Assembly: GCF_002113885.1 (NCBI RefSeq)
Contig: NW_018407210.1
Coordinates: 874,776-938,775, forward strand
From: Mizuhopecten yessoensis
Taxonomy: Eukaryota
DNA: 64,000 nucleotides
Direction of reading: 5' to 3'
Shown here one piece after another: positions 1 through 64,000 of the stretch (positions are counted from its first letter, which is position 1; each line of letters opens with the position of its first letter). The position numbers and the translations under genes are program-made. A model generated the notes under the pieces. That model was given only the letters and a program-made list of their open reading frames with translations. It did not search any database and had not been told where the DNA came from.

Positions 1-222
1 ACTAGTCACTAGTGTACTGTAGTTATATAACTAGTCACTAGTGTACTGTAGTTATATAACTAGTCACTAGTGTACTGTAATTATATAACTGGTCACTAGT
101 GTACTGTAGTTATATATCTAGTCACTAGTATACTGTAGTTATATAACTAGTCAATATATAGTGTAGTGTAGTTGCATAACTAGTCACTAGTGTTTTGTGG
201 TTATATAACTAGTCACTAGTGT
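1..222. repeat. 29-bp minisatellite
   Basis: actagtcactagtgtactgtagttatata repeated. Confidence 0.9.
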
Positions 223-530
223 ACTGTACCTATCTCCCCCTACCGGGTATTTTGAGTGGTGATGTGACCTATCTCCCCCTACCGTGTATTTTGAGGGGTG
301 ATGTGACCCGCCTCCCCCTATCGGGTATTTTGAGTGGTGATGTGACCTATCTCCCCCTACCGGGTATTTTGAGTGGTGATGTGACCTGCCTCCCCCTACC
401 GGATATTTTGAGTGGTGATGTGACCTGCCTCCCCCTTTAATAGATTTCTTGGTATTTCGAGTGGTGATGTGACCTATCTCCCCCTACCGAGTATTTTGAG
501 TGGTGATGTGACCTGCCTCCCCCTTAAATA
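223..530. repeat. 39-bp minisatellite
   Basis: gtgatgtgacctatctccccctaccgggtattttgagtg repeated. Confidence 0.9.
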
Positions 531-556
531 GATTTCACTTTGTTATATTTGTCTAG

Positions 557-641
557 GTTTCACATCCACCCCCAGATCCAGTAGTCAGACACACTGAAGA
601 AGAAACCAAACCTCATCCAGTCACGAAGCGTGAAAAACCTG
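557..641 (+). CDS. SH3KBP1: CIN85/CD2AP-like gene, linker exon upstream of the third SH3 (VSHPPPDPVVRHTEEETKPHPVTKREKP+g)
   Basis: Acceptor tttgtctag and donor g|gtaagt; 85 bp open frame ending in phase 1, matching both the 1693 and 16014 acceptors. Confidence 0.75.
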
Positions 642-1692
642 GTAAGTCAACGCTGACACTTATGTTACTAACTATAGTAAGACATGTCAATGTACCTCTC
701 TGCTATTGTAACCTTAACCTAATTGTTAACATACACCACTTAGCAAAGTTCTATGGTAGCATCAGTAATGATCGTAAAAGTCTTCTTTGCTCTGATATAC
801 ATGTATTTCTTTTTGTTACACCTGCCTTAGCAACCCCTTATAGCGACTGTATTTAAACAAACCACAAAAGAACACTGTATAGTTTCCACCTGTACAATGT
901 TACCAGTGACTGGCTGTTTTGGTCCCAAATTGACCTATATGTAAAGCTATAACATTAAAATTGAATTGATATCAAACTTTGTACTTTTAGCAGTGGGTAC
1001 CTTGTCATACAGCACTAGTCACTGATGTAGATCTGTTGTCAAACTCATATTTATATCAGCACCTTTATACTCATATCCCTAACATTGTTTACTTCTATAG
1101 TAGCTACTAGTAGTATAAAAGCACATTTTTCTCAAAATGCTGATTGCCTGTTTAACCAACAATGAATATCGATTAGCATCATGTTGTCTCTAGAGAGGAA
1201 ATCAAAACAATTTAGTAATTTTCTTGTACCGTACATCATTAGAAATTGATTTGTCCAAGGGAATGAAGAAGGTACATCAGGTAATGAGAGAAAAGTGTGA
1301 TTTTGAAATGACTTACTTCTTCCATGATGTTGACCATTTTATTATCTTAACAGTTAAATTTGAGGGGGGAAATTTTAAGTCGAATGTGAAAATCCTGAAG
1401 AAATGTTCAGTCATGGGAGAAAGAGGTTTGTTGCTTGTGTTGAAGGGTTTCACAGGTTCTCCTCTGTCTCACATAAACATGGAATCCATTTTTGAAAATT
1501 ATCGATAATCCTCGGTATTCACAAGTAATTTCATCTGATGAAACTTTGCCTACAGTAGTATTACTAAGGTAGGAAAGGTGTTTTGTGTAGGGACATCTTG
1601 ACGAGACGTTGGGAGAAGCTGCGTGACTGATGGTGGTGCGTTTGGTGTACAGTGTAGGTGTGTATAGCTTGCATGTTTGATTTGCTCAACAG

Positions 1693-4600
1693 GTGTGCAT
1701 GACCTTACCCCCATTCCAGCACCCCGCCCATCCCAAGCATGTAGCCCCACCCCTCAGCCCAGAACTTATTACACTTCAGACTCCTATCCTGGGGACAAGG
1801 GCTCCCACAACTCAGACAAAAGCAGTCAGGAGAGCTCCCATACAGATCTGGAGGGGAGGGAAGGGGTGGAGGCTCAGGATAGCTGGGTCAATATCTTGTT
1901 TAGTGAGCAGGGATCAGATGATGAAAATGACAACAGAGAGGTGCAGTTTGAGCGTCTTGTGAAAAAAGAGAATGAGTCAGATGTAGATAAGGAGACAAAC
2001 CAGATACAAACAGATGATGTGATACAAGAAGGTGAAGAAATAAGTAACCAGTACCCATCCTACACCATCCGCTGTGGTCTGGATAAACTATCCCTCATGC
2101 AGCTCACACAAACAAAGGACTTGACCGAGGAGACACTGATAGAGTACGCAGATGTGGAAGTGGATGAAGAGAACAAGGAGAATATGATGTCAGGGAGATG
2201 TGTATCCGCCATAGCATCACTTGGGAGTGGAGGGAGTCGTACCTCAGTCCTAGTGTCAGGTAGACACAATACCAGTAATAACAACAATATACACATCAGC
2301 AATAATACAGAACTCAAGTCACACTCCAAGTCTGTCAACAGTTTAAAGTTAAATACGTCCATGGAGAAGCAGAACTTGGACAATTCTGTGTATAACACGA
2401 GAGTAGGGAGCTGGCTGTCAGATGATCACCAATCACCAACAGGCTCTGCCACCTCTGTGGCTGCAGTCTCCGGCAGAAAGAAGGAGTCGCTTTTTAAACG
2501 TGTCATCAAATTGGACATGTTTCGCAAGCGGTCCAAGTCAGTGATGCCCTACAATGGGAAGGACACAGAAGGAAAGCAAACTGAGATCTGTAAAAGACAG
2601 ATACCATCACTGACAGAACTCTGCAGGAACAAGTTGACACCAGACTGCCCAGATCCAGTTCGTACTCCTCTCAAGGAGATCACAAGTTCGCATGTCAATG
2701 AAGAGCAGGATCCTGATCAGTTAGGGTGCTTTGAAGTGTCAGTGGATTCCCTTGACAGGGTAGTGGGGAGTGAAGAAGCAGCCACTAAAAAGAAGACAAA
2801 TGCTATCCCAGAGATGTTCTCCGAGGACAGTGAATCACTCCTGACCATCATAATGAATCGGGACGATCTCAATAATGAGGAGGTCATCTGTAATAAGGAT
2901 GAGGACGGTGTTGGAGGTCAGTGTTCTGACATTCAAAATATTGCGAAAGGCTTAGCACTGGAAGGCGACCTGTATAACCCTGCAAGAGATGATCACAGAG
3001 ATAAGATAGCAAGGGACTCCTACCTAGGATCTCTCAACAGGACTGGCCAGTTGTCTCCCTTTATAAGAATGATTGCCAGTCGTTACCACTTGTTTGATCC
3101 TGTAACACAGAAATGGAAGGAGGGATACATGGATGGACCTGAGTACCTGGACTTGTCTGAAAGCTCTTCACCAGATTACCTTACTCAAGGCAGTCTCTCA
3201 CCAAACTCTGCTGTGAGTCAACAGGCAAGTCCCTGTCCTGTTCCTCTGGTGGCCACATGTTCACAGGTGCCACAGGTTGAGAACGATCAGCATCATAAGG
3301 CCTCCCCTATGTTACCAAGCTATAATATACTGCCTCCTGGCTCTGTGAAAGAGAAGGTCTTCCTCTATGAGCACCTCTATGTGAATGAGCTGGTAGATCA
3401 AGTGATTGAGCGGACGATGCATGGCCTCTGTGTAGAGCAGTGTCTGGAGGAGCTGGGAAAGTCAGGCCATCACCCAGAGTTATGTCGACAATTAATGATG
3501 GAATACAGTCAGTACAGTGAAGGCACGATTCCAGCCTCTCAAAGGTCTGAGGGGGAGATATCACCTCAGGGATCAGAAGTGGAGTTATCTCCTGAGGGAT
3601 CAGTAGGAGAGGTTATAACCTCTAAGGGATCTGATGGTGAGATATCTTCAGAATGTGAGGATGGCTGTATTCAGTCAAGTGAAATGTGTCAGAGTCAGAT
3701 TGAGTATTCTTTGTGCTCCGCCATTACCGATGTTGTCATGGACACAGATTACGCCACAGCCATGTCTGACATGGACACAGATGGGTCCTATGTGGTGTCT
3801 ACTCTCTCCAACGCAGACCTCAATACCAGCCTCCCTGAACCTGAAGACAGAGGTCAAACACCAGTAGGATTTAATGCCTCTGGGGAGTATGTAGACCTGC
3901 CAGAACAGCTGATACACTGCAGTGGCTATTATAACCACTCACACCCTGCAGTTAAGCCTTGTGATAATCCAGTACTACTACATCAAAAAAATATGGATGG
4001 TCCGTGGGTTTCGCCTGTTCACACACGACTCAGAATGGGCACAGGAGCATGTCCAAGGACGGATACGTTTCCACTCACACAGGATAGTCAGGATCTGTAT
4101 ACTCAGAGTTGTAGTATAGGAACCCAGACCCCAGACATTGTCGGTCGACCAACCACAGTCGACAACACCCCAACAAATAGATCAACAATCAGTTATGGGC
4201 TTGGTGTGTCTGGACACACAGAGGACCGAGCATCCTCTCCTATCAAGGAGCTACTGAGTTACGATACAACACTAGAGGACAGCTGGAATACCTCTGACCT
4301 TCTTGGGTCACCTGCCAAGGTCAAGGAAAGACCTCGTTACTCAAGCTCTCCTATTAAAACCTTTGTGGTGGAGGAAGATAAGAGAGGCAAGAGGAAGCTG
4401 GAGGATGTGAGTTACAAGCATGGCAAGGTACACTGCTCTGATGCCTGGCTGACAAGGAACCACAGTCTTCCCCGACGTGACAGAAGTAATCACTCTCTAG
4501 CATCAAGATCCTCGTCCCTGGATGTGAACACAGAGGAGACCTTCAATGTGCATGACTGTACAGAGAAAAGACGGAAACGTTTTTCCTGGAAGAAAATGTT

Positions 4601-6416
4601 CCAATCCAAAGTCAAGGAACCTGTTGTTCTTATCTCTTACAGGAAACGGTCAGACCAGGAGTTGGAGGAAGATCTGATAAAAGGCCCTCTAATCCTTAAT
4701 GAGGAGGGAAAAGATGTCTCAATGGAATCAGGGAGGACCAAACCTCTGAACTCTGGTAATCATGCTTTGTATGTTAATCAGGTACATCAAGACCATCCAT
4801 CAATATTCTATAGGACTAAGCCCTTCTCTGAGGACCTTAATACAGTGGAGACATTCTTCTCTCATGATCAGGATGAGCCCCATAGTCTTGATCAGTGCAG
4901 AACTCAAGGACCAGATATTCTCATTCAGGACAGAGTTCAGCTTTCCCAGGCTGCCCTCGAGGAGGAAGAAGGAGACGAGTCAGATGGAGAGCAATACAGT
5001 CTGTGTGACATGGAGATTGATGAGGAGGAGGAGCAGGCAAGGATTGAACGAGTTAGAGACACCAAGGGGCATTGTGGGCAGTGTGACCTTAGTGACCTTC
5101 ACATCCATGGTCAGGGTATGATGTCACAAAGTACTGCACATTCAGACATACTGGACCCCAGTAAGGAGGCTTGGAGAGCTGGCCCAAGTGGATTGAACCA
5201 GAAGTCCCTGCCTGATGAGGACAGTGATGATGAAGGTGACAGTGAGGGGGTGTCCCTAGACTCGCCCAACATCAGTCCCAGTCTCGCCATTGCCATTAGG
5301 AACAACATGGTTGCCACTCCTGAATCACCCGAGATTAACCTTGACTCGTTCCTACAGGAGGCGTTACGTCCTATTGATGACCTATTGGAAGAGTCAGCAG
5401 AGGGTGTCGATCTAGAAGAGGAGATAACTCCACGAATTGACAGCCATGTTCTTCATCCTTATACTTCAGAGTTACCTGAAAAATATCCAGGTTTTACATA
5501 CATCTCTCCCTCTATGGAAAACATCCTGGCTATGTATGAAGATGAGTCTCCTTACGAATCACAATATATCCAAAAGGGACAAGGGGATGTACTCGCAGCC
5601 AAAGATAGCTGTCAAGCTGAAACAGACACTAGCTCTTTGTCCCTAGAATATGTTCTGTGTCTAGAGAGGAAGTTCCAAGAGGAACTCGGTTCTGAGCTTG
5701 AATTCACACCACAAAATACTCCACTAAACACGCCACAGCACACACCGAGGGAAGATAACGTGGAAAGATATCCAAGTTTTACCTTTGTAGGAGAGGAGGT
5801 GTCACAAGCTGGCTGTTTTGGGGAAGTGTCTCTGGATTGTTGTGATAGAGAGGCAGGCAAGTCCAACCTGAGTAGCAGTGCTGAGGGACTGTATGACTAT
5901 GGTGAGGACACTTTCGAGAGCTCGGACAGTGAAGAAGAAAAAGAAGCTCGGACAGTAACTGAAAAAAGAAATGTTTATGTTCCAGTAGATGATAGCGAGG
6001 AAATTGAGGAAGTCATCGAGGTGGACTGTCCCCTTCACCAGTCTACAAATGATTCATTAGGATTGGATATCCAGAGTTTTCTAGATGGTACAAAAAGTGA
6101 AGAGTCCTACTTAGTGTTTGATTCGGACACGGAGAGGGTTCCATCCTTTATCACTGAGTATGTGAACATCCCGCCCACAGACCATCACACAGATATGCTT
6201 GGAGCATGTGCTCTGCCTACACTGGAAGATCAAGTGCAGAACCTAGAAAGGGGAGATAATCAGGATAGTATGGACCCAGATTCTAGAGGGCGCTCAAGCT
6301 ACTGCTTTTTAGGGCCATCAACAGAAGTGATAGAAGATAATGGACTCAGTGACAGTGGTCTACTTTTATCCTTCAGCTCCAGTCCAGACAGCTCCAGTAG
6401 TACCATTAATGTGTGA
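1693..6416 (+). CDS. Giant (~1574 aa) acidic, Ser-rich, probably disordered coding exon; putative alternative terminal exon of the CIN85/CD2AP-like gene
   Basis: Uninterrupted ORF 1677-6416; acceptor tttgctcaacag|gt at 1692/1693 gives g+gt=Gly in phase 1 with exon 557-641; starts with PIPAPR and PTPQPR; AATAAA at 8940-8945. Confidence 0.8.
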
Positions 6417-7795
6417 ACTACAACAATGACTCAGGACATAACATTGAAGTGTGAACTACAACAATAACGCAGGACATACCATTAATGTGTGAACTACAAC
6501 AATGACTCAGGACATATCATTAATGTGTGAACTACAACAATAACGCAGGACATACCATTAATGTGTGGACTACAACAATGACTCAGGACATACCATTAAT
6601 GTGTGGACTACAACATTAACTCAGGACATACCATTAATGTGTGGACTACAACATTAACTCAGGGCATACCATTAATGTGTGAACTACAACAATAACTCAG
6701 GACATACCATTAATGTGTGAACTACAACAATGACTCAGGGCATACCATTAATGTGTGGACTACAACAATAACTCAGGGCATACCATGAATGTGTGAACTA
6801 CAACAATGACTCAGGCCATACCATTAATGTGTGGACTACAACAATGACTGAGGACATACCATTAATGTGTGGACTATAACAATGACTCAGGACATACCAT
6901 TACTGTGTGAACTACAACAATAACTCAGGAAATACCATTAATGTGTGAACTACAACAAGGCCTCAGGACATACCATTAATGTGTGGACTATAACAATGAC
7001 TCAGGACATACCATTACTGTGTGAACTACAACAATAACTCAGGGCATACCATGAATGTGTGAACTACAACAATGACTCAGGGCATACCATTAATGTGTGG
7101 ACTACAACAATGAATCAGGACATACCATTAATGTGTGAACTACAACAAGGACTCGGGACATACCATTAATGTGTGAACTACAACAATAACTCAGGACATA
7201 TCATCAATGTGTGAACTACAACAATAACTCAGGACATACCATTAATGTGTGGACTACAACACTAACTCAGGACATACCATTAATTTGTGAACTACAACAA
7301 TGACTCAGGACATTCCATTAATGTGTGAACTACATCAATGACTCAGGACATACCATTAATGTGTGGACTACAACACTAACTCAGGACATACCATTAATGT
7401 GTGAACTACAACAATGACTCAGGACATTCCATTAATGTGTGAACTACAACAATAACTCAGGACATACCATTAATGTGTGAACTACAACAGTGACTCAGGA
7501 CATACCATTAATGTGTGAACTACAACAATGACTCAGGACATACCATTAATGTGTGAACTACAACAATAACTCGGGACATACCATTAATGTGTGAACTACA
7601 ACAATGACTCAGGACATACCATTAATGTGTGAACTACATCAATGACTCAGGACATACCATTAATGTGTGAACTACAACAATAACTCAGGACATACCATTA
7701 ATGTGTGAACTACAACAATGACTCAGGACATACCAGTAATGTGTGAACTACATCAATGACTCAGGACATACCATTAATGTGTGAACTACAACAAC
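6402..7795. repeat. 38-bp minisatellite (~36 copies) whose first unit includes the giant ORF stop codon
   Basis: accattaatgtgtgaactacaacaatgactcaggacat. Confidence 0.95.
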
Positions 7796-8342
7796 AGTTT
7801 GTACTGTTACTAACCTTTGGCTGTATTCATATGATTCTGTACTTTAACTTACCTATGGCTGTAATTATAAGAGTTTACTATGTACCTAAACTTTGGCTCT
7901 AATCATATCAGAAAGCTGTGACTAAAATTTTGCTGTACTCATATCTGTTTGTACTGTAACTTAACTATGGCTTTAATCATAACAGTTTTAACTGTAACTA
8001 ACCTTTGGCTGTGAAAATACCAGTAAACTGTACCTTAACTTAGGCTATTATCATATCAGCTTGTAATGTAACTTAAGAATTGGTGTTATCATATCAGTTT
8101 GTACTGTAACTAAAGAATTGCTGTAATCATATCAGTTTGTACTGTAACTAAAGAATTGCTGTAATCATATCATTTTGTACTGTAACTAAAGAATTGCTGT
8201 AATCATATCAGTTTGTACTGTAACTTAAGAATTGCTGTAATCGTATCAGTTTGTACTGTAACTAAAGAAGTGCTGTAATCATATCAGTTTGTACCGTAAC
8301 TTAAGAATTGCTGTAATAATACCAGTAAGCTGTAACTTAACT
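7796..8342. repeat. Diverged 38-39-bp minisatellite
   Basis: cagtttgtactgtaactaaagaattgctgtaatcatat. Confidence 0.85.
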
Positions 8343-8939
8343 TTGATGTCATTATCATTAATATAAGTTTATACTTTATTTGTGCTTGGACATTTTACAC
8401 CAATGTGTACATGTTTGTAGTGATGCACGTAGAAGTAGTAACATCTGATGGAAATGTTATAGACACAGTGTCCGGATTGATGTGGTTAACTCTGCTAAAG
8501 GTATTTCCCGAGGATGTAAGAAACTGTTGTGTGATAAATCCTGAGAGATTAGATATTGAGAGAGCACCTTTAACTGAATCATGAGAACTCCATTAACTTT
8601 CAAGTATTAATTTGTGACATGAAAATTGTAGTCTTCGGCTTCTATTGATACATGGTTTCATGAAGTTTAGAAAACATACAATTGATTACATTCCGAGTCA
8701 ATATATATTTTTCTGGAGCCGGCCCTAACTGTATAGTGATAAGGATGGTTGGTAATATGTACGATACATTTGTATATATAGTGTTGATGGTCGAGTCTGT
8801 TCAGTTGTATTTAATGAGTTGAAGCTATTTCCTTGATTTGTCTTCTGATAAAGTTTTGTAGTTTGAGATTCAAGTTAACCTGCTATGTTTATATTTCTGC
8901 ATTGTATTCCTTCGTTTACAAACTTTACTTATTAAGTTG

Positions 8940-8945
8940 AATAAA
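8940..8945 (+). terminator. Candidate polyadenylation signal for the giant-exon isoform
   Basis: AATAAA after an AT/U-rich UTR-like stretch, followed by T-rich sequence. Confidence 0.4.
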
Positions 8946-9055
8946 ATGCATTACAAATTGATCAATCTGCATGTTTATTTCTGATAATGATGGATGCTAC
9001 AGCAATCATGATCATAATAATTGAAGATCACGCTCTCAGTGATGGTTTCACATAT

Positions 9056-10415
9056 GGTGATTTTACAGATAACTGATAATTTCAGTAATGCAGTGATTTT
9101 ACAGATAATGGATAATTTCAGTAATGCAGTGATTTTACAGATAACGGATAATTTCAGTAGTGCAGTGATTTTACAGATAACGAATAAATTTCAGTAATGC
9201 AGTGATTTTACATACAATGGATAATTTCAGTAATGCAGTGATTTTACAGATAACGGATAATTTCAGTAATGCAGTGATTTTACATATAATGGATAATTTC
9301 AGTAATGCAGTGATTTTACAGATAACGAATAATTTCAGTAATGCAGTGATTCTACAGATAATGGATAATTTCAGTAATGCAGTGATTTTACATATAACGG
9401 ATAATTTCAGTAATGCAGTGATTTTACAGATAATGGATAATTTCAGTAATGCAGTGATTTTACATATAATGGATAATTTCAGTAATGCAGTGATTTTACA
9501 GATAACGAATAATTTCAGTAATGCAGTGATTTTACAGATAATGGATAATTTCAGTAATGCAGTGATTTTACATATAAGGGATAATTTCAGTAATGCAGTG
9601 ATTTTACAGATAATGGATAATTTCAGTAATGCAGTGATTTTACATATAATGGATAATTTCAGTAATGCAGTGATTTTGCATATAACGGATAATTTCAGTA
9701 ATGCAGTGATTTTACCAATCTGATTAAAATCATATGTTACATGGCTTCGTTAACTTCGTACTGCACCTGAACATCTGAGTGTGCCGCGGTCAGGGTCACG
9801 TTCAGGTGACCTTTATATTTATAAATACTCATTAAGTTTTGACCAATCAGAGACCCTCTTTCAAAAGGGCGCTCGGAGTTGTAACAAATAGGTCGGACAT
9901 TGATGAGAATGATGCGAAAGTTATTTCAGATTGATCGTCTGAAACCCAAACAGAAAAAAGATATTCGAAGCTTTATTACAGAAGAAAGACTGAAACCCAA
10001 ACAGAAAAAAGATATTCGAAGCTTTATTACAGAAGAAAGACTGTATGGCGGTGTTGCCTACGCAATTATTACCCAATGGGTACGTTTTCCTTGTCGTCGT
10101 AGAAACGTCAGTTCCCGCTGCCATATTTGTTTTGGAAAACTAATCTGTTCGTTTCCCCTCGCTATTTATCCATCAACCATGATATTCCAATTCGCTGGCA
10201 AACTTTTGCCAGCGCGCCTCTGATTGGTTCATCTAAAGGTCACTTGAACGTGACCCTGACTGGGCACATTCAGATGTTCAGGCGGAGCCATGTAACAGAT
10301 GATTTTAATCAGATTGTGATTTTACATATAACGGATAATTTCAGTAATGCAGTGATTTTGCATATAACGGATAATTTCAGTAATGCAGTGATTTTACAGA
10401 TAATGGATAACTTTG
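9056..10415. repeat. 36-bp minisatellite interrupted by the TIR element; followed by a 21-bp repeat to ~10582
   Basis: gataatttcagtaatgcagtgattttacagataatg. Confidence 0.95.
9716..10316. mobile_element. Non-autonomous TIR DNA transposon, AcademH-like, with RecQ-helicase remnant
   Basis: Imperfect TIRs >100 bp (CAATCTGATTAAAATC...GATTTTAATCAGATTG); 9-bp TSD tgattttac at 9707-9715 and 10317-10325; internal frameshifted FQIDRLKPKQK/IFEALLQKKDCMAVLPT. Confidence 0.75.
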
Positions 10416-12579
10416 GTAATGATGATGATGACAACAATGATTTCACTGATGACAACAATGATTTCACTAATGACAATGATTTCACTGATGACAACAATAC
10501 AACAATGATTTCACTGATGACAACAATGATTTCACTGATGACAACAATGATTTCACTGATGAAGACAATGATTTCACTGATGCTAATTTTATGATTGTGA
10601 TGATTTGAGAGGTAATTGTTATTTCAGAGGTGATACTGATTTCACCAATGATGATAGTTATAATTTACTGTGATAAGTGACCACCATTCACCATTGGGAT
10701 TCTATCTCTGATACTTGTAATTTACTGGTGAGGTAGTGTTTACCACTGGGGAAAAAGGTTACCAGTGAAAATGATATTACCCAGTAAAGTTAATGAATGA
10801 TGTTCCATTGAGGTTAATGTTGAACTGATTGGCTGCCACTGTCAACCTCCTGATATGTCCGGACCGTACACTGATCATAGCTTTAGTGATTCAGTTCTGT
10901 CAGCCATAAAAGCAGGAACAGACACAAAAACACATTCCTATACGTGTTAAACTGGTACCTTAGGGCTTCACAATTAGTAAAGTTTGCTACATTATATATG
11001 GTCAATAGATAGCCTCATTGGACAAAAATGGGTTTTATCTAGTGTAAATATGGTATCTTTGACTATTGTGATTAATTAAAAGATGAACAGGTTGTATGGT
11101 AGAAGTTTCCACCTTTTGACACAGGTAAAAGGTGTGTACAGTGGATAAAGATGGGCCTGTTATCTATGGTAAATATGGTATTTGACTATTATGACTAATT
11201 ACAGACAGGTTGTATAGTAGAAGTATTTACCTTTAGACACGGGTATATGTAATAGATGTGTATGGAGATGGGCTCGTTATCTACGGTAAATATGGTATCT
11301 GTGACTGGGTACAAATCACCTGGTGTGTATCTTGGGGTCAAACTAACGATTTATTAGTCCATGTTATAAAGGTTGAGTGGACAGAGAATGTTAATTTACA
11401 TAATATATAAAACCACACCCTCTCTAGGTCTCACACAGACGGGAGACATCTGCAGTGATCAATTCCTTTAAACAATATGCAGATCTAATTTTAATGTCCT
11501 AACTGGTGCTTCTATAATTATATACACATTCCAGGTAATCTGAGATCACCTGTAACATTCGTTTTTAAGTTTTTTTGCAGTAACTATGATGACTACCTTG
11601 CTATATATACAGGTTAGATGTTCTCTGTGTAATAAACTCCCACTATTGTCAGCCTCCCTCCATACTTAGATTTTTGTCCTTTAGCAGTCCTCACGATGTG
11701 ACTTGTCTCACAACAGTCCTAATGGTGACTCCTCCTGATCATTTCACATAGTGATAAATGTCTTGCATACTAAACCCTTATACATCGCATAAACGATGTA
11801 AAGACAATTCCTGGATAGGCATTGGTTTCTTCCTGTGCATGTACTGTACAGGAAACGTGTCTGACCCAAAGTTGGCTTTGATTTCCTGACTTTTTAGATA
11901 TAGAGAGGCTGCTGTTTCTAGTAATAAAATTACTTCTTGATATGAAGGAGCCTCACTGAATCAGCTGTCATAACAATGTAATACTAAGAGAAAAGTCATA
12001 AATAGTACTTAACCCTGGACGGAACAGACTTTAGTGTTGACAATCAACTCCTTCAGACCTTGACCTAGGTTCCGGTAAGAGGATGTGGTAAATCAGGGTA
12101 CCGGTGGTGACAGTGGGATCAAGTGTGTATTAATGTGATCCATAACATGGAGGACTGATGGAAGTTACAGGGTGTTACAATACATTCTTGACCACTGGCT
12201 GATGATAGGTAATGCAGGCCTAACAACTGGTCATTTCATCCTGTCTGTCCCAGAGGAGAAGGAAGTTTTCTTTAGTGGACATCCCAGAGAAGATAACAGC
12301 TGGTCAGCCTGCTCCAGTACCATACCGCTGCCACTAACAGGATTTGGTACATAGCTCCTACCACTGGAGTATCTAACCACTGGGACTATTGACGTGCATT
12401 CTAGCAGTCTTCAATTGATTATCAGGTTTTCATAGGAGATGATGCATGTGTGATTGTTGGTATTGTGAGGAGACATTAGAAATCCCTGTCTACCTGGAGT
12501 AGTAATATATCAGGACTAGTGGAGCCTTTGTCACCTACACAAGGCCGCCTCAGTGTTGTGTCAGACCAACTGTTCTGTG

Positions 12580-13014
12580 CATACCTGTGTATATCTGTAC
12601 CTGTGTATGTCTGTACCTGTGTACCTGTGTATATCTGTACCTGTGTACCTGTGTATATCTGTACATGTGTATATCTGTACCTGTGTACCTGTGTATATTT
12701 GTACCTGTGTATATCTGTACCTGTGTATATCTGTACCTGTGTACCTGTATATATCTGTACATGTGTATATCTGTACCTGAGTACCTGTGTATATTTGTAC
12801 CTGTGTATATCTGTACCTGTGTATATCTGTACCTGTGTATAACTGTACCTGTGTATATTTGTACCTGTGTATATCTGTACCTGTGTATATTTGTACCTGT
12901 GTATATCTGTACCTGTGTATATTTGTACCTGTGTATAACTGTACCTGTGTACCTGTGTATATCTGTACCTGTGTACCTGTGTATATCTGTACCTGTGTAT
13001 ATCTGTACCTGTGT
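12580..13014. repeat. Low-complexity array of 8-bp modules
   Basis: tgtacctg / tgtatatc modules. Confidence 0.9.
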
Positions 13015-13036
13015 AAGTTAATGTAGTGTGGTAATA

Positions 13037-13070
13037 ATGGAAGTAAAACCTCGCCGCCGTTCTAGAAAGG
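13037..13070 (+). CDS. SH3KBP1: Candidate alternative first coding exon (MEVKPRRRSRK+g) splicing to the SH3 exon
   Basis: ataATGG Kozak context, CpG-containing Arg codons, consensus donor g|gtaagt, phase 1 compatible with the 16014 acceptor. Confidence 0.55.
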
Positions 13071-13722
13071 GTAAGTACTCGTGTTAATGTTCTGTTGGTT
13101 TCAATGTTGACTATCAGTTATGGTTGATTTTGTGTTCTCCATTTTATCCCAGTATTCTAGCCTGTTTATGGTTTTCCACTCAGCTGTACGTGTATAAGGT
13201 ACAAATGGTTAATGTGGGACAAGAATTAAAAGATGGATCTTTAACAGAAATAAAATATTTCTAAAGCAAGCCATGATGTGTTATAACTACAGTGTATATA
13301 CATCATGTGAATCTTAAGCTGTTATACAGTTTGTCTTTTGGTTGGGAACATATTTGTATTGTCAGGATCATGTTGGGAATTTTGGGCTTTTTATTGTCAA
13401 CTTCCTTTTACCGAAATAACCCAAATTGATTACATTTAACAAATTTTAAGAAATGCTATGCTCATTGGTGTGGAAGTTACTGTCTGCTTAAGCTTAATGA
13501 CATACACAGGGAGAGATCAGCATGGTTTTGCTGAGTTGATATGGCTACAGGCAGAAGGGATTCTTAGTAGATGAGTGCCATGTGATCAATATTCTTAATT
13601 CATTATGAACCTTCACCCGGAAGGCTTATCACCCAACTTCTCTCTGATGTGTTATAGTGCTGATTTGTCTGGGGCTCCATACAAGGGGGCAGGGTTTTAT
13701 CTTATTCACATAGGATTTCTTA

Positions 13723-13761
<39 letters not shown>

Positions 13762-13979
13762 GCATCATCAACTTATATCCCCTATCTAAACAAACTTCCC
13801 TAGGATCTAGGTCAGTTTGTTTATCTAGGTACAATATCATCTTGTCATAAAATCCCTTAATTAATGTACATAAGGCTGTCAATTTAAATGTAGGTAAAAC
13901 TGACCAATTAGCATCAAAAGGCTGTCGATTTAAATGTAGGTAAAACTGACCAAATTAGCATCAAATTTAGTGCTTATAA

Positions 13980-15225
13980 GGCTGACCAAGGGTTATAAAG
14001 TTCAGTGTATGGGCTGACCAATCAGTATAAAGTTAAGTCTGTAGACTGACCAATCTGAATTAAGTTCAATGTGTGGGCTGACCAGTCAGTATAAAGTGAA
14101 GTGTGTGAGCTGACCAATCAGTATAAGTTAAGTCTTTAGACTGACCAATCAGTATAAAGTGAAGTATGTAGACTGACCAGTCAGTAAAGTGAAGTGTGTG
14201 GGCTGACCTGTCAGTATAAAGTGAAGTGTGTGGGCTGACCAGTCAGTATGGCTGGAGTACATAGCTGGACTACATGGCTGGAGTACATAGCCTGTCTACA
14301 TGGCTGGAGTACAAAGCCCGTCTATATGGCTGGAGTATATAGCTGGTCTTCATGGCTGGAGTACATAGCTGGTCTATATGGCTTGCTGGAGTACCTAGCT
14401 GGACTACATGGCTGGAGTACATAGCCCGTCTACATGGCTGGAGTACATAGCCTGTCTACATGGCTGGAGTACAAAGCCCGTCTACATGGCTGGAGTACAA
14501 AGCCCGTCTGTATGGCTGGAGTATATAGCTGGTCTTCATGGCTGGAGTACATAGATGGTCTATATGGCTTGCGGGAGTACCTAGCTGGACTACATGGCTG
14601 GAGTACATAGCCCATCTACATGGCTGAAGTACATACCCTGTCTACATGGCTGGAGTATATAGCCCGTCTACATGGCTGGAGTACATAGCTGGTCTACATG
14701 GCTGGAGTACATAGCCCGTCTACATGGCTGAAGTACATACCCTGTCTACATGGCTGGAGTATATAGCCCGTCTACATGGTTGGAGTATATAACTGGTCTA
14801 CATGGCTGGAGTACATACATAGGAGGGCAGTGAAGCTGTTTAAAGGACGTGTTTCACGCTCCCGTATACGTGCTGTACGTAACTGCGACAGCCTATCCGC
14901 ATCTAAGGAGCTGACCAACCTTAGGGCGTGAACTGGACGGGCAAGGTTATTTTGAATCTCCGAAGGCCCGGTAAGCAGGAGACTTGCCCCCTCAAGACGA
15001 CAGAACACAGGCTTTGCCCGTGAAAAGTAGTCTATAAACTCATCAACCAACCTTCAATCTTTATTTAAACCAACCGCTGGAGTACATAGCCTGTCTACAT
15101 GGCTGAAGTACATACCCTGTCTACATGGCCCGTCTACATGGCTGAAGTACATACCCTGTCTACATGGCTGGAGTACATAGCCCGTCCACATGGCTGGAGT
15201 ACATAGGCCATCTACATGGCTGGAT
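13980..15225. repeat. ~33-bp array followed by a 26-27-bp array
   Basis: gctgaccaatcagtataaagt...; catggctggagtacatagcctgtcta. Confidence 0.9.
14818..15075 (+). mobile_element. 5'-truncated retroposon (LINE 3' end or SINE fragment) inserted in a minisatellite
   Basis: 258-bp unique GC/CpG-richer insert flanked by 13-bp direct repeat gctggagtacata; ends in an aaccaacc tail. Confidence 0.55.
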
Positions 15226-16013
15226 TATATAATTATGTCTAGCGCTTAGTTGGCCCTGGGTATTGATCACACTGCAATCTCCAGATTACAGCAGTAACTT
15301 AATTGGTCCCCACACACTCCTACAAATACAGATGTCAACATGCAATGGTTTCAATATCCTGACCTCAGGATCATGAGTAATAGTCATACACTTCAGCCCA
15401 GATATATATGAAATAATTGTTCTGGAAATTGGTTAACATTTCTTGGAATGACCCTTATATTTGATGTACATCATATGTGATATTTATTTAACACTCTGTA
15501 GATACGTGTTCTATAATCACATTTGAATTTTGTTGTTGTAGCATCTTCACTTTGAATTTATTTTGTTTCACAAAATGGCCTTTTGTGATTTATTTTATTG
15601 CTAAAACATTCCATTACATTTGAGTTATTCGTTTTTGTTTGATTCGTATGATGAAGACTTTGTTTATTTTGTCTTAAGCTCTAACACTGTAAACATGTTT
15701 CAGAATCTTACCTTGGATCATTGGTGGAACATTTACCAAATTATTTAACATACATGTACATAAAACAAAGAATTGTACTAGTTGTTAAACCTAGCACTGT
15801 CACAGCTGTCTGTTCACACACAATCCTACAATACTGCTTTTCTTACATATTTGTATTTGTGCCAGTTTATATCAGAATACTGCCTACATCTTTATTTCAA
15901 CCTTGACAATTCCTCAACAGACATTAATGTCACATTATATAAAACAAAACAAAATGAATAAATTTTGATAACTTCTGTATGTTAGCTACACAGAGTTGTT
16001 TTCTTGGTTACAG

Positions 16014-16198
16014 TGGATAAAGCTGTGGTGCGTTATTCATACACGGCAGACAACGAAGACGAGCTGACCCTACAGGAAGGGGAGATCGTGACAATCCTAG
16101 ACAAGGAACTGGAAGACGCAGGATGGTGGAAGGGTGAGGTGAATGGTCGAGTGGGTGTGTTCCCCGACAACTTTGTGGAGGATTTACCATCAGAAGAG
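16014..16198 (+). CDS. SH3KBP1: SH3 domain exon (probably SH3C) of the CIN85/CD2AP-like adaptor
   Basis: AVVRYSYTADNEDELTLQEGEIVTILDKELEDAGWWKGEVNGRVGVFPDNFVE has the SH3 hallmarks (ELT, GWW, G.FP.NFV); ttacag| and gag|gtaagt. Confidence 0.95.
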
Positions 16199-16629
16199 GT
16201 AAGTTACTGACATTGTTTACTGCAATGGTGTCTTAGGGGGAGGGGAGAAGTGTGGGTACCTCCGGGACACTTGAAGCTTGTAAGGAACATGTTGACTGGG
16301 ATAGCTCATCTAAAACCAGCTAGAAGGATATACCATTATTGCCAGTAACAATGAGGAATGTCTTTCATACAAGTATTTGTAAGGAAAAGTATATAAGTAT
16401 AGATTTATATTAAAATCTTATTAAAGAAGAGTATCATTTAGATATGTTGACATACAAATCAACAAGACAAATAGACTTACATATTGATAATAATAAAAGC
16501 TTTTATTAACATGTTACACAGTTTTTACACAGTTAACACAAATTCGTAAAATCATGATACAACAATAAAAAGTGTCCAACCTCTAATTTGCTTAGGAGAC
16601 ACAACCATACATACATACATGAGTAAGTT

Positions 16630-18690
16630 ATAGAAGAGATTATCTTCTTGTAGCTACAAATATTAATTTTGCTATATGAGAACAATTTGAAAGGTCCTAG
16701 AGCTACGTAAGGGTCGTAGATAGGACTTATGATAGGTATACATTAAGGGTCTAGGCGTGGATACATAAGGGTTGTAGATGTGGCAAATACGGGTCATTGG
16801 GACTACATATGGGTCATAAGTGGGGCTACTTAAGGGTCATTTGGACTACACAAGGATCATGAGTGGGGCTACATAAGGGTCATCGGGACTACATAAGGAT
16901 CATGAGTGGGGCTACATAAGGGTCATTGGGACTACATAAGGATCATGAGTGGGGCTACATAAGGGTCATCGGGACTACATAATAGAAGAGATTATCTTCT
17001 TGTAGCTACAAATATTAATTTTGCTATATGAGAACAATTTGAAAGGTCCTAGAGCTACGTAAGGGTCGTAGGGAGGACTTATGGTAGGTATACATTAAGG
17101 TCCTAGAGCTACGTAGGGGTCGTAGATAGGATTTATGATAGATGTACATTGAGGTCCTAGAGCTACGTAAGGGTCGTAGGGAGGACTTATGGTAGGTATA
17201 CATTAAGGTCCTAGAGCTACGTAAGGGTCGTAGATAGGATTTATGATAGATATACATTGAGGTCCTAGAGCTACGTAAGGGTTGTAGATAGGACTTATGA
17301 TAGGTATACATTAAGGTCCTAGAGCTACGTACGGGTCCTAGATAGGACTTATGATAGGTATACATTAAGGGTCTAGGCGTGGATACATAAGGGTTGTAGA
17401 TGTGGCAAATACGGGTCATTGGGACTACATATGGGTCATAAGTGGGGCTACTTAAGGGTCATTTGGACTACACAAGGATCATGAGTGGGGCTACATAAGG
17501 GTCATGAGTGGGGCTACATAAGGGCCATTTGGACTACACAAGGGTCATGAGTGGGGCTACATAATGGTCATTTGGACTACACAAGGATTATGAGATGGTC
17601 TACATAAGGGTCATCAGGACTACACAAGGATCATGAGTGGGGCTACATAAGGGTCATCAGGACTACACAAGGATCATGAGTGGGGCACCATAAGGGCCAT
17701 TTGGACTACACAAGGATCATGAGTGGGGCTACATAATGGTCATTTGGACTACACAAGGATCATGAGTGGGTCTACATAAGGGTCATCAGGACTACACAAG
17801 GATCATGAGTGGGGCTACATAAGAGTCAGGAGTGGGGCTACATAATGGTCATTTGGACTACACAAGGATCATAAGTGGGGCTACATGACGGTCATCGGGA
17901 CTACACAAGGATCATGAGTGGGGCTACATAAGGGTCATCGGGACAACACAAGGATCATGAGTGGGGCTACATAAGGGTCATTGGGACTACATAAGGATCA
18001 TGAGTGGGGCTACATAAGGGTCATCGGGACTACACAAGGATCATGAGTGGGGCTACATAAGGGTCATCGGGACTACATAAGGATCATAATTGGGACTACA
18101 TGAGGGTCATCGGGACTACACAAGGATCATGAGTGGGGCTACATAAGGGTCATTGGGACTACATAAGGATCATGAGTGGGGCTACATAAGGGTCATTGGC
18201 ACAACACAAGGATCATGAGTGGGGCTACATAAGGGTCATTGGGATTACATAAGGATCATGAGTGGGGCTACATAAGGGTCATCTGGACTACACAAGGATC
18301 ATGAGTGGGGCTACATAAGAGTCATCGGGAATACATAAGGATCATGAGTGGGGCTACATTAAGGGTCATGAGTGGGGCTACATAAGGGTCATTGGGACAA
18401 CACAAGGATCATGAGTGGGGCTACATAAGGGTCATTGGTACTACATAAGGATCATGAATGGGGCTACATAAGGGTCATCGGGACAACACAAGGGTCGTGA
18501 GTGGGGCTAGATAAGGGTCATCGGGACAACACAAGGGTCATGAGTGGGGCTACATAAGGGTCATCGGGACAACACAAGGATCATGAGTGGGGCTTCATAA
18601 GGGTCATCGGGACAACACAAGGATCATGAGTGGGGCTACATAAGGGTCATCGGGACAACACAAGGGTCGTGAGTGGGACGACATAAGGGA
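16630..18690. repeat. Compound block: ~350-bp duplication, 54-bp array (6 copies) and 43-bp array
   Basis: atagaagagattatc... at 16630 and 16982; ggtcctagagctacgtaagg...; ggatcatgagtggggctacataagggtcatcgggactacacaa. Confidence 0.9.
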
Positions 18691-19849
18691 TGGTCGTGAA
18701 ATGTAGTAGGTGATTGTGAGGAGAACATTCCATTTTGATGCTTATCGTTTTGTTTTTTTAACTGTAACATTGATGGCTTGATGCATTTCCTACTGATAGT
18801 ATATATTTATACACAACACCTTCCAAGTACTGCCTGCACCTACAACCTGCTTCATTTACCCTGTCAAATTTATATAATCCTCCCCTCTGGCTTTAGCAAG
18901 CTCTGCTGGTTACTCTCAGTGATAGTTGATTCACATTTCATCATTCATGTATTTAAAAGTTAAAAAGGAAATGAAAATAACTAGTTTACATAATGTAAAA
19001 TAATTCTTCTTAATGAAAATTGTACTAGTTTATTTAATGTTAAATTATTTTGAATAACATGACTTTAATTAACTCCCATGTTGGATTATGTCAGGCATGA
19101 GATCGAACTGTACACATAAAACTTGCCGAAAACATCATGTTATTATAATTACTGCCTATAAATTGTTGGCATGTTTGTGATGAGGGATTGGACATATAGA
19201 GAGAGAGTCCAGCCTGCCTGAGAAACCACCTGTATTAGGGAACTGCTTTGGAACTCGCCATCACCTCTATTTTCTATTGAACCGGTATAAGTTGCTGAGG
19301 GTAGTCTCTGAACACAAGTTTGACTGTATATCACAGACAGATATGTCTGTTCACCTTCAATTCATGTCACTGTGCATAACAATATAAATTAAAAAGGATA
19401 TATATAAGTTTTGAGTTGAGAAAGTCACTGCCTTCATTCATTTACACTTGTTTGTATATTGATGATATGTGTCTCCTTATTTGTAACATGAAGAATGGCC
19501 TTTGAGGAGAAATTACAATGAGACATATCTAATTTCTCTATAAATTTGTGGCATGTATTAACCAAAACTGTAACCTTAATTTCAACATGTTAACAATCAA
19601 TGTAATAACCTCTCACCCCTGTTTCTGCTGTGGACTGGCCTGATTATTAGACAGGAGTGTCTATTGAGGCTGTTAAGGGTGAGAGGGCAATATCTATACT
19701 TTTTGTGATTGGTTATTTCAGTCTGAGAGCATCTCAAAGCCATCTTCAGTGCATCACAACAATTTGCCTCCACAAGTATGTTTTTTGTTTGTCTTTTGTC
19801 ACACAACTTAACCCCCCCCGTCTGACCTCATCATGTGACATCACATATC

Positions 19850-20597
19850 ACCCTAACCTCGCCACAATGTCACATGCACTCACTGACCTCCGCACAATGT
19901 CACATGCACTCACTGACCTCAACACAATGTCACATGCACTCACTGACCTCAACACAATGTCACATGCACTCACTGACCTCCGCACAATGTCAAATGTTCT
20001 CACTGACCTCAACACAATGTCACATGTTATCACTGCCCTCAACACAATGTCACATGTTCTCACTGACCTCAACACAATGTCACGTTATCACTGACCTCAA
20101 TTCAATGTCACACTACCTGAACTAAAAACAATGTCACATGCACACACTGACCGCAATACACCATCATATGCACTCATTGACCTCAATATACCATCACATC
20201 CACTCACTGACTTCAACACAATGTCACATGCACTCACTGACCTCATTACAATGTCACATTAACTAACCTTAGAACAATGTCACATGTTCTCACTGACTAC
20301 ACCTTAAGGTTACTTGTACCTTCTAACCGAGGAACAGGACTAGATACCCTCACTGACAACACCTCAAGGTTACTTGAACCTTCTAACCAAAGCACAGGAC
20401 TAGATACCCTCACTGACTACACCTCAAGGTTACTTGTACCTTCTGTCCAAAGCACAGGACTAGATACCCTCACTGACTACACCTCAAGGTTACTTGTACC
20501 TTCTGTCCAAAGCACAGGACTAGATACCCTCACTGACTACGCCTCAAGGTTACTTGTACCTTCTAACCAAAGCACAGGACTAGATACCCTCACTGAC
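19850..20597. repeat. 30-bp array grading into a 60-bp array
   Basis: cactgacctcaacacaatgtcacatgcact, then cactgactacacctcaaggttacttgtacc... Confidence 0.9.
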
Positions 20598-20934
20598 CCT
20601 AGCATAAGGTTTAATGCATTTCAGTGTGCTGACCTTTGGTCACATTTGATCACAGAACATATGTGCCTAGTAATGAGTACAATTACATACCTTAGAAAAG
20701 AAGATTATGATTTTCACAGGTAAAATATATAGACTTATTCTGGCCTCATCACAGGTACACTGTTAAGTCTTCCATTGATACTATAAAGGGGGCAGGGGGA
20801 ATCTGCCAGTCCATCATTTTGTCTGGGGCATATCCCATATCAAGTTCAAGTTCTTTATTACTTTAAGTCGGTTGACTTATCAGTCATAACATATATACAA
20901 AACAATACAGAGACAACATACAATATGATACACA

Positions 20935-20979
<45 letters not shown>

Positions 20980-23129
20980 AATTCAACTTTTATTCCTTAA
21001 GTTTGACAACTTATTGGATAACTATACTTTACAATAAATTACAAATGATATATACGTATATGTATTGTGCAGTCAACACTCATTATCACTCCCACATCAT
21101 TATTGTGCATTCAACAATTATTAACGCTCTCACATCATCATGTACTCTGTCCCCTATGTAATACAATAACCAGATGTCCTTTGTCTGTACCTACCAACAC
21201 TGTATCTTAGCCTGGTGCGCATCTTCATCCTGTTCTGTCACTCTTGTATGTGTTAATCAGATAAAATAACCCAATATGTATACTGTCACATGCAACTGAC
21301 AAAGTAGAAAATGTTGCTGAAATTTGTTTCTTACCTTAATCCTGTTTTACTAAGGTTTATCCAGTTCCATCCATAAGAATACTTCACATAGCATAAGTTA
21401 TATCTACAATTACCACACGACACACACCCAGCAACAGTTACCACATGTCAGCATTTTAACATTTAATTTGAAACATTTGACAATAATTATGTGAATGTCA
21501 CGGATGGGAAGTAGTTTAATATAATATCCTGATGACGTTTAGTCATGCTTTCTTCCTTCTTCATACCCTTCTCTCCCCTATACGGACATTATAAACTGAA
21601 CCATTGGTTAGAGGGACAATGTTATTAGTCATGTGGAGGGTGATGGAGGTCTGTCCAAAGTCCCTGTCCTCCCTATAGATATAAAAACCAATGACAGTGT
21701 AATATATATACTTGTGTGAAGTGTATAGAGGATGTTACTCCGAGGGTTATCCCCATGAACACCATTCAGAACTACTGTAAACAACCATGTGCACTAACTC
21801 TGACACATGGAAGTCAATATGGTTTTGAATTACAAAGATTCACCTTTCATATAAACTTCATGAATCTCAGCTGTTCGTGACCTTTTTTTCAGTTTATTAT
21901 TTCCAATACCACACATTGACCTTCCACTCCTGGTCTTTATATATATCCCTGTTTAGTGTCAAGTTCTCCAGTATTAGCATCCTCATTCCCAGGTGAAAGC
22001 CCCACTTAAGCTGTGTATGTATTTAGATAAGTGTTAGTGCCGTTTTTACACTAAGTACGTATTTAGTAGGCGTTGTTGTGATCTCCACCTGGGATTTTGA
22101 GATGGGTATCGTTGGATGTTGTGTTTTATGCCGTATTGCATGAGGTACCCTATATGGCCAAGTTCGATCACCAACTTCAGTTATTCTGGTCTAGCTAGAA
22201 TATGTTTGAACTCACTTTGGTAAAATGTAATGTGCATGTGTAAAGAAACACGTTTGCATTTTTAAACGACTATGGTATAACATGGTTTGCTTTGGTCAGA
22301 CCAAAACAGCTAGTCATCATCTGTACCTATGTAATTATTTGGTTATTTTTTTTATAAGCATTTGTTGTTGCATTAGATGTAGCAGACCGCCCATGGTAAA
22401 TGGTTGGTGATCAAGCTCGGCCTAATCACTGCATTAGATATGACGCCGACCATAGTAAATGGTTGGTGTTCAAGCCTGGCGTGTATCAATGCCTTGATGT
22501 CTTTAGGTTGCTGCATGTTGTAGAAGGCAACTGTTTGTATATTAGAATTGTCTATTTTATTATCAGTTTTATTTGTTTTAAGTTATCACATCTTTAAGAT
22601 TTGTTTATTATGTATAATGATAATGATGATAAGAAATTTAGAACTGACATCCAAATATGCATGGGCATTGGGTAGTTTACCTGCCAAGTTCAAGTTAAAC
22701 ACTATAGATCAACACTGTTTATTCCTGACACCACTCACAAGGTACTGACCATAATGGTCAATCCAGAAGAAAGACAAAATCTATGGTACGGAGATAACAA
22801 TGAGAAGGTATAATTTGGTGAAGACCAGGAAGTGATGATCATCTGTTATTAATTCCATCAGGGTTGTTGTATTAGTTGTGAAGCCGTTGTTGTTTTCGTG
22901 CACTCCTTCTGGTTCTTTGTCGTTTTCTGTGCTGTACAAGTAACATCTACAGCTTCTAATAGCTGGTTATTTTGAATACTAAGGATACAAAATACTCCAT
23001 TCAACTGTTAAAGGTGGAAAGGTCATCGTCCTCCCAAATTGACATTATTTTCTGGTGAAAAGTTTATCACCACAAACAAAAATCTGTTATAAACATTATA
23101 CCAAGGTAGACTTTAAACTAGCTACACAA

Positions 23130-23450
23130 TGCTGTATTATTTCTGGAGAGAGAACCGTGTAAGATAGACTTAACTGGCTACACAACACTATTGCTATTTC
23201 TGGGGAGAGAACCGTGTAAGATAGACTTAACTGGCGACACAACACTATTGTTATTTCTGGGGAGAGAACCGTGTAAGATAGACTTAACTGGCTACACAAC
23301 ACTATTGTTATTTCTTGGGAGAGAACCGTGTAAGATAGACTTAACTGGCGACACAACACGATTGTTATTTCTGGGGAGAGAACAGTGTAAGATAGACTTT
23401 TAACTGGCTACAGAACATTGTATTTTTTTCTGGGGAGAGAACATTGTAAG
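23130..23450. repeat. 57-bp minisatellite
   Basis: tttctggggagagaaccgtgtaagatagacttaactggc... Confidence 0.9.
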
Positions 23451-25366
23451 GTTTTACTGTATACTGGGAACCTTTCACCCAGTCAAATATTAGCCCTCCA
23501 CTGGTGAATCAGTATTTGCTCAATGTCAATTATGCTCTCCACACGTAATTGCTATATATGTGGTATGTTGGGTACTAATATTCGTTATTATGATAAATGT
23601 GCCCTCATTACAGATGTCGAAAAAAAGCGGGCGGAAAATAGTGGCAAAAAACTCAGTACTTCCTTATTTTTATCTGATTTCACTCGTAAGCCAGCTAACA
23701 TCCGTCCTATGTAGTTGTGTATGTGTATCCGACTGATTACTTGGTCACAGAATGATTGCCCTTTTTTGTACCTCCTGACAACCAGTCCTCCCTTGTTCCA
23801 TTTCTATGAAACTTGGTAACAGTTAATTACCATCCTCTGTCTTTCAACAACACTGTTCCAATAAATGAAAGAGGGTGCACATGATGTATAGAAGGAAAAA
23901 GGTGGGTATTTAACCTTTGACTAACAGTTCCAGTATTGTTTCAGTCAGAAGGTGCACACATGATGTCTCAAGGATGTGTCCTGCATCAGTCTGCCCTACA
24001 TATAACTGCCATGTAAGACGGTGTACCAGCTAATTGCTCCGGGCTAATTGTGGCTAGAGGACACACATGTATACATTTTGTAGCTGTATTTAGGGGGAGT
24101 GACAACAGTCCGTCGCCTGACTTTATCACTTTCCCAGTATCTGGACAGAATGATATGTGTTACTGACAATGGTTCAGATTGTTCCTGGTCAGGATGTGAT
24201 AGAAGGATTAGAAGTTCATAAGGATTAAAGGTCTAAAGGTCCACTGTTGATTTGTGTATGACAGGAGGTGATCGTAGAAGTTACAAGTCCACTGTTTGAG
24301 TTGTGGGGTGTGTTTCTGACAGAGACAGGATACGTCTTGCGTGTGGTACATCAGATTACTAGAGGAGGTTCACTACAACAGGAGATTCATTCAATTGTGA
24401 TGAAGTTCTAAAACATCTGATTTACAACTATAACCCACAGCAAAACTTGTTTGAAGATCTGTTGTTTTTTTTCTCTCAGTAAAGTTCAGCACTTTCAGAA
24501 AATCTACAAAGTTGATGTGGAGGTTTGGAGACATGGACTAAGTTTCAGTGTATAGAACTGTGAGAAAAGCCCAATATGGAAAAGTGTGGAGAAAACGCGT
24601 CCAGTTATGACTGTATGATCAGTTATTACTGTAGTCATACTGTCAGGGAATAGGAATCCGTTCAACAAGAGACAGAGATCAGTGAACCTCTGATATAAGG
24701 GTATAAGGATAGAAATTATTCTATTACCATATCTGGAGCCAGCCTGAATTAGCATTGCTGGGGGCCTTGTGGAAGGAGTCTTGTGTGAGACACTGGAATG
24801 TATAGGAACTGTGTCGAATATCTTCTCCATACTACGCAACACGATAGTCTGGATACAAATTTTGTAAACCTGACAGTTTGTCAGATGTTCTATGTGACTT
24901 TGTACAAGTGTTCATTGTGATTTAATGTCATACAGACACCAGAAAGTTATGTATCAGTGAAAGACTGTTGTCCATCACTTGAGTGCTGTCTGATAGATCG
25001 CCATGTCTTCTGGTGAAGAATCCAGTCCAACACCATCCCGACCGGTCGTACCTCCTTACTTCCTCTTTCACCCTATACCCAGTTCTCTTTTACATCGTTT
25101 AGATTAACCAAACTGGCACCATATTAATGCTTGTAATAAATCGGTTTTATACTTATATTTAAAAAAAAATTCTCCTAAATGTTTGGAATAAATCGACATA
25201 AACTGGGTAAAAAGTAGATAAGGTCATGCTAGGGCTTTGTCCCCTGACACATAATGTCATGGGGAATTTCTCCTGCTTTAAGGTATTAAAAAAAAACACC
25301 AGATGACGTGATATTGGGTTATACACATGTCCTGTTTTTGGTAGAGTACATACTACATGTCTACAA

Positions 25367-26348
25367 GGTATATAAGTGTAGTGACTGTAGACCAGGAGGT
25401 CTGCCTGGTGAGATATCCGTGTTTGTACTGTACCCTCCCCAGGTATATAAGTTTATTGACTGTAGACTAGGAGGTCTGGCTGGTGAGATATCCGTGTTTG
25501 TACTGTACCCTCCCCAGGTATATAAGTTTATTGACTGTAGACTAGGAGGTCTGTCTGGTGAGATATCTGTGTATGTCCTGTACTCTCCCCAGGTATATAA
25601 GTTAAGTGACTGTAGACCAGGAGGTCTGTCTGGTGAGATATCCGTGTTTGTACACTCCCCAGGTATATAAGTTTAGTGACTGTAGACTAGGAGGTCTGTC
25701 TGGTGAGATATCCGTGTTTGTACGGACACTCCCCAGGTATATAAGTTAAGTGACTGTAGACCAGGAGGTCTGTCTGGTGAGATATCTGTGTTTGTACTGT
25801 ACGGACACTCCCCAGGTAAATAAGTGTAGTGACTGTAGACCAGGAGGTCTGTCTGGTGAGATATCTGTGTATGTCCTGTACACTCCCCAGGTATATAAGT
25901 TTAGTGACTGTAGACCAGGAGGTCTGTCTGGTGAGATATCCGTGTTTGTACGGACACTCCCCAGGTATATAAGTTTAGTGACGGTAGACCAGGAGGTCTT
26001 TCTGGTGAGATATCCGTGTTTGTACTGTACGGACACTCCCCAGGTATATAAGTTTAGTGACTGTAGACCAGGAGGTCTGCCTGTTGAGATATCTGTGTAT
26101 GTCCTGTACACTCCCCAGGGATATAAGTTTAGTGACTGTGGACCAGGAGGTCTGTCTGGTTAGATATCCGTGTTTGTACTGTACAATCCCCAGATATATA
26201 AGTTTAGTGACGGTAGACCAGGAGGTCTGTTTGGTGAGATATCCATGTTTGTACTGTATACTCCCCAGGTATATAAGGTTAGTGACTGTAGACCAGGAGG
26301 TCTGTCTGGTGAGATATCCGTGGTTGTACTGTATGGACACTCCCCAGG
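25367..26348. repeat. ~70-80-bp minisatellite
   Basis: ccccaggtatataagtttagtgactgtagaccaggaggtctgtctggtgagatatccgtgtttgtac. Confidence 0.9.
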
Positions 26349-27055
26349 AATCAATAGAAACTCAAGGTGATCTGTACCTATATAGTCATCAAGCCAGCTG
26401 TATGAGGAATCAATATTTAATGGGAGAAATGCTCTGTCTGCTGTTGTTAGATAAACATGAATTATGAAATTTTATACAGAATGTACACATAATATTTTCA
26501 AAATAAGAAAAGAATTAAAACAACATAGTCCCCTTATATATCTATTCTCTCTCCAATTTTCTGCCAGCATTTTCACAGGTATGTATACATTGGCCATTGT
26601 CTTGAGGTATTCAAGTCTATCTTGTCATAACTTCCCCTATTATTTGACATTTTGTTATCCTTGTCAGGATTTTGTTTGATTTAACTGATCCGTTAGGTCT
26701 GTGTCCATATTTGTGTTTCTTTACATATATCATTAAGAAAAATTGTCAGATTCAGATCATTAAAGTATTGTACATGTACTTACAGTTTGGTTGCTTTGTA
26801 TGCATGACAACTCACAGGTAACTAATTGTAGTTTCAGATCCTGTGGCCTGTCCAATGTTATATATTACTGTAGAATTTCCCAGGTCAATGCTAGGCCTGT
26901 TACAGCATGAGTTGCATATGGTCTGTGTGTCTGTAAAACCTCTAATGATGTATAACATTAATTTGTGACCTTTTTCTACAGAACTTGACCCTGTAAAACT
27001 AAATTACCTTCACAATGTAGAATCATATGTGACCATGACTTTGCCTGTATTACAG

Positions 27056-27206
27056 CCACGCCCCAAGAAGCCCCCACCACCGGGGTCCACAAAGCAGGCT
27101 CCCAAGCTGCCAGAGAAGGCCCCAGTGTCAGATACAGCCAAACATGACAAACATGACAAGCCACTTCCACCAGAGCCTGCTGCAGACAAAGCCAAGAAAA
27201 AGGAGG
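27056..27206 (+). CDS. SH3KBP1: Pro-rich exon (PRPKKPPPPGSTKQAPKLPEK...DKAKKKE+g)
   Basis: tattacag| phase 0 start matches the SH3 exon end; donor g|gtaagt phase 1 (first of many duplicated donors). Confidence 0.85.
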
Positions 27207-28132
27207 GTAAGTCCCAGCTAATTATAGACAAAGCCAAGAAAAAGGAGGGTATACGTAAGTCCCAGCTAACTATAGACAAAGCCAAGAAAAAGGAGGGCAA
27301 GTCCCAGCAAACTATAGACAAAGCCAAGAAAAAGGAGGGTAAGTCCCAGCTAACTCTAGACAAAGCCAAGAAAAAGGAGGGTAAGTCCAAGCTAACTCTA
27401 GACAAAGCCAAGAAAAAGGAGGGTAGGTCCCAGCTAACTCTAGACAAAGCTAAGACAAAGGAGGGTAAGGCCCGGCTAACTATAGACAAAGCCAAGAAAA
27501 AGGAGTGTAAGTCCCAGCTAACTCTAGACAAAGCCAAGAAAAAGGAGGGTAGGTCCCAGCTAACTCTAGACAAAGCTAAGACAAAGGAGGGTAAGTCCCG
27601 GCTAACTATAGACAAAGCCAAGAAAAGGAGGGTAAGTCCCAGCTAACTCTAGACAAAGCTAAGACAAAGGAAGGTAAGTCCCGGCTAACTATAGACAAAG
27701 CCAAGAAAAAGGAGTGTAAGTCCCAGCTAACTCTAGACAAAGCCAAGAAAAAGGAGGGTGAGTCCCAGCTAACTATAGACAAAGCCAAGAAAAAGGAGGG
27801 GAAGTCCCAGCTAACTTAAGTCCCAGCTAACTCTAGACAAAGCCAAGAAAAAGGAGGGTGAGTCCCAGCTAACTATAGACAAAGCCAAGAAAAAGGAGTG
27901 TAAGTCCCAGCTAACCCTAGACAAAGCCAAGAAAAAGGAGGGTAAGTCCCAGCTAACTCTAGACAAAGCTAAGAAAAAGGAAGGTAAGTCCCGGCTAACT
28001 ATAGACAAAGCCAAGAAAAAGGAGGGTATACGTAAGTCCAAGCTAACTATAGACAAAGCCAAGAAAAAGGAGGGTAAGTCCCAGCTAACTTAAGTCCCAG
28101 CTAACTCTAGACAAAGCCAAGAAAAAGGAGGG
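27184..28132 (+). repeat. 42-bp minisatellite (~22 copies) containing the exon end and splice donor
   Basis: agacaaagccaagaaaaaggagG|GTAAGTcccagctaactct. Confidence 0.95.
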
Positions 28133-28582
28133 TGACTTCATCTCTCACTCACTGATACTTGTCTCCAAAGGATGGTATAGAAAACCAGCTCACAAAAACT
28201 GATGCTGCCTATAGATATACATAGACATTAACACTGAGGGTTTCTATATATAAACATTGAGAAAAACTTTCCTCAAGACTTGTAATTAGTACAGCGATGG
28301 GTTTACTGATATTCAGTCGAAAACTTTATTCAGAGGTCTGTTTTTGTCTTGTCTATGAGCTGGATTGTTATTTATTTTCAGATATAGATATATATATGTT
28401 ATCAAAATCAGCACCAAGTTTAACAATTTCACCCCAACATATTTAACTGGACTTGCCCAGTCTTTAATTTGGTAAGTTTCAAATATGACTTTAGGGGCGA
28501 ATGGGTAAAACCTGACTGCATTACACAAATACTAAGTAGAGATGCTGTGGGGTGCTAATTCTATATATTTTACATGTTACAG

Positions 28583-28753
28583 AACAGACAGACAAACACC
28601 ATCCACCAGCCATATCCAGTAAAAAGCCAAGTGTTCCACCTCCAGTGGGGCGCAAACCCATGCAGTCCAAGCCAATGGCCCCAGAGCCCAAGGCCCAGCG
28701 AGAAGAGCCCAAGGCCACTCCCAGCAAGGTGGAGAAGACAGAGACCCCTGGTG
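28583..28753 (+). CDS. SH3KBP1: Pro-rich exon (EQTDKHHPPAISSKKPSVPPPVGRKP...ETPG+g)
   Basis: tgttacag| ... g|gtaaga; 171 bp, phase 1 to 1. Confidence 0.85.
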
Positions 28754-29342
28754 GTAAGATTAGGCTCTTATTGACAGGAAAGGAATTAAAGGACTGTATA
28801 CAAAAAATCAGATGATTGTCAGATAAAAATTAAGCTACTTATTAGGATATAAATATATTCAGCGCAAGGAAAAATCATTGAGATTGCATCAACAGTCAGG
28901 TCCTCAGAATATTTCTATCCTGAAAGGCATTCATCTTGGAATTTGTTCTTGCTATTTCTCTGAAAATAAATATTTGTTCCCTATAGTACCACGTTTCATT
29001 TTGAGCATCCAGCTGCTTAATTAGAAGAAAAATATGGTTGCCAGAAGTCAGAAATCTCTCTTGTTCCTTTTTTTCTCATTAGTATTCTAGTAAGTAGATC
29101 AAACAACAGCGTCACTTTGAAATGACAATGTCAAACACATCAGTATGAAGTTTTGATCAAAAGTTGCCACAAGATATATTTAGAATTGACATGACTACAT
29201 ATCAATCAAGATTAGACATCAAACTAACATGGAACTACTGAGCATCCTAGGATGCTTGACACCACAATCCCTCTGGGATCTCTTGTTTACTGATGTAGGC
29301 ATATGGTTGATACTGTATTATTGATTGTATTTTTCTGTATAG

Positions 29343-29446
29343 ACACATTTGATAACATGGAAACATCTGACCGGTTGACCCACCTGACTGCCAGCAGAGC
29401 CAAAGGTCCAAGCAAGCGACCGCCATCACAAGTAATGTTCCACAAC
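29343..29446 (+). CDS. SH3KBP1: Exon containing the CPI/CARMIL-homology capping-protein-binding motif (LTHLTASRAKGPSKRPPSQ)
   Basis: Matches the LxHxTxxR(P/A)K(x6)P motif of CD2AP/CIN85; acceptor ttttctgtatag; phase-0 donors after 29431 (gtaatg) or 29446 (gtgagt). Confidence 0.9.
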
Positions 29447-29599
29447 GTGAGTCCCCGAGTCCTAACTGCTGCTAAGCCTCACATCTGGGCCAGCTATATC
29501 TCAAAGTTTGTCGGATACATTATAGCTATATCTGGTAGTTTGATTTGAAAAGACTATGTATTTTGTCAAAGAACGTTGTAGATGGAGGGACACATTATA

Positions 29600-30391
29600 A
29601 GCTCACCGGGTCCGAAGGACCAAGGTTAGCTTATGCTATACCGTGGCGTCCGTCGTCCGTCCGTCCGTCAACAATTTCTTTAAACGACTTCTTCTTCTTA
29701 ACCACTGATTTGAATTTAACTTAATTTGACTGGAAGCATCTCTAGGTGGTGGGGATTCAAAATTGTACAAATGGTGTGGCTGACCCCCCAGGGGGCTGAG
29801 GGGCGGGGCAAAAAGGGGGCAATTTGGCTATATTGCTTTAAGCGACATCTCCTCTGGAACTAAGAGATGGATATCAACCATATTTGACTGGAAGCATCCA
29901 TAGGTGGTGTGGATTCAAAATTGTACAAATGGTTGGGCTGACCCCCCAGGGGGCTGAGGGGCTGGGCCAAAAGGGGGCAATTTGGCTATATTGCTATAAA
30001 CGACTTCTTCCGTAGAACTATACCATGCAGTCATGATATTAGAATTGATGCTGGGGTCNNNNNNNNNNNNNNNNNNNNNNNNNNNNNNNNNNNNNNNNNN
30101 NNNNNNNNNNNNGCTGGGCAAAAAGAGACAAATGCAGTCATGATATTAGAATTGATCCTGGGGTCTGGCCACAACCCTAGGGACCTAGTTTCTGAGTCAC
30201 AGCTTGGAAACAGTTGAGATCCCCACCCCATAACCATACACAAAATTGCTGGGCATAAAAAATCAAATACAGATATGCTACAAGGATTGGCCTTGGGGTC
30301 TGGCATATTCCCTTGGATCTCATTTGGAGAATATTTTGCCATGATTGCTTAGATATCCAGGTGAGCGATACAGGCCCTCTGGGCCTCTTGT
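29600..30391 (+). mobile_element. Helentron-associated non-autonomous element (HINE/DINE-like), family A
   Basis: subTIR agctcacc..., 5' hairpin, (gtcc)n microsatellite, internal tandem repeats, 3' ccaggtgagc plus stem-loop aggccc-tct-gggcct; contains an N gap. Confidence 0.8.
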
Positions 30392-30621
30392 ATTTTAGAA
30401 AACGAGGCTTACATCTTCTCTCAAGCTTTGAACAAAATGGCTGGTCCTGGGTTTTATGTCATTCGTGTCAATTTGTACATCAAGAATTGGAGATCTTACT
30501 TGATATATTCAAATCCTGACTTTCAAAAAACTGAAAAACACAAAGTGTGTTAAATATCTGAAAACACAAGTTGATCTCCATTTTCTGGTACAATATATAG
30601 TGTCTGTTTAAGTCCATGGTC

Positions 30622-32391
30622 CCTTTGTTAGTGGGGATGTAGAATCAGGGCGAATACTTTGTTAGTGGGGATGTAGAATCAGGGCGTATACTTTGTTGGT
30701 GGGGATGTAGACTCAGGGCGTATACTTTGGCGGTGGAGATGTAGAATCAGGGCGTATACTTTGTTACTGGGGATGTAGAATCAGGGCGTATACTTTGGTG
30801 GTGGGGATGTAGAATCAGGGCGTATACTTTGTTCGTGGGGATGTAGAATCAGGGCGTATACTTTGTTGGGGGGGTTGTAGAATCAGGGCGTATACTTTGT
30901 TAGTGGCGATGTAGAATCAGGGCGTATACTTTGTTAGTGGCGATGTAGAATCAGGGCGTATACTTTGTTAGTGGAGATGTAGAATCAGGGCGTATACTTT
31001 GTTGGTGGGTATGTAGAATCAGGGCGAATACTTTGTTAGTGGGGATGTAGAATCAGGGAGTATACTTTGTTAGTGGGGATGTAGAATCAGGGTGTATACT
31101 TTGTTGGGGGGGGTGTAGAATCAGGGCGTATACTTTGTTAGTGGTGATGTAGAATCAGGGCGTATACTTTGTTAGTGGAGATGTAGAATCAGGGCGTATA
31201 CTTTGGTGGAGGAGATGTAGAATCAGGGCGTATACTTTGTTGGTGGGTATGTAGAATCAGGGCGAATACTTTGTTAGTGGGGATGTAGAATCAGGGCGCA
31301 TACTTTGTTAGTGGGGATGTAGAATCAGGGCGCATACTTTGTTAGTGGGGATGTAGAATCAGGGTGTATACTTTGTTGGGGGGGGTGTAGAATCAGGGCG
31401 TATACTTTGTTAGTGGAGATGTAGAATCAGGGCGTATACTTTGTTAGTGGAGATGTAGAATCAGGGCGTATACTTTGGTGGAGGAGATGTAGAATCAGGG
31501 CGTATACTTTGTTACTGGGGATGTAGAATCAGGGCGTATACTTTGGTAGTGGGGATGTAGAATCAGGGCGTATACTTTGGTGGAGGAGATGTAGAATCAG
31601 GGCGTATACTTTGTTGGTGGGTATGTAGAATCAGGGCGTATACTTTGTTGGTGGGTATGTAGAATCAGGGCGTATACTTTGTTGGTGGGGATTTAGAATC
31701 AGGGCGTATACTTTGTTAGTGGAGATGTAGAATCAGGGCGTATACTTTGGTGGAGGAGATGTAGAATCAGGGCGTATACTTTGTTGGTGGGTATGTAGAA
31801 TCAGGGCGTATACTTTGTTGGTGGGGATGTTGAATCAGGGCGTATACTTTGGTGGTGGAGATGTAGAATAAGGGCGTATACTTTGTTAGTGGGGATGTAG
31901 AACCAGGGCGTATACTTTGTTAGTGGGGATGTAGAATGAGGGCGTATACTTTGGTGGTGGAGATGTAGAATAAGGGCGTATACTTTGTTAGTGGGGATGT
32001 AGAAGCAGGGCGTATACTTTGTTGGTGGGGATGTAGACTCAGGGCGTATACTTTGGCGGTGGAGATGTAGAATCAGGGCGTATACTTTGTTACTGGGGAT
32101 GTAGAATCAGGGCGTATACTTTGGTGGAGGAGATGTAGAATCAGGGCGTATACTTTGTTGGTGGGTATGTAGAATCAGGGCGTATACTTTGTTGGTGGGT
32201 ATGTAGAATCAGGGCGTATACTTTGTTGGTGGGTATGTAGAATCAGGGCGTATACTTTGTTGGTGGGTATGTAGAATCAGGGCGTATACTTTGTTGGTGG
32301 GTATGTAGAATCAGGGCGTATACTTTGTTGGTGGGGATGTAGAATGAGGGCGTATACTTTGGTGGTGGAGATGTAGAATCAGGGCGTATAC
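30622..32391. repeat. 34-bp minisatellite (~52 copies)
   Basis: tactttgttagtggggatgtagaatcagggcgta. Confidence 0.95.
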
Positions 32392-32984
32392 GAGTAATGG
32401 TAATTGCTACATCAATAATGCAGCTAGGGTTGATCTATTGAAGGTATGTTGCAGATGCTGAATTTGACCTTCAGTTTACTATGCTAGTATCCATTCATAT
32501 ATCACAAAGAAAAATGTCAAGTCCTGTAAGTTCGACATCAGTACTATCCTGTGGGCAGATTTTGACAGAATACAAGCACTACCTATACTTTCAGAGGAAA
32601 TACTACAAAGTTTCACAAGCCTGATGTAAAATCTACTAGCCGTGGGCATTGGGCTTGTGTCATTGTACATACCTGTACATAGATATGATACTTGAATCAA
32701 TGATGCGGTTAGGGTCACGCTACTGAACTCATGTTGGGGATATTGAATTTTACCTTCATTTTATACTTCAGTGCACCTTGTACCATCTATAACTGTATTT
32801 CAGTATTCTACATTGTAACTGGGCATCTCCTCATGACTTGTCTATATATCCAGTGGAGGGAGGGATACTTATGACAACATTTTCTTACTCTATGACCTGG
32901 TGTCCATGGTGTCAGCACCATTATAATAATAACACTACTGGGTCAGAGCTGGGCAAGAAAAACAAAGAGGGACTGTAGGCCTGG

Positions 32985-33590
32985 CTAGCACAATAAGTCC
33001 ACAGGCCGGGTCACAGAGAAGGAGTAGCTGGTCGTCTGGTATCATGCTAACACAATAAGTCTGCAGGCCGGGTCACAGAGAGGGAGTAGCTGGTCGTCGG
33101 GTACCATGCCTAACACAATAAGTCCACAGGCCGGGTCACAGAGAGAGAGTAGCTGGTTGTCAGGTACCATGCTAACACAATAAGTCCACAGGCCGGGTCA
33201 TAGAAAGAGAGTAGCTGGTTGTCGGGTACCATGCTAACACAATAAGTCCACAGGCCGGGTCACAGAGAGGGAGTAGCTCGTCGTCGGGTTATGTACCATG
33301 CTAACACAATAAGTCCACAGGCTGGGTCACAGAGAGGGAGTAGCTGGTCGTTGGGTTATGTACCATGCTAACACACATAGATTGTATTTGCCATTGCTCT
33401 GCTTGCTAACAATTGGGGACTACTACTTACATGTAAATATTAGACTTATCAGATCTCATTTATAGAGCATCACCTACTTACATGTAAATATTGGACTAAT
33501 CAGATCTCATTTATAGAGCATCACGTACTTGCATGTAAATATTGGACTAATCAGATCTAATTTACAGAGCATCACCTATTTACATGACCA
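32985..33590. repeat. ~62-bp array and ~54-bp array
   Basis: aacacaataagtccacaggccgggtcacagag...; tacttacatgtaaatattggactaatcagatctc... Confidence 0.85.
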
Positions 33591-35969
33591 TTAGGTTTTG
33601 TTTAGTGATTAATACATCATAACTTTTTTATTTTAATATTCTTAATACCCAGATAATTAATAATTTATCCCAGATAATTAATAATCATAAATTTAGTTTC
33701 GGTTTGTTTATAAAATTACTATATTAAGTACAATTGATAAGTAATCAGTAGAAAAAGACTTGATTTCTTGGGGGAAAAAATGCCCATCGACATTTACATG
33801 TACCAATAATATATTCTGTGTTTGTTCTTTAATTGATGATAGTTTTCTGCTTGTTTTCTTTCTTTATGTTATTGACCAGCTTTTTTTTTGTAAAATATGA
33901 AACTGATGTATACAGCATGCTGTCAATAGTCAACATTTATTCAACCAATGTATTATAAAGTAATGTCTTTTCCCATCAATTGGTTTAGTCTCCTAATACA
34001 AAACACAGAAATGGTATGTGACAACCACTAGTCTTGTATGAATTCCTGAAGTTTACTTTCTCTGTTTATTATGATTGGAGCTTGAGTACAGAATTTAAGT
34101 TTGAACAATAACCTATATTTGTACATGTATACTTCAAATTTGAAATGAATTAAGAAATAAATAACCTTTCTATGGAAAAGATTAACTTTTGAGATTCATT
34201 AGTCAGAACTTAAGTTTATTTCAAGAAATTAGGTCCTAAACAGATAAGCATTGACATGCTAATAATGATCCATAATATATTATCATGGCACATTCTATTT
34301 ACATTGGTCACTGGACGAATAATTAATGAGCTAAACAAATTGTTAATAAAACAGGAAACTAATTATTTCCCTGATTCTTAACATTTAAATGGAAATGTTG
34401 GTGACTTGTTAAAATGAATCTGTGTTTCGTCTATAAATATTTGTTGTGTATTTATTGATTTAAGGGTGCTCATTTCTTCAGTAGAACTTGTAATATCCCA
34501 TGTATTGTTACAAGTAAACTTTCATGGTAATGTAAAACATTTTGCTTCAGAATTGTTCTTATTTTCAATACTCCTTGACTAAATTGATGGGAAACAAAAG
34601 GGATAAACAGACTAGAAAACAAAGAATAATTACTATTCTATATGATGTCATGTAATGGTCTGTTGGGAACCAAGAAAAGGACTGATAATGATATTTTAAA
34701 TTTTAACTGGATTTTGGTGGTCATCGTTTAAGTTAAAGGGTCAAAGGTTCAGGGTAAATATCACACTTGACCACTTTCGAAGTAAAGAACTTGTGGTACA
34801 AGATATCTCATGAACCGCTGAACAAATTACTTGATATTAACACTATAGTATGGTAACATGGGGTTTTACACGCGATAAGATGTTTAAACATTGGTGGTCA
34901 TCAGTCGAGGTTCAAAGGTCAAAGGCCATTATTAGTGGGGGGAAGGGTTGGGGGTATTGTATCTGTGTAAAAGATGGCAATGGAATCTGCCTCCATATTC
35001 TGAACTCCACTCTCTTAGCCATCAAGCCAGTCAATATTATACAACAGTTGATGTTTCTGTTGTCACTTGCAGATAGTAAAAATCTACATATTGTGCTAAA
35101 AAGTAATTAATATTTCTGTAATTTCTTTAAAAAAAATGTCGGAAAGGGTTAAAGAGGGATTAATTTTGTTTGCACAAATTCAAGGGTAGATAACTCTAGA
35201 TATGAGTACCCTTAAAAGCATGACCTTTGAACTGTCTATTTTGTAGTGCATGATTGTATATAATTTTCTTTTGGTTACAGAGGCAAAAAATCAACATGCG
35301 TTTTTGGCAGCAGGTATTGCTCATATATTATGGCTGCTAGGCATAGTGTGGGTAGTTGTTTTGGGCTAACAAAGATATACCTGTACACTGTACTGGACAT
35401 ACCTGTAGAATATACCAATCTCTGTCTCCTATAAATATTAGGTTAACTTCTAGGAATTGATTATGGCTAGTGAAAATGGTTGGTTAAGTATAAATCACAT
35501 TTTACCGACTAATTTTTCAGAAATTCTACAGAACATTTGCATAATACTACTTTTCTGCAGACAGGTATGAAACACCGTGTTAGGTTATAGTGTTTCACTT
35601 GGTCTAGACACTTATAACAAAATATTTGCATATAACAAATAAATTCAACAGATAAGATGTCTTAATATACATTTTCACAAGTTTACAAGTTCTTATGTTT
35701 TACAACTTTCATATTTCAATTACCTGGCAGGTTGTAATGTGTTAGTCTGAGGCTGGTCGTAATTTACTTGGTTCATGTATTTGATTTCTATGCTTCTCTA
35801 GAATGCAAATGTGAAGATTTACAAATTATTTCTGCTGAAGACTATACCCCAATACCTTTAATTAGGGCTCCGCATCAAGTTATGAGGTTGTCCATCTGTC
35901 TGTCTGTCCATTTCCTGCTTACAGTGTGATATCTTATTAAAGAAGGGTCAGATGTTGATCAAACTTTGC

Positions 35970-37330
35970 TGATGTACTACTTACCCAAGTCCCTCTCTCA
36001 TGTTAAATGATGTACCACTTACCAAAGTCCCTCTCTCATGTTAAATGATGTACTACTTACCCAAGTCCCTCTCTTATGTTAAATGATGTACTTCTTACCC
36101 AAGTCCCTCTCTCATGTTAAATGATGTAGTTCTTACCCAAGTCCCTCTCTCATGTTAAATGATGTACCACTTCCCCAAGTCCCTCTCTCATGTTAAATGA
36201 TGTACTTCTTACCTAAGTCCCTCTCTCATGTTAAATGATGTACTTCTTGCCCAAGTCCCTCTCTCATGTTAAATGATGTACTCCTTACCTAAGTCCCTCT
36301 CTCATGTTAAATGATGTACCACTTACTAAAGTCCCTCTCTCATGTTAAATGATGTACTACTTACCTAAGACCCTCTCTCATGTTAAATGATGTACCACTT
36401 ACCCAAGTCCCCCTCTCATGTTAAATGATGTACTTCATACCCAAGTCCCTCTCTCATGTTAAATGATGTACTGCTTACCCAAGTCCCTCTCTCATGTTAA
36501 ATGATGTACTTCTTGCCCAAGTCCCTCTCTCATGTTAAATGATGTACTCCTTACCTAAGTCCCTCTCTCATGTTAAATGATGTACTTCTTGCCCAAGTCC
36601 CTCTCTCATGTTAAATGATGTACTTCTTGCCCAAGTCCCTCTCTCATGTTAAATGATGTACTTCTTGCCCAAGTCCCTCTCTCATGTTAAATGATGTACT
36701 TCTTACCTAAGTCCCTCTCTCATGTTAAATGATGTACTTCTTGCCCAAGTCCCTCTCTCATGTTAAATGATGTACTCCTTACCTAAGTCCCTCTCTCATG
36801 TTAAATGATGTACTTCATACCCAAGTCCCTCTCTCATGTTAAATAATGTACTTCTTACCCAAGTCCCTCTCTCATGTTGAATGATGTACTACTTACCTAA
36901 GTCCCTCTCTCATGTTAAATGATGTACCACTTACCCAAGTCCCTCTCTCATGTTAAATGATGTACTTCATACCCAAGTCCCTCTCTCATGTTAAATAATG
37001 TACTTCTTACCCAAGTCCCTCTCTCATGTTAAATGATGTACTACTTACCCAAGTCCCTCTCTTAGGTTAAATGATGTACTACTTACTCAAGTCCCTCTCT
37101 CATGTTAAATGAGGTACTACTTACCCAAGTCCATCTCTCATGTTAAATGATGTACTACCTACCCAAGTCCCTCTCTTATGGTAAATGATGTACTACTTAC
37201 CTAAGACCCTCTCTCATGTTAAATGAGGTACTACTTACCCAAGTCCCTCTCTTAGGTTAAATGATGTACTACTTACCCTAGTCCCTCTCTTATGTTAAAT
37301 GATGTACTACTTACCCAAGTCCCTCTTTCA
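35970..37330. repeat. 38-bp minisatellite
   Basis: gatgtactacttacccaagtccctctctcatgttaaat. Confidence 0.95.
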
Positions 37331-37528
37331 GGCAATTTCTGTGCATATTTATTAGGCTGCTGTTTTCTGATTGGCTGATTTCTGTCTGCATGATATCTTC
37401 TGAAGGAATCGCCTAAATTTGATCAAACTTGTTACACTAATATACACTGGAGTTTGATGTTCAGCATATTCCCTGCATATTTAATGAATCTGCTGTGTTC
37501 AAACTGCTCGATTGCTTTCCAAATTTTT

Positions 37529-40211
37529 AGCTCACCTGGTCCGAAGGACCAAGGTGAGCTTATGCCATACTGTGGCGTCCGTCGTCCGTCCAACAGCAAT
37601 TTCTTTAAATGACTTCTTCTTCTTAACCACTGATTGGAATTTAACTAAATTTGACAGAAGCATCCCTAGGTGGTGGGGATTCAAAATTGTACAAATGGTG
37701 GGGCTGACCCCCAAGGAGGCTGAGGGGTGGGGCCAAAAGGGGGCAATTTGGCTATATTGCTACAAACGACTTCTTCTGTAGAACTATGCACTGGATATCA
37801 ATCATATTTAATCAAAAGCATGCATGGGAGGCAGGGATTCAAAATTGTACAAATGGTGGGGCTGACCCCCCAGGGGGCTGAGGGGCAGGGCAAAAAAGGT
37901 TTATTTGGCTATATTGCTTTAAGCGACTTCTTCTCTGGAACTAAGAGATAGATATCAACCATATTTGACTGGAAGCATCCCTAGGTGGGGGAGATTTAAA
38001 ATTGTACAAATGGCTGGGCTGACGGCGGGGCCAAAACAGGGCAATTTGGCTATATTGCTATAAACGTCTTCTTCTGTTGGACTATCCCATGGATATCGAT
38101 CATATTTGGTCGGAAGCATTCATGGGAGGCAGGGATTCAAAATTGTACAAATGGTGGGGCTGACCCCCTGGCTAAGGGGTTGGGCCAAAAAAGTTTATTA
38201 CTTGGAAATGGTTGAGATCCCCACCCTATAACCATATATACAATTGCTGAGTATAAAGAGATGAATGCACATATGCTTCCAGGATGGCCTTGGGGACTAC
38301 CCCACCCTTGGATACTTAACCCCTGGGTCATAACTTCGAAATGGTTAAGATCCCCACCCCAAAACTATATATACAATTGTTGCATGGTATAAAGAGACGA
38401 ATGCAGTCATGATATTAGAATTGACCCCAGGGTCTGCCCCACCCTTGCAGACTTAACCCCTGGGTCATAACTTTGAAAGGGTTGAGATCCCCACCCAAAA
38501 ACTATATATACAAATGCTGGGCAAAAAGAGACAAATGCAGTCATGATATTAGAATTGATCCTGGGGTCNNNNNNNNNNNNNNNNNNNNNNNNNNNNNNNN
38601 NNNNNNNNNNNNNNNNNNNNNNNNNNNNNNNNNNNNNNNNNNNNNNNNNNNNNNNNNNNNNNNNNNNNNNNNNNNNNNNNNNNNNNNNNNNNNNNNNNNN
38701 NNNNNNNNNNNNNNNNNNNNNNNNNNNNNNNNNNNNNNNNNNNNNNNNNNNNNNNNNNNNNNNNNNNNNNNNNNNNNNNNNNNNNNNNNNNNNNNNNNNN
38801 NNNNNNNNNNNNNNNNNNNNNNNNNNNNNNNNNNNNNNNNNNNNNNNNNNNNNNNNNNNNNNNNNNNNNNNNNNNNNNNNNNNNNNNNNNNNNNNNNNNN
38901 NNNNNNNNNNNNNNNNNNNNNNNNNNNNNNNNNNNNNNNNNNNNNNNNNNNNNNNNNNNNNNNNNNNNNNNNNNNNNNNNNNNNNNNNNNNNNNNNNNNN
39001 NNNNNNNNNNNNNNNNNNNNNNNNNNNNNNNNNNNNNNNNNNNNNNNNNNNNNNNNNNNNNNNNNNNNNNNNNNNNNNNNNNNNNNNNNNNNNNNNNNNN
39101 NNNNNNNNNNNNNNNNNNNNNNNNNNNNNNNNNNNNNNNNNNNNNNNNNNNNNNNNNNNNNNNNNNNNNNNNNNNNNNNNNNNNNNNNNNNNNNNNNNNN
39201 NNNNNNNNNNNNNNNNNNNNNNNNNNNNNNNNNNNNNNNNNNNNNNNNNNNNNNNNNNNNNNNNNNNNNNNNNNNNAGCTAACACTATCTCTGTGATTAC
39301 CCGTTAACAATAGCTCTACTAATTGAAATGATTTGCAGTCGCGATCGACGGACCGTGTTGTTGTTTTTTTCACTCGCCAACACGTGGCGTGAATTACGAA
39401 GCCCTACTGCATTGTCATAACTACAGACTGATTTGACTGATAAGGGATTATAAAAAATATGTTTATACTAGAAGCGTGGACAATCAATACATCCTCTTCA
39501 AATCTACTCCAAGGAAAAAAATAGTTAACACAGACTATTTTTACGATGCTTCATTTAATAAATATTGAAATAATTCACGAGGTTATTATCAATCACGTGT
39601 TTATGTAATGTCAGACGCGAGATCAACATGAAAGTGAGCCGGAAAAAAACCATGCTATACGTTATACGCATAGGCGATTTGAAAATACTTACAGAACTTA
39701 CATAGAACGGAGCTTAAATATGGGGAAACGCACCGAGATGTCGAAACGTAATGTCGTAAGTTGATCGGCGATTCTCTGGCATAGGAATTTGGCTAAACTT
39801 TTTTTTGTTAACGGTTACCTATTTATTAATACTTTTCACATAAACTCACATAACAACACATTATGTATCTTTTATTAATGTTTGACATAAATAAATTTGT
39901 TGATCGTCATTTGTCTTAGAGTTCCGTGTACCAAGGGACATAATCCAAGATGGCGATCTCTCAGAATCGTCGATCTTTTCCTGAAAAAAAATTGAATTTT
40001 TCTATACCTGTGTAGTTTACGCACCCCCCACTTTGGGTATTAAATTTCTGAAAAAAAAGTGCGCAAATTACATGGGTTTTTATGGTAATACAGATATGCT
40101 ACAAGGATTGGCCTTGGGGTGTGGCATATTCCCTTGGATCTCATTTGGAGGATATTTTGCAGTGATTGCTTAGATATCCAGGTGAGCGATACAGGCCCTC
40201 TAGAACTCTTG
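37529..40211 (+). mobile_element. HINE family A, second copy, with assembly gap and nested insertion
   Basis: Same termini and internal repeats as 29600-30391; T-rich flanks. Confidence 0.8.
39277..40087. mobile_element. Nested DNA transposon fragment with a Tc1/mariner (Tc2-like) terminus
   Basis: CpG-rich sequence absent from the first HINE copy; ends ...gcgcaaattacatgggtttttatggTA, then the HINE resumes (atacagatatgctacaagg); left end lost in the gap. Confidence 0.5.
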
Positions 40212-42439
40212 TTTTTTAAGACAGAATGACTGAATTTTGATTAAACTTGCCTGGTGTTCTACTGACTCAGTTCTCCCTCAGGGATTTGATTGGCGAATTC
40301 CGTGGATATTTAAATAAAGCTGCTATGTTCTGATTGGTTATTTGTTTTCCATGCAATGTCCTATGACAGTATGTTCAAATTTTTATCAACCTTGATTGAT
40401 GTAGATGTACTGCTTACAAAAGTCTTGGGTTTGATGTTTAAGGAAATAGTGAGTATTTAATAGACTTCATTCTCAAATCTGATTGGCTGAGCTTTCTGTG
40501 CAGTGTCTTGTGTGGAAATGATTGGATATTGATAACACTTACCTGGTAATCTACTTACCCTAGCTTTCATGATTGGCAAGTTCTTTGGATATATTAAATG
40601 TCTGAGGGTGCTGCATTCTGATGGGTTGATTGCTTTCTATGTGATATCGTTTACAGAATGTCCAGATTTTGAACAAACTTGCTTGATGTAGTTTACCCAA
40701 ATCTCTCAGTTGGGTTAAATGTTCAGCGAGTTCCACACATATTTAGTGAATTCTGATAGTTTTCCATGCAATATCTTGTGATGGAATGATCAAATTATGT
40801 ACAATTTCCCCAAGCCTCCTGCTTAGTTTCCAGTGTAACTGGTTACTTAGTCGATATCTAACATTTCCCAGACCCTTTAGTCCAGTGTGGTCACCGTCTG
40901 GTGAATCTGAATGTCTGACATACATGTACATATGGCAATTACTTTTTGTTTCATAGATATGATGTTGTTCATGATCGATGGTAAATGGTACAGATAATAT
41001 AATGAACATGGTGAAAGAGAACCTAATTATTAACCCGATCCCATAAAACAAGATGGCTGCCATGGTTTCTGATTAGCTAAGATATTTGGATCAAAAGTTT
41101 TGTTATTCTCTTCTGATTTTTGATGGTTACAGGTATTTGTCAGATTACAAACATGCATATCACCAATACTTCAAAATTTAAAAGGATTGCTGTGGCTTCT
41201 GCTCAGAGAATATGGGAGATATTTATACAGTCATACACATGGTGGGACCCTTGCTAATCTGTCAGTTTAAGTTTTGATTAAGAATATAAGTTTTGAAAAA
41301 CTTAAAATGACTAAACGAAGTGCCTTCATGTCCAGTACAGTGAGCAGGCTGTCTCTGCTTCATTGCTTGGTGGTGCCACAGCTGCTGCCTTTCCAGTTTC
41401 CTCTTCCTCAACTTTATCTTACATGATTTCTAGCTCACCTGCCCTGTATGGGTTAGACCTGGTATAAGTGGATAGATACACAGTGCGGCCATATTAAACT
41501 ACCTGTAAATCCTGTTGACAACAGACTGAACTTTGGAATATAGGCAGTGTTCTGTTTGATATACCATATACCTGTAGGTAGCATACCATAGTATTGGGAG
41601 GTTATTGGTTATATCAGTGGGATAAGATTAGTGTGACTGTTACAGGGCAAATCTTACTGAATACACGGAAATAAGTCTAGTTATGTGTTATTCATTGATC
41701 AATGAAATTGTAGATACCTTATGGTTCTAAAGAGATATTGTTAGTCTAGATTATGGTTCTTCATGGCGAGAGGGAGATTTAAAATTAGGATCAAATCAAT
41801 ACAAAATCATAGCTTTTGATAGAGCCACTTCTGTATTTTACAATCTTAAGGGTTAAGGTATTTGTTTTCTTTCTGTTTGTATAATGTATGTCTATAGTCA
41901 ACTTTTGATTAATATCTCACTACTTCTCCATGCTGTAATTTACTCATCTTTACTTCTATTCATATTCACTTTTTAATCCTAATCCTTTTATTTCCAGGAA
42001 AACAAAATTGTGCTAGTATCTTAAACATAAGATATGTATGTTAATGATGATTACTGTAGATGTCCAGACTTCTCTTTATCAAGAATTACTTAGATATCCA
42101 GAAAATTCAGGTGCCTTTTATCAGAACAACAGTAGATGTCATGGTATCTCTTCATCAGGATTCCCAGTATTACTTGATGAGAATTACTAGCATCCCATCT
42201 TTGGAATTAAAATGATAAAACAAGTTTAAGCTGTAGGGTTTATTGGGTGTCAGTTGTGATAAACTGGTTTATCAGGGGTACAGAGAGAGGTCGGAGAGTA
42301 TTATCTGGTACACAGCTGGCCATGGGCAGGTGTGAATATCTGGTGTATATAGGGACAGGTGTGAAATACGTCATATATTTATGTTTGTGTCTTCAGTATA
42401 CTGGTGAGAATAACCTTTAGTATATAAATACTAGCACAC

Positions 42440-43360
42440 TGTGTTGGTGAGATACATTATATTACCTCTGTGTTGGTGAGATACATTATATTACCCCTAG
42501 CTTGTGTTGGTGAGATACATTATATTACCCCTAGCTTGTGTTGGTGAGATACATTATATTACCCCTAGCTTGTGTTGGTGAGATACATTATATTACCCCT
42601 AGCTTGTGTTGGTGAGATACATTATATTACCCCTAGCTTGTGTTGGTGAGATACATTATATTACCCCTAGCTTGTGTTGGTGAGATACATTATATTACCC
42701 CTAGCTTGTGTTGGTGAGATACATTATATTACCCCTAGCTTGTGTTGGTGAGATACATTATATTACCCCTAGCTTGTGTTGGTGAGATACATTATATTAC
42801 CCCTAGCTTGTGTTGGTGAGATACATTATATTACCCCTAGCTTGTGTTGGTGAGATACATTATATTACCCCTAGCTTGTGTTGGTGAGATACATTATATT
42901 ACCCCTAGCTTGTGTTGGTGAGATACATTATATTACCCCTAGCTTGTGTTGGTGAGATACATTATATTACCCCTAGCTTGTGTTGGTGAGATACATTATA
43001 TTACCCCTAGCTTGTGTTGGTGAGATACATTATATTACCCCTAGCTTGTGTTGGTGAGATACATTATATTACCCCTAGCTTGTGTTGGTGAGATACATTA
43101 TATTACCCCTAGCTTGTGTTGGTGAGATACATTATATTACCCCTAGCTTGTGTTGGTGAGATACATTATATTACCCCTGTGTTGGTGAGATACATTATAT
43201 TACCCCTAGCTTGTGTTGGTGAGATACATTATATTACCCCTGTGTTGGTGACATACATTATATTACCCCTAGCTTGTGTTGGTGAGATACATTATATTAC
43301 CCCTGTGTTGGTGACATACTTATATAACCACTGTTGATATGAGATACCTATATTACCCCT
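42440..43360. repeat. Near-perfect 34-bp minisatellite
   Basis: tgtgttggtgagatacattatattacccctagct. Confidence 0.95.
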
Positions 43361-43436
43361 TGTATGGGTATACTAATACCACCGTGTTGTAAGTACTGTT
43401 CAGTAAATATGATTAGTTTGATGTTTTGTATTATAG

Positions 43437-43547
43437 GACGAACCAAAGGTTAATGGAGACATACCGCCTGTGAAGGAGGTGAAGGAAGTGAAGGAGGTGA
43501 AGGAGCCCCCAAAACGTCCCCCACTCACACGCGAGATGAGGGAGGAG
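43437..43547 (+). CDS. SH3KBP1: Exon DEPKVNGDIPPVKEVKEVKEVKEPPKRPPLTREMREE
   Basis: ttttgtattatag| ... gag|gtaaac; 111 bp, phase 0 to 0. Confidence 0.8.
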
Positions 43548-43818
43548 GTAAACAATTCTAGTCAAATTTCTATAATGTATTGAAAGCAGGATTTTGCAGG
43601 TTCCTCAGAAAATTGTGATTAAGGACATTTCTGCTTCAAAGTTAACATGACATTATTTTGAATGGGAGTATCTGGAAATAAAATTTGCCAGCTAGATTGT
43701 AAAGGGGCTAGATACCCAAAATTCTAGAGTAATTTACACTGTCAACTGTCATTTACAAAATGTATCCACTGTTTGTTCATCCCCCACCAGGCTTGTGTGA
43801 GGGACGTATGGTTTCCAT

Positions 43819-43850
<32 letters not shown>

Positions 43851-43873
43851 GTGTATTGTTTACCAGTCCTTGT

Positions 43874-45184
43874 TGTGTCGCCTACAACGCAAGGTGAAAA
43901 ATTGGTATTACTTTGTCAGCGTCGGTTGCATCTTCCGAAACAACGTTTTCGTGCAATAACTTGAGTTTTTTTGGGTTGATTGAACTCAAACTTGGTACAC
44001 ATATTGCATATTAATAAAGCTCAGACAAGTTCGCATTTCAGAAGTTTACATGTTTTTTAGCCCACCATCAGCTGATGGTGGGCTATTCAAATCACCCTGC
44101 GGCCGTGGTCCGTCGTCCGTGGTCTGTCGTCCGTCCGTCGTCCGTCCTTAAACATTTCTTGTTATCAGTATTTCTCAAGAAGTACCAGAGGGATCTTTCT
44201 CAAATGTTATATGTAGGTTCCCCTTGGTCCTTAGCTGTGCAGGGCAACTTTTGAGACTGATCGGATAAACAACATGGCCGACAGGCAGCCATCTTGGATT
44301 TTGATAGTGAAAGTTTGTTATTGCTATTTCTCAAGAAGTACCTGAGGGATCTTTCTCAAATTTTATACGTAGGTTCTCCTTGGTCCTAATTAGCTGTGCA
44401 GGGCATTGTTTGAGACTGATCGGATAAACAACATGGTTGACAGGCAGCCATCTTGGATTTTGATATTGAAAGTTTGTTATCGCTATTTCTAAAGAAGTAC
44501 CAGAGGGATCTTTCTCAAATTTTATATGTAGGTTTCCCTTGATCTCTCGTTGTACATGTTATATTTTGAGACTGATCATAAAAACAAAATGGATTAAAAG
44601 AAGAACTAAACAGATCTTTCTCATATTGCAATGATTGATTCTATTTCTTTCACATTAAGTACTGTACTAGTAAATATGTGAAATGACAAACTCTCTTTGA
44701 AGGTTGGCTTTCATACACATCAGTATTAAGTTTAGATCAAATGTTACCTCAAGGTGCATTTACTGTTAACATGACTCGATCAAACAGATTAGAGGAAAGA
44801 AGAGAAAAGATCGATCTGTCAAAGAACTTAATGAAGAAGGTACAATGGTGGGCGCCAAGATCCCTCTGGAATCTCTTGTTTTATGGAGTTATGCCCGTTT
44901 TGTTGCCAAATAAGGGCATTATGTAGTAAACACAAGAACTTTTTTATTTTCTAATTCATTCCTTTCAAAGCGGTAATGCTAGAAGCAATAATGTTCAACA
45001 CATATTATGGGTTTTTCTGTTGAGTTTCAACATTTTGCATTTTGGCATACCGCACTTGACATAGCGACGTTCATCATTTTTGCCGTTAATTTTTGCTTAT
45101 TTCTGCGATAACTCTAGCCAAAACTCTTTTTTTCCCCACTAAAAGCGCTGAGCAGGCGACACATTCACTCCTGTGGAATTCTTA
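43874..45184 (+). mobile_element. Older HINE-like element split by the 44059-44878 insertion
   Basis: subTIRs tgtgtcgcct ... aggcgacaca followed by a short hairpin. Confidence 0.5.
44059..44878 (+). mobile_element. HINE family B
   Basis: tttttagcccaccatc-agct-gatggtgggct hairpin, (gtcc) repeats, 3 internal ~160-bp repeats, 3' ggtgggc plus gatccctctggaatc stem-loop, T-rich flanks. Confidence 0.8.
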
Positions 45185-45626
45185 TCTAATCATTTGTACA
45201 GAGTTATGGCCCTTTATTTTAGGAGACACTAACCCTAATGAGATTTTTAGAAATTTATTTCATAGTATCTAAAAACGTTATGTATTGTTCAACAATTTAC
45301 GAAGCTTGCAAAATCTCGTGGCACCATATTTTACTCTTAAGATGACTACATGTTTTATACAGGAGTAGCAGGAATTTAGTGCTCTATTTGACTCATTCAC
45401 CCCCCTATATTTTATAAAAAAAACTTTTCTAACCTTTGAATTGGAATAGTTCAAATGTGTCTTCAGGGTTGAATGAGTGAAGATGACCTCTGGAGAAGAA
45501 TGTCATGTACAATGCAAATCAATCTTAGATGACTTTAGTAGGTGAAGGTCATGTACTTCTATATAACATGACTTTAGTAGGTGAAGGTCATGTATGTCAT
45601 GTCACATGTGATGATGTTTTTTACAG

Positions 45627-45681
45627 TCGCCACCTGCCAAGCCCCAGCATGCCCCAGCCAGGCCTCCTGACCCCAACCCAG
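45627..45681 (+). CDS. SH3KBP1: Exon SPPAKPQHAPARPPDPNP+g
   Basis: ttttttacag| ... g|gtttgt; phase 0 to 1, bridging the flanking exons. Confidence 0.8.
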
Positions 45682-45860
45682 GTTTGTATGGTCTACTGTT
45701 AACACTTTTCTTCTTGCCTGTGTTTATTGTTAGTCATGAACGGTTTCTAACACAAGACTAAAACATATTTATCAAAATATCTTGAAGCTTAAGAATGGAC
45801 TCTGGACATGTCTAGTGATTATATCATCTTTTCACATTATGTGCCCCGATTTTAAGTACT

Positions 45861-46196
45861 CCAGGGATAGTTTTATCCTATAATTTTGTCCTGAAGAAGC
45901 CCACTGTAGGGGCAAACCAGGGATAGTTTTATCCTATAATTTTGTCCTGAAGAAGCCCACTGTAGGGGCAAACCAGGGATAGTTTTATCCTATAATTTTG
46001 TCCTGAAGAAGCCCACTGTAGGGGCAAACCAGGGATAGTTTTATCCTATAATTTTGTCCTGAAGAAGCCCACTGTAGGGGCAAACCAGGGATAGTTTTAT
46101 CCTCTAATTTTGTCCTGAAGGAGCCCACTGTAGGGGCAAACCAGGGATAGTTTTATCCTCTAATTTTGTCCTGAAGAAGCCCACTGTAGGGGCAAA
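45861..46196 (+). repeat. 6 x 56-bp tandem repeat of the hammerhead 5' core
   Basis: ccagggatagttttatcctataattttgtcctgaagaagcccactgtaggggcaaa. Confidence 0.95.
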
Positions 46197-46207
46197 ACCG
46201 GTCGACA
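46167..46207 (+). ncRNA. Degenerate minimal type I hammerhead ribozyme
   Basis: tgtc-CTGAAGA-a-gccc(actgtag)gggc-AAAA(GAAA mutated)-ccggtc-gaca; stem I tgtc/gaca, palindromic stem III accggt, GUC cleavage triplet. Confidence 0.7.
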
Positions 46208-46424
46208 CTTCTAATAAACTACAAGAATAACTTATTGCTCCTTCGCCTGTTGTGATTGAATCTACTTTACGATGTTCTCACTTTTACTCAATCCCCTGCA
46301 TACTTTCGGGTATCCAGACGAGGAGCAAAGGACCAAATTATTCCACCATTAAGAAAACCACGGCATTGGCTCTACCCTTGCCTTATCTTTTCACATTGGT
46401 TTATTTTCTGTTGTCTGTCCTCAG

Positions 46425-46687
46425 GGAACGCCATGCTGCTGTCTGCCATAGAAGAACTCAAGAAGGAAATGCGAGAGTTACGGGCAACATGTGCTTCTAA
46501 ATCAGCAATTGATGAACTGCGCAGCGAAAATGAGAAATTACGAATGGAAGTTGAACACATGCGAAGTAAACAATCGCGACAGATAAAAGACTTAATGGCA
46601 GAGGTGGACGAAGAGAAAAAGATTCGACTAAACACACAAGTGGAGGTTGAACGAATCCGCAAACTTCTCACTGAGTCACATGTGTGA
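46425..46687 (+). CDS. SH3KBP1: Terminal exon: C-terminal coiled coil of CIN85/CD2AP
   Basis: ctgtcctcag| phase 1; ...QIKDLMAEVDEEKKIRLNTQVEVERIRKLL resembles the CIN85 C-terminus (DEEKKIRL); stop TGA. Confidence 0.92.
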
Positions 46688-47196
46688 TTATGTCGGTGTT
46701 CTATTCATATTCTCAGGAGCTAAGCATGCAAGGATAGATGTGTATAGGCCAGTCATCAGACATCACAGTGCTACACATAGTCTTACACAGATCAGCAAGT
46801 CTTACCTGTTCTCGAAAGATAGTGGATTTAATTAATTTTGTACATAACGCCAATTCATGTTGATATTATGTACAGATAATTCACGTTTTCTGTTTGTGAT
46901 TCATATTTAGCAAAATGTATCTAACGAAACAGTGAGTTTTTGTATGAAATACATGCTTTGTGAATTGGCTCATCCTCTTGGACCTCACATTAAATTTGAC
47001 CTGTATGCAGGTGTTGGGTACTCATCATTAGAGCTGGCAACTCATCTAGGACCGAGGAGTTGCCAACTCTCCCTCACTCACATGGTACTGTCTGTGAGGA
47101 CCACTGTGAGGATAGGTGTGACCAAGAGACACGGGTAGACTGATCCTTATTAGGTCTGGTTGTATCAAAATGTGCTTCATAAAACTTTAAAATGAT

Positions 47197-48632
47197 AACC
47201 AGGTCACAACTGTGTTAACCTGTTAATGTATACCTGGTCATAACTGTGTTAACCTGTTAATGTTACAGTATACCAGGTCATAACTGTGTTAACGTTACGT
47301 TATACCAGGTCATAACTGTGTTAACGTTACGTTATACCAGGTCATAACTGTGTTAACGTTACGTTATACCTGGTCATAATTGTGTTAACCTGTTAATGTA
47401 TACCTGGTCATAACTGTGTTAACCTGTTAATGTTACAGTATACCAGGTCATAACTGTGTTAACCTGTTAATGTTACAGTATACCAGGTCATAACTGTGTT
47501 AACCTGTTAATGTTACAGTATACCAGGTCATAACTGTGTTAACCTGTTAATGTTACAGTATACCAGGTCATAACTGTGTTAACCTGTTAATGTTACAGTA
47601 TACCAGGTCATAACTGTGTTAACCTGTTAATGTTACAGTATACCAGGTCATAACTGTGTTAACCTGTTAATGTTACAGTATACCAGGTCATAACTGTGTT
47701 AACCTGTTAATGTTACAGTATACCAGGTCATAACTGTGTTAACCTGTTAATGTTACAGTATACCAGGTCATAACTGTGTTAACCTGTTAATGTTACAGTA
47801 TACCAGGTCATAACTGTGTTAACCTGTTAATGTTACAGTATACCAGGTCATAACTGTGTTAACCTGTTAATGTTACAGTATACCAGGTCATAACTGTGTT
47901 AACCTGTTAATGTTACAGTATACCAGGTCATAACTGTGTTAACCTGTTAATGTTACAGTATACCAGGTCATAACTGTGTTAACCTGTTAATGTTACAGTA
48001 TACCAGGTCATAACTGTGTTAACCTGTTAATGTTACAGTATACCAGGTCATAACTGTGTTAACCTGTTAATGTTACAGTATACCAGGTCATAACTGTGTT
48101 AACCTGTTAATGTTACAGTATACCAGGTCATAACTGTGTTAACCTGTTAATGTTACAGTATACCAGGTCATAACTGTGTTAACCTGTTAATGTTACAGTA
48201 TACCAGGTCATAACTGTGTTAACCTGTTAATGTTACAGTATACCAGGTCATAACTGTGTTAACCTGTTAATGTTACAGTATACCAGGTCATAACTGTGTT
48301 AACCTGTTAATGTTACAGTATACCAGGTCATAACTGTGTTAACCTGTTAATGTTACAGTATACCAGGTCATAACTGTGTTAACCTGTTAATGTTACAGTA
48401 TACCAGGTCATAACTGTGTTAACCTGTTAATGTTACAGTATACCAGGTCATAACTGTGTTAACCTGTTAATGTTACAGTATACCAGGTCATAATTGTGTT
48501 AACCTGTTAATGTTACAGTATACCAGGTCATAACTGTGTTAACCTGTTAATGTATACCAGGTCATAACTGTGTTAACCTGTTTATGTATACCAGGTCATA
48601 AATGTGTTAACCTGTTAATGTTACTGTATACC
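47197..48632. repeat. Near-perfect 40-bp minisatellite in the probable 3' UTR
   Basis: taccaggtcataactgtgttaacctgttaatgttacagta. Confidence 0.95.
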
Positions 48633-51029
48633 AATACACCAGGGGATTGATTTTACCTTTGAGCCTTTGATTCTCCAGTTGTTGGCTGATGACAGTAGAC
48701 GTGAATGTACATTGTTACTGTATTGGGAGGTAATAGAGAAGGCTGACATTATTGTTGTGTGTTCTCACATGGCCATGGGAAAACAGTATATATATCCGTG
48801 TGTACACAGAATCAAAGATATCCCTAGCTAGTGCCTGTACAAACAGGATCGTAGCTTCCATTTAATATATTACTGTTTTCTGTGCTGATATCATTCCAGG
48901 AGGACACATTCTTTTCAGTAAACAGGGCCTTTTAGTGTGAAATCTAATGTTTATATCAAATGGTCAATCAAAATTAAAAAATATTTAAAAGTACACTAAA
49001 AGGGAGGTATTTACCTTGGTATCAAAGAATTCTACTCGGACAAGTACTATATTAACTAATTATATATTTATGTATATCTGATTAACTAAATGGGATACAA
49101 CAATGAATATACTAGTTATAAAAATCCATAGGATATTTTTTACATATATTACATGAAATCAACAATTTGGAAATTTGCAATGTTTGCTATATAATCAAAA
49201 CCCCAATATCAAAAATAATATAGGATTGATCTTAAGCCTTACATAAGCTAGTATTTACATCACTCAGATTTGAGCGTAAGTTTGTGGAGCCTTGATATAA
49301 AACACTTAACTGCCAGTTTGAATACATGGGACTTACAAGTAAATTGGTGGAGTATTGATGTATAACAGCATTATTGGTGGAGTATTGATGTATAACAGCA
49401 TTTCACTGCCCGATGTAACACATCCTGGGTACTCAAGGCTAATACTCACTTATTTTCTCTGTACCCCTAGAAATGTCATGACAAAACCAAATGCAGGCAG
49501 TTGCCTATTTGATTACTATCAGGTATAATACTTGAAAAATCGCTTGGCTGATACCTGTCCTTTGAAGAGTTGAGGGGAGTAACACCTGGCTCTAAAGCCA
49601 GTCAATTTTACCATAACACTGCCAGGCTATTGTCTACTTCAATCATTCACAAGGTGGAGTGTACAGAGCCGTCGATTACATCATGACATATTCAAAGTGT
49701 GCACACAACATAGGAGAGCATAACCCCTACGAGTATCACCAAATTTTCAAACACCTGTAAAATACCTATCTTGCCATTTAAATGTCAGTCAATCATTTGT
49801 AAATACAAAAAAATCTTTTTTTTGTAATCCAGCAAATCACTTCTGAAACTCTGTCCAGGTTAAGACGGCGGCCAAGGTATCTAATAAATGTAACCCCAAA
49901 CTGAGCTTCAATTTAAAACATTCCTAATGTCAAACTTGACTTTGTCTTAAGTTTCAAGTTCATATCAAAACAAAAGGTAAGAAGTACTTTAATTCACCAG
50001 AGCAAAATATTTTGACATCATCGTCGCAGCTGAACTTATGTAATCGTGTATCAGGGTCTTGAGAAGTCCATTATTGTTAGACGCTGGACAAAGTACTAAA
50101 GTGATCGAATACTTCCTGACAACTTACCCCAAATTAGTGTGTACCTGTAGCTCTGTATATAGCTGCTTGAACCAGGAACATTGTAGGTATTCTTCTCGTA
50201 TATTCATGGAGAAGTTTCCAGGTATTTGATTAATATCATTAGAATAGTGTTGTGATGAGGTACACATATACCAATATATAACAAAGGTGTGACCGTAGCA
50301 TTGATTGTGATATATGTACACACGGTACACACCACGGTGATGTTCTACATATAACCTGTACAGTTACCTATACTTGGTTACACCCACACAGGTTTGTTGT
50401 AAACATTCACAGTGAAGTCTTGTATATTTACTATAAAACTGAGAAATTACTTCTATACTTAAGTCAGATTTCAGAAGTTGATATAATACAACAAGGATAT
50501 TTAGTAATAGAGACATATAGAGCTATAAAACTGTAGTCAATCTCTATAATTTATTGTATATAAATGTAGCTATGTAGTGTATATAAATGAGATAGATTGT
50601 TTACCTGTACCTACCTACAGTGAATTCCTCCTGTAGTAATTTGGCAAATATTGAGATTATGGTCAGGTGCCTGAGGATGATTCTCCTATTAGAACCTTTC
50701 ATGTGTACAAGCTCTTTGTAGCTTATGTTTAATGTTTTGCAAAATCGACGGAAAATAAATATCCTTGTATGTTGTGCAAGTCACAACAGATCTGTCAAAA
50801 AGGTTGGTTACTGCAGATTATACAATGTCATGCAAATATCTAGAAGTTTTCAATAGTATCCATTCATTATATATAATTTGTAGCACTTAAAGGGCTATAT
50901 TTACTGTCAAGCAATGGTATATATTCTGGTACAATTAGATACAAATTGTCTAAGGTTGAATACAGTACCAGTAGGCTGTGTGTATGTCAGTCTCCGTGAT
51001 CTGGCAGTGACTCTGGTAGGCCGACTCTG

Positions 51030-51388
51030 TTAATATATAGAGAATAATACATGACTTTTTCCATTGTTAATATATAGAGAATAATACATGCCTTTTTCCA
51101 TATCACACCCAGTATCACGTCGAGGGTTGATACTGGGTGTGATGTGGAAAAAGGCATGTTTTATTTTGTTTATTGCATACTTACTAATGAAAGCTACCAT
51201 CTTATGATCTATTTTTCTTTTGAAATATTGAAAAACGAAAATATCAAAAGGGGTGTGATACAGGTTTTGCAGGCTGATACGGAGAGGGCAGATACGGGTT
51301 TTGGGGTGTGATACGGCGAGGGCTGATATGGGTTAGAGCAATTGTCTCGTATTGCATATACAAAAAAAACGTATTTATTAGTAAGTAC
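51030..51388. mobile_element. Short palindromic non-autonomous element (possibly Crypton-type)
   Basis: ~45-bp-arm hairpin catgcctttttccatatcacacccagtatca / tgatactgggtgtgatgtggaaaaaggcatg; second IR tacttactaat/attagtaagta; duplicated 5' end. Confidence 0.4.
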
Positions 51389-53004
51389 GTAATAAATGCT
51401 GATACCATGTGTATTAGATTTGGAAAAAGTAATATTGTCATACTGCTAAAGGGATTTAGAGGTAGTTTATCTGAAGAGAGTGATATTAGATTTAATGATA
51501 TTAAGAAGCTTGTTTATATCATGAATTTCTTGAATGGATGATTTCTGTTGCTAAAATGTAACATAAAAGAATTGTAAGTTTGGGTTTATATAGACTTGTA
51601 TCTGTATAGAATCATGTGATCTTGTATTGTTTAGGACAAAAGTCAGCAACCTATTGCATTGTAGGTTTTATTTCAGGCATATGTTGTTTCCTACGTATAA
51701 GAAACATTTAACCAAGCAAAAAAAGCAAGAAAAAGGGGGAAATGAAGTATCAACAGAAGTATGAGGACAAACATTGAAGTCTTACCATCAGTCAGGTGTT
51801 CACTGAAGAGTATGAGGACAAACATTGAAGTCTTACCATCAGTCAGGTGTTTACTGAATACGTCTCAATTAACAGGTTATATACCCACAATACTTCTAGT
51901 ATTTCTGAGGAGTTGCTAATGTGGTAGACAGTTTAGTCGGTCACCTCCAGTACTTGCATTAAAACTTGTACATTTCATAGGCTAGAAAATAGGAGAAATA
52001 GTTTACTGGTTGTCAATAAAGAGTTTATTATAGTACTATTGTGTAAAAAGTAGGCTTTATGATATTTATTTTACATTTACTAATTTTGCTGGCAGACTAT
52101 TTATTTAATACCTGCAAAGTTATTATTATACAAATCTTTTTTTTCTTCTAACAAGTTAGGGAGTATTTTTGTTACATATCAACTGTACTGCCACGCCTTT
52201 GCACATGTTAAGATACCACCTATATATATATATATCTGTATAGAATGTTTATATTGGAGTGTATATTTCTATTGCACACAGCTCTATGTTTCATAGGCGA
52301 TAGATACAAATGACATCGGAAAATTATTCAGGTTCCCAGTTAAGGAATTAACAGAGAAATTCTACGTTTAAAGGTCAGCTTCGATTGCAATAAAACACAA
52401 GTACAATAATGGATGCCAGCTGTTTTGCCTTGTGTAAAAGGGATATAGCCACTTGATGAGTAATTGTATAATGTATCAAATCTCCATTGTTTAAAATAGC
52501 TGATGTGTGTTGATTGTTACTCCATATACATCAGACTGATACCTGTATATTTTACCCGTTGTGATTTGCCTGAAAGGCACAATAGATCTGAACTGTGCTG
52601 TTTAGGTGTCTACTGTACAAATTTACTGTACACCAAATAGGCACAGAAAGTTTAATTCATGTATTTGTTTTTCATAAATTTGTATGAATATAAATAGCTA
52701 ATTTCTCACTTGCATGTCCACACCGTTAGGTAGTTTTGTGTGGGCTCACTGGCTCAGCTTGTCTCAGCTTTATTTAGCTGAATATTTATTACAATTTCGC
52801 TTGTGGTCAATTCAGTTTATTATGCAACACATTACATAATGTGCAAAGATATTTTGATGAAATAAAAGTATCAAAATTGTACAAAGTGTACAATATTTTG
52901 AGATTAAGACCTGTGCCATGCTAACAAAGGTTTCCACTATTATTATAGAATATACTTGTATTGTGTCTACTGTGTTTATAGCACGTATTACGAGTATTAG
53001 TATT

Positions 53005-53210
53005 GATACTGATGTTGCAGGTAGTGTAGTACTATACTGATGTTGCAGGAGTGTAGTACTATACGGATGTTGCAGGGAGTGTAGTACTATACTGATGTTG
53101 TAGGGAGTGTAGTACTATACTGATGTTGCAGGGAGTGTAGTACTATACGGATGTTGCTGGGAGTGTAGTACTATACTGATGTTGCAGGGAGTGTAGTACT
53201 ATACTGATGG
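53005..53210. repeat. 28-bp minisatellite
   Basis: gtgtagtactatactgatgttgcaggga. Confidence 0.85.
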
Positions 53211-53813
53211 TGAAGGACACACTGCTTGAGGTGTTGGTCCTGAAGCACTTGTGTATAATTACAAAATTAATGTCTTAACAAATCTCACTCTCTTTGTCAC
53301 TCTTTTCTTCTTCATCTCTCTGAAATTTTGAAGACTTTCCAGCAAAATGGAGTTCCTTTTAAGATCACAAGGTCCTCCTTCTAACATGTGATGAACCTGT
53401 GTCAGTATGCAGAGTAAATGAAATTCAGGCAACCAAATAGGGTACATGTCTCTGTGTAAGATGCCTCTGTGATGTAAACTAAAGGAGGGCCAGAGTTAAA
53501 CCTGAAGCTGATCAACTCAATACAGTAAACTATCCATTCTGTATCTGCCAAATCATATCTGATCACCATCATGTGACTGTCACATGATGGTGTTGTAATA
53601 CCACTTTCATTATATTACATGATTTGTAACATTCCAACATATATATATCTGTATATTTCTACATAAAGATTAATATCTTGCCATCTGATGTTTTGTTGTG
53701 TTTATACTCCAGATACAATGGTTGTGAGAGGTGGAGTTATAAACTTGAGTTGTCTATAGACACAAATTTGTCTGCACTACCTAAAGTTCTGCACTAATTA
53801 TAATGATACTTTA

Positions 53814-56218
53814 CACACATCTTACCCCTCACATAAACAGGCACACATCCTACCCCTCGCATAAACAGACACACATCTTACCCCTCACATAAACAGGCAC
53901 ACTGATACTTTACACACATCTTACCCCTCACATAAACAGGCACCCATCCTACCCCTCACATAAACAGGCACACATCCTTCCCCTCACATAAACAGGCACA
54001 CATCCTACCCCTCACACAAACAGGCACACATCCTACCCCTCGCATAAACAGGCACACATCCTACCCCTCACATAAACAGGCTCACATCCTACCCCTCGCA
54101 TAAACAGGCACACATCTTACCCATCAGATAAACAGGCACACATCTTACCCCTCACATAAATGGGCACACATCTTACCCCTCACATAAACGGGCACACATC
54201 CTACCCCTAACATAAACGGGCACACATCCTACCCCTCGCATAAACAGGCACACATCTTACCCATCAGATAAACAGGCACACATCTTACCCCTCACATAAA
54301 TGGGCACACATCTTACCCCTCACATAAACGGGCACACATCCTACCCCTCGCATAAACAGGCACACATCCTACCCCTCGCATAAACAGACACACATCTTAC
54401 CCCTCACATAAACAGGCACACATCCTGCCCCGCACATAAACAGGCACACATCCTACCCCTCACATAAACGGGCACACATCTTACCCATCACATAAACAGG
54501 CACACATCTTACCTATCACATAAACAGGCACACATCTTACCCCTCACATAAATGGGCACACATCTTACCCCTCACATAAACAGGCACACATAAAGTTCTG
54601 CACTAATTATAATGATACTTTACACACATCTTACCCCTCACATAAACAGGCACCCATCCTACCCCTCACATAAACAGGCACCCATCCTACCCCTCACATA
54701 AACAGGCACCCATCCTACCCCTCACATAAACAGGCACCCATCCTACCCCTCACATAAACAGGCACCCATCCTACCCCTCACATAAACAGGCACCCATCCT
54801 ACCCCTCACATAACCAGGCACACATCCTACCCCTCACATAAACAGGCTCACATCCTACCCCTCGCATAAACAGGCACACATCCTACCCCTCACATAAACA
54901 GGCTCACATCCTACCCCTCGCATAAACAGGCACACATCCTACCCCTCGCATAAACAGACACACATCTTACCCCTCACATAAACAGGCACACATCCCACCC
55001 CTCACATAAACAGGTACACATCCTACCCCTCACATAAACAGGCACACATCATACCCCTCACATAAACGGGCACACATCCTACCCCTCACATAAACGGGCA
55101 CACATCCTACCCCTCGCATAAACGGGCACACATCTTAACCCTCACATAAATGGGCACACATCTTACCACTCACATAAACAGGCACACATCTTAACCCTCA
55201 CATAAATGGGCACACATCTTACCCCTCACATAAACGGGCACACATCCTACCCCTCACATAAACGGGCACACATCTTGACCTTCACATAAATGGGCACACA
55301 TCTTACCCCTCACCTAAACGGGCACACATCTTACCCATCACATAAACAGGCACACATCTTACCCATCACATAAACAGGCACACAACCTACCCCTCACATA
55401 AACAGGCACAAATCCTACCCCTCGCATAAACAGGCACACATCTTACCCCTCACATAAACAGTATATGTTCTTACCCATCACATAAACAGGCACACATCTT
55501 ACCCCTCACATAAACAGTATATGTTCTTACCCATCACATAAACAGGCACACATCTTACCCCTCACATAAACGGGCACACATCTTACACATCACATAAACA
55601 GGCACACAACCTACCCCTCACATAAACAGGCACAAATCCTACCCCTCGCATAAACAGGCACACATCTTACCCCTCACATAAACAGGCACGCATCTTAACC
55701 CTCACATAAACGGGCACACATCTTACCCCTCACATAAACAGGCACACGTCTTAACCCTCACATAAACGGGCACACATCCTACCCCTCACATAAACGGGCA
55801 CACATCTTGACCTTCACATAAATGGGCACACATCTTACCCCTCACCTAAACGGGCACACATCTTACCCATCACATAAACAGGCACACAACCTTCCCCTCA
55901 CATAAACAGGCACACATCTTACCCCTCACATAAACAGGCACGCATCTTAACCCTCACATAAACGGGCACACATCTTACCCCTCACCTAAACGGGCACACA
56001 TCTTACCCATCACATAAACAGGCACACAACCTACCACTCACATAAACAGGCACACATCCTACCCCTCGCATAAACGGGCACACATCTTACCCCTCACATA
56101 AACGGGCACACATCTTACACATCACATAAACAGGCACACAACCTACCCCTCACATAAACAGGCACAAATCCTACCCCTCGCATAAACAGGCACACATCTT
56201 ACCCCTCACATAAACAGT
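53814..56218. repeat. 28-bp minisatellite (~85 copies)
   Basis: cacacatcctacccctcacataaacagg. Confidence 0.95.
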
Positions 56219-57329
56219 ATATGTACGACTGCCATGTTCCATTGATACTGTAGCCTAACAAAGTCCTGGTAAAGTAAGAGGAGAAGACGATAGCTGATAA
56301 AAGCCGGAGTGTTAACCACTTTACCAATCCGCCCCTTAAGACAAACTGTACCCGATTCCTGAAAAGTTAAGGGTAACCTGCTTCTGATTGGTTAAAATAA
56401 ACACCCGACACAGAGGTCAGTACAGTAATGTTTATTACATAAACAACAGCAACAAGATTAAGCACAGTGACTGTTAACTCTCCGTAAAGATAGGTGTTCT
56501 GTATTATGTTGCAAATAGAAGAGGCCGACCTCACACAATCTTGTTCTATATAGACGTGATGGTGAATCTGTCGACCAATGATCTGGCTGTGACGGGCTAC
56601 AAACATAGCACCCATAGTTGGTAGTAACTGTGACATCTCAACAGATAACAAACCGTGCACCCATAGTTGGTGGTAACTGTGACATCTCAACAGACAACAA
56701 ACCGTGCACCCATAGTTGGTGGTAACTGTCTCAACAAACTACAAACCGTGCACCTATAGTTGGAGGTTAAAGTCTAAACAGACAACAAACTGTGCACCCA
56801 TAGTTTGTAGTAACTGTCTCAACAGATAATATATACAGCTCACATTCTGTCTCAGCAGACCATTATCTACCTATAAGATTGAATACAACTCTCAAGGACA
56901 GTTTGTTTCTCTTTCTATCTTCTAAGACTAAAAGCTTTTAATTCTTGAGGTTACATTCCTAACTATGACAAAAATGTGTAATTTCAAACAAAAAAATGGA
57001 AGTATAATGTCCAATAACAGTTGTTTTCATTCAACTCACATACCTGGCCTGCTGTCACCTGTTTGAGAGACGACAGGCTTCACACCACTGTAATGTACAC
57101 TCACATCTCTCTTCCTATCGTTCCTTTGTTCAGTTCAATAGCTCCGCAGCACTGACACTAACAAGTGTTTATATTTTAAAAATACATGTAATGACAAAAA
57201 GTTCATCAACATACCGGTATGATATAATACACTTTAATAGTGGAAATTTGAACTTTAATCTATTGGTGTGAAAATGTTTAGGCCATGGTAACACTGAAAT
57301 ACATGATGCTATAGTGTGCTTTAAATCAC

Positions 57330-57840
57330 TCATGTGTGTTATATACCACCTGTGTTTGTTATACCACTTGTGTGTGTTATATACCACTTGTGTGTTATAT
57401 ACCACTCGTGTGTGTTATATACCACTCGTGTGTTATATACCACTCGCGTGTTATATACCACTCGTGTGTTATATACCACCTGTGTTTGTTATACCACTCG
57501 TGTGTGTTATATACCACTCATGTGTTATATACCACTCGTGTGTGTTATATACCACCTGTGTTTGTTATACCACTAGTGTGTTATATACCTCATGTGTGTT
57601 ATATACCACTCGTGTGTTATATACCACTCGTGTGTGTTATATACCACCTGTGTTTGTTATACCACTCGTGTGTGTTATATACCACTAGTGTGTAATATAC
57701 CACTAGTGTGTGTTATATACCACTCGTGTGTTATATACCACTAGTGTGTTATATACCTCATGTGTGTTATATACCTCGTGTGTGTTATACCACTCGTGTG
57801 TGTTATATACCACTCGTGTGTGTTATATACCACTCATGTG
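57330..57840. repeat. 20-22-bp minisatellite
   Basis: gtgttatataccactcgtgt. Confidence 0.9.
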
Positions 57841-58409
57841 TGGATGTGTTCTTGTCAATTTAGGTAAAAATGTATTCCACTTTTACAATAAATATTACAT
57901 GTTTATATTGGTTATTTCAGGATTTCACTTTGACCAATGTCCAGAAACACAAGGCGACACTAAAACAAATTCTGTTGATGTGAAAGACTGATGTTGATCA
58001 CACCTTTCCATCAAATAATGGCATGTGGTATTTCGAGTGGGGACAACATTCCCTAAATATGGAAAGAAACAACACTACAATTAAATAACTTATTTATAAA
58101 TAAAACATTTGTATTATTGACAACCCAACATTTATATTATATCTTACAGCTCACTATTCTTACTCTCCTTCACAGCTCACTACTCACAACACCTCCCTTT
58201 TCGTAACCTCATCGAAAGCTGGGCTAGCTTACTATTTATAATCTCATCAAAAGTCCACTATTCAGGTTCCATTGAACAGCTTACTATTAATATTTCCCAT
58301 TCACAGCTCAATACTCATGTTCTCGACTGCTCACTATTCATTATCTCCTCACCAGTTCACCATTCATATTTTCCAACAGTGCATGTCTATTCATTTGCTC
58401 ATAGTTCAT

Positions 58410-59685
58410 TGTTCATATTCTAGCTCACTTACCATAATTTCCTCAGCAACTAATTTTTCCTGTTCTAGATGTTCCACGATTCATATTCTAGCTCACTTAC
58501 CATAATTTCCTCAGCAACTAATTTTTCCTGTTCTAGATGTTCCACGATTCATATTCTAGCTCACTTACTATAATTTCCTCAGCAGCTAATTTTTCCTGTT
58601 CTAGATGTTTCATGATTCATATTCTAGCTCACTTACTATAATTAGGGCCCCGTATCGGAGATACGGGTGCCCTATAGTAATCACTCTGTCTGTCTGTCCA
58701 TCTGTCTGTCTGTCTGTCTGTCTGTCCGTCCACAAATTTTGTTACTGGCTGATAACTTTGGTATTTATTGACCGATGTACATGTACAAGATGTTTAGTTC
58801 ACAAAAATACACATTGAGGTAAAAAGTCAAGGTCAAAGGTCAAGGTTATTAGGTTCAAAGGTCAAGGTCAAATTTTACATCTTTTCACTGACTTTGACCT
58901 TATGAAGGAAAGTTGATCAGAATTAAACAAGGAGTCAACTGACCAAAGGTAAAGGTCATCGGGTAAGGGGTCAAGGTCAAATTTTGTAGCTTTTCACTGG
59001 TGAACATTTCGCTATGACATTATGGAGCAAAGTTGTTCAAAATTAAACAAAGAGACACACTAGGTAAAAAGTTGAGGTCAAAGGTCAAGGTCAAGGTCAT
59101 TAGGTTCAAAGGTCAAGGTCAAATTTTACATCTTTTCACTGACTTTGACCTTATGAAGCAAAGTTGATCAGAATTAAACAAGGAGTCAACTGACCAAAGA
59201 TCAGGGTCACTGGGTTAATGGTCAAGGTAATTTGGGTCCAAAGGTCAGAAACAAAGTGAATCTCTGACTTTGACCCTGGCTCTTGATGGAGGAGGTATAT
59301 AAGATTAAATAAAACAAATCAAAGCTAACAAATGAGAATTGCACAGGTGTTTACATTTCTGTTAGCCCAGCAAATATGGAGGGGGTAGGAAACAAGACTC
59401 ACATCATAGTACATGTAAAATGTATATTTTGCTTCCTTGCGATTCTTTTTTAAGTCCACATATCAAACGTCAAGCTCAGCTATATGGGCAGATTGCTTCT
59501 TGATGATTATGGGAGATATATTGCCACAAGACGGGGCCCTTACTTGACCTGTCAGTGTTCTAGTTTCCTCAACAGTTAATTTTCCTGTTCTAGATGTTTC
59601 ATGATTCATATTCTAGCTCACTTACTATAATTTCCTCAGCAGCTAATTTTTCCTGTTCTTGATGTTTCACGATTCATATTCCTGC
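58410..59685. repeat. 68-bp array split by HINE C
   Basis: gattcatattctagctcacttaccataatttcctcagcaactaatttttcctgttctagatgttccac on both sides of the insert. Confidence 0.85.
58644..59563 (+). mobile_element. HINE family C inserted in a 68-bp tandem array
   Basis: agggccccgt 5' subTIR/hairpin, (tctg)n, aaggtca-rich internal repeats, 3' acggggccct; the host array resumes in register at a TT site. Confidence 0.8.
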
Positions 59686-59734
59686 CGATATCCTTGACAG
59701 CCCATTATTTATATTCTTCTCCACCACAGCTCTT

Positions 59735-59823
59735 CACCCTTTCACCCCTATGTAACTTTAGTAGACTCGACCCTGCATTGATCTGGATGATACCATTATG
59801 GTCTACAGTGGTGAAAGGGTTCA
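59735..59823. mobile_element. ~90-bp MITE with ccctttcacc TIRs; related copy at 45389-45481
   Basis: accctttcaccc ... ggtgaaagggtt inverted ends with degenerate TTAA-like flanks. Confidence 0.4.
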
Positions 59824-60226
59824 CAACTGTAGACAAGAATCCATGATCCTTCTTTATAAAACAAACAAAATATGTTACAAACAATGGGTAGAAGTGTCGG
59901 ACAGTGAGACTAACAAGCGGTTTACATGATTGGTTGTATGACACATTTATATAATGTTACCTGGTAATACTGTTTGTTTCCATCAACATAGTTTCATGTC
60001 TTCTGGAGTTTCCATGACATGGAGAACCTCAAATACTTTTCACCATAATTTAATATCATACTTCACAAGAAACAGACAACCAGTTTTATTAAATATCCTC
60101 ATTCTGAGGATAAACACGGAAATCCATGGGGTCTGTATTCACAATACTTCAATTGCTATATATAGTGCTCACTGGCATTAATGCTATTGTAAGATAGCTG
60201 TCTTTAAGAATATACACAAATGCCAA

Positions 60227-61495
60227 GGAGGCACGGTTGTCTAGTGGTTGGACGCCGGGCTCGTGACCAAAGGGTTGCGGGTTTGTGTCAAATCACTTTA
60301 CTCTGTTTATTCCAGTTTACGCAGCTGTAAATGAGTATGCAGTTGGGCAGTACTGGAATTGTTGAATGCTAGCTGGGAGTGCCTAAATTGCAGCACCAGC
60401 GGTATGCTCCCCAGGGAGTTGAGAAAGATATTGATTGATTGGAAAGGCCAAATAACCACGGATAATAATCTGTGAACCGCTTTGAGACAACCTACGTTGT
60501 GATAAAGTGGTATACAAGAGGCCCAATGGGCCTGCATCGCTCACCTGGTATAAAACTCACACTTGTAACCTTAAAAGTGATCTAAAATAAAGCTACAGGC
60601 AAAATATCAGTATTAATGATTAAAATTCGTTCAAAAGACCCTGTTATTTTTTTTTTAAACATTTCACCCCTGTGATTGAAAGTCGAACAAAGTCATTATG
60701 TTGAACACATTGTATAGCCTTTCATCTCAGGATGCAACTTGCAAAGTATAAACATCCTGGGACCCATGGTTATTCATAAGAGGTTGTTTAAAGATTTTAA
60801 ACAAATTTGACCCCTGTGACCTTGAATATAAGTCAAAGTCATTCACTTTAACAAACATAGTAGTCCTTGATCCCAGCATATGCTACTAACTAAATATCAA
60901 CATCCTGAGCCTTTTGGTTATTCAGAACAAGTTGTTGAAATATTTTAAACATATTTGCTCCTTGTGACCTTGAATATGATTCAAGGTCATACATTTAAAC
61001 AAACTTGGTAGCCCTTGATCCTAGTATGCTACTGACTAAATATCATCACCCAGGGCATTTTGGTTATTCAGAAGAAGTTGTTTAAAGTTTTTAACATATT
61101 TGACCCCTGTGACCTTGAATATGGGTGAAGGTCATTTATTTGAACAAACTTTGTAGCCCTTTATCTCAGCATGCTACTGGCCAAATATCATTACCCTGGG
61201 CATTTTGGTTATTGAGAAGAAGTTGTTTAAAGTTTTTAACATATTTGACCCCTGTGACCTTGAAAATAGATGAAGGTCATTTATTTGAACAAACTTGGTA
61301 GCCCTTCATCCCAGTTTGCTTCTGGCCAAATATCATCACCCTAGGCCTTTCGGTTATTAAGAAGAAGTCGTTTAAAGTAAAATATTGACGCCAGACGACG
61401 GACGGACGACGGACGTCGCACCACGGCATAAGCTCACTTGGCACTTCGTGCCAGGTGAGCTAATAAGAACCTAAAATTATTATTATTATATTATA
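60227..61495 (+). mobile_element. tRNA-derived SINE interrupted near its tail by a HINE
   Basis: Head ggaggcacggttgtctagtggtt (A box) ... gcgggtttg (degenerate B box); cagctgtaaatgagta core; 3' cgctttgagac...[insert]...taagaac(att)n tail. Confidence 0.65.
60515..61462 (-). mobile_element. HINE with family A-type termini, reverse orientation
   Basis: caagaggccc-aat-gggcctg..gctcacctgg at the left end; (gacg)n and gagctcac/ccaggtgagct at the right end; ~140-bp internal repeats. Confidence 0.8.
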
Positions 61496-62520
61496 ATGAG
61501 CTGCAGTATTGACCAGCAGCTGTGACTTCTGAAATCCCATGTAAATATATCCAGCCCATGTTTTGGGGGATGGTTTTCCCATTATATACTTTTATATTAT
61601 ATTTACATTTCATACTGGCAACAAAGTTGGCTGGATAAAAAAAGAACCGGTCTGTATCGCAAGGATTTCTCATTTCCCAGTTGATACAATCTATGCATAA
61701 CACAAAATGGCTGAAGGTGAACATGTAATTACACAAGGTTTCTCAGGAACAAATCATAATGACAACAAAACTCTTACATAAGTTACATGTAGTTGAACAT
61801 TTAAAGCCATACAAACATACAGGACATATTGTCTTCAACCCCTTACTGACCATGACAATAACTGACCATGACAATAACTGACCATGACACAATGACATGT
61901 AAGTGTTTCATGTACCATCACAAACGCCGACCAACAATCAGGTTGTTTACCTCCGTACACCACACTGATGAGGAACACAAGAGTGCCACAAGGTCCTTGC
62001 AGTAAGAAAAGTCTTGACTTCCTAAATAGATTTGGAATGACTCCAGGTGTATCTTGATACAGCATTATGATGGTCAGAAATGTCTCAGCTTCAAACGACA
62101 AATTTATCAAAATACAGAGTTATCCAGGAGAACATGGGCCTCACTCTAGGTACTTGAGAGTATGTGATCACTAATGTTGCTCAATTCTTTATCAAAAACA
62201 CAAAATCTCGATAAAACATAATCCAGAGTAATGGCAACAGAGCATCCTTGTATATCCTCAACCAGCAATCTGTCCTGTCAACTAGAGCACAGACTCACAT
62301 CAATCCTCGCTTCACCAGACACTTCTGGTAACACATGTTGTACACTACTCAAACATTTGAAACTTTGTAAGTTGGCTGGATGTTGTGGATTTCATGGTTA
62401 ATATATTAACTTATTAAAACAGTTGACAATAAATATGATAAAACCTCCAGGGTCTTGGGGAATGGCCATGTCTTGGTTTATTGTATAATACACCTCCATT
62501 TTATCTCAGCTATAAATAGC

Positions 62521-62579
62521 TCAGTCTGTGTCAGATGAGGAATCCTGCTCTGCTGGGTTCTCAGCACTGGCCGTGCGTC
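62521..62579 (-). CDS. Last coding exon of an unidentified convergent gene (...RTASAENPAEQDSSSDTD*)
   Basis: Minus-strand acceptor tttgttttttag, 59-nt open frame to TGA, minus-strand AATAAA at 62477-62482. Confidence 0.55.
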
Positions 62580-62627
62580 CTAAAAAACAAACCATAAAAA
62601 AATAAGAAAATATTTAGCTAACAAGTA

Positions 62628-64000
62628 CCGTCAATTATTGTGTGTGTTTGACAGACTCAAAGTCAACTGTTGTGTGTGTTTGACAGACTCAAAGTCAATT
62701 ATTGTGTGTGTTTGACAGACTCAAAGTCAATTATTGTGTGCATTTGACAGACTCAAAGTCAACTATTGTGTGTGTTTGACAGATTCATTGTCAAATATTG
62801 TGTGCGTTTGACAGACTCAAGGTCAACTATTGTGTGTTTGACAGACTCAAAGTCAACTGTTGTGTGTGTTTGACAGACTCAAAGTCAATTATTGTGAGTG
62901 TTTGACAGACTCATAGTCAACTGTTGTGTGTGTTTGACAGACTCAAAGTCAATTATTGTGTGTGTTTGACAGATTCATAGTCAATTATTGTGTGCGTTTG
63001 ACAGACTCAAAGTCAACTGTTGTGTGTGTTTGGCAGACTCAAAGTCAACTATTGTGTGTGTTTGACAGACTCAAAGTCAATTATTGTGAGTGCTTGACAG
63101 ACTCATAGTCAACTGTTGTGTGTGTTTGACAGATTCAAAGTCAATTATTGTGTGTGTTTGACAGATTCATAGTCAACTATTGTGTGTGTTTGACAGACTC
63201 AAAGTCAACTATTGTGTGTGTTTGACAGACTCAAAGTCAACTGTTGTGTGTGTTTGACAGACTCAAAGTCAACTATTGTGCGTGTTTGACAGACTCGAAG
63301 TCAACTGTTGTGTGTGTTTGACAGACTCAAAGTCAATTATTGTGTGTGTTTGAGCGACTCGAAGTCAACTATTGTGTGTGTTTGACAGATTCATAGTCAA
63401 CTATTGTGTGTGTTTGACAGACTCAAAGTCAATTATTGTGTGTGTTTGAGCGTCTCGAAGTCAACTATTGTGTGTGTTTGACAGATTCATAGTCAATTAT
63501 TGTGTGTGTTTGACAGTCTCAAAGTCAACTATTGTGTGTTTGACAGACTAAAAGTCAACAATTGTGTGTTTGACAGACTCAAAGACAATTATTGTGTGTG
63601 TTTGAGCGACTCGAAGTACACTATTGTGTGTGTTTGACAGATTCATTTTCAAATATTGTGTGCGTTTGACAGACTCAATGTCATCTATTGTGTGTTTGAC
63701 AGACTCAAAGTCAACTATCGTGTGTGTTTGACAGATTCATTGTCAAATATTGTGTGCGTTTGACAGACTCAATGTCAACTATTGTGTGTTTGACAGACTC
63801 AAAGTCAATTATTGTGAGTGTTTGACAGACTAATAGTCAACTGTTGTGTGTGTTTGACAGACTCAAAGTCAATTATTGTGTGTGTTTGACAGATTCATAG
63901 TCAACTGTTGTGTGTGTTTGACAGACTCAAAGTCAACTATTGTGCGTGTTTGACAGACTCGAAGTCAACTGTTGTGTGTGTTTGACAGACTCAGAGTCAA
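62628..64000. repeat. 32-bp minisatellite (intronic to the minus-strand gene)
   Basis: gtcaactgttgtgtgtgtttgacagactcaaa. Confidence 0.95.

Follow-up and report, generated by a model that had tools for sequence, protein, structure and literature searches.

A 4.7-kb candidate alternative last exon of a scallop CIN85/CD2AP adaptor gene and its putative A-kinase anchoring helix

We find that a 4.7-kb open frame lying within an intron of LOC110454287, the CIN85/CD2AP orthologue of the scallop Mizuhopecten yessoensis, is very probably a genuine alternative 3'-terminal exon of that gene. Its splicing, its expression, its single copy, purifying selection on it and its position in the same intron in one distant lineage are directly supported. 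The isoform is already known as automatic gene models labelled 'uncharacterized protein' and is not new at the annotation level; what is new is the evidence on its splicing, selection, age and motif content, and not the existence of the frame itself. All positions given below refer to the + strand of the window, the whole stretch of 64,000 nucleotides that was analysed, which contains runs of N near 30.1 kb and at 38.5-39.3 kb.

Structure and splicing of the giant exon

The frame is stop-free from 1668 to a TGA at 6414-6416 and appears in the open reading frame listing as 1677-6416 (1,579 codons), its first start-type codon being a TTG at 1677, 16 nt ahead of the exon start at 1693. The coding part of the exon (1693-6416; 1,574 codons and the TGA) follows a phase-1 acceptor at 1692/1693 that reads ..tgctcaacAG/GTGTGCAT. 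Upstream stands a constitutive linker exon common to both isoforms (557-641), which contains the motif PDPVVR, is covered in 4 of 4 runs and ends in phase 1 at ..AAACCTG/GTAAGT; the intron removed in giant-exon transcripts (642-1692) is 1,051 nt long, has GT..AG ends and is supported by a joint in contigs. The G+C content of the frame is 0.44-0.50, compared with 0.29-0.38 in the flanking intron. The open frame cannot be chance, because it combines this stop-free length with dN/dS values of 0.23-0.32 against two other genera (0.32 and 0.23 against two Pecten pieces, 0.235 against Argopecten). Beyond the stop, a 38-nt tandem array of 36.7 copies opens the 3' UTR (6401-7794), its unit including the last four codons and the stop; a second 38-nt array of 14 copies, found by repeat analysis, occupies the presumed 3' UTR at 7795-8326, and the first + strand AATAAA after the stop (8940-8945) is, judged from its sequence, the presumed poly(A) signal. 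An earlier preliminary description of this DNA had reported the 4.7-kb frame, its opening 16 nt before a phase-matched acceptor, its own stop and a downstream AATAAA, all of which we confirm on the sequence, and the dN/dS below one for which it proposed to test relatives is seen in Pecten and Argopecten.

The splice from 641 to 1693 that was proposed in that description is found both in contigs assembled from RNA in two studies and in RefSeq models. In runs X1 and X3, the RNA origin of which is a guess only, one assembled contig each carries the joint 640->1692 (cut +1), and the contigs of these runs connect 555-640 with 1692-3144 and together cover the frame as far as 6414. Intron depth in run X1 is zero over 720-1519, and the contig of this run extends upstream into sequence encoding the SH3B-linker part of P0001, the database entry that we used as the joined giant-exon protein. 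In runs X19 and X24, 13-14 reads each lead instead from 641 into the SH3C exon at 16014, and use of the giant exon therefore depends on the sample.

The RefSeq models of LOC110454287, XP_021359390-92 (isoform X1, 1,821 aa) and XP_021359394 (isoform X2, 1,805 aa), possess the exact 641->1693 junction and run from SH3A and SH3B through the linker exon into the giant frame and its stop. A similar RefSeq model exists in Pecten maximus, and the frame is joined to SH3 exons in two genera. The 48 nt absent from RefSeq isoform X2 (1962-2009) were considered as an intron and rejected; an allelic indel is the more likely explanation, because no equivalent position has GT..AG ends and no joint is seen in reads. 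The preliminary description knew of no isoform of this kind, which holds for the literature, a full-text search having found no paper on the giant-exon isoform or locus, but not for RefSeq, where gene models exist. In Argopecten irradians, a gill metatranscriptome contig (SRR23580857; PMC10989825) contains the giant exon.

Residues 1-170 of P0001 find their best matches in the SH3 domains of SH3KBP1 and CD2AP (E 4e-21 to 1e-14), in agreement with the original identification of the gene as a CIN85/CD2AP adaptor. The elements that the giant exon had been said to replace all lie downstream of it: the SH3C exon (16014-16198), recognised by its phase, its SH3 match and the reads in runs X19 and X24, which offers the competing acceptor of the canonical isoform in the same phase; a CPI-type motif at 29375-29425, the only LxHxTxxR(P/A)K..P match within the window, which belongs to the canonical isoform and is absent from the giant-exon isoform; and a frame at 46256-46687, the end of which reads as a charged heptad-like, coiled-coil-like stretch. 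The scallop gene belongs to the same family as CIN85/SH3KBP1, CD2AP and Drosophila Cindr; its canonical downstream exons bear SH3C and a CPI-type motif, and their final stretch reads as coiled-coil-like. P0001, in turn, consists of SH3A, SH3B and then the giant exon, not of the full three-SH3, proline-rich, CPI and coiled-coil layout, and the giant-exon protein is an isoform of a family member that is non-canonical by architecture.

Described isoforms of the CIN85/CD2AP family mostly arise from alternative promoters that drop N-terminal SH3 domains and keep the C-terminus, whereas the scallop gene swaps the whole C-terminal half by means of a 4.7-kb alternative last exon. As in other alternative-last-exon (intronic polyadenylation) isoforms, one donor serves a proximal and a distal exon, giving a common N-terminus and differing C-termini in a sample-dependent manner; unlike the usual case, the scallop proximal exon is unusually long, is under purifying selection and predates the scallop family.

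Relatives, conserved motifs and a candidate anchoring helix

An exhaustive HMMER search recovered the relatives P0004, P0005, P0007 and P0008 and a short member of the cluster of P0024, all with shared motifs; word-indexed protein searches with P0004 and with the family alignment A3 returned no further relatives. Giant single-frame relatives are found in four lineages at 17-29% identity, and where the frame opens, every relative has an AG acceptor in phase 1 together with a pyrimidine tract. In one distant lineage (L012), the frame is flanked by CIN85-like SH3B/linker exons on one side and by an SH3 exon on the other, the same intron position that the first reading of this DNA had proposed to look for in related genomes. 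These comparisons indicate that the giant exon is older than the scallops.

The giant-exon product has a pI of 4.5. Searches of Pfam with the whole frame, five sub-segments and P0004, P0005, P0007, P0008 and P0009 stayed at noise level; Calpain_u2 (E 0.014) and DUF7301 (E 0.045) scored best, both far below the cut-offs. Two stretches, together 667 of the 1,574 residues, were modelled with AlphaFold2; confidence is low over most of their length (pTM <=0.27), with short conserved helices, in keeping with a sequence that is for the most part disordered. The acidic disorder attributed to the tail at the outset is consistent with the pI and with these two modelled stretches, but the tail is not featureless, as about ten short motifs are conserved at identities down to 17-29%.

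The most conserved of these in the family, YLGSLN..G..SPFIR.IA..Y.LF (2994-3095), retains eight invariant columns in eight sequences and is predicted to form short helices (pLDDT 85-88). Near the start of the exon stand two PxxxPR motifs, PIPAPR and PTPQPR (1710-1763), PIPTPR being kept in Pecten and Argopecten and not in the distant relatives; PxxxPR is the ligand type bound by CIN85/CD2AP-type SH3 domains. Further along are an RPRYSSSPIK motif (4329-4358), common to 4 of 5 distant relatives, and a polybasic motif, EKRRKRFSWKKMFQSKVKEP (4563-4622), which is conserved in every lineage and which by resemblance we take to be a candidate membrane- or calmodulin-binding and phosphorylation site. 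A predicted helical motif, LDSFLQEALRPIDDLL (5340-5387; pLDDT up to 85), is the sole confident stretch in residues 850-1300, and a first (E/D)(K/R)YP(G/S)F motif stands at 5478-5510 and a second, RYPSF, at 5766-5789. The C-terminus ends in T-I-N-V before the stop (6402-6416), a hydrophobic-x-Val end that is TINV in three scallop genera, TVDV in P0004 and AIDV in P0007, and that looks like a class II PDZ ligand.

One amphipathic helix, YVNELVDQVIERTMHGLC (3378-3431; residues 563-580), carries a hydrophobic register like that of A-kinase anchoring proteins (AKAPs). AKAP helices comprise 14-18 residues and are amphipathic, with hydrophobic residues at positions 1, 2, 5, 6, 9, 10, 13, 14 and 17, and in RI-selective anchors position 1 is F or Y and position 2 an almost invariant Ala (PMC12083921). 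The register occurs once per protein, at a homologous site, in the scallops, P0004, P0007 and P0008, compared with 3-5% of shuffled sequences, and AlphaFold2 predicts the scallop segment to be helical (pLDDT 83-89). All four lineages have Y or F at position 1, but V or I at position 2 in place of the Ala of RI-selective anchors. Ranking by hydrophobic moment puts the helix at the top in two proteins, P0007 and P0008, while in Mizuhopecten and P0004 it does not come first; the ranking therefore does not discriminate. A register of this kind can occur in any helix that packs on another surface.

When docked on two copies of the docking domain of scallop PKA RI, the helix scored 0.55 against 0.03 for the best control, a result that the tool itself calls 'weak support', with runs agreeing in >=82% of contacts and a partner pLDDT >=64. 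Of 78 solved complexes, 51 reach the tool's mark, as do 2 of 108 mismatches; passes at scores <=0.60 comprise only 5 of the 78 solved complexes and all 4 mismatches that passed, and the tool warns that a pass may reflect memory of solved AKAP complexes. The AKAP models in Pfam gave no match at E up to 10, nor did solved AKAP peptides in PDB sequence and profile searches with the helix, whose only hits, Tctex dynein light chains and botrocetin, were not significant.

From these predictions we tentatively suggest that the conserved helix may dock a regulatory subunit of PKA or a related protein with the RIIa fold, which would make the isoform an A-kinase anchoring protein, a possibility on which we place clearly less than even weight. 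The fuller proposal is somewhat more doubtful again: that the giant exon represents an undescribed A-kinase/RIIa-fold anchoring family, existing solely as a CIN85/CD2AP alternative terminal exon in molluscs and perhaps other invertebrates, and acting as a tissue-restricted switch of an endocytic/actin adaptor to a PKA-anchoring, membrane-targeted scaffold. Long disordered AKAPs encoded largely by one giant exon exist, namely AKAP11 and SPHKAP, and the scallop product is likewise long, acidic and mostly disordered, with a single AKAP-register helix that has the aromatic position 1 of RI-type anchors. It differs from them in lacking detectable homology, in having Val/Ile and not Ala at position 2 and in that its support for binding is weak and in silico. 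We know of no AKAP that is an alternative exon of an SH3 adaptor gene.

That the isoform is real and selected while its helix serves another partner or packs intramolecularly, the tail scaffolding partners unrelated to PKA, is a reading for and against which we find the case evenly divided. It would account for the missing AKAP family and solved-peptide matches, for the weakness of the docking and for the absence of the register from P0005 and P0024, where it was looked for. An ESM Atlas feature search also offers it a lead, and only a lead: the nearest language-model neighbours, at scores <=0.80 and so below the useful range of recognition, are AMER3, APC and similar long disordered proteins, generic scaffolds. 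Against it stand the conservation of the register at 17-29% identity in four lineages, with an aromatic position 1 and a predicted helix, and a docking score far above the controls.

Copy number, selection and other readings of the frame

The frame could instead be an independent gene nested in the intron, with its own promoter and occasionally spliced to the host gene, as a separate Argopecten annotation, a stand-alone protein (P0002), would suggest, and in run X1 the frame reaches a word depth no lower than the upstream exon does. We consider this highly improbable. Run X1 has a single contig covering exon 557-641, which is spliced to 1693 and extends further upstream; the open frame begins just 25 nt upstream of the acceptor and has its first in-frame ATG some 140 codons inside; and phase-1 acceptors are kept in all relatives, with RefSeq joining the frame to SH3 exons in two genera.

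We assign a similarly slight chance to the frame being an intronic-polyadenylation by-product, a truncated transcript without protein function. The frame is broken by a 2-nt insertion in the Pecten maximus assembly and by two in-frame stops in Argopecten irradians, and it has no known domain, as this reading would allow; the two interruptions also speak against a full-length protein in every scallop. Yet 1,574 codons have stayed open at dS ~0.8, dN/dS is 0.13-0.50 in every 150-codon window, and motifs and C-terminal residues are conserved down to 17-29% identity. By these substitution rates, the giant frame is under purifying selection.

When a 566-residue piece of the frame was searched against the 988-Mb genome (G000), a single match came back, and the giant frame is single-copy in Mizuhopecten; the multi-copy, transposon origin raised in the preliminary description is not seen, there being this one match and no Pfam family. 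One member of the P0008 cluster, a 79-aa fragment, is labelled transposase by its source. Least probable of all is that the frame derives from a transposon, is multi-copy or serves as an internal cassette exon. That label and the tandem repeats flanking the stop might speak for this, but against it stand the single match, the lack of a Pfam match, the stop and last residues conserved across lineages and database models that end at the stop of the giant frame. The transposon, nested-gene and cassette-exon readings were rejected on the single copy, the upstream-continuing contig and the conserved stop.

A second output of the adaptor gene

CIN85/CD2AP adaptors have been studied for their part in receptor endocytosis, in the capping of actin and at cell junctions; oligomerisation and the binding of capping protein are considered to require their C-terminal half. 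With the frame taken as an alternative terminal exon, pairing of donor 641 with 16014 would give the canonical adaptor, and pairing with 1693, together with intronic polyadenylation, would give SH3A, SH3B and the linker followed by 1,574 residues. The latter isoform would keep the client-binding SH3A and SH3B domains and lose SH3C, the proline-rich region, the CPI motif and the oligomerising coiled coil, gaining a platform of short conserved motifs set in acidic, largely disordered sequence. We infer that it may act as a monomeric scaffold that links the clients of SH3A/B to a different set of partners. Its own PxxxPR motifs could fold back on SH3A/B, the polybasic motif and hydrophobic-x-Val end may direct it to the membrane or cell cortex, and the helix at residues 563-580 would make this an AKAP isoform if it docked the dimerisation/docking domain of a regulatory subunit of PKA or of a related RIIa-fold protein.

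A conserved isoform that trades the C-terminal half of the adaptor for a 1,570-residue motif platform gives the gene a second, unstudied output in molluscs, with PKA regulatory subunits, PDZ proteins and the SH3 domains of the isoform itself as candidate partners. Should the helix prove to anchor PKA, the isoform would be an anchoring protein of invertebrates that homology searches fail to see.

A giant alternative last exon and its use

The preliminary description had placed an alternative last exon of a CIN85/CD2AP adaptor (here gene LOC110454287) at 1693-6416, and the sequence elements on which it drew (a stop-free frame, an acceptor of matching phase 1, its own stop and a downstream AATAAA) are all found in the window. 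On the + strand, the frame stays open from 1668 until its TGA (6414-6416); an ORF scan lists it as 1677..6416, 1,579 codons. The exon start is set at 1693 by the acceptor CAG/GT. The linker exon (557-641) ends in ..CCTG/GTAAGT in phase 1, the phase shared by the competing SH3C exon (16014-16198). G+C content is 0.44-0.50 within the giant frame versus 0.29-0.38 in the flanking intron, and the AATAAA at 8940 is the first on the + strand downstream of the stop. The giant exon is real, and this reading of it is correct.

The assignment to this family and the inventory of parts lost are likewise correct: the best matches of SH3A and SH3B, encoded upstream, are SH3 domains from SH3KBP1 and CD2AP, and a CPI-type motif lies downstream of the giant exon at 29375-29425. 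In the canonical isoform, the proline-rich, basic exon region (27029-27646) consists of tandemly repeated 13-residue units (DKAKKKEGKSQLT-like) and is open on the opposite strand too.

Reads and contigs were mapped to window positions 520-6500 (5,981 letters). In each of runs X1 and X3, assembled contigs from two different studies, one Logan contig joins 555-640 to 1692-3144; because the skipped segment is 1,051 nt with GT..AG ends, the cut is placed at 641/1693, bearing out the predicted junction. The run X1 junction contig extends upstream into sequence coding the SH3B-linker region of P0001, the joined database protein SH3A-SH3B-linker-giant exon, and contigs tile the frame up to 6387 (run X1) and 6414 (run X3). 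Depth in run X1, the type of which is only guessed, is zero over 720-1519, as RNA would give. In the raw RNA-seq runs X19 and X24 (2026), by contrast, 13-14 reads each link 641 with 16014, the start of the SH3C exon, and almost no reads lie within the giant frame. Run X3 contigs carry both junctions, and in the 520-6500 mapping no run X1 contig carries the canonical one. The choice of acceptor thus depends strongly on the sample. One contig each in runs X1 and X3 begins to match the window only at 5091 or 5420, its preceding sequence being absent from the window; these contigs may share words with another transcript or be chimeric.

A word-indexed protein search returned the NCBI entry 'uncharacterized protein LOC110454287 isoform X2 [Mizuhopecten yessoensis]' (1,805 aa; XP_021359394), which comprises SH3A, SH3B, the linker exon and the giant frame, with the junction exactly at 641/1693 and the same stop; it clusters with isoform X1 (1,821 aa; XP_021359390-92). 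Isoform X2 lacks 48 nt (1962-2009, 16 codons) that are retained in the contigs of runs X1 and X3. Splicing is disfavoured as the source of this gap, since GT..AG ends occur at no equivalent position and no joint appears in reads; the gap probably reflects an allelic indel. The same architecture is seen in isoform X1 of Pecten maximus LOC117328250. The earlier statement that no such isoform is known therefore holds for the literature searched, which contained no paper on LOC110454287 or LOC117328250, or on CIN85/CD2AP with kinase anchoring in this sense, but not for automatic annotation, which already includes it.

At the start of the 3' UTR lies a tandem array of 38-nt units (6401-7794; 36.7 copies, 91% match), followed by a second 38-nt array (7795-8326; 14 copies). 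As the unit of the first includes the last four codons and stop (ACCATTAATGTGTGA), the C-terminus of the tail lies within the first repeat copy. At 6320-6500, word depth in run X3 climbs steeply to about 38,000. In Pecten maximus, too, the 3' UTR (27022-28213 of its locus, L003) contains 38-46-nt arrays, and their words are related. Past the presumed poly(A) site, the intron contains 36-nt tandem arrays at 9057-9715 and 10316-10421 (18 and 3 copies), which produce spurious frames with repeated 'DNFSNAVIL'.

Selection, interrupted scallop copies and distant relatives

A transposon or multi-copy origin finds no favor, as a 566-residue piece of the giant frame matches the 988-Mb genome only once. 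Nei-Gojobori dN/dS values are below 1, at 0.32 and 0.23 for the two pieces compared with Pecten (dS ~0.8) and 0.235 against Argopecten irradians, and every 150-codon window between Mizuhopecten and Pecten falls within 0.13-0.50. On these sequence comparisons, the frame is under selection and not a repeat.

Not all of the scallop genomes sampled keep the tail intact over its full length. In Pecten maximus, a TG run (~L003 24545-24552) is two bases longer than in Mizuhopecten, which splits the frame into 22340-24568 and 24550-27015; the RefSeq model ends there, at 982 aa, and the downstream 821 codons are open with dN/dS 0.23. Either the assembly is in error at this point or the allele is truncated. 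In Argopecten irradians, two in-frame stops interrupt the last third of the exon (assembly locus L004, 13067-13069 and 13382-13384), a TGA at a Mizuhopecten Cys and a TAA at a Mizuhopecten Ser, and both recur in an independent gill metatranscriptome RNA contig, 97.3% identical (L018, 1239-1241 and ~1554-1556). After the second stop, the two haplotypes differ by 15 synonymous and 8 non-synonymous changes (pN/pS 0.145, Fisher p 5e-6); translation of this region may persist, or the changes may be older than the stops. Readthrough, editing, separate translation or very recent loss may account for this pattern. The Argopecten assembly also lacks one base in a C run that lies between the PIPTPR motif and the conserved acceptor (L004 10020-10045), so this acceptor would no longer be in frame; the phase-1 AG at 10063-10064 could substitute. 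These interruptions leave the Mizuhopecten exon unaffected.

A profile of the scallop sequences and the relative P0004, scored against 1.84 billion representative proteins, retrieved five proteins beyond its inputs (P0005, 1,283 aa; P0007, 1,510 aa; P0008, 1,500 aa, a cluster of 18; P0006, a short Argopecten piece; and P0009, the cluster of which contains P0024, 1,563 aa) and no named protein of any other phylum. The long relatives are all single frames on short contigs, at 17-29% identity, and at the opening of each relative's frame lies an AG acceptor of phase 1, preceded by a pyrimidine tract. The P0005 contig carries CIN85-like SH3B exons and the linker exon upstream of the frame and an SH3 exon downstream, so the intron position proposed for comparison is conserved in one distant lineage. 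The giant exon is accordingly older than scallops.

Conserved motifs and a candidate anchoring helix in the tail

The tail is acidic as described (pI 4.5; Asp+Glu 18%, Ser 12%) and contains no Pfam family. AlphaFold2 predicts two confident helical elements in residues 425-640 (435-464 and 552-609, pLDDT 83-89), with pLDDT <50 elsewhere in that segment and pTM 0.27; in residues 850-1300 (mean pLDDT 42.7), the LDSFLQEAL..DDLL motif alone is confident. About ten short motifs are kept across lineages: a YLGSLN..SPFIR..Y.LF element with eight invariant columns, an amphipathic helix (residues 563-580), DY.TAMSDMDTD, KPRYSSSPI, a polybasic EKR(R/K)KRFS(W/F)K, SLDSPN and LDSFLQEAL.PIDDLL, two (K/R)YP(S/T)F motifs and a C-terminal hydrophobic-x-Val end (TINV, TVDV, AIDV). 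The polybasic motif resembles MARCKS and AKAP12-type basic sites, and helix 563-580 resembles known disruptor peptides; we give neither likeness evidential weight. In scallops, the exon opens with PIPAPR and PTPQPR, which we take to be the ligand type of CIN85/CD2AP SH3 domains.

The most specific lead on tail function is helix 563-580, which in scallops, P0004, P0007 and P0008 has hydrophobic pairs at positions 1-2, 5-6, 9-10 and 13-14, plus 17. Each of these proteins shows the register a single time, at the homologous site; it is absent from P0005 and P0024 and appears in 3-5% of shuffled sequences. The same register defines AKAP helices, and the aromatic position 1 is that of RI-type anchors, whereas position 2 is Val or Ile in place of their Ala (PMC12083921). 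Neither Pfam nor PDB sequence and profile searches matched the tail or helix to an AKAP family or solved AKAP peptide. When a 48-residue helix segment was docked with two copies of the RI docking domain from the scallop's own genome, the median score was 0.55 (best control 0.03), with runs agreeing in at least 82% of contacts and partner pLDDT at least 64. Of 78 solved complexes, 51 reach the docking mark, as do 2 of 108 mismatches; scores of 0.60 or lower include only 5 of the 78 solved complexes, plus all 4 mismatches that passed, and the tool cautions that memory of solved AKAP complexes may lie behind a pass. The model thus lends weak support to docking of the helix on scallop RI, and anchoring of PKA or an RIIa-fold protein by the tail is a tentative prospect that we consider less likely than not. 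Also encoded in the genome is a PKA type II regulatory subunit with docking domain, RRQSV inhibitor site and cyclic-nucleotide-binding sequence (L011; G000:C447:53694-53804 onward). It occupies a single continuous frame of 373 codons, and this intronless copy may be a retrogene; a second RII-like docking domain lies in L006.

Consequences for the adaptor

The giant-exon isoform is a lineage-restricted variant of a known adaptor family, annotated automatically and undescribed in the literature searched. One donor serves two mutually exclusive acceptors, and the terminal exon stops translation before SH3C. The isoform would be unable to bind capping protein or to oligomerise via the coiled coil, and would retain the clients of SH3A and SH3B, bringing them to partners of the tail.

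Follow-up and report, generated by a model that had tools for sequence, protein, structure and literature searches.

Putative SH3 ligand motifs at the start of an alternative last exon in a scallop CIN85/CD2AP gene

Scaffold proteins of the CIN85/CD2AP family work by multivalency, their SH3 domains contacting several PxxxPR motifs. In the scallop Mizuhopecten yessoensis, a gene of this family contains a giant open exon that begins with two such motifs, and the question raised by this locus is whether one splice isoform of the scaffold carries ligands for SH3 domains of its own kind and, if so, what they would do there. We have analysed a stretch of 64,000 nucleotides (the window; contig NW_018407210.1, positions 874,776 to 938,775), whose features are collected in Table 1. 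The initial annotation, made from the letters alone, had placed PIPAPR and PTPQPR within the first 25 codons of the giant exon and just after two presumed SH3 domains. Both motifs are indeed in frame, exactly where they had been reported, and the SH3A and SH3B exons lie upstream, transcript contigs joining the last exon common to both isoforms to the giant one.

Table 1. Features of the locus, in positions of the window
Feature	Position	Strand	Remarks
Last exon common to both isoforms	557..641	+	End of the SH3B-SH3C linker, ...HPVTKREKP plus first base of a Gly/Val codon
Intron of the long isoform	642..1692	+	GT..AG, 1051 nt; splice joint in X2 and X3 contigs, from two studies
Giant alternative last exon, coding part	1693..6416	+	1,574 codons, stop 6414-6416
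Motif 1, PIPAPR	1710..1727	+	CCC ATT CCA GCA CCC CGC; exon residues 7-12
Motif 2, PTPQPR	1746..1763	+	CCC ACC CCT CAG CCC AGA; exon residues 19-24
SH3C exon	16014..16192	+	Canonical partner of exon 557-641, bypassed in the long isoform; translation VDKAVVRYSY...FPDNFV
Coiled-coil exon	46424..46687 (start approximate)	+	C-terminus of the canonical isoform; not in the long isoform

The host gene and its two isoforms

The SH3 domains encoded upstream find their best PDB matches in CIN85 SH3A (2BZ8, E 1e-19), CIN85 SH3B (2O2O/5XHZ, E 5e-21) and CD2AP, and the SH3 domains of the host protein are assigned by Pfam to SH3_1, SH3_2 and SH3_9. The gene encodes three N-terminal SH3 domains that are most like SH3A, SH3B and SH3C, and its mollusc orthologues carry the names SH3KBP1-like or CD2AP-like. 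Judged by these similarities, the host gene is a CIN85/CD2AP (SH3KBP1) orthologue. The SH3 domains of the PIX proteins (ARHGEF6/7) are also among the closest structural relatives of the scallop domains.

In the canonical isoform the last common exon (100% match to residues 220-248 of protein P0001; acceptor tag|GTT, donor G|gtaagt) is followed by the SH3C exon, a proline-rich ORF (27029-27646, PRPKKPPPP) and a C-terminal coiled-coil ORF (46256-46687). These two ORFs are collinear with the Pecten maximus "SH3KBP1-like isoform X3" (P0004), whose C-terminus is matched by the ORF at the coiled-coil exon; the coiled coil itself has weak Pfam matches only. The long isoform leaves the same donor for a much closer acceptor. 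The open frame on the + strand extends over 1677-6416 (1,579 codons), and the giant exon proper begins inside it in phase 1, preceded by a pyrimidine tract and the acceptor cag at 1690-1692. It matches at 99-100% the NCBI models XP_021359394 and XP_021359390, annotated as isoforms X2 and X1 of "uncharacterized protein LOC110454287" (1,805 and 1,821 aa, respectively), and the first 247 residues of both models come from upstream exons of the same contig, the last of which is the common exon of Table 1. Spliced protein sequences were in all cases taken from database entries. In other words, the giant exon sits in the intron between the linker and SH3C, and it substitutes for SH3C, the proline-rich region and the coiled coil. 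The tail that it encodes is mostly disordered, and no Pfam family was found in it.

The transcript data describe both forms. The joint 641|1693, with its GT..AG ends, is found in contigs of runs X2 and X3, which come from two studies, and one X3 contig links 86 nt of the common exon to 1,453 nt of the giant one. Transcript contigs run without a break through the giant exon, RNA depth is ca. 150 over its whole length and about 0 in the intron before it, and the common exon is covered by reads or contigs in all four runs. The use of the two forms varies among samples: the long form provides the sole junction of run X3, while run X2 contains both, and in the polyA raw-read run X24 there were 0 reads on the giant exon and 14 reads that leave 641 for 16014-16043 with an exact match. 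Along the same lines, the loose end behind 641 in X1, X2 and X24 equals the start of the SH3C exon (16014-16043) exactly. Because contigs splice 641 to 1693 with deep coverage of the exon, and X24 uses 16014 instead, the giant exon is a genuine, abundant and sample-specific alternative last exon. No joint leaving it before the stop was found in the transcript contigs; loose contig ends occur at 5091 and 5420, and the sequence beyond them has no match in the 64-kb window. The initial annotation had argued that the motifs themselves tie this ORF to the host gene. The linkage is real, and it is the spliced RNA contigs that establish it, the argument from the motifs being weak. Our search of the literature on the long isoform found no paper, and it is known from the automatic "uncharacterized protein" models alone.

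The two motifs and their conservation in molluscs

Both hexapeptides fit PxxxPR (Pro at 0, Pro at +4 and Arg at +5) and also the stricter form PxPxPR. They lie about 90 and 105 residues C-terminal of SH3B, with a tether of 87-93 residues, and TP and SP dipeptides adjoin both of them. A third PxxxPR (PQHTPR) is located some 1,340 residues further downstream in the giant exon. From the composition of the exon, the expectation by chance for its whole length is 0.23 PxxxPR and 0.013 PxPxPR. None of 20,000 shuffles of the whole exon placed two PxxxPR in the first 30 residues, and when only these 30 proline-rich residues were shuffled at least two PxxxPR appeared in 0.14% of the cases and at least two PxPxPR in 0.017%, all of these shuffling figures being post-hoc. 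One possible explanation for such a cluster is that the hexapeptides have no role as ligands and are by-products of a proline-rich exon start, their apparent conservation reflecting nucleotide constraint around the splice site or limited sampling. Motif 1 begins 17 nt past the acceptor, in a zone where exonic splicing signals are common. However, even the local composition makes a pair of PxPxPR within 30 residues improbable.

Related tails allow this explanation to be examined from another side. Long isoforms in which SH3A and SH3B precede an extended tail were found in the scallops Pecten maximus (P0003) and Argopecten irradians (P0002, tail only), in the oysters Saccostrea cucullata (P0034), S. 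echinata (P0035) and Ostrea edulis (P0038), in the mussel Mytilus galloprovincialis (P0051) and in the chiton Liolophura sinensis (P0075), those of oysters, mussel and chiton being recovered only through their SH3 part. The open frame of A. irradians is shifted by one base relative to the conserved acceptor. Word-index searches with the whole giant exon or with its best-conserved core returned only three scallop proteins. An exhaustive HMM search with a scallop tail profile retrieved only Argopecten, the bivalve tail P0123 and one fragment, and since it missed the oyster proteins altogether the tails must be strongly diverged. What they share are short islands (...LSPF..IA.KY.L.D, PRYSSSP, EKR.KR.SWK..F and DSFL.EAL.PIDD).

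The start of the tail could be aligned in six sequences, three scallops and three oysters, a small sample of orthologues that covers two orders (Table 2).

Table 2. The two motif sites in scallops and oysters
Species	Motif 1	Motif 2
M. yessoensis	PIPAPR	PTPQPR
P. maximus	PIPTPR	LTPYPS
A. irradians	PIPTPR	PIPQTS
S. cucullata	PFPVPR	PVPTPR
S. echinata	PIPVPR	PVPTPR
O. edulis	PVLVPR	PVPTPR

In all six, motif 1 is unchanged at its two defining prolines and its Arg, and beyond these only the central P of motif 2 and one Asp are invariant. Five of the six sequences retain the middle P of motif 1, and each of the outer prolines of motif 2 is likewise found in five. The remaining positions of motif 1 differ from species to species (I/F/V, P/L, A/T/V), and among the scallops even its proline codons differ synonymously (CCC, CCT, CCA). 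For motif 1 the fixed columns correspond precisely to its three defining residues, and as these are maintained while the codons and the residues between them vary, a constraint at the protein level is indicated, which is not what would be expected of a by-product of splicing. Neither would it be expected that such a pattern stands out between scallop and oyster tails that are otherwise too diverged for a profile HMM search. In this alignment, the columns of motif 1 vary as those of a short linear motif under constraint should.

The situation is different for motif 2, which is complete in four of the six sequences (M. yessoensis and the three oysters). In P. maximus and A. irradians its Arg is replaced by Ser (AGA vs. 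AGC), most simply a loss. The initial annotation had proposed conservation relative to the flanking sequence as a check of both motifs; motif 1 passed it, with P, P and R invariant in 6/6 species amid varying flanks, and motif 2 is not conserved within the scallops, its Arg being lost in two of the three. In the three oyster proteins (1,560-1,608 aa) the two motif sites are the sole PxxxPR of the whole protein, and the gap between them is 13-15 residues, compared with 6 in the scallop. Outside these groups, no PxxxPR was found, at the tail start or anywhere else, in Mytilus galloprovincialis, in Liolophura or in the bivalve tail from a metagenome scaffold (P0123/L011), so that the long isoform can do without it. 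On these sequences, the motifs are a trait of the oyster and scallop lineages and not of the long isoform generally. The absence from mussel, chiton and one more bivalve, together with the decay of motif 2 within the scallops, is what one would expect of by-products, but given the column pattern of motif 1 we consider that explanation unlikely.

The Arg of motif 1 is followed within two residues by a Ser or Thr in 6/6 species. It is conceivable that the whole block P-x-P-x-P-R-x-S/T is mainly a regulatory site of phosphorylation or proline recognition, such as a docking site for a proline-directed kinase or a phosphatase, or a WW-domain site, any SH3 binding being incidental, and both this conserved Ser/Thr and the adjoining TP and SP dipeptides would fit such a role. 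However, no match to a specific kinase or WW consensus was found, and the Ser adjacent to the motif in human CIN85 modulates SH3 binding and does not replace it (PMC10786037), so that we regard a role of this kind as very unlikely. It is tempting to speculate that the Ser/Thr after the Arg in molluscs recalls, by analogy, the phospho-switch Ser230 of human CIN85.

Possible readers of the motifs

The ligand site of CIN85 SH3A is formed by Tyr10, Trp36 and Pro49 plus the acidic Asp16 and Glu17 (PMC7825788). All of these residues are identical in the scallop SH3A, and neither they nor their SH3B equivalents vary among 44 family members that range from molluscs to vertebrates. The scallop motifs, on their part, are near-identical to validated ligands of CD2AP/SH3KBP1, namely PVPAPR and PTPAPR, both from alphavirus nsP3 (PMC5977219), and PKPFPR from c-Cbl, a motif to which the SH3 of alpha/beta-PIX also binds through the Arg (PMC4503440). 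Because motif 1 is conserved from scallops to oysters it is probably a built-in SH3 ligand. More precisely, motif 1, and ancestrally motif 2 as well, would probably be functional ligands of the kind that CIN85-type SH3 domains recognise.

Residues 1-300 were modelled with AlphaFold2 from an alignment of 44 sequences, taking as targets the scallop and then S. echinata. In both, SH3A and SH3B were predicted with pLDDT >90 and the tail with <60, and from residue 170 on there was a signature of disorder (no secondary structure, pLDDT <60). Within the start of the tail, each model has only two islands with pLDDT of at least 50, and these fall on the motifs (scallop, 253-262 and 268-273; oyster, 237-245 and 259-264). 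The agreement of the two models is suggestive, but these motif values reach only ca. 50-60 with no confident docking, and the small rise could reflect polyproline propensity. The lack of a confident complex is a further point in favour of mere by-products.

If the motifs are SH3 ligands, the domains closest to hand are those of the same polypeptide. Splicing to the giant last exon yields a protein in which SH3A, SH3B and the linker are followed by a tail of ca. 1,570 residues, and which has neither SH3C nor the proline-rich region nor the coiled coil. Tethered behind SH3B, at a distance compatible with concentration-independent binding in cis that would lower SH3 valency, the motifs should reach a concentration around SH3A and SH3B in the millimolar range, and because of this the most likely action would be occupation in cis of the isoform's own SH3B and/or SH3A, i.e., a self-capped and autoinhibited adaptor. 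A measured example is the linker motif PRM1 of human CIN85, whose KD of 0.2-1.1 mM compares with an effective concentration of 0.9-6 mM (PMC10786037); on this analogy, a competent scallop motif with its similar tether would leave little of SH3A or SH3B free. Where both isoforms are co-expressed, a secondary action could be binding in trans to the SH3 domains of the canonical trimeric isoform. Motif 1 would be the constrained core element and motif 2 an ancestral second site that was lost in Pecten and Argopecten. While the sequence, the splice, the expression, the conservation and the preserved SH3 pockets were observed directly, we infer that the motifs are bound, whether this happens in cis or in trans and what it means for regulation, and we put the probability that these predicted PxPxPR ligands in an isoform-specific disordered tail are bound in cis by the isoform's own SH3B and/or SH3A at roughly 45%.

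The main competing possibility is that the motifs are SH3 ligands for another protein, recruiting a PIX-type Rho-GEF or some other reader of PxxxPR. The conservation described above would suit any reader of P...PR equally well, the PIX SH3 domains are closely related in structure to those of the scallop, and the binding of alpha/beta-PIX to PKPFPR of c-Cbl (PMC4503440) shows that a reader of this sort exists. However, by analogy with the human protein (PMC10786037) tethering favours SH3A and SH3B through their local concentration, and the motifs have the same PxPxPR form as ligands that have been validated for CD2AP/CIN85. Recognition by PIX or another SH3 protein has to be taken seriously, although we consider it somewhat unlikely. 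Self-binding, first in cis and second in trans, would to us be the most economical reading. The initial annotation, which had suggested built-in autoinhibition or else trans-polymerisation or recruitment of the canonical isoform, is in this respect partly supported. A bolder version would have the splice swap turn a trivalent, trimerising scaffold into its own antagonist, self-capped when alone and also plugging canonical CIN85 in trans, with valency set by the ratio of the isoforms, and this "receptor-to-ligand" switch would date back to the last ancestor that oysters and scallops share; this we find possible but doubtful.

Known systems and implications

Human CIN85 offers the closest precedent. 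Its linker motif PRM1 (223-PIKLRPR-229) autoinhibits SH3C (Sieme et al., 2023; PMC10786037), binding one of the protein's own SH3 domains in cis and in an Arg-dependent manner. PRM1 resembles the scallop motifs in being PxxxPR-like, in lying in a disordered segment after SH3B at a comparable distance and in having a Ser that adjoins the Arg. Homology was considered and rejected, as the true counterpart of PRM1, GGPIKLK/R, is in the shared upstream exon and has no Pro-Arg (GGPIKLKTT in the scallop, P0001 residue 206). The scallop motifs are, at most, analogous to PRM1. They differ from it in being isoform-specific, in being two and in having the strong PxPxPR form, and the long scallop isoform lacks SH3C, which is the preferred partner in the human protein.

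The same P-x-P-x-P-R core is found in the Cbl and Cbl-b motifs PKPFPR and PKPRPR, and all three CIN85 SH3 domains recognise the Cbl core (PMC7825788, PMC4503440); these motifs, however, act in trans from a partner, whereas those of the scallop are inside a CIN85 isoform itself. Alphavirus nsP3 (e.g., SFV PVPAPRKPTPAPR; PMC5977219) carries, as here, closely spaced tandem PxPxPR motifs in a disordered region, and its PVPAPR and PTPAPR are nearly identical to the molluscan PIPAPR, PTPQPR and PVPTPR. The viral motifs are mimics that act in trans, and the molluscan pairs are spaced by 6 (scallop) or 13-15 residues (oysters). Masking of tandem SH3 domains by an internal proline/arginine segment, as proposed here, is also found in p47phox and Nck, which belong to other families, use other classes of motif and have known mechanisms of release.

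Autoinhibition and multivalency through SH3 domains and proline-rich motifs are already known, and autoinhibition of human CIN85 by an internal motif was first shown in 2023 (PMC10786037). What is new is that the same exon that deletes SH3C and the coiled coil supplies what is predicted to be the family's own ligand. If the long isoform of scallops and oysters does bear ligands of its own where SH3C and the coiled coil would otherwise be, alternative splicing would be a second, independently evolved means of tuning the valency of the CIN85 scaffold. It would also provide the first functional handle on a large, abundant and uncharacterised molluscan tail.

Gene models and transcripts at the giant exon

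Upstream of the first PxxxPR motif of the giant exon (PIPAPR in M. yessoensis), the acceptor ttgctc[a/c]acag is conserved between Argopecten irradians, Mizuhopecten and Pecten. The distance from acceptor to motif is 16 nt in Argopecten (genomic locus L014:3001-3060) vs. 17 in Mizuhopecten (window 1693-1712) and Pecten, and the C-run before the motif has four residues in the former and five in the latter two. The 1,022-codon Argopecten frame is therefore off the acceptor register by one base; its annotation is a separate ORF with the start ATG inside the intronic pyrimidine tract. Either the shift is real, or the offset stems from a mistake in assembling the homopolymer.

In M. yessoensis, NCBI isoform X2 of LOC110454287 lacks 16 codons of this exon, and the 48 nt skipped are bounded by AA..AA, not GT..AG. 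No joint skipping them was seen in the four RNA runs (X1, X2, X3 and X24). Rather than an intron, the gap is more probably an indel between alleles or an artefact of the gene model.

Other transcript anomalies were found along the exon. Contigs from runs X2 and X3 carry unrelated leading sequence (at least 30 nt) joined at positions 5091 and 5420; these leaders were not found within the window, and they could represent chimeric contigs, trans-joined transcripts or structural alleles. In the region surrounding the stop codon and just beyond it (6300-6499), summed contig depth rises to ca. 32,700 in run X2 and ca. 650 in X1, compared with ca. 150 over the giant exon; the 3' UTR begins within some very abundant or repeated sequence. 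The introns of the window contain many minisatellite-like tandem repeats, which generate spurious long ORFs on both strands.

Features located in the analysis (window coordinates unless stated)
Feature	Position or motif	Context
Codons absent from isoform X2, KKENESDVDKETNQIQ	1962-2009	giant exon
PVLQPR	27044-27061	canonical proline-rich exon
Minisatellite-like tandem repeats	9202-10594, 12519-13021, 17024-17419, 19657-20723, 25308-26467, 27010-27646	introns
GLGNIFEGGPIKL(K/R)	residues 195-212 of P0001 (long-isoform protein); exon C3883:869631-869765, upstream of window	SH3B-SH3C linker
Conserved tail islands	LSPF..IA.KY.L.D; PRYSSSP; EKR.KR.SWK..F...P..L.SY+; DSFL.EAL.PIDD; RYP.F	giant tail

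Proline-arginine motifs outside the giant exon

The M. yessoensis canonical proline-rich exon also holds a PxxxPR motif, directly before PKKPPPP; the Pecten maximus sequence at this position, MPPQPR, does not fit the consensus. The linker element hardly varies between molluscs and vertebrates and corresponds to PRM1 of human CIN85 (PIKLRPR). The molluscan version, however, lacks the Pro-Arg, and SH3 binding alone therefore cannot account for such deep conservation.

The giant tail in molluscs

Comparison with the oysters Saccostrea cucullata, S. echinata and Ostrea edulis (P0034, P0035, P0038), the mussel Mytilus galloprovincialis (P0051) and the chiton Liolophura sinensis (P0075) revealed that the tail encoded by the giant exon (1693-6416) occurs in bivalves as well as in a chiton. 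This disordered stretch is long and contains a few strongly conserved islands, none of them with a Pfam family. The giant tail is an ancient molluscan feature.
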